Part shown: piece after piece, positions 1 to 20,000 of the stretch
Position numbering within the stretch: the first letter of the stretch is position 1
How the letters are laid out: every line of letters starts with the position of its first letter
Source: an uncultured virus (IMG/VR IMGVR_UViG_3300019885_000016)
Taxonomy: Duplodnaviria; Heunggongvirae; Uroviricota; Caudoviricetes
DNA: 20,000 nucleotides
Direction: 5' to 3' (one strand)
IMG/VR virus record: IMGVR_UViG_3300019885_000016
The notes under the pieces: model-generated
Told to the model about the DNA's origin: nothing
Seen by the model: the letters and a program-made list of their open reading frames with translations, nothing else
The model's database searches: none
Made by a program: the position numbers and the translations under genes

Positions 1-1695
1 CGAAGTGAAACCGGATACAGCATGCAGGTTGAACCCGTCGAAAGAGCAAGACACTTCCTTGATGTGGTTGAATACGGTCATATCTATTTAGACCAGGAAG
101 AAACTCTGCCTAACGGCAAGAAGTTGGAGGCAGGAAAACTACTTGGAGAGCATTTTCCCGAAGGCATGTACTTTAATTTTGTGGGAGATACGTTAGTAGA
201 AGTCGAGCCAGTGAAGAAGAGAAGGAAGTGGTCTCTGGTTCGATATGGGAAGAAGGCAGGTACACATCGAGGAACAGGGATGCAGATTGGTATTCCAATG
301 CAGGATGTCATTGACGACTCGTTTAATTTAACTTACGCCACCGGCATGACTGTCGGGCATCCGCTCACGATAGTTAATCGCAAGTTTGCGCCTGAATTGC
401 CGGATGCGAACAATATGCTATTCGTGAATAATTCGGAGGTGGATGTCAATAAGGTCGCTACAAGAATCTCAGGAGGAGCAGTGTCAAGTGTTGTGGATTC
501 CACTGCTGAACGTGTGGAAGGGGCGTTGCAGTTCATTCTTGGGACTCAGAGTGTCATTGGTACGGTCGGGGCACCGGACGCAAGGCAGGCGATGGGCACG
601 GCCACTGCCGTCACCGCGACGGTTGAAAACGCAGCGCTTCGGATGACTGGCCCCATCGGACAAAGAGTAGCGGCAGAGAAGGAATTGAGATTCCAGATTT
701 TAGAGAACATTAAGGAGCATTCAGCGCCTGAGCAAATCAAAGAGTTGGAGAGAAGATTCGGCCCCGACACGGTTGCGTCTTTTAGAAAGTGTGGCTTTCG
801 TCTTGACCTGACTATTAAAGTTGTGCCGAACACGGACAGACCACGCTCAATGGCTTTGACTCAATCTACTCTGATGGCGCTGGGTCAGATGGCTCCTGCG
901 CTGGCGAATGTTCCCTGGGGCGGGGAGTTACTGTCAATAATGGGAGATGTTGCCGGAATCCCCCTAGACATCGGCCCCGGTCGTGTTGATAGAAGAGAAG
1001 CCGAGTATCGTCTGAATAAGTTGTCGGCAATCGTCGAAAGAATCCAAGCAAAAGACTCTGCGTACTTGGCAAACTCAGAACAAGCGGCAGTAGAGATTTA
1101 CAACATGCTTGCCAGATTCTGCGGGCCGCTGATTCAGACGGAAAGTCCTGCTTCAATGTTCATGCAAGATCATCAATCTTTCATGGATGTTTATAAAGAC
1201 GCTCTTCTGGGAGAAGAGGCCAAGATGTGGCCGGATGCTCAGAAACTCGTAGTTATTCAATTATGGATGGATCACTTCAATGAGCAAATGACTGGCGAGG
1301 CTAAGAAGGCTGAGATGGCAAAAGAGGTGCAGGACAAGATTACGCCACCTCCACCGGAGCCTTCCCTGCCACAGAAGATTGCCGAAGGGCTGTCAATCAA
1401 ATACACCGACCTGGCGGCTGCTCCTTCACCTTTGCAGGCTCAGGTTCTGCAACTTGCTGGCTTGCAGGTCGAACCCGCGCAAGCGAGCGACCAGACAAGC
1501 AGCGACGGTCAGAATACGCTCGTACAGAGTGCTGTGGAGCATGAAGCAGGGGAAGAGTCTAAGGATACGGACGTAGAAAGACAGATGGCCTTGAATGAGC
1601 ACCAACACCACTTGGATGAAGAGGCCAAAGATAACCAGATGCACCGTGATTTAGCTAAGCAGGCGCACAGCGCACAGCAGAATGGAGGGGCATGA
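1..1695 (+). CDS. Phage portal protein (podovirus P22/T7-like), 5'-truncated by the window edge
   Basis: The frame is open from base 1, so the gene starts upstream. Portal-like segments are PMQDVIDDSFN and GTATAVTATVENAALRM...ELRFQILENIKEH, followed by a long Q/E/A-rich helical C-terminus. It lies upstream of the scaffold and capsid genes. Confidence 0.8.
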   Translation, partial: RSETGYSMQVEPVERARHFLDVVEYGHIYLDQEETLPNGKKLEAGKLLGEHFPEGMYFNFVGDTLVEVEPVKKRRKWSLVRYGKKAGTHRGTGMQIGIPMQDVIDDSFNLTYATGMTVGHPLTIVNRKFAPELPDANNMLFVNNSEVDVNKVATRISGGAVSSVVDSTAERVEGALQFILGTQSVIGTVGAPDARQAMGTATAVTATVENAALRMTGPIGQRVAAEKELRFQILENIKEHSAPEQIKELERRFGPDTVASFRKCGFRLDLTIKVVPNTDRPRSMALTQSTLMALGQMAPALANVPWGGELLSIMGDVAGIPLDIGPGRVDRREAEYRLNKLSAIVERIQAKDSAYLANSEQAAVEIYNMLARFCGPLIQTESPASMFMQDHQSFMDVYKDALLGEEAKMWPDAQKLVVIQLWMDHFNEQMTGEAKKAEMAKEVQDKITPPPPEPSLPQKIAEGLSIKYTDLAAAPSPLQAQVLQLAGLQVEPAQASDQTSSDGQNTLVQSAVEHEAGEESKDTDVERQMALNEHQHHLDEEAKDNQMHRDLAKQAHSAQQNGGA

Positions 1696-1982
1696 TGAAG
1701 GTCAGATTTGTAGGTGGCTCTTTAGATGGCGAAGAATGTGATTCGCCTGATGCAGGCTCGCCATTGCTTAACATCCCTGTGGCTCGGGCAGAGAAGATTA
1801 AGCCTGTGGACGAGGCATTGACCGATGCGGTAAGGAGTCTCAACGGGGAATATACATGCCCACACTATGACATTGAAAGTTATAGCTTAAATGGAAAAGA
1901 AGGCGATGCGCTGATTTATACCTACGCGCATACTCAACTATTCCTAGACCAAGAGGAGAATGGAGACGGAATCAATGAATAA
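1692..1982 (+). CDS. Small hypothetical phage protein (96 aa; N-terminal FVGGSLDG motif)
   Basis: ATGA overlap with the portal stop and GGAGGGG upstream. The xFxGGxxDG N-terminus is common in small phage proteins. Confidence 0.75.
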   Translation: MMKVRFVGGSLDGEECDSPDAGSPLLNIPVARAEKIKPVDEALTDAVRSLNGEYTCPHYDIESYSLNGKEGDALIYTYAHTQLFLDQEENGDGINE

Positions 1983-2211
1983 AAATAAATCTCGACTTTG
2001 GCAAATGCAATTTGGCGTTCCTCGTCCAACTGAGGCTGAGCCGGACAAGTGGGTTATGGAGTGGCGGAATGTAAGCGCGCCTTCTATGAAAGAAGCGATG
2101 GAAATTATTGAGCAGGAGTATGAAGGCGCATACTTTTTCGGAATAAATGAAAGAGGGACTATAGACTACGCATTCGCAGTAGCAGAGGGTGGCCCGATGC
2201 TTAGACACTGA
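1975..2211 (+). CDS. Small hypothetical protein (78 aa) whose C-terminus matches a major-capsid peptide
   Basis: The track ORF is 1960..2211. ATG 1975 is preferred because GGAG at 1962-1965 gives a normal SD spacing. It overlaps the previous stop and ends ...YAFAVAEGGPMLRH. Confidence 0.75.
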   Translation: MNKNKSRLWQMQFGVPRPTEAEPDKWVMEWRNVSAPSMKEAMEIIEQEYEGAYFFGINERGTIDYAFAVAEGGPMLRH

Positions 2212-2285
2212 TTGTATAGATGCTTGAAGAGAAGTAGATAACATGCACAAGGTTAAAACTGATGGGATGGCTATGAGAGGTAAAA

Positions 2286-2654
2286 ATGAGAATTCATCAT
2301 CTGCATGTGTGGGTTCGTCTTGGTGGGAATGGCGATAGTTTGATGTGTTCATCGTGCTCTGCTGGCATCCACAGAGCGCGGGATGGCAGTCATGGTTATG
2401 AGCTTTCGTCGACAGCATGTCGCAGGCTTACGGTTGAGCATGCACTTCAGTGTCTTGAACGAAAAGAGCGCCCCACAACCCAAGCGGCACTCAGGTTTGT
2501 AGAAGCGACGAAAGAGGCAATGAAGAAGGAACTAAGACACCGCGTTCATCTAGCAGGAAAGCCCCGCTATTCAAGAAATCTCCGGCGAGCCTTATTAGTG
2601 GTAGAGAAAAACATTTATCGTACCGACACACTTGGAAGGTATGTTTATTCTTAA
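2286..2654 (+). CDS. Hypothetical basic protein (122 aa) with CxxC and a further Cys, possibly Zn/nucleic-acid binding
   Basis: GAGAGGT precedes the ATG. Contains CSSC...HR...CRR and an R/K-rich C-terminal half. Confidence 0.65.
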   Translation: MRIHHLHVWVRLGGNGDSLMCSSCSAGIHRARDGSHGYELSSTACRRLTVEHALQCLERKERPTTQAALRFVEATKEAMKKELRHRVHLAGKPRYSRNLRRALLVVEKNIYRTDTLGRYVYS

Positions 2655-2666
2655 ACCGATAAAGGA

Positions 2667-2840
2667 ATGTCTAGCGTTCGGCATCTAAAAAAAGATAGCA
2701 TTCCACCACAAACTTGTAGTAAGATTAACTTGGTGGAAGAGGTTGACCGTCTGACCCGCGAGGTTCACACGGTTACACACCAACTCTCCACCATCACCAA
2801 GCGGCTTTTTGATTTGAAAGAACAGATCAAGAAGTCCTAA
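2667..2840 (+). CDS. Small coiled-coil hypothetical protein (57 aa; below the ORF-track cut-off)
   Basis: Translated by hand: MSSVRHLKKDSIPPQTCSKINLVEEVDRLTREVHTVTHQLSTITKRLFDLKEQIKKS*. The C-terminal half has a heptad pattern and the ORF fills the gap in the operon. The start codon is uncertain. Confidence 0.5.
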   Translation: MSSVRHLKKDSIPPQTCSKINLVEEVDRLTREVHTVTHQLSTITKRLFDLKEQIKKS

Positions 2841-2889
2841 CTTAATAGAGCTAAGTTCTTAAAAAGAACCCGCTCACCAACGGACTACT

Positions 2890-2954
2890 AAGCCCGCTGG
2901 CTACAGAGTCAAGTGACACGAGATGTCACCCGCTCTGAGGTCAGCGGGCTTTTT
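2890..2954 (+). promoter_or_regulatory. Long interrupted RNA hairpin with a T-tract directly upstream of the scaffold start (terminator/attenuator or translational control element)
   Basis: Nested stems are AAGCCCGCTGGCT/GGTCAGCGGGCTT, CAGAG/CTCTG and GTGACA-CGAGA-TGTCAC. TTTTT follows at 2950-2954 and the ATG is at 2960. Confidence 0.6.
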
Positions 2955-2959
2955 CGTTT

Positions 2960-4261
2960 ATGTCAACAAATTTAGAAACACCAGCCGAAGATTTCCTTTC
3001 TTCGGTCGCAGACTTCGGAATTGACTCTCAACCGGAAGAGGTTAGCCCTCTGCCAGCAAACGCCACCGAGGAAGCTGGCGACGCTGTGCAGAGCGAGCAG
3101 GCCAAAGGCGAAGAGCAGTTGGAAGTCGCAGCCACTGAGAGCGGGCAACCTCAAGAGGTCAAGGCAGAGCCGGTTAAGGCCGAAGAAGCTAAGATTGAAG
3201 AGAAGCCCGCAGAAGAGTCTCAAGAAGCTAAGGCTGCGAGACCTAGCTTCTGGGATCACTTCATCTCGTCACAGCCCATCGGGGAAATCCTCGACCACAT
3301 GCAGACACAATCCCCTTCCCGTTACGGCGAGATGGAGACGGAAGTCTTGGGTCGAAGGCTTGCAGACCCCGCTAAATTTGCTCTTTCGCACTACGAGCGA
3401 GACCCGGAAGGCTATGGCCGACAGTCTCTCGCTTACTACGAGGTGGCGAAGGATTTCTACCGCCAACAGGTCATAAAAGACAACCCTGACATTCAGGCCG
3501 CTCTCACCTTCCACGAAAAATATAAAGACAGTGTGAAGGAGGAGGACGACTTTGAATTGACCTCTGACATTGAAGAGGACATCCGCGCGCTCCACGACCC
3601 CGCAGTTGCCGAAAGGATGATTAAACGTCTGAAGGCAACGAGCGAGAAGAAGCCGGAAGAGCCTAAGACGGAGACGCCCAAGAGCGAGGAGGTCAAAAAG
3701 CCAGCAGCACAACCACCAGACGAAGCTATCCAAACAGAGATTAAGGCGACTCTGGACGCTGGCTACAACGAACTCTTCTTCTATCTCGGCTCAAAAGCGG
3801 ATGACCCCAAACAGTTAGGGTTGAAGGTCACACCGGAAGAGCGCGAGCGTGCGCCGGAAGTTGCCGACCTGAAGGACTTCAAGCGCCACGTTCTGTTCGA
3901 TGCTTACGGCGACCTTCCGGACTTCGAGCGGGGATTGTTTGAGTGGGCGAAGGAGAGGGATATCAATGGAGTCAAATTCATAGATGCCTTCGACGACTGG
4001 AAGAAGTTCGCAGTGGCGCGCGAGAAGCCGAACGCAATCGCAGCCGCGAAGAAGATGATTCCCTTCGCCGACCAGTACATGGGTGAACGGTTGAAGAACC
4101 CAATCTTTGCTCGGATAGACAAGCAGATTCAGGCGGCAATCCAGGCGGTAAATCCCACACAGAAAACAGAGAATTTCACTCCGGGGACACTCAAGACGGT
4201 CTCGCAGCCCGCAAGCCCCGAAACCGCCTTCTTTGATGAGGCGGCAAACTACGGACTTTAA
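2960..4261 (+). CDS. Putative capsid scaffolding protein (433 aa)
   Basis: Very acidic, low-complexity E/K/P/A N-terminus and a helical body. It lies immediately before the capsid gene. Confidence 0.6.
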   Translation: MSTNLETPAEDFLSSVADFGIDSQPEEVSPLPANATEEAGDAVQSEQAKGEEQLEVAATESGQPQEVKAEPVKAEEAKIEEKPAEESQEAKAARPSFWDHFISSQPIGEILDHMQTQSPSRYGEMETEVLGRRLADPAKFALSHYERDPEGYGRQSLAYYEVAKDFYRQQVIKDNPDIQAALTFHEKYKDSVKEEDDFELTSDIEEDIRALHDPAVAERMIKRLKATSEKKPEEPKTETPKSEEVKKPAAQPPDEAIQTEIKATLDAGYNELFFYLGSKADDPKQLGLKVTPEERERAPEVADLKDFKRHVLFDAYGDLPDFERGLFEWAKERDINGVKFIDAFDDWKKFAVAREKPNAIAAAKKMIPFADQYMGERLKNPIFARIDKQIQAAIQAVNPTQKTENFTPGTLKTVSQPASPETAFFDEAANYGL

Positions 4262-4270
4262 GGAGACATC

Positions 4271-5623
4271 ATGGCTTCCTCAATCACGACTACTACGATT
4301 AACGGCATCCTTCCGAAGCTAATCGAGAAGGGCAGAAACCTACAGGTGGCTCAATCCCGCTTCTTTCAGGAGATGGAGAAGGTCAAGAAGATTAACAAGA
4401 TTAACCCCGGCGGACTCTACACACCGTACCAGACGGGTGAGAACAACATGGCCTTCGCCGTCGCTGAAGGCGGGCCGATTCTATCAGGCGGAGCGCCCTC
4501 TTATGCAATGGGCGTTACACAGTTGAGGCAGCACTGGGCTTCGATTGCATGGACTGGAGCGCTTGAGAGAATCAAGAACGAATTTCTCACTGAAGTCGCG
4601 CAGGACTCCCGGTATGCGGGCGAGGGCATGCCGAAGCTAATGCAGCGCGCCGGAAATATGGCCGTTGGCGCAGTCATCTACTCAGCCCTGAAGATGTACG
4701 CAAGGCGTGAAAATTTCTTTGCATTGCAGGGCACTGATAAGAGTGCGATAGGCATCATCACTGGGTTACCGGGCGGCAACGTCATCCAGTGTTCGTGGGA
4801 CTCTACGAATCAAGGAAACCGTCTATTCGATGCTGACCAGCAGGTGCAAATCTTCTCCCCCGGTGGAGTACAGAGAACCACAGGATTAGCCACAGTAGGC
4901 TCATCCCTCTACAACACGGTTCTGAGTGTTGATAAGACTCCCGCTTCGGGAGACACCGGGCCGGTAACCTTCTCGGAAGCACCTCCTTCAAATGCGGACG
5001 TTGGCGATACCGTTGTGTTCCGCAACTCCTACGGGCTGATGCCACAGGGCTTCATCCATTACGTGGATGATACGGGAACGTTCAAAGGAATCACTCGCTC
5101 GACGAACCCGGCGATCTTCAATTCCGTCATTACTAGACTGTCAGGCTCGCCCACAATCAGCCCGGCTCATATACGTGAACAATTATCACAGATGGAGTCG
5201 AAGGCTGGCTACGGAGTTCCTTTGAACCTGCAAATCTGGTGGTCGAAGACCCAGGAGTTCAACTGGGAGAGTCAGTTGTACACGACTCCGTTTGTTCGAC
5301 AGGTGGACGCTTCCAAAGTCGGACGAGTTGATCTGGCTCCGGGTGAAAGTTACTGGGATGGTCACAAGTTTATGGGTGACCAGGATGTTCCTCCCGGCCA
5401 TGTTGATTTCATCAACATGCTTAGTTGGAGAAAGGTCACACAGACTCCACTTCAGCCTTACGAGTTTGACGGCGGTAGTTATGTCGTGAACCCGATCAAC
5501 TCTTATGGAGAGAGACTAGACCAGCGACAGTCAACCGTCTTCAGCGAGTACAACTGGGACTGCGACGACCCGCGAACAAATGGACGTATCGAGGGCGCAG
5601 CATTTAATCGGATCCATGTGTGA
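4271..5623 (+). CDS. Major capsid protein, HK97 fold (450 aa)
   Basis: Strong SD AAGGAG. It has an E-loop-type AFAVAEGGP segment, a backbone helix ending RRENFFALQG, a beta-rich insertion, PQGFIHYVDD and a C-terminal CDDPRTNGRIEG strand. It follows the scaffold gene. Confidence 0.85.
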   Translation: MASSITTTTINGILPKLIEKGRNLQVAQSRFFQEMEKVKKINKINPGGLYTPYQTGENNMAFAVAEGGPILSGGAPSYAMGVTQLRQHWASIAWTGALERIKNEFLTEVAQDSRYAGEGMPKLMQRAGNMAVGAVIYSALKMYARRENFFALQGTDKSAIGIITGLPGGNVIQCSWDSTNQGNRLFDADQQVQIFSPGGVQRTTGLATVGSSLYNTVLSVDKTPASGDTGPVTFSEAPPSNADVGDTVVFRNSYGLMPQGFIHYVDDTGTFKGITRSTNPAIFNSVITRLSGSPTISPAHIREQLSQMESKAGYGVPLNLQIWWSKTQEFNWESQLYTTPFVRQVDASKVGRVDLAPGESYWDGHKFMGDQDVPPGHVDFINMLSWRKVTQTPLQPYEFDGGSYVVNPINSYGERLDQRQSTVFSEYNWDCDDPRTNGRIEGAAFNRIHV

Positions 5624-5675
5624 TTTTAACCGAAAAGGGTTCACGTCTAAGCGGGGCACAACATTTGGGCGAGAA

Positions 5676-5701
5676 GGGGGCGGTAGCTGTGCGCCGCCCC
5701 T
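5676..5701 (+). terminator. GC-rich hairpin after the capsid gene (possible leaky terminator or mRNA-stabilising stem)
   Basis: GGGGGCGG-TAGCTGTGCG-CCGCCCCT. Only a weak T-tract (ACCTTTG) follows. Confidence 0.45.
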
Positions 5702-5715
5702 ACCTTTGAGAAGCA

Positions 5716-6480
5716 ATGGCAACTCTTGAAGAAAAACAGAGTTATTACGAGTACGGGCGGGAGCGTGTGTTCAAACTACCTCCGCGCCTCGACCCTGTGA
5801 TTGAGAAAGAGCTTTTACGGTTCGGGCGCGACGAGAACGGCGACCCGCTATGGCGATTTTGCTGGGGTGGTGCTTGCATCATTCGCAGTAGTCCAAGCGC
5901 GCCGTGGGGAACTATTCGCGGAAATCTTGATGCCACGCGAGTAGATAAAGGCCGTTTGGTTCTTCGCTATCTCGACCCTCCAAAGATGATGTCACCTATT
6001 GCTCTCTGTTTTAAGCAGGGCAAGAAGATTAAGAGGGTAAAGCGGGAATCGGACGTGCCGAAAGGCGCTATGTCTTGGTGGGAGTACGAGTACACGGACT
6101 TCGGCCATCTCCGATGGTTTCTGGAAAGAAAACTGACAGCCGCGCAACTGGTCGAAGCGAAAGTCTTCTTACCGGACGACCCTTATCTTCCCAGACAAGG
6201 CGAGTACATCTCGATAATGGATCGGCCCATTGAAACGCCAGACGGGAAATACTTTGAGCCGACAATGGCCTATCTGGAAGTCATCGCAGAGCACCTTGTT
6301 GAAGAGCAGACCGAATCCATGCGCGACCTGCTCACAAAGTACAGAGAGAAGCGAGAAAAAAGAGAACAGGACGTGGAGCACGAAAAAGACAAACGTGAAT
6401 TTCTTGATGTGGTTGATATGGTCTCTCAGGTAATGCGCGAGCCTGTCAATCCAACCTATTCGATACCGGAGAATTTATGA
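5716..6480 (+). CDS. Hypothetical phage protein (254 aa)
   Basis: Long ORF in the operon, with W/Y-rich motifs (PLWRFCWG, RWFLER, PRQGEY). Its stop overlaps the next ATG (ATGA). Confidence 0.8.
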   Translation: MATLEEKQSYYEYGRERVFKLPPRLDPVIEKELLRFGRDENGDPLWRFCWGGACIIRSSPSAPWGTIRGNLDATRVDKGRLVLRYLDPPKMMSPIALCFKQGKKIKRVKRESDVPKGAMSWWEYEYTDFGHLRWFLERKLTAAQLVEAKVFLPDDPYLPRQGEYISIMDRPIETPDGKYFEPTMAYLEVIAEHLVEEQTESMRDLLTKYREKREKREQDVEHEKDKREFLDVVDMVSQVMREPVNPTYSIPENL

Positions 6481-7499
6481 GTTCAATCGCAGAGATTATC
6501 AGCAATCGTGAGGGCGTTAACGCATCCTTTTTAGATGAAGCGATGCGAAGAGTTGAGGCTATAAAAGCTGTCCTCTTTGTCTGGCATCCGTACATGCCGC
6601 TCAACAACTTGGGCGCAGACACCTTTCGCTTCAACTACCCTCGTCCCGTATTGCACCGACTTGAACCGCTTCCAGTTACGACCGTTGAGCGAGCCGACAT
6701 TCATTCACGGGGAAGAAACTCTCTCGGCATGACCGGGGTTTCTAACTTTCGCGGTACGGGCGCATCTCTTGAGGGCGATGTGCTGGGAGCGGGAGGCTTT
6801 GTCCCTTCAGGTCAGGGCGCAATCGTCAAGCAGGAGCAGCAGCGACCCGCAGAGACCGTGATTGACATATTACAGGCATGGTCGAAAGTCGGCATGGTGG
6901 AGCTTCAGTCTCTGGCAGCGTCTGACGAGAACGAATTGATTCTTTCCTACAAGTTGTACGACGTAATATTCAAGGAGGCAGAGACAGAGGAGCATCTGGA
7001 GATTGGCAGACGCCCCGTTAGTCTAGTGCTTGAAGACTACCCTTTATGGCTGGAACGCTCTGCGCCTCGTGTCCTTGAGCACGCTCTTAGAAGCGGTCTT
7101 CCTGCCACACTGGAGAAAAAGGGAGAGCGCCTCATCGCGGAGGCTTCGCAAGGCGTGGCTCGCGCTCATGTGTTCGTGCTTGACCCTGAGAATGGAATTC
7201 TCCCCAAGACCAGAAAAGGCTTGCAGGTAGCCAAGCAGGGTGGATTGGAAGGAAAGACTCACCTTGACCGTCAGGACATGTGGTGTCTTGAGCAGTTTCC
7301 ATCGTTCCAGGTGAACCCGGACGCCGAAAGAGCGGAGAGGGCACTTGCAGCAACGATTGAGAAGGGCAGCGAGTCGGCTGAAAGTACGAATGCGGGACTC
7401 TTGGCAATCGTCGAGCAGAACCAGACGGTCATTGGGATGCTGGCCGAGCAGCAACGCCAGACCAACGAACTCATTCAACAGGTCAGTAAGAGAAAGTAA
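6477..7499 (+). CDS. Hypothetical phage protein (340 aa), C-terminal coiled coil
   Basis: ATGA coupling to the upstream gene, GGAG SD and a Q-rich helical C-terminus. Confidence 0.8.
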   Translation: MSSIAEIISNREGVNASFLDEAMRRVEAIKAVLFVWHPYMPLNNLGADTFRFNYPRPVLHRLEPLPVTTVERADIHSRGRNSLGMTGVSNFRGTGASLEGDVLGAGGFVPSGQGAIVKQEQQRPAETVIDILQAWSKVGMVELQSLAASDENELILSYKLYDVIFKEAETEEHLEIGRRPVSLVLEDYPLWLERSAPRVLEHALRSGLPATLEKKGERLIAEASQGVARAHVFVLDPENGILPKTRKGLQVAKQGGLEGKTHLDRQDMWCLEQFPSFQVNPDAERAERALAATIEKGSESAESTNAGLLAIVEQNQTVIGMLAEQQRQTNELIQQVSKRK

Positions 7500-7515
7500 A
7501 ACAAAGGAGGAAGAG

Positions 7516-8073
7516 ATGGGTGAACACATTGTTATCGAATTGGGCGAGAAGGTTAAGCTCAAAGGCACGGACGCGGAAGACGGCGACCGCTTCCACATTA
7601 CGGGTGGGGCGGCCATTGCCGATTCCTCTCAAGACCTTGCGGGCAAGTCAATAGAACTCGTAGGCGCGCAACTCGGTCGCACACACGTCTCCTACGGGCC
7701 TGACCTTTCTGAAACACTTACGGGCGAAGAGAAGTTCGCAGGGCGCGGCGCAACCCGCTCATCACACGACGAGTGGGATATTGAAGTAGTTCCGAAGGGG
7801 GCTAAGAAAGAGGGCACGCAGGCCGCGCCTGATTCGCCCCTGGCCTCTTCAAATGTTCACGAAGGGCTTCTGCCGATGAGTGAAGTACAGGAAGAGCCAT
7901 CTGAAAAGACTCCCTACGGGATGGATCAAGAGAACAAGCCTGTTGCTCCTCATCCCAGTATGACTGCCGGTGGAGCACATAACGTGGCGAAGCAGAGCGA
8001 GGATGCTGAAGCCACTGGCCCGACTGTGCCCGTCGCGGACGAGAAGAAGAGGGGCAAGAAGAAAAGAAAGTAA
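7516..8073 (+). CDS. Hypothetical protein (185 aa): small beta-rich N-terminal domain, disordered acidic linker, basic tail
   Basis: Start moved from 7345 to ATG 7516, which follows AAGGAGG. The N-terminal ~90 aa have a beta-strand pattern (IELVGAQLGRTHVSY). Ends KKRGKKKRK. Confidence 0.75.
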   Translation: MGEHIVIELGEKVKLKGTDAEDGDRFHITGGAAIADSSQDLAGKSIELVGAQLGRTHVSYGPDLSETLTGEEKFAGRGATRSSHDEWDIEVVPKGAKKEGTQAAPDSPLASSNVHEGLLPMSEVQEEPSEKTPYGMDQENKPVAPHPSMTAGGAHNVAKQSEDAEATGPTVPVADEKKRGKKKRK

Positions 8074-8076
8074 GTA

Positions 8077-8823
8077 ATGCCTGACACGATGCTACAGGTT
8101 GTGGCGGGAGTCCGCACGCTGCTTCGGCGTCCGAGTGAACAGAAACTGCCCACTCAGGACATCCGCGAACGTGCGGACGACTGCCTTCGTGCTTTGGTTC
8201 AGGAAGCCCAGCTAGAAGGCAGAGACCAGCGCACCGTAGTCACAGACGTTACTCTTTCTCCTGACACCATAGATTACACGATTGATCTGGACGTTTCGGA
8301 CTTTGAGCCTGTCCGTTTAGAGAGGGGATTGAACTATCCCAACATCGGTCAGGCGTGGACGGAAGTGGCTCTGGTTCCCTTTAACGCATGGGAGAAGCAT
8401 TTCAATCAAGATTACGTCGCCGGAGCGATCTACGGCGGGGAAGACGGCAGGACGAGAATAAAGCTGAACCTTGATTCAACCGAGTTTGGATTAAGCTACT
8501 GGCGGCTCTCCTACAGACCCTCTCTCCTGACGATTTTACAGCTAGGCGATAGACCTCCTTTGCCAGCACATTTCGTGCCGATGCTAAAGCTTGGCACGGC
8601 CACAGGGTGTATTCCGATTGTCCGGGATGACTCGGCGGAATGGATAGCGTGGGCTGCTACGACCCTTCCGCAGTACGCCCTTGAGTTTGCTTCATGGCGC
8701 GAGAGGTGGAAGGACTATTTGAATCATTCATTAGAGCCTAACACCGTTCCTATAAGACCGTTCAATGGCTTTCGTAGAGGTAATCGCAGGCGATTGAGAG
8801 CCTATTTGCCGATTGGAAGTTAG
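8077..8823 (+). CDS. Putative head-tail adaptor/ring protein 1 (248 aa)
   Basis: The pattern helix (MLQVVAGVRTLL), helix, beta insert (IDYTID), then PPLPAHFVPMLKLG plus helices is typical of podovirus adaptors. Its position between capsid and nozzle fits. Confidence 0.55.
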   Translation: MPDTMLQVVAGVRTLLRRPSEQKLPTQDIRERADDCLRALVQEAQLEGRDQRTVVTDVTLSPDTIDYTIDLDVSDFEPVRLERGLNYPNIGQAWTEVALVPFNAWEKHFNQDYVAGAIYGGEDGRTRIKLNLDSTEFGLSYWRLSYRPSLLTILQLGDRPPLPAHFVPMLKLGTATGCIPIVRDDSAEWIAWAATTLPQYALEFASWRERWKDYLNHSLEPNTVPIRPFNGFRRGNRRRLRAYLPIGS

Positions 8824-9540
8824 ATGGCGTACGCTGACCCCACAAGGATGTACAACCACATTCTTGACATCTTGAACGCAGCCGCCGAAGGCGCGTGGGG
8901 TGGAGATGTCTCTGACGGGCGAAGGTCGCAGGATGCCATTGAAAACGCAAGAATTCAGTCGGGCATGGAAGTCTTACGCGCCATCTCAATGAATCCTGAG
9001 AACGGTCATTACGGCGCGCTTGTTCAAGATATTGCTGTAGAGCATAACACACAGATTCCAGACCATGACGGGGAGACAGGCATTCCAAAGATAGTTCCCT
9101 TTGACGGAAGCGCTGCAAGAGAGGGAATCCCGGCAGACCCGGACGAGATTGATTCTTACCGCAACGATACGCTGGGGCTTTATTCGGCGGCATTGGATGG
9201 CACATCGGTTCTACACGACCAGCCGGATCAGAACAATCTGCCATCGCCCGTTTCTTTGAAATATTCGATTGTCGCGGGAAGGTTCAAGTTCACCGGACTC
9301 TCAGCAGTCATTCCCATGATCCAGTTAACCCGTGAGATGGCCGATGCGCAGATTCCAGAAAACTATGAGCCAACGGTGGTCAAGCTTTCAATCGCCAAAA
9401 CGGTTAAAGAAGGCGATAACCTCTATCAATATGCTCAGGCATACGCACAGGCTGGACAACAGGATTTGATGCAGATAATGAGCGGGGCGCTACAGGTTAG
9501 CCCCGTTCCAGAGATAGCAATGGCTCAGAAAAACCTCTAA
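8824..9540 (+). CDS. Putative adaptor/ring-like virion protein 2 (238 aa)
   Basis: Abuts the previous gene. It has N-terminal helices and a C-terminal IPENYEPTVVKLSIAK helix motif analogous to adaptor 1. Confidence 0.45.
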   Translation: MAYADPTRMYNHILDILNAAAEGAWGGDVSDGRRSQDAIENARIQSGMEVLRAISMNPENGHYGALVQDIAVEHNTQIPDHDGETGIPKIVPFDGSAAREGIPADPDEIDSYRNDTLGLYSAALDGTSVLHDQPDQNNLPSPVSLKYSIVAGRFKFTGLSAVIPMIQLTREMADAQIPENYEPTVVKLSIAKTVKEGDNLYQYAQAYAQAGQQDLMQIMSGALQVSPVPEIAMAQKNL

Positions 9541-9552
9541 GGAGATTTTACA

Positions 9553-10569
9553 ATGAACAGATACGCTCGCGCCCTCGCGCCTCTACTTTCTATCACCATA
9601 TTGCTCTCGACGCTCATCACAGTCTCGGCGTCTGGAAGTAAAACCATCGTCGCTAAATTCCCGACTACTTCAGCGATGAAGCTGGTTGACTCAGACCCTT
9701 CAATCACGAGTGTTCTGGTAGTCAACAATGGGTCGGTCACGGTCTATCTCGGAAACAGTTCATCCGTGACGGCTGCGGCATCGGCTTCGACAGACGGCAT
9801 CCCTCTTTATGTAAACAATTACATCGTCTTCAACGACGTGACGGATGCTCTGTACGGCATAACCTCTTCAGGTACTGGGAACCTGAGAATCACCACAACA
9901 AAGGGGGGAGGCCGGATAGAGAGCGGGCGATTGCAGACCTCTGGTATATCCAATGGAGCGGCTGCCAACACAATCCCGATGTCGAACGGCTCTGACCTCG
10001 TTGCCAGCAACGCTTTGGTCTACAACCTGTCAACAGCAATCACGCCTAATTCGACCACGACAAGCACGGCTGCGGGCACGCTTGCTATGACTTCAAACGC
10101 TACGGGGCGCGGGTCAATCTTCCGCTCCGACGGGACTAACTGGCAACTACTGTCGAACTATTCAGATGGTGCTTTCCAGAGTGAATCAGCCACCATAGCC
10201 ACAACAGGCAACACGGATACCTATGTCATTGCCCCCTACGCGGCTACCGTGACAGGGGTGGACTTTTCAGGTGTGGATGCTCTCTCTGCGAGTGACACCA
10301 ATTACATCACATTCTCCATTACTAATTTGGGACAGGCTGGCTCAGGCTCAAACCCCATCTTGGCGGCCACCGCTGCAAATACCACTCAGGCGACGGGCGG
10401 AACAGCCATCTCTGCCAACACGAAACGAAGTCTTACCTTAAACGGTACGGGGTCAAATCTGGTTGTCGCAGCAGGTGATCGTCTGAGGGTCAGGTATGCG
10501 GTAACAGGCACACTGGGAAACACTGTTACTTACGCGAAGATCATCATTCGCTTCACGCGCCTGTCGTAA
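9553..10569 (+). CDS. Ser/Thr-rich fibre/decoration-like beta protein with N-terminal signal peptide (338 aa)
   Basis: SD AAGGAG. The N-terminus is MNRYAR, a hydrophobic core, then VSA|S. It has the fibre-type motif IFRSDGTNW and a C-terminal jelly-roll-like domain (VAAGDRLRVRY). Confidence 0.65.
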   Translation: MNRYARALAPLLSITILLSTLITVSASGSKTIVAKFPTTSAMKLVDSDPSITSVLVVNNGSVTVYLGNSSSVTAAASASTDGIPLYVNNYIVFNDVTDALYGITSSGTGNLRITTTKGGGRIESGRLQTSGISNGAAANTIPMSNGSDLVASNALVYNLSTAITPNSTTTSTAAGTLAMTSNATGRGSIFRSDGTNWQLLSNYSDGAFQSESATIATTGNTDTYVIAPYAATVTGVDFSGVDALSASDTNYITFSITNLGQAGSGSNPILAATAANTTQATGGTAISANTKRSLTLNGTGSNLVVAAGDRLRVRYAVTGTLGNTVTYAKIIIRFTRLS

Positions 10570-10577
10570 GGAGAAAT

Positions 10578-11216
10578 GTGAGCCAACAGGCTACTCCGAA
10601 AGCTTACAGCGTTCTCCCCTTCCTTGCAGACCCAAAACGTGAGGCGGAGGACGCGCGCCTTCAGGAGATTCGCAGGGCTAGTTTCACACGCGGGCGACTG
10701 ACTGAAGCTGAAAAGATGGTCGCGCGGGGAATCGCACTTCAAGAGATAGCACAACGAAATCTTGAGCTTGTTGAAAAGAACAGGGCTGAACACCTCGCGA
10801 CTCCGCGACATAAAAGAAGGAAGGGCAAGGTAGTTGGCGAACTCAACTCACAGCGCCGACACGCTGAACGCCAGTTGGCCGAAGGGCTTCATCTCGTGGG
10901 GCGTCATCGGGAAGCCTCGGAAGTTCATCCCGATAAGGTGATGAAAGAGCATTACACGGAGGTAGCAGAGGCTATTGATAGAGACGACGAAGATGAGTGC
11001 TCATGCCCTCCGCAGGAATTCAACGGACAAAAGATTGACCACATCCGACCCGCAAGGATGGTCTACTCAGAAAAGCACAACGACTTGGTAGTGATGGAGC
11101 GATGTGTTAAGTGCAGACTTGCTAACGCGCGTCCTCCGAGTGGCACGCTTGCTACCAGATTGGCGGAACACGCGGCAAAGCATGTCCAGAAGGAATCAAG
11201 GGAAATACGGAGATAG
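10578..11216 (+). CDS. Hypothetical basic helical protein with C-terminal Cys cluster (CSC...CVKC), 212 aa
   Basis: GTG start after AAGGAG. It abuts the next gene. Confidence 0.7.
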   Translation: MSQQATPKAYSVLPFLADPKREAEDARLQEIRRASFTRGRLTEAEKMVARGIALQEIAQRNLELVEKNRAEHLATPRHKRRKGKVVGELNSQRRHAERQLAEGLHLVGRHREASEVHPDKVMKEHYTEVAEAIDRDDEDECSCPPQEFNGQKIDHIRPARMVYSEKHNDLVVMERCVKCRLANARPPSGTLATRLAEHAAKHVQKESREIRR

Positions 11217-13070
11217 TTGGTGCTTGAAATATTCGCCAGACAAGCCGTTACAGGCTATCAGTCATCTTCAAACCCGCTGCTCGCGCGGGAGGGCAGTGTT
11301 GTCTCAGGTTCAAAGAATCTTCTCATTTTAGGCACTGGTCGACCACAGTTAGCCAAAGGCCCGGTGATTATAAACGCGGTCACCGGAGGCCGTGTGATGT
11401 ACAACATCCCTGACGGTGGCTATGCTTCACTCGGAGATGCCACAACTCAAGGGATAGGCTCAATCAGTGGAATCATTGCTCGTGCATTTGCATTCGTCGG
11501 AGGCGGGCCGCTCTATATAAACGGAATATCTCGAAGCGTCAGCGCTTCCACAACCCCGCAACTCATTCTCTATAAATCAGGCTCATACTCGGGTTTAGGT
11601 ACTGGCCCGTTCACGATGGGTTTATCTCGTCCTAGCGCTCCAACCATAGCAACAACTCCGACTGTCAATACGGACATGTCGGGAACTGTTGCGGCTGAAA
11701 TCTGGTTCGTCCGCTCTGCCACAGGAGGAAGAAGTCGAGCATCGTTACCATCAAATGTTTTAGTAGTTGATGGGAAGACAGTAAGGATTACCATCTCAGG
11801 GGCAGATTTAACCACGGCATCAAATAATGGTTATGATCGCATCGGGGTCGCCGTCACATTGTTTGGTTTTGGGTTCAGCGGGCCATTTTATGAATATAAA
11901 GATGCGACCGTTAGCGGTGAGATTCCCATTTCATCATTAACTACTGTGGACGGAGTTGCTAATTCCTATGAATTGGCGTGGACGAATGGCTCTTTAGCGG
12001 GATCGGATTTAGCTCCCGGCTTGGATTTTCAACCTCCTCCGTTTGTCTTCCTTGCGGGGTTAGAAGATGTCTTGGCCGGTATTGGTGCTTGTGGTGATAT
12101 TTCGAGCGGAGTCTCTACGGGCAGTCCCGGCACGGCAATCGTTGTTTCTTTACCAGTATTCATAGAATCCTTCCCCCCTGATTCAATACTGTTCCTGCCA
12201 GAAGCTCCTACTGGTGTATTGTCCCGCGCCTCGGAGGGTTTTTGTTTCGTCGCGTGTAAAAACTCACTGCACGCTCTCCTCTATACAGGAGGCAAGAACC
12301 CTCTATCTCTGAGAACGGTCTGGGCGCAAGTGGGCTTCGCAAATCAGAAGAACATGACGCTCGCGGAAGGCGGTCGCCTCTATGGAATGAGTTCTGGCAA
12401 GAGGGGGCTGGTTCGCATAGGGGAGTCGGGTGAACCGGAAACCGAGTGGGCTGCCGATGTGGTTGAAGACGTAAGAGGGTGGGCGGCAGATAACGTAATT
12501 ACAGGCTGGGATGGTGATCATCAGATAGTCGCCTTCGGACACGTACAAACGATTCTATGTTTTGCTCCCGCTGCGCGAGGCGGTGAGGGTGCGTGGTCTG
12601 CTCCATATGATTTAACAGGAAAGATAACCGGGAACCTGTGTGCATGTGTGACCGTTCAGGGCGGGCTTCTGCTGGCCGCAAACGATGGTTCAACGATAAG
12701 GCTTTATACATTCAATGCCGGAACCGGGATGGTCTGCGAAGTCTATTTTCCTTTACAGGCTGTGGATGCCGAATCAGCCACTTTGACGAGAGTGAAAGTC
12801 TCGCTTCGAGCAGACAATACAGCGAATCCCGTTCAGGTGAAGATATTTGTAAACGGCGACCCGACTCCTGCCTACGACTCTGGAGATATAACTTTAAGTC
12901 GAACGGGACAGGTGGTCTTCTCAGTTCCCCGCAGACCGAATGTGCGAGGGGCGCGGATATTTCAATCCTATTTGAAGATGACAGGGACGGGTGGAAACGA
13001 TTGCGGGCCTGATGCGATTCAGGTTGAGGGCGAGAAATCCAATGTTGTTATCAGTGGAGTAGCAGCTTAA
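11217..13070 (+). CDS. Putative tail nozzle/DNA-stabilisation protein (P22 gp10 / T7 gp12-like), 617 aa
   Basis: All-beta, propeller-like repeat pattern with a central Ig/FN3-like insert (LSRPSAPTIA...GGRSRASLPSN) and a C-terminal beta-sandwich. Size and position after the adaptors fit. TTG start. Confidence 0.6.
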   Translation: MVLEIFARQAVTGYQSSSNPLLAREGSVVSGSKNLLILGTGRPQLAKGPVIINAVTGGRVMYNIPDGGYASLGDATTQGIGSISGIIARAFAFVGGGPLYINGISRSVSASTTPQLILYKSGSYSGLGTGPFTMGLSRPSAPTIATTPTVNTDMSGTVAAEIWFVRSATGGRSRASLPSNVLVVDGKTVRITISGADLTTASNNGYDRIGVAVTLFGFGFSGPFYEYKDATVSGEIPISSLTTVDGVANSYELAWTNGSLAGSDLAPGLDFQPPPFVFLAGLEDVLAGIGACGDISSGVSTGSPGTAIVVSLPVFIESFPPDSILFLPEAPTGVLSRASEGFCFVACKNSLHALLYTGGKNPLSLRTVWAQVGFANQKNMTLAEGGRLYGMSSGKRGLVRIGESGEPETEWAADVVEDVRGWAADNVITGWDGDHQIVAFGHVQTILCFAPAARGGEGAWSAPYDLTGKITGNLCACVTVQGGLLLAANDGSTIRLYTFNAGTGMVCEVYFPLQAVDAESATLTRVKVSLRADNTANPVQVKIFVNGDPTPAYDSGDITLSRTGQVVFSVPRRPNVRGARIFQSYLKMTGTGGNDCGPDAIQVEGEKSNVVISGVAA

Positions 13071-13619
13071 TTAAGATGGAACAAGTTCAGCAACAAGTGA
13101 ATTACGAAGGGCGTGGATTGCGCTTGCCTCGCATCTCGTATCTGTCCGTATGTATCCGCCATCTGCATGGTGTATGTAAGCGGTTTCACCTAGCGGGACG
13201 AGGTCAGACACAGCAGAGCCGATTAGAGGCGCGGGCGATGCGTGCCGACAATATCCGCACATCGCCTTTGCTGCTTCTTTGTAGGCTTCATCTTTTGCAG
13301 TGTGGATTATCTGCTCTGCTGTTAGGAAGCCAGAAATTGAGCCGTTTTCATCGCGCAAGGCGAATGTCTGTAAGCCTTGTGGCACTCGTCCGTAGGAGTT
13401 GTTTGAGTCGTTTGCCATGGGGTACTCCACGCTTGGAAAGCATTCGCGCATTTGCGGAGTCAACGCAGGGGCGATCTCTAAAACTTCCTTTCCACGAAAC
13501 ATTACATATATCTGATTGGGAAAGGTGTCAGTCAATGGTTGTCCTCTCTCTACGTCTACGAGGGTTGCGTATTCGGATGGCTCAAGGCGCAGCAACGTTA
13601 CTTCCACTTCGTTAGTCAT
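13071..13619 (-). CDS. Inverted (moron-like) hypothetical protein, 182 aa, with C-terminal CxxC...H...C motif
   Basis: Protein-like composition with EAAKAMCGYCR...IHH...RCEASAI. It has a consensus promoter upstream, and its stop abuts the nozzle stop (CTTAATTAAG). Confidence 0.7.
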   Translation of the reverse strand: MTNEVEVTLLRLEPSEYATLVDVERGQPLTDTFPNQIYVMFRGKEVLEIAPALTPQMRECFPSVEYPMANDSNNSYGRVPQGLQTFALRDENGSISGFLTAEQIIHTAKDEAYKEAAKAMCGYCRHASPAPLIGSAVSDLVPLGETAYIHHADGGYIRTDTRCEASAIHALRNSLVAELVPS

Positions 13620-13626
13620 GCGCTGA

Positions 13627-13635
13627 ATTATAACA
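13627..13635 (-). promoter_or_regulatory. Extended -10 promoter (TGnTATAAT) for the inverted gene; probable leaderless transcript
   Basis: The minus strand reads AAG-TG-T-TATAAT-TCAGCGC-ATG. The consensus hexamer is 7 nt before the ATG and there is no SD. Confidence 0.7.
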
Positions 13636-13638
13636 CTT

Positions 13639-14253
13639 ATGCCACTTCAACCTCCAACAATAGACGTAGAGATGGCGCAGCGTAGAGCAGGCGCGACAGA
13701 AGAAGAGGTGTCTCAATTCTCCGCTCCACGCTCTGCGACAACCGTTACAGGTGACTTCACCGTGGGGACTCGCACAGAGAGACTATCTGCGGTGAATCTG
13801 CAATCAGGCGACAGGTGGCTTGAAAGTGACACGGGTTGGGTCTATCGCTACACGGGAACTGCGTGGGCGTGGGCGTGGGGTCTCTATAAAGGAACTGATG
13901 CGCAACGAGGTGCAATCGCTCCCGCAGCAGCAGACAACGGAGCAGAGTTCTTAACTACTGACACGACTCCAAGAAAGTTCTATCGAGTGAGCGCAACAGC
14001 GTGGACACTTGTCGGGGTTTTATTGAATGCTCAAGGTGCTGCCGTTACCGACTATGCCGACAATATCGCGGGGACTGTATCAGACACGTTAGCGGCTATT
14101 CCAGACCCTGCGGATGCGCCCGTAGATGCGGATGCTTTAAGAGAAGACTTGGTGACGAATGTGTTGCCGAAGATTCGTTCTGCAATTTCAAGCATAGCGT
14201 CAAAGCAGAATACGGAGAGGTCAAGATTAAGAGGGGCAGGAGTAATAGCTTGA
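13639..14253 (+). CDS. Short fibre/needle-like virion protein (204 aa)
   Basis: Two copies of a fibre repeat (GTxxxR...G..[WF]LxxDT...YR....W) and a head-fibre-like C-terminal helix ending LRGAGVIA. It sits in the P22 gp26 slot between nozzle and GNAT. Confidence 0.55.
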   Translation: MPLQPPTIDVEMAQRRAGATEEEVSQFSAPRSATTVTGDFTVGTRTERLSAVNLQSGDRWLESDTGWVYRYTGTAWAWAWGLYKGTDAQRGAIAPAAADNGAEFLTTDTTPRKFYRVSATAWTLVGVLLNAQGAAVTDYADNIAGTVSDTLAAIPDPADAPVDADALREDLVTNVLPKIRSAISSIASKQNTERSRLRGAGVIA

Positions 14254-14597
14254 TTCGATTACTCGCAGAGGAAGAGAGAGGACAGGCGGAAGCCTTACAA
14301 AGAGAGTTCGCATCCTGCGGCGCGCTCTCATCTTCGTCTTCGATTGTGGGCGCGTTTACAGATGGTGAGTTGATTGCTCTCTTGGGCGTTGATTCTCTCG
14401 TCTTTCTCGGCCCACTGATTGTTAAAAAGGAGTGGAGAGGTAGGCAGCTTCCGGTTCAATTGGTTGAGTACGTTAAAGAGAGAGTACCTGAGAGAAAGCG
14501 GGTCTGTATTTATACGGATAACCCACACGTCAAGAAGTTGGCTGAAGAGTTCGGCATGAAACGCATGCCCGGCGAATTTTATATGGTTGAGGTGTAA
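14250..14597 (+). CDS. GNAT-fold acetyltransferase-like protein (115 aa; P22 gp14 / T7 gp13 position)
   Basis: Start moved to TTG 14250 (TTGA overlap, AGGAG upstream). GNAT motif A is LIVKKEWRGRQL and motif B is NPHVKKLAEEFGMK. Confidence 0.75.
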   Translation: MIRLLAEEERGQAEALQREFASCGALSSSSSIVGAFTDGELIALLGVDSLVFLGPLIVKKEWRGRQLPVQLVEYVKERVPERKRVCIYTDNPHVKKLAEEFGMKRMPGEFYMVEV

Positions 14598-14599
14598 AT

Positions 14600-15211
14600 A
14601 TGGGAGGCGGGCCATCGCGTGAAGAAAGAGAAGCACAGGAACGTCTTCGCCAGCAGGAAGCGGCGGACAGAGAGCGCTCTGACCGGCTACTGACAGCAGC
14701 CGAGCAGCCAGACCCTCTTGAGCAAAGACTAAAGAGCGAGAATCTTGGCTTCCTTGACTGGGAATCGGGCAAGAACGGGCCTGTAGATATTCAGAATGCT
14801 CCCGGCCTTGCTCCCTATCTCGACATTTACAACAAGGCGAGTCAACGGCGTGAAGGAGAACGAGCAGGGCAGGGCGTTGTCCAATTAGGAATGGATCAGC
14901 AGAACCCTGAACTCGCTGCAAGGATTCGTGAGCAACAGGACGTTGAGCGTCAACAAGCCGCCGCAGGCGACTTAGAAAATGCTTACCGGGCGAAATCAGC
15001 CGAAGCGCATAACTCGGCCTTACCCCTAATCAACATGGCTAACTCTCGCGCTATGAATTTGGCAGGCATGGCGTCAAACACGGCGGCTAATGACCAGAAT
15101 GCTTATCTCCAGTTCTTAACGCGACCGAGACAGCCCAGCTTTCTTAAATCTCTTGCCCTGTCTGTTGCTGGTGGTGCGGCAAGCAACCCGAAACTAGCTG
15201 CGATGATTTAA
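14600..15211 (+). CDS. Putative DNA ejection/internal virion protein (P22 gp7-like), 203 aa
   Basis: MGGG start, Q/A/E-rich helices and a Gly/Ala hydrophobic C-terminus. It directly follows the GNAT gene, as in P22/T7-like gene order. Confidence 0.55.
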   Translation: MGGGPSREEREAQERLRQQEAADRERSDRLLTAAEQPDPLEQRLKSENLGFLDWESGKNGPVDIQNAPGLAPYLDIYNKASQRREGERAGQGVVQLGMDQQNPELAARIREQQDVERQQAAAGDLENAYRAKSAEAHNSALPLINMANSRAMNLAGMASNTAANDQNAYLQFLTRPRQPSFLKSLALSVAGGAASNPKLAAMI

Positions 15212-15221
15212 GGAGAACAAG

Positions 15222-15614
15222 ATGCGATTCAACGGAAATCTTTTATTAGAAGATGGTGCTATTAAGACCATCTCGGAATTGATAGTCGCGGCGATGACCG
15301 CTCGTACATATGAATCCGCTCGGTCTAAAACGGATGCGGTGAATCGCATGAACCCCGCAATAGTTGCGGAAGGGTTTATCAAGCCGACAGGACAAGCTAT
15401 CTATTCAATAGATGCTTTCAAAGGCGTCAGAAATGGTGTTGCTGATTCTACTGTATGGAATGCCGGGGATTTCACAGCGTTACCCGGAGGTGGCGAAACT
15501 CTTGAGGCTGACATATCAAGACACTTCAACGGTGGAGAGGACTTGGCCTCTACTGTTCTCTATAACGGTTCCGGTGTGGATGTAACAATTTACGTTGACC
15601 TGTTCACGGCTTAA
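15222..15614 (+). CDS. Hypothetical protein (130 aa), probably virion-associated
   Basis: SD AAGGAG, beta-rich C-terminal half, located in the operon. Confidence 0.7.
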   Translation: MRFNGNLLLEDGAIKTISELIVAAMTARTYESARSKTDAVNRMNPAIVAEGFIKPTGQAIYSIDAFKGVRNGVADSTVWNAGDFTALPGGGETLEADISRHFNGGEDLASTVLYNGSGVDVTIYVDLFTA

Positions 15615-15618
15615 AATT

Positions 15619-17616
15619 ATGCGACGACAACTCTTTGCGTTTACCCTGGCACTTCTCTTAGCGTTCGGCCTGCTGCCTCAGTTGATGGACTGGCGCGCGT
15701 CTGCCACGAACATCACGATTTCCAGTCAAACGGTTCCCAACATCAGGTGGGGTGGAACTACTGCAACTTTAAGAATCTACAGCTCTCAGAATTTCATAGC
15801 AAGTGACGGCACTCCTGTCCTTAGTGGGACGGTAGGTACTACCAATATCTATCAGAGCGTTAGTTGTACGATTTCCGGCTCAACGCTCACAGTTCCGTCT
15901 TTCACTCTGCAAAGTACCTTAGATGGAGCTAACCGTACAGACGCGAGGTACACGGCGGTTTTCTATGATTCTCATGGGAGTCAGAAGAGCATACTGCTTG
16001 GGAATTTCTACGTTCCTTCGACTCCCACTACAACGACGTGGAGTGAATTAGCTGTCACAAATGCGAGTCAACCGAAGCCCTTCGGAGACACCTATTCTAC
16101 TACCGCACAAGTACAGGCTCTCATAGCAGCTAGACTGCCAGCACCAAAAGCGTCGGATGCTATCTCCGGCACGGTTACGCTCTCAGTCCCGCCCGCGTCT
16201 TCATCTACTCCTATCGCTCTTGGTTCTAATGATAGAAGGATAATGAATGCGTTCAATGTAATGAACGCGCCTTACTATGCGGTTGGTGATCATTCAACAG
16301 ACGATACGGCTGCGATTCAGGCGACTATCACGGCGGCAGCAGGACAGCCCGTCCATCTTCCCTGTGGTAAGCGATTCAAGATCACATCACAGTTAACCAA
16401 CAATGGCCTGCCAATCACCCTCTTTAGTCTCTGCGGGCAGGGCGAGAGCACGCAGGAAGCTCACAACGCTTCGCTTGAGTGGTACGGAGCGGCTGGCGGA
16501 ACGATGCTTTCAATCACTGGCGCTAACTATGTCCGTATCTCAGGGATAGCATTTGAGGCTTTCGCAGGTTCAAATGGCGCAGATACGGCTATAAAGATTG
16601 ACAGCCCGACAAGACAGGCAGACGTAATCATCAACGATTGCTCTATACGGCTTTCTGGCGTGCGCTCAAGTTTCAAAGCCATCTACCTCAGTCCGACCGC
16701 GACAAGCAATAACGAAAACATGAAAATCTCGAATGTTTACTGCGAAGCCAGTAACAGTTCGAGTATGGCGGCCTCGCGCGGCTCATGTCTTTACATGGGC
16801 AACAACTCGCAGGCGGACGTGATTGTTCTTGATCGCGTTTGGTTCGCTTTCGGGGGCACGCTTATACGCACGTATGGGCAGGACATCAAGATAGTGGACT
16901 CCTTCTTGAGCGCGGCCAACGTCGGAATCTCAGCCGCTTCAGGCGACCTCACTCTTGACAATGTTCACACGGAAGGCGTGAGGCAGTTCATCAGAACTGA
17001 GACTGGCTTAAATCAACTCGTCCTTCAAAACTCTACAATAGTCAACGATGCGTGGGTTGCGGCGACTCCTGTTTTTGACTTCTCGACTGGTTCCCTAGCG
17101 CTGGATTTTCGTAATAATAGATTTGGCAATGGGGCAAACTTCGACTTGGCGCAGGTTTTCATCAAGCCGCCCACAGGCGCGAATAACGTCTCCCTCTCTT
17201 CCTTCAATAATATCTACCCGAACATAACAAGTCTAGGGTTCGAGAACATTGGATTGGGCTATCTCTCCTGCCATGACCGAGGGTTGAATGGAGAGATAGC
17301 CTCCCTTTCGTGGTCTGGGTGCGTTCATGGCGGGCCTGTACGAATCCCCGTCGCTTTTACGATGGGTGACGCAGACCCGATACCGGCAGTTACGAACTAC
17401 TCTGCTGTTCGGACAGCGAACACGGGCGCAACTACCTACACGAATTTTCGTGAAGGGCGTAACGGGCAAATCCTCATTATCATTGTGGGAGATGCTAACT
17501 CCACGATTCAGAACAACTCCAACATCGTGACCCGTTCAGGCAGCAACATCACCTGCACAAACGGGGCTACTTACACGTTTTATTTTGATGGCTCTAAGTG
17601 GCGTCAAATCAACTAG
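15619..17616 (+). CDS. Tailspike/depolymerase-like beta-helix protein (pectate_lyase_3-type N-cap) with N-terminal signal peptide, 665 aa
   Basis: Start moved to ATG 15619. The N-cap is FNVMNAPYYAVGDHSTDDTAAIQATI...VHLPCGKRFKIT, followed by beta-helix coils and a C-terminal YFDGSKWRQI. The leader is MRRQLFAFTLALLLAFGLLPQLMDWRASA|T. Confidence 0.8.
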   Translation: MRRQLFAFTLALLLAFGLLPQLMDWRASATNITISSQTVPNIRWGGTTATLRIYSSQNFIASDGTPVLSGTVGTTNIYQSVSCTISGSTLTVPSFTLQSTLDGANRTDARYTAVFYDSHGSQKSILLGNFYVPSTPTTTTWSELAVTNASQPKPFGDTYSTTAQVQALIAARLPAPKASDAISGTVTLSVPPASSSTPIALGSNDRRIMNAFNVMNAPYYAVGDHSTDDTAAIQATITAAAGQPVHLPCGKRFKITSQLTNNGLPITLFSLCGQGESTQEAHNASLEWYGAAGGTMLSITGANYVRISGIAFEAFAGSNGADTAIKIDSPTRQADVIINDCSIRLSGVRSSFKAIYLSPTATSNNENMKISNVYCEASNSSSMAASRGSCLYMGNNSQADVIVLDRVWFAFGGTLIRTYGQDIKIVDSFLSAANVGISAASGDLTLDNVHTEGVRQFIRTETGLNQLVLQNSTIVNDAWVAATPVFDFSTGSLALDFRNNRFGNGANFDLAQVFIKPPTGANNVSLSSFNNIYPNITSLGFENIGLGYLSCHDRGLNGEIASLSWSGCVHGGPVRIPVAFTMGDADPIPAVTNYSAVRTANTGATTYTNFREGRNGQILIIIVGDANSTIQNNSNIVTRSGSNITCTNGATYTFYFDGSKWRQIN

Positions 17617-17626
17617 CGAGGTACTC

Positions 17627-19072
17627 ATGCGAAGTTTTTTAAGCATTCTGTTTATTCTTACCTTCTTCACCTTTGGCATGGCGCAGGATTCATCTATTAC
17701 TGCTCGTAAGGTCGTTGTAGGCGTGACCAATTCAAGCTCTACAGGCACAACTGTAAATCGCCTTGCGAAACTGTCCGGCGCTCCAAGTAAAGCTTTAATA
17801 GCCGCCACAACAGATACGGATGGGGTGATAGGCATAATCGTTGCTGGCGCTGGCACATCCGGTATAGCGACTATTCAGACTGAAGGAATAGCCCCGTGTG
17901 CGTTCGATGGCGCTACTACAGCTAATGACTACGTAGGCATCAGTTCAAGCACGGCAGGGAAGTGTCACGATGCAGGTAGTTCTTATCCAACGAGCGGGCA
18001 GGTCGTAGGCAGGGTGCTTTCTACCAATGGCAGCGCAGGAACTTATAGCGTGCTGCTTGGGGCAGGGTATTCCACTGTTCCGTGCGCAACGTGTGTTACA
18101 TCTGCATCCTCGTCGACAGCCAACCGCCTTATGGTCGGGGCTGGTTCTCAAGCATCTACTGTTCTAGGCTCTCTTGGAACTACTACAACGGTATTACATG
18201 GCAATGCGAGTGGAGCACCAACTTTCGGGGCGGTTAGCCTATCAACAGACGTGACGGGCAATCTCCCTGTTACAAACAATACCGTCTCAGTCTTAGATGG
18301 CTCAGTCGCCTATTGTGCAGATGCGGGTGCTAGTGACGCTTACGCCTGCTCGCTCTCTCCTGCCCCCGCCTCATACGTGACAGGCGCAAGGTATCGCTTC
18401 AAAGCTAATACAGCCAATACAGGTGCAGCAACAATCAATCTTAATTCTCTTGGCGCTAAAGCCATCAAGAAAGCGGCAGGAGGCATCACTACAGATTTAG
18501 CGGATAATGATATTCGCGTCGGTCAGGTTGTTGATTTAGTGTACGACGGCACGAATATGCAGATGCAGTCTACGCTTGGCAACGCGGGTAGTGGGCTGGC
18601 TTCCATCAATGGCGACTCGACGGCGGCACAAGTTATCGCGGCAGGGAACGGAATATCAATAACAGACGCAGGCGCAACGCATACAATTGCAGTAACAGGC
18701 GAGCATCTTCTATCCACTACCACAGTTAATACAAACGTGGGAACTAAGCAGGCTCTTTACACTGTACCTGTAGGAAAGCATTGTATTGTTACTAAGATTG
18801 TAGTGAGAAGTGTGAGCGCAAGTCTTGGCGCAATGAGCGATGCACTCAGTTTCGGCTTTGACGTTGACGCAGGGGATTTCAACGCACCTCTTAACTCTAC
18901 TGCGTTATCAACCTTAACAGACAACACACTTGCTCTCACTCTCCACAACGATGCTGAGATTACGCTTTCGCCAGTTAAGATAGGTAGTGCTGGCAATGTC
19001 TTTGGCTGCTTTTTCAACGACACCTCTATAACCGCAACAGTAGTTATTGACGTGTTCGGCTACCTCTACTAG
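17627..19072 (+). CDS. Mosaic tail-fibre-like protein with N-terminal signal peptide, 481 aa
   Basis: Start moved to ATG 17627 (GAGGT SD). The leader is MRSFLSILFILTFFTFGMA|Q. Fibre modules include FKANTANTGAATINLNSLGAKAIKK...LVYDGTN and LYTVPVGK. Confidence 0.75.
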   Translation: MRSFLSILFILTFFTFGMAQDSSITARKVVVGVTNSSSTGTTVNRLAKLSGAPSKALIAATTDTDGVIGIIVAGAGTSGIATIQTEGIAPCAFDGATTANDYVGISSSTAGKCHDAGSSYPTSGQVVGRVLSTNGSAGTYSVLLGAGYSTVPCATCVTSASSSTANRLMVGAGSQASTVLGSLGTTTTVLHGNASGAPTFGAVSLSTDVTGNLPVTNNTVSVLDGSVAYCADAGASDAYACSLSPAPASYVTGARYRFKANTANTGAATINLNSLGAKAIKKAAGGITTDLADNDIRVGQVVDLVYDGTNMQMQSTLGNAGSGLASINGDSTAAQVIAAGNGISITDAGATHTIAVTGEHLLSTTTVNTNVGTKQALYTVPVGKHCIVTKIVVRSVSASLGAMSDALSFGFDVDAGDFNAPLNSTALSTLTDNTLALTLHNDAEITLSPVKIGSAGNVFGCFFNDTSITATVVIDVFGYLY

Positions 19073-19076
19073 AGAT

Positions 19077-19104
19077 TTGAGCAGTTTGTTTGCATAACGC
19101 TCAA
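19077..19104. terminator. Imperfect hairpin between convergent transcription units (possible terminator)
   Basis: TTGAGC...GCTCAA inverted repeat starting 4 nt after the fibre stop. No strong T-tract on the + strand. Confidence 0.3.
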
Positions 19105-19134
19105 TTCAGCCACAAAACAATAACTAGAAAAGGG

Positions 19135-19302
19135 CTACTTTAGACGCCAGCTTGAAAGCGCTGGCGCTGATGCTGCGGATTCATCCCCCGCATGAATGCG
19201 GCGGTCTTCTCCGAAGTTTTGATAAAACATATTTGTTGATTCACGGATGAGGATACAACGGTATTTCTCTCCATTGGGGTGAGTGTAGATAAGTTCTTGC
19301 AT
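19135..19302 (-). CDS. Small hypothetical protein (55 aa; below the ORF-track cut-off)
   Basis: Translated by hand: MQELIYTHPNGEKYRCILIRESTNMFYQNFGEDRRIHAGDESAASAPALSSWRLK*. It starts 5 nt after the J-domain gene stop and has no clear SD. Confidence 0.4.
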   Translation of the reverse strand: MQELIYTHPNGEKYRCILIRESTNMFYQNFGEDRRIHAGDESAASAPALSSWRLK

Positions 19303-19307
19303 AGAAG

Positions 19308-20000
19308 TCAGTGCGCACCAGCATGATGTTGGCGTAAGACTTTAATGGCAGCGTTCACGCTCGACATAGATGCCACGCTTCCGCCCAAATCAGGATGAGT
19401 CTTTCGAGCAGCAGCCTTGAATGCCGTCTCTGTCTCAGCCGAACTGTTCAATAAAGTATCCGCCGTCCAACCGCCCTCTGCGCAGGCCGCAATCACATTG
19501 GCAGCCGCTTCGGGCGTCAACTTGCCGGTTTGATTCCCGGTCTGAGCTTCAACCTTCTTATGCTTGAATCCTGCGTAATGCTGGTCGCGCGTTTCAATCC
19601 CAACTCCATACTTCTTAGTCTCACGAATGGATTTCAGAGTAAGAGCGATTGCGCGTAGATTGTCTTCCCAATGATCGAACGTCGAACAGGGAAACTCCAG
19701 CAGGTCATAAACTCCCAATGGTTGATTCTGAGCATTCTTTTGGCCTGTGGGACGCCACTTCTCAAAGGTGAGGCACACACCTGCAAATCTAGGTGTGCGG
19801 GCGTTCACGCGCGGGAGTCCGTCAAAGCGAATATCTTCTCCGCGATGCCCTGTCTGCAAAGCTGGATTTCTAGCGTTGATTCTATCCAACTCGGATTTCA
19901 GTAAATCAACCGTCTTTGGGTATGAAGCGCGAAACGGTGCGCGCCTTGCGCTAGTACCACCGTAAGGCCATCGGTCTATCGTCTCAAACTTAAAGTCCAT
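19308..20000 (-). CDS. Phage protein with C-terminal DnaJ J-domain (HPD motif), 230 aa
   Basis: The J-domain helix II-HPD-helix III is AFKAAARKTHPDLGGSVASMSSVNAAIKVL. The N-terminal domain has DGLPR...FPCSTFDHWEDNLRAIALTL...YGV. The ATG is exactly at the window edge. Confidence 0.85.
   Translation of the reverse strand: MDFKFETIDRWPYGGTSARRAPFRASYPKTVDLLKSELDRINARNPALQTGHRGEDIRFDGLPRVNARTPRFAGVCLTFEKWRPTGQKNAQNQPLGVYDLLEFPCSTFDHWEDNLRAIALTLKSIRETKKYGVGIETRDQHYAGFKHKKVEAQTGNQTGKLTPEAAANVIAACAEGGWTADTLLNSSAETETAFKAAARKTHPDLGGSVASMSSVNAAIKVLRQHHAGAH

Follow-up and report, generated by a model that had tools for sequence, protein, structure and literature searches.

Four consecutive small open reading frames (ORFs a to d) lie between the portal and scaffold genes of an uncultured soil phage, and each ends in a peptide that resembles one of the phage's own virion proteins. 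The original prediction read them as an organised late array, with every gene in the slot displaying a C-terminal copy of a cognate structural epitope as a decoy or assembly tag. Does such a cassette exist, or have virion pieces reached accessory genes of this phage family one at a time, and if so, what could have kept them there?

The phage and its core genes

The window, i.e. the whole 20,000-nucleotide stretch of DNA analysed, spans the part of a tailed phage genome that encodes head and tail, and lies on a 284-kb contig from a soil metagenome. Relatives with 65-81% capsid identity come from soil metagenomes and from genomes titled Acidobacteriota or Pyrinomonadaceae. Core genes gave no match in Pfam or PHROGs; the labels portal, scaffold and adaptor reflect gene order and synteny only, and the capsid label reflects fold. 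The presumed portal gene (1..1695, plus strand; C-terminal 564 aa) is 40-49% identical to the syntenic genes of seven relatives, in which the protein measures ~850-890 aa and is encoded after the large terminase. Its model is of low confidence (pTM 0.28), the best fold match is to generic helical hairpins (Z 7.5), and PDB sequence searches with the portal and adaptor profiles returned no matches. The presumed scaffold gene (2960..4261, plus strand, 433 aa) is labelled from its position and has syntenic homologues at 30-45%; between it and the slot lies an inverted repeat with a terminator-like stem (2890..2951), recognised by consensus match only. For the major capsid protein (4271..5623, plus strand, 450 aa, at least 65 homologues), the model reached a pLDDT of 80.9 with 7f38_A as best structure match (Z 21.1, rmsd 4.7, 296 aligned), and nearly all of the best 50 fold matches were capsids or encapsulins. 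On this predicted fold, the protein that ORF b resembles is an HK97-fold major capsid protein. An assembly chimera was rejected, as Logan contigs from the same (and hence not independent) soil sample are identical to the window over 954-2609 and 2423-3010, with 0 differences.

C-terminal matches of the four slot genes

The last 20 aa of each gene were compared with the other 24 proteins of the window, using 1000 shuffles under PAM30 or BLOSUM62. All four peptides are located as predicted and end within seven residues of their stop codons, but they differ greatly in what they are worth. ORF d (2667..2840, plus strand, 57 aa) is a conserved coiled-coil-like gene in front of the scaffold gene, with homologues in L005 and G077 (57% and 60% identical) that carry the same tail. 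Its match to the capsid protein (2802-2828 against 4820-4846) was equalled by 205/1000 shuffles under PAM30 and 159/1000 under BLOSUM62, with an E of 84 all-vs-all and 2.0 when only the four 20-aa tails are searched, and is chance.

ORF a (1692..1982, plus strand, 95-96 aa, coding score positive) belongs to a small phage family that occupies the same slot in G146, G480 and G228. Its tail LFLDQEE (FLDQEE at 1941-1958, against portal 82-102) was reached by 21/1000 shuffles under PAM30 and 297/1000 under BLOSUM62 (E 5.5 all-vs-all, 0.13 for the four tails). The Y[AG]H noted in front of both peptides is no mimicry: Y-x-x-H is the core of the family, whose members end H-x(4-6) or run on H-E-S-L-T-L-D. 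As L-x-L-D also occurs in one homologue, about three residues are left unexplained, and the match is weak and largely explained by family residues.

ORF c (2286..2654, plus strand, 122 aa) is an orphan of uncertain gene status: its coding score does not discriminate, it is absent from the protein collection (5 starts tried), and among 251 genomes it gave 4 weak matches, two of them with internal stops, and no convincing homologue. Its tail (2616-2642) matches 7/9 residues of the 238-aa presumed adaptor (9157..9183, plus strand), a score reached by 5/1000 shuffles under PAM30 and 3/1000 under BLOSUM62 (E 0.024 for the four tails). The target lies in a variable, indel-rich region, and the stretch concerned is present only in this phage's 238-aa gene. 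ORF c residues 60-82 (2463-2531) in addition resemble scaffold residues 173-195, and both matches fit this phage's own proteins only. Own-only matches are what chance produces, and with an all-vs-all E of 1.0 the match in c is at most suggestive; ORFs b and c had both been called strong alone, which is true of b. None of ORFs a to c matched Pfam or PHROGs, and searches of viral contigs confirmed no homologue of ORF a or b.

Of the 21 identical residues in (a) to (c), 17 indeed use different codons, but random synonymous choice gives the same picture (4/21 same codons against 7.15 expected, P=0.10). With a codon difference within chance, the copies hold no DNA memory of their targets, and codon-level avoidance of self was rejected on the same count. 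A repeat-spacer array, guide locus or CRISPR-like mini-array was rejected for want of flanking repeats, and no repeat family with more than two copies was seen among the best 20 of 29 families between 1500 and 3100. A DGR-type template was likewise rejected, as the differences in (b) are not adenine-specific (4/9 at A in the copy). The four slot tails are unrelated to one another and share no tag that would be common to several cargoes.

The E-loop peptide in ORF b

ORF b (1975..2211, plus strand, 78 aa) consists of a folded core of ~65 aa and a capsid-like tail. The peptide AFAVAEGGP is present in both genes as claimed (at 2170 and 4451) and lengthens with M/I-L to 10/11 residues (2170..2202), matching capsid residues 61-71 (4451..4483, plus strand). 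These lie in a loop between strands 49-56 and 77-83 which, by HK97 topology, would be the tip of the E-loop. Among 440 11-residue windows of 44 capsid sequences this one ranks 15 in conservation, and the motif is found family-wide; within the window, only ORF b and the capsid gene contain it. No shuffle reached the observed score under either matrix (0/1000 each, last 20 aa against the 24 other proteins), and with a score of 68 the pair is the lone outlier of the all-vs-all comparison, the next pair scoring 46. With only the four 20-aa tails searched, the E is 1.4e-5. The resemblance to a type of phage protein that triggers immunity is at the level of sequence only.

Against the phage's own capsid gene, all first and second codon positions of the copy are identical (22/22) and 2/11 third positions; against the capsid genes of 12 relatives, 2-5/11 third positions agree. 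A search of 1.84 billion representatives returned one credible homologue of ORF b, P0068 (41% identity, E 4.4e-7), and two further matches, of which the one inspected was a repeat protein. P0068 reaches no further than the F-A of the match, which makes what follows in ORF b an extension beyond the ~65-residue core; structure neighbours from the Atlas accordingly align with residues 2-63 of ORF b. Because F-A is common to P0068, the added part may be only ~8 residues. In one IMG/VR lineage, an 8-residue version of the motif was also seen where no gene frame covers it.

Taken by itself, (b) is possibly a selected chance event, since the window was picked for its match from a very large scan, and the case for mimicry rests on the replication in G480 described below and not on ORF b alone. 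With that replication, the tail of ORF b is very probably a real graft of a virion piece.

The slot in related phages

In this genome, 3/4 slot tails score at least 41 compared with 1/30 internal windows (P=0.003), as the prediction had anticipated, the internal windows coming from 7 accessory genes and both the four genes and the tail window having been chosen post hoc. Leaving out (b), the count is 2/3 (P=0.017); among core-protein tails it is 0/17. The tail is the best-scoring window in all four slot genes, and a Fisher combination of (a), (c) and (d) gives P=0.002 with PAM30 and 0.009 with BLOSUM62.

Genes in the slot turn over almost completely across related phages, but cognate tails are not kept. 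In 9 relatives, 1/32 slot tails matched its own core proteins at p<=0.02 and none at p<=0.005, and the single one is a zinc-ribbon motif; the heuristic gene caller missed some slot genes, including homologues of ORF d, and L008 and G275 contributed no slot rows. When 105 small-gene tails of relatives were compared with the core proteins of the window, 2 reached 41 and 1 reached 46, the latter being itself a capsid graft; natural tails thus yield much the same null as the shuffles. With so few matching tails, the cassette is no family feature. The difference between 3/4 here and 1/32 in the relatives (P=0.002) does indicate that the slot of this particular phage is unusual. Nevertheless, an organised late array with a C-terminal cognate copy in each slot gene is very unlikely: the genes and the tail window were picked after the matches had been seen, (d) is a conserved gene of an ordinary kind, the match in (a) coincides in part with residues of its family, and the own-only matches look like chance. 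Grafts elsewhere in the family are, moreover, equally often N-terminal and mostly fit non-cognate members equally well or better. What separates portal and scaffold is a moron slot of the usual kind, with fast turnover and no mimic cassette, and the four-gene arrangement does not merit further pursuit as a system. The idea of mimicry itself survives for ORF b alone among the four, where it gains the G480 case.

Virion pieces in accessory genes of the family

Of 250 accessory proteins taken from 16 phage segments, three scored at least 55 against their own core proteins and none did so in reversed form (2 full-length orthologues were left out before counting). All three map to capsid residues 10-73 and belong to ORF b, to a gene of G077 and to a gene of G480. 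The G480 gene, located immediately after the capsid gene, begins with 10/13 residues of the E-loop motif; paralogues aside, no self-match in this complete 68-kb genome scores higher. Across 242 accessory proteins, ~4e-5 second hits on the 13-residue window would be expected. The carrier protein resembles Tad1/Acb2 (8KBB, E 3e-19), a family of sponges. ORF b is unrelated to Tad1/Acb2 (PF24729); the G480 carrier matches Tad1 structures, but the match to the family starts at residue 22-53 and leaves out the capsid peptide at the N-terminus. The Pfam cut-off for PF24729 is passed by the homologues in L012 and L001 and not by the G480 protein itself. A homologue in G089 (71%) has a different N-terminus without the peptide.

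The G077 gene (69 aa, twin-arginine-leader-like, in front of the small terminase gene) ends in capsid residues 10-39. Profile searches covering 252 proteins yielded two more carriers, a gene in L014 with a piece of capsid 387-425 (E 1.6e-4) and a slot gene of G480 with a 70-aa piece of the 617-aa tail gene (E 1.1e-4); in total, three fragments had E<1e-3 in forward and none in reversed sequences, the best reversed value being 0.029 (4 truncated core genes left out). About 3% of accessory genes carry a virion piece. Neither terminus is favoured by the grafts, many of which fit other members of the family better than the phage's own protein (16 orthologues or truncations left out of this comparison), and all carriers are singletons, every cluster having one member. 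In six-frame searches, the strong capsid matches outside low-complexity sequence were all in frame and in small ORFs, with no strong out-of-frame or antisense copy. A search for small proteins with the N-terminal 80 residues of the capsid protein returned 3 matches, all truncated or frameshifted capsid genes; since neither ORF b nor the G077 protein was among them, this search is insensitive and shows no absence. Searched loosely against 301 genomes, the N-terminal capsid profile picked up, beyond true capsids, only the G077 piece.

Three of 7 family-wide short hits scoring at least 60 were set aside: a 220-aa gene of G480 that probably shares a tail-protein domain, a 168-aa gene of L004 that is a charged helix, and an 80-aa membrane protein of G228 that matches 9/11 residues of an adaptor motif absent from its own phage.

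A likely second mosaic of the window is a 182-aa gene on the minus strand (13071..13619) with syntenic minus-strand homologues in G146 and G480; the coding score of the ORF is positive and that of the overlapping plus-strand ORF strongly negative. An insert of ~75 residues, which the G480 homologue lacks, precedes the domain common to the syntenic genes of G146 and G480 and contains a portal-like and a capsid-like piece. The portal-like piece (13464-13592) has a mean score of 45.6 against 10 portals from outside the window, compared with a maximum of 32.3 in 503 controls, and was matched by 0/1000 shuffles, with the sub-region chosen after the fact. Because its family-wide E is only 0.013 (one of 20 profiles), the gene likely, though not certainly, carries a portal piece; judged from 1/1000 shuffles, it probably carries the capsid piece (13329-13403) as well. 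Missing from the portal-like piece is the short portal stretch matched by ORF a; this coincidence speaks slightly for (a).

As far as protein sequence can tell, these comparisons show that phages of this family occasionally graft short in-frame virion pieces onto the ends of accessory genes. Pure chance for all four slot matches, with a scan of very large size selecting them, would account for the modest E of (b) per window (6e-4 all-vs-all) and for the all-vs-all values of at least 1 for the others, yet the recurrence in G480, G077 and L014 with clean reversed controls makes it very unlikely indeed. For (b) it is largely refuted by G480; it does hold for (d) and probably for (a). What appears real is one graft with independent replication and a likely second mosaic, and no conserved cassette.

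Possible reasons for retention of the pieces

The reading that we prefer, with a probability of roughly 0.4, is that the grafts arise piecemeal and may be kept as mimics of immune triggers. A virion piece would be joined in frame to the free end of an accessory gene and retained at the protein level, where it could engage the binding partner of the genuine capsid loop. The most likely partner would be a host sensor that reads a conserved capsid motif, which the small carrier protein might occupy without making it fire. Retention by selection, which we consider somewhat more probable than its opposite, is inferred from the strong matches lying in frame in small ORFs and from the recurrence of the same capsid window.

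Capture from a diverged relative, with saturated third positions, would give the same codon pattern equally well. The pieces would then be scars of neutral recombination, i.e. short stretches of virion genes from a related phage that stayed behind at moron junctions, are translated in frame where the gene end tolerates it, and have no function. Intact first and second positions with random third positions fit a recent capture from a relative at 65-80%, several pieces are closer to distant members of the family than to their own protein, and the singleton carriers and their frequency of ~3% point the same way. Even so, scars are unlikely, given that strong copies out of frame or antisense were lacking in the six-frame searches and that the same 13-residue capsid window was taken twice. 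The longer pieces in G077 and L014 also show conservative substitutions around conserved columns, although detection is biased toward such cases.

Selection could alternatively act on docking: the peptide would take the place of a neighbour's E-loop and thereby load the carrier on or in the head, or spoil the assembly of related competitors. According to the available text of PMC11312562, the E-loop holds capsomers together. The motif is family-wide, the G480 gene directly follows the capsid gene, and three Bacillus phage homologues of that gene are annotated 'structural protein' (annotation only). However, homologues in G442 and L012 hold the same place after the capsid gene without the peptide, and a dominant-negative peptide from a late operon would presumably harm the phage's own assembly. 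Docking is unlikely, and if selection is granted, we would favour decoys over capsid docking by about two to one.

Comparison with known systems

Capsid proteins are known triggers of bacterial defences. In the available text of PMC13581612, they activate Avs7/8/10, Lit and CapRel; Lit and CapRel read short capsid motifs, and Avs sensors envelop folds. This weakens the analogy to portal sensing by Avs4 that the original prediction had drawn, and an 11-residue peptide would be a poor decoy for fold-enveloping sensors. A copy of a trigger could also activate a sensor instead of blocking it. In the capsid-sensing Sau-Thoeris system, the E-loop substitution W84K lets the phage escape (PMC11312562, available text). 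Lit/Gol, CapRel and Sau-Thoeris ThsB1/B2 share with our proposal the capsid protein as immune trigger, but they are sensors of the host and not decoys of a phage, and Sau-Thoeris is proposed to read the hexamer. The closest parallel in mode would be DSAD1, the anti-DSR2 protein of SPbeta, a phage accessory protein that mimics the tail tube trigger and occupies the sensor pocket (PMC10973363, in the part available). DSAD1, however, mimics its trigger as a whole protein and its sensor is known, whereas ORF b has an 11-residue copy on an unrelated carrier. On the host side, a Pyrinomonadaceae Upx senses terminases (PMC13601566, available text). The Lit family (PF10463) was found in 0/151 host-family genomes; as the control likewise gave 0, this is uninformative.

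Short tags or mimics that engage head assembly are also known from the capsid targeting of T4 internal proteins and from satellite capsid interference. T4 internal proteins carry one shared capsid-targeting tag on many cargoes and satellites use whole-domain mimics, whereas here different pieces are found on different carriers. Virion peptides grafted onto accessory genes have, subscription papers and supplements aside, no description that we found in the literature.

Implications for the phage family

Perhaps this Acidobacteria-infecting family keeps a rotating stock of decoys in which virion epitopes are grafted on small carriers, a proposal that is tentative and rather doubtful in this general form. 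The epitopes would be the capsid E-loop tip, the capsid N-arm, the portal beta-domain and a tail-protein segment; the carriers would be ORF b, the 182-aa mosaic and perhaps ORFs a and c in this phage, and an anti-Thoeris-type sponge elsewhere. If such a stock exists, the grafted pieces would map the epitopes that host sensors read. A capsid-loop peptide on a Tad1/Acb2-like protein would, if the peptides are decoys, combine sensor blocking or virion loading with signal sequestration in one gene. If the pieces are scars instead, they are a record of morons picking up parts of neighbouring core genes. If they are selected decoys, self-matches within phage proteomes would offer a cheap map of the virion epitopes read by bacterial immunity.

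Virion-protein resemblances within the window

The 122-aa orphan between the presumed portal and presumed scaffold genes (2286..2654, plus strand) resembles the phage's own scaffold: residues 60-82 (window 2463-2531) align with scaffold residues 173-195 at a BLOSUM62 score of 53, the second best among window protein pairs, and the match is limited to this phage's scaffold. A 182-aa minus-strand gene (13071-13619) carries an insert in which one stretch is portal-like and another capsid-like; the 179-aa plus-strand ORF overlapping it (JGI/ENA call) appears non-coding. Residues 1-22 of a 55-aa minus-strand ORF (19135-19302) are weakly similar to an N-terminal portal stretch of relatives (2/300 shuffles).

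Virion-protein resemblances in related phages

In the related genome G480, the capsid E-loop motif forms the N-terminus of a Tad1/Acb2-like gene immediately 3' of the capsid gene (segment L003, 1612-2070), and homologues in the equivalent position on segments L001 and L012 lack the motif. A copy of capsid residues 10-39 occupies the C-terminal half of a 69-aa ORF with a twin-arginine-leader-like sequence upstream of the small terminase gene in G077 (L019, 1498-1707, minus strand). A 125-aa ORF 3' of the capsid gene (L014, 566-943) matches capsid 387-425 over 39 residues.

Tail and adaptor proteins are also resembled. The first 70 residues of a 130-aa gene in the portal-scaffold slot of G480 (27794-28186, rotated numbering) are similar to a 617-aa tail gene, the closest versions being those of the distant relatives G228 and G275. 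An 80-aa membrane protein of G228 (L026, 5943-6185) shares 9 of 11 residues with the N-terminal motif of a 248-aa adaptor family, which G228 itself lacks.

Presumed adaptor genes are tandemly duplicated in two relatives (L003, 4839-6377; L004, 15284-16713). Three relatives share a giant gene family (3690 aa in G480, ~4000 aa in G077 and G146), and the GNAT acetyltransferase gene among the window's tail genes (14001-14597; PF00583) has syntenic homologues in relatives.

Follow-up and report, generated by a model that had tools for sequence, protein, structure and literature searches.

A small accessory protein of an uncultured soil phage ends in a probable copy of the phage's own capsid E-loop segment, a candidate decoy for a host capsid sensor

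The 78-aa accessory protein encoded in the window (the whole stretch of 20,000 nucleotides that was analysed, which is a prophage of an uncultured soil phage whose family is Acidobacteria-associated) carries at its C-terminus the peptide AFAVAEGGP, also found in the major capsid protein (MCP) of the same phage. The favoured explanation is that the E-loop segment of this phage's MCP was copied long ago onto a small accessory domain, and that the resulting tail would have been maintained at the protein level and selected as a non-activating decoy for a host capsid sensor (probability of about 0.4). This explanation starts from three direct observations: the identical peptide sequence, the divergence at silent sites and a second occurrence of the segment, on an unrelated protein. 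The E-loop copy is probably selected, the support being one independent recurrence on a homologue of the anti-Thoeris sponge Tad1 and two other carriers of MCP pieces. Selected mimicry of some kind, which adds docking or modulation of assembly to the decoy, is judged fairly likely. The weak points of this verdict are that the copy is not conserved among orthologues and that binding is predicted only. The features compared are the following.

1975..2211, + strand: 78-aa accessory gene, an open reading frame (ORF) encoding a beta-hairpin/helix/strand domain (about residues 7-67) and a loose tail.
2170..2202, + strand: C-terminal copy of the MCP E-loop segment, residues 66-76 of the 78-aa protein, 10/11 identical, followed by two residues and the stop codon.
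4271..5623, + strand: MCP, HK97 fold, 450 aa (Foldseek, VIA).
4451..4483, + strand: source segment (MCP residues 61-71); strands 50-56 and 77-94 flank its loop, which by topology is the E-loop.

The translations of both places agree with the original prediction: the tail at 2170-2196 is identical to MCP residues 61-69 (4451-4477) over nine residues, and the match continues as M/I, then L, i.e. 10 identical residues out of 11. Coordinates, peptide and codons were all given correctly, seven of the nine codons differing synonymously. The tail and the segment of its own MCP have 20/27 bases and 2/9 codons in common. A recent duplication of the phage's own MCP gene, already rejected in the original prediction, is ruled out by this low number of identical bases. 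An assembly echo is likewise excluded, as had been claimed, by the differing codons and by agreeing contigs: those from two runs of one soil sample are letter-identical to the window at both places and show neither read-through nor a joint (they are possibly the source of the window and hence not independent).

The HK97 fold attributed to the MCP is confirmed by its AF2 model (pLDDT 85), which matches the SU10 capsid in Foldseek (E 6e-10). The VIA comparisons give Z 19.6 with 7f38_A (rmsd 5.0, 286 aligned) and Z 14.1 with HK97 1ohg_A (rmsd 3.9, 236 aligned). The claimed location of the segment in the E-loop is probable: its residues lie in the hairpin loop expected for the E-loop, the basis being topology and motif and not a residue-level superposition. 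In the model, the stretch that joins strands 50-56 and 77-94 (residues 57-76) is a loop preceding a long helix and is read as the E-loop. The MCP of 80alpha has a matching motif around W84, this residue being at the place of A63 by motif only; W84 is placed in the E-loop of that protein in the available part of the report (PMC12578639). V64, E66 and G68 are invariant in 60 aligned MCP homologues. The same nine residues are found in 17 of these 60 MCPs, i.e. the segment is conserved in the family. Because of this conservation, co-variation of the copies with the cognate MCP is not demonstrable: each of the two copies (the tail and the one on Tad1) fits no other MCP better than its own (17 and 7 of the 60 MCPs tie), and tracking of the own MCP is consistent with the data but unproven.

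The MCP search gave 65 matches, including the MCP itself, among 8000 scored candidates. The relatives are found in Acidobacteriota/Pyrinomonadaceae MAGs and in metagenome and viral contigs; a class-wide search gave MCP matches in 4/401 genomes. No match was found in INPHARED or, at the sequence level, in the PDB. A distant MCP in G046 has no copy of its own segment within the surrounding 40 kb.

The 78-aa ORF is preceded by GGAG (1962-1965), nine bases upstream, and its start overlaps the stop of the preceding gene; an alternative start at 1960 would give 83 aa. The model of the protein (pLDDT 72.6 overall) is folded from residue 7 to 67, residues 67-78 being below 50. According to the model and to the homologue alignment, A66-F67, the first residues of the match, belong to the last strand of the protein's own domain. 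The protein forms a singleton cluster and has one true homologue, P0068 (65 aa, E 4.4e-7 over residues 6-64), whose alignment covers the domain and ends where the tail begins. The tail is considered an add-on because P0068 stops before it and because the model leaves residues 67-78 below pLDDT 50. It thus has the features of a terminal tag (short, disordered, outside the folded domain). Conservation of the tag across cargo orthologues fails, the copy being present in 0/1 homologue of the small protein and in 1/3 syntenic Tad1 genes; homologues lacking the tail had been named beforehand as evidence against the prediction, and the sole homologue found, P0068, lacks it.

Searches with the 78-aa protein among proteins of near length retrieved only itself, and those with the two-row alignment only itself and P0068. 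No homologue was found in IMG/VR and no match in Pfam or NCBIfam; no RNA holder is listed. Two weak matches (E 0.06-0.08) are found in 5 genomes. P0067 and P0069, two of the 4 rows in the search that gave P0068 at E 4.4e-7, were rejected as homologues (repeat-driven matches in large secreted proteins). The best VIA match of the small domain is 2qsd_A (Z 5.1, rmsd 2.7, 59 aligned), followed by eL20-like chains (Z 4-4.6); BFVD has nothing at or below E 0.001, and Atlas scores are under 0.9. No function is assigned from these comparisons of a modelled fold.

The gene lies in a variable accessory slot with the following neighbours.

22..1695, + strand: probable portal gene, labelled from gene order only; left border of the slot.
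1692..1982, + strand: accessory gene of 96 aa; its stop and the start codon of the 78-aa gene overlap, and a homologue is found in the same interval of L013.
2960..4261, + strand: probable scaffold gene, labelled from gene order only; right border of the slot.

A portal-position gene is kept upstream of the MCP gene in 8/15 related loci, and a scaffold-position gene directly upstream of it in 11/15. Neither the gene at 22..1695 nor that at 2960..4261 has a match in Pfam, PHROG or NCBIfam. The interval between portal and scaffold is variable, and the 78-aa gene is present in none of the eight related loci that have the full interval. With this absence (8/8 loci) and its singleton cluster, it is an accessory, patchily distributed gene, like anti-defence genes of the DSAD1 type. 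A 57-aa gene of the same interval (2667-2840) has a C-terminal half that is near-identical in L002 and L011 and a variable N-terminal part. Several hairpins and a terminator-like site (2929-2956, + strand) are found at 2860-2960, directly before the scaffold-like gene; this region is possibly a regulatory leader separating the portal/accessory unit from the head genes.

The second carrier was found by comparing each MCP with its neighbour genes for the longest shared word. It is located on L015, a part of G404, which is a complete 68,170-bp phage with terminal repeats whose MCP is 67% identical to that of the window.

L015 1612-2070: Tad1 homologue, the gene directly after the MCP gene, starting 84 bases after it, with a strong ribosome site.

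The presence of an MCP-segment copy on an accessory protein, as proposed for the window, is therefore recurrent: in a sister phage, an unrelated protein has the same segment at one terminus. Homology of the Tad1 core is established (phmmer E 3.4e-19 to 8kbb_A, seven PDB sequences matched), Pfam PF24729 giving only E 0.02, below its cut-off. The gene probably encodes an anti-Thoeris sponge, with gcADPR/cyclic-nucleotide binding predicted from homology. The core begins at residue 26, which corresponds to the start of two cultured-phage homologues. The N-terminal extension before it includes FEVAEGGPLISGS, to be compared with FAVAEGGPILSGS in the MCP of the same phage (10/13 residues identical; 25/39 bases; 3 codons common among the 10 identical residues). 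A degenerate VAEGG-type pattern has exactly two occurrences in the G404 genome. At the position that matches W84 of 80alpha, the copy has a Glu, which is found there in 0/60 MCPs. Tad1 occupies the slot after the MCP gene in 3/12 loci and carries the copy in one of the three. The E-loop copy is thus patchy since two syntenic Tad1 orthologues lack it; these (L012 11456-11887 and L009 463-864) have different extensions in the same slot. A scan of close relatives with the L015 Tad1 retrieved only itself. The 78-aa protein shows no Tad1 homology, and a tblastn search of the window with the L015 Tad1 was negative.

Comparison of the MCP profile with all 4592 ORFs detected two further small genes with MCP pieces.

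L036 1498-1707, minus strand: G002 prophage; 69-aa ORF that starts with RRSFL and contains the MCP N-arm as a diverged copy (profile 2-34, iE 5.6e-6).
L010 566-943: 125-aa ORF after the MCP gene; its N-terminal part is rich in Cys/His and is followed by a stretch similar to MCP 388-426 (iE 6e-4).

The RRSFL start is presumably export-signal-like. The ORF that carries it lies just upstream of a terminase-small-subunit-like gene (label from reading). In the same search, the two E-loop copies rank third and fourth and are not significant alone (iE 0.93 and 1.6; best reversed decoy, 1.4). In pairwise tests within own genomes, the three best MCP matches (69, 68 and 64, the last being that of Tad1) each fall at one end of a small gene; controls with the reversed MCP score 50 at best. 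The seven other core genes reach at most 59, one domain shared in G003 aside, with reversed controls up to 60.

The steps of the decoy reading would be as follows. The 78-aa gene would be made together with the head genes. Its loose tail would display the E-loop motif on its own, free of the remaining capsid fold. The tail would then fill the E-loop-reading site of a putative host sensor, most plausibly of the TIR/Thoeris type, without activating it. Such a trigger decoy would be gained and lost lineage by lineage, as with other anti-defence add-ons. Any E-loop binder should also bind the copy, the two candidates being a host sensor or the MCP itself. In staphylococcal Thoeris, the available part of the report indicates that binding of ThsB1 to the MCP needs the E-loop and is abolished by W84K, and that the P-loop mutant V273A of the phage MCP still binds, without activation (PMC12578639). 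Because binding needs the E-loop and a P-loop mutant binds without activating, a ligand limited to the E-loop would have the shape of a non-activating competitor. The anti-Thoeris sponge as second carrier and the patchy distribution point the same way, towards a sensor decoy. The variable slot and the reading of the MCP through short motifs by Lit and CapRel (10.64898/2026.01.04.697583) also count in favour of the decoy.

Several points stand against the decoy. P0068 and two of the three syntenic Tad1 genes lack the copy, and the Tad1 copy has its Glu at the position matching W84. A loose 11-13-mer would have to compete with a very abundant MCP. Avs7-type sensors are described as wrapping the whole MCP fold (10.64898/2026.01.04.697583); they would be unaffected by a peptide because they read the whole fold. 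ThsB_TIR (PF08937) matches are found in 57/121 genomes of the family of G001 (three of the 57 are marked unpublished), which is an unspecific context and not evidence of a sensor. A wider version holds that the family repeatedly grafts short selected copies of its own capsid contact arms onto unrelated accessory proteins, the E-loop copy being a transferable decoy that blocks capsid-reading TIR sensors without triggering them and the Tad1 fusion, in one phage, blocking both the sensing step and the signal of Thoeris; this version is rather doubtful.

Mimicry of a trigger and tagging of a capsid are kinds already known; an E-loop copy on an accessory protein or on Tad1 would be a new form. Encapsulin cargo-loading peptides and the T4 capsid-targeting sequence are short terminal tags that direct unrelated proteins to an HK97-fold shell; they differ from the tail of the window in that they are not copies of the shell protein and act on the inside. 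Lit/Gol and CapRel sense regions of the MCP other than the E-loop segment. They are alike in that short MCP motifs can suffice for recognition and differ in that the available part of the source describes no stand-alone phage copies (10.64898/2026.01.04.697583). Staphylococcal Thoeris (ThsB1/ThsB2) is alike in its first binding step, which needs the E-loop at the copied motif, and in the binding without activation of V273A; it differs in that it is on the host's side, in an unrelated host group, and no phage-encoded E-loop decoy is described in the part of the report available (PMC12578639). DSAD1/DSR2 is alike in that a phage accessory protein competes with a structural trigger (the tail tube) for the sensor cavity; the available text describes competition and no sequence copy of the trigger, which is a tail and not a capsid protein (PMC11263360). 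Tad1 sponges, including gp184 of phiKZ, are alike in that the second carrier is a Tad1 with an N-terminal extension and that the N-terminal part of gp184 sits in the capsid; they differ in that the 78-aa protein is not a Tad1 and that the anchor of gp184 binds the inner surface and is not described as an MCP copy in the accessible parts of the sources (10.1101/2025.11.23.690004; PMC11297242). In listings of the open-access literature, no copy of an own capsid loop on an unrelated protein was found, which does not prove absence.

Should the tail act as a decoy, the sequence alone would mark the capsid part read by a host sensor and would give a route to that sensor and to a peptide inhibitor; fused to Tad1, the copy would counter Thoeris at two steps. 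As a docking tag, it would offer a short handle, derived from the phage itself, by which proteins could be attached to HK97-type shells. Such genes could be recognised in genomes by searching for copies of own capsid segments.

The best surviving alternative, possible and less probable than the decoy, is a selected copy whose partner is the MCP: the tail would dock in the P-domain pocket for the neighbour's E-loop, and the protein would ride on or in the heads, or would slow or tune assembly. Both carriers lie within the head module, other small genes copy other MCP pieces (the N-arm in G002, 388-426 in L010), and many Tad1 homologues of Bacillus phages are annotated 'structural protein'; PDB entry 8y6v is presumably the phiKZ capsid. 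In P22, each neighbouring subunit offers a pocket into which the E-loop pegs (10.1101/626804). According to two sources, the Tad1 of phiKZ (gp184) belongs to the minor capsid proteins; its N-terminus is held wedged in the shell, the C-terminal part being injected (10.1101/2025.11.23.690004; PMC11297242). However, the E-loop sites are peripheral and are filled in a closed shell, which suits neither an internal cargo nor a stable decoration, and a free competitor would risk poisoning assembly. The N-arm copy of G002, placed after what is presumably an export-signal-like start, is hard to square with docking in heads. The complex prediction of the MCP (60-row alignment) with the 78-aa protein gave a score of 0.00 in both runs, with controls not folded, and counts neither for nor against binding.

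A neutral relic is improbable. It supposes that fragments of MCP genes, either the phage's own or those of a co-infecting relative, are occasionally recombined onto gene ends and tolerated without function. This would agree with the patchy presence of the copy and with four different small genes having three different MCP pieces. It would also agree with the position of the Tad1 gene, 84 bases after the MCP gene, and with its first residues (SE..T), which lengthen the match on the upstream side across a gap of two residues, something to be expected of a sequence descended from MCP DNA. However, neutral decay that changed 7/9 third positions would also hit first and second positions, and all 18 of these are intact in the tail segment relative to the MCP. 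Two captures on one 13-residue segment out of 450 residues are unlikely without selection, and no sampled MCP gene is closer to the tail than 22/27 bases. Codons are common at 0.44-0.49 of the identical residues between MCP orthologues, compared with 2/9 and 3/10 for the copies, and the four A-ending Ala/Val codons of the tail have a probability of 0.002 or less under each of 13 MCP genes. This low codon sharing appears to fit age and selection over a fresh capture; an old capture then selection, or convergence under selection, would fit best. A recent capture from an unsampled AT-richer relative may also be considered.

Chance or structural convergence, i.e. a strand ending in a common hydrophobic-A-E-G turn and surfaced by the size of the scan, is likewise improbable. 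The scoring against shuffled proteomes that had been proposed (22 window proteins) gave a shared word of at least nine residues in 2/3000 shuffles: the match is rare for one window, and this rarity is not decisive alone. The analytic expectation of a shared 9-mer is 1.2e-7 for this pair, 2.8e-5 for the MCP and any other protein and 3.5e-4 for any pair. If about 250,000 windows are scanned, simple arithmetic allows for up to about 90 shared 9-mers by chance, so the single match needed outside support and is not decisive by itself. Chance is also favoured by the common residues of which the peptide is made, by A66-F67 being in the domain's own last strand and by the reversed controls of other core genes (59-60), which come near the 64 of the Tad1 match. 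FAVAEGGP is found in 14 stretches of IMG/VR, of which one is an MCP, two are in frame in long proteins and 11 are in short or shadow frames.

Against chance, the segment set beforehand is found again in a sister phage, at the end of a protein, where 0.003-0.05 is expected (expected counts for the 9-mer: 0.053 in all six-frame ORFs, 0.018 in the greedy gene set and 0.0034 in the 25 residues next to gene ends). Moreover, the three best matches of MCPs to own genes (69, 68 and 64) are terminal in small genes and all exceed the reversed MCP control (50). The profile of MCP 61-73, searched over 411,286 non-MCP residues (the non-MCP ORFs of the window and of 433 kb from 15 related records), matches only the window tail (25.9 bits) and the Tad1 extension (20.0 bits), the next match being at 6.5, and 60 shuffles of this search gave zero matches at 18 bits or more. 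Since the 13-residue profile windows were picked after the Tad1 case was known, the pre-set figures are those of the 9-mer alone. The control over all 437 MCP windows gave a portal motif matching MCP 219-231 at 27 bits, which was rejected as an MCP copy and is most likely due to chance since one shared motif recurs in the portals of several loci.

L011 6031-6252, the first small gene after the portal there, was rejected as a carrier: its VAEGG is in the middle of the protein and below the profile threshold. A second pattern scan of IMG/VR gave 12 stretches, with no carrier besides the MCP and Tad1 of G404. The two proteins with FAVAEGGP in frame (L025 and L028) have 1,000 aa, are presumably tail-tip-like and belong to unrelated phages; an independent origin of the motif is thus possible.

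The core gene at 6477-7499 has, in residues 239-256, NGILPK like MCP 10-15, then KG and LQVA as in the MCP N-arm. The motif G-[IV]-L-x-x-T is kept in 8 orthologues, and the 6-mer is at chance level; profile comparison of this gene with the MCP gave nothing (probability 0.2). In G003 (L046-L047, joined positions 22256-28076), two structural genes, homologues of those at 8824 and 11217 of the window, share an inserted repeated domain. Positions 1-10000 of the window have no match in G001, an 88%-complete genome, and positions 18275-20000 are 100% identical to the start of its contig C71.
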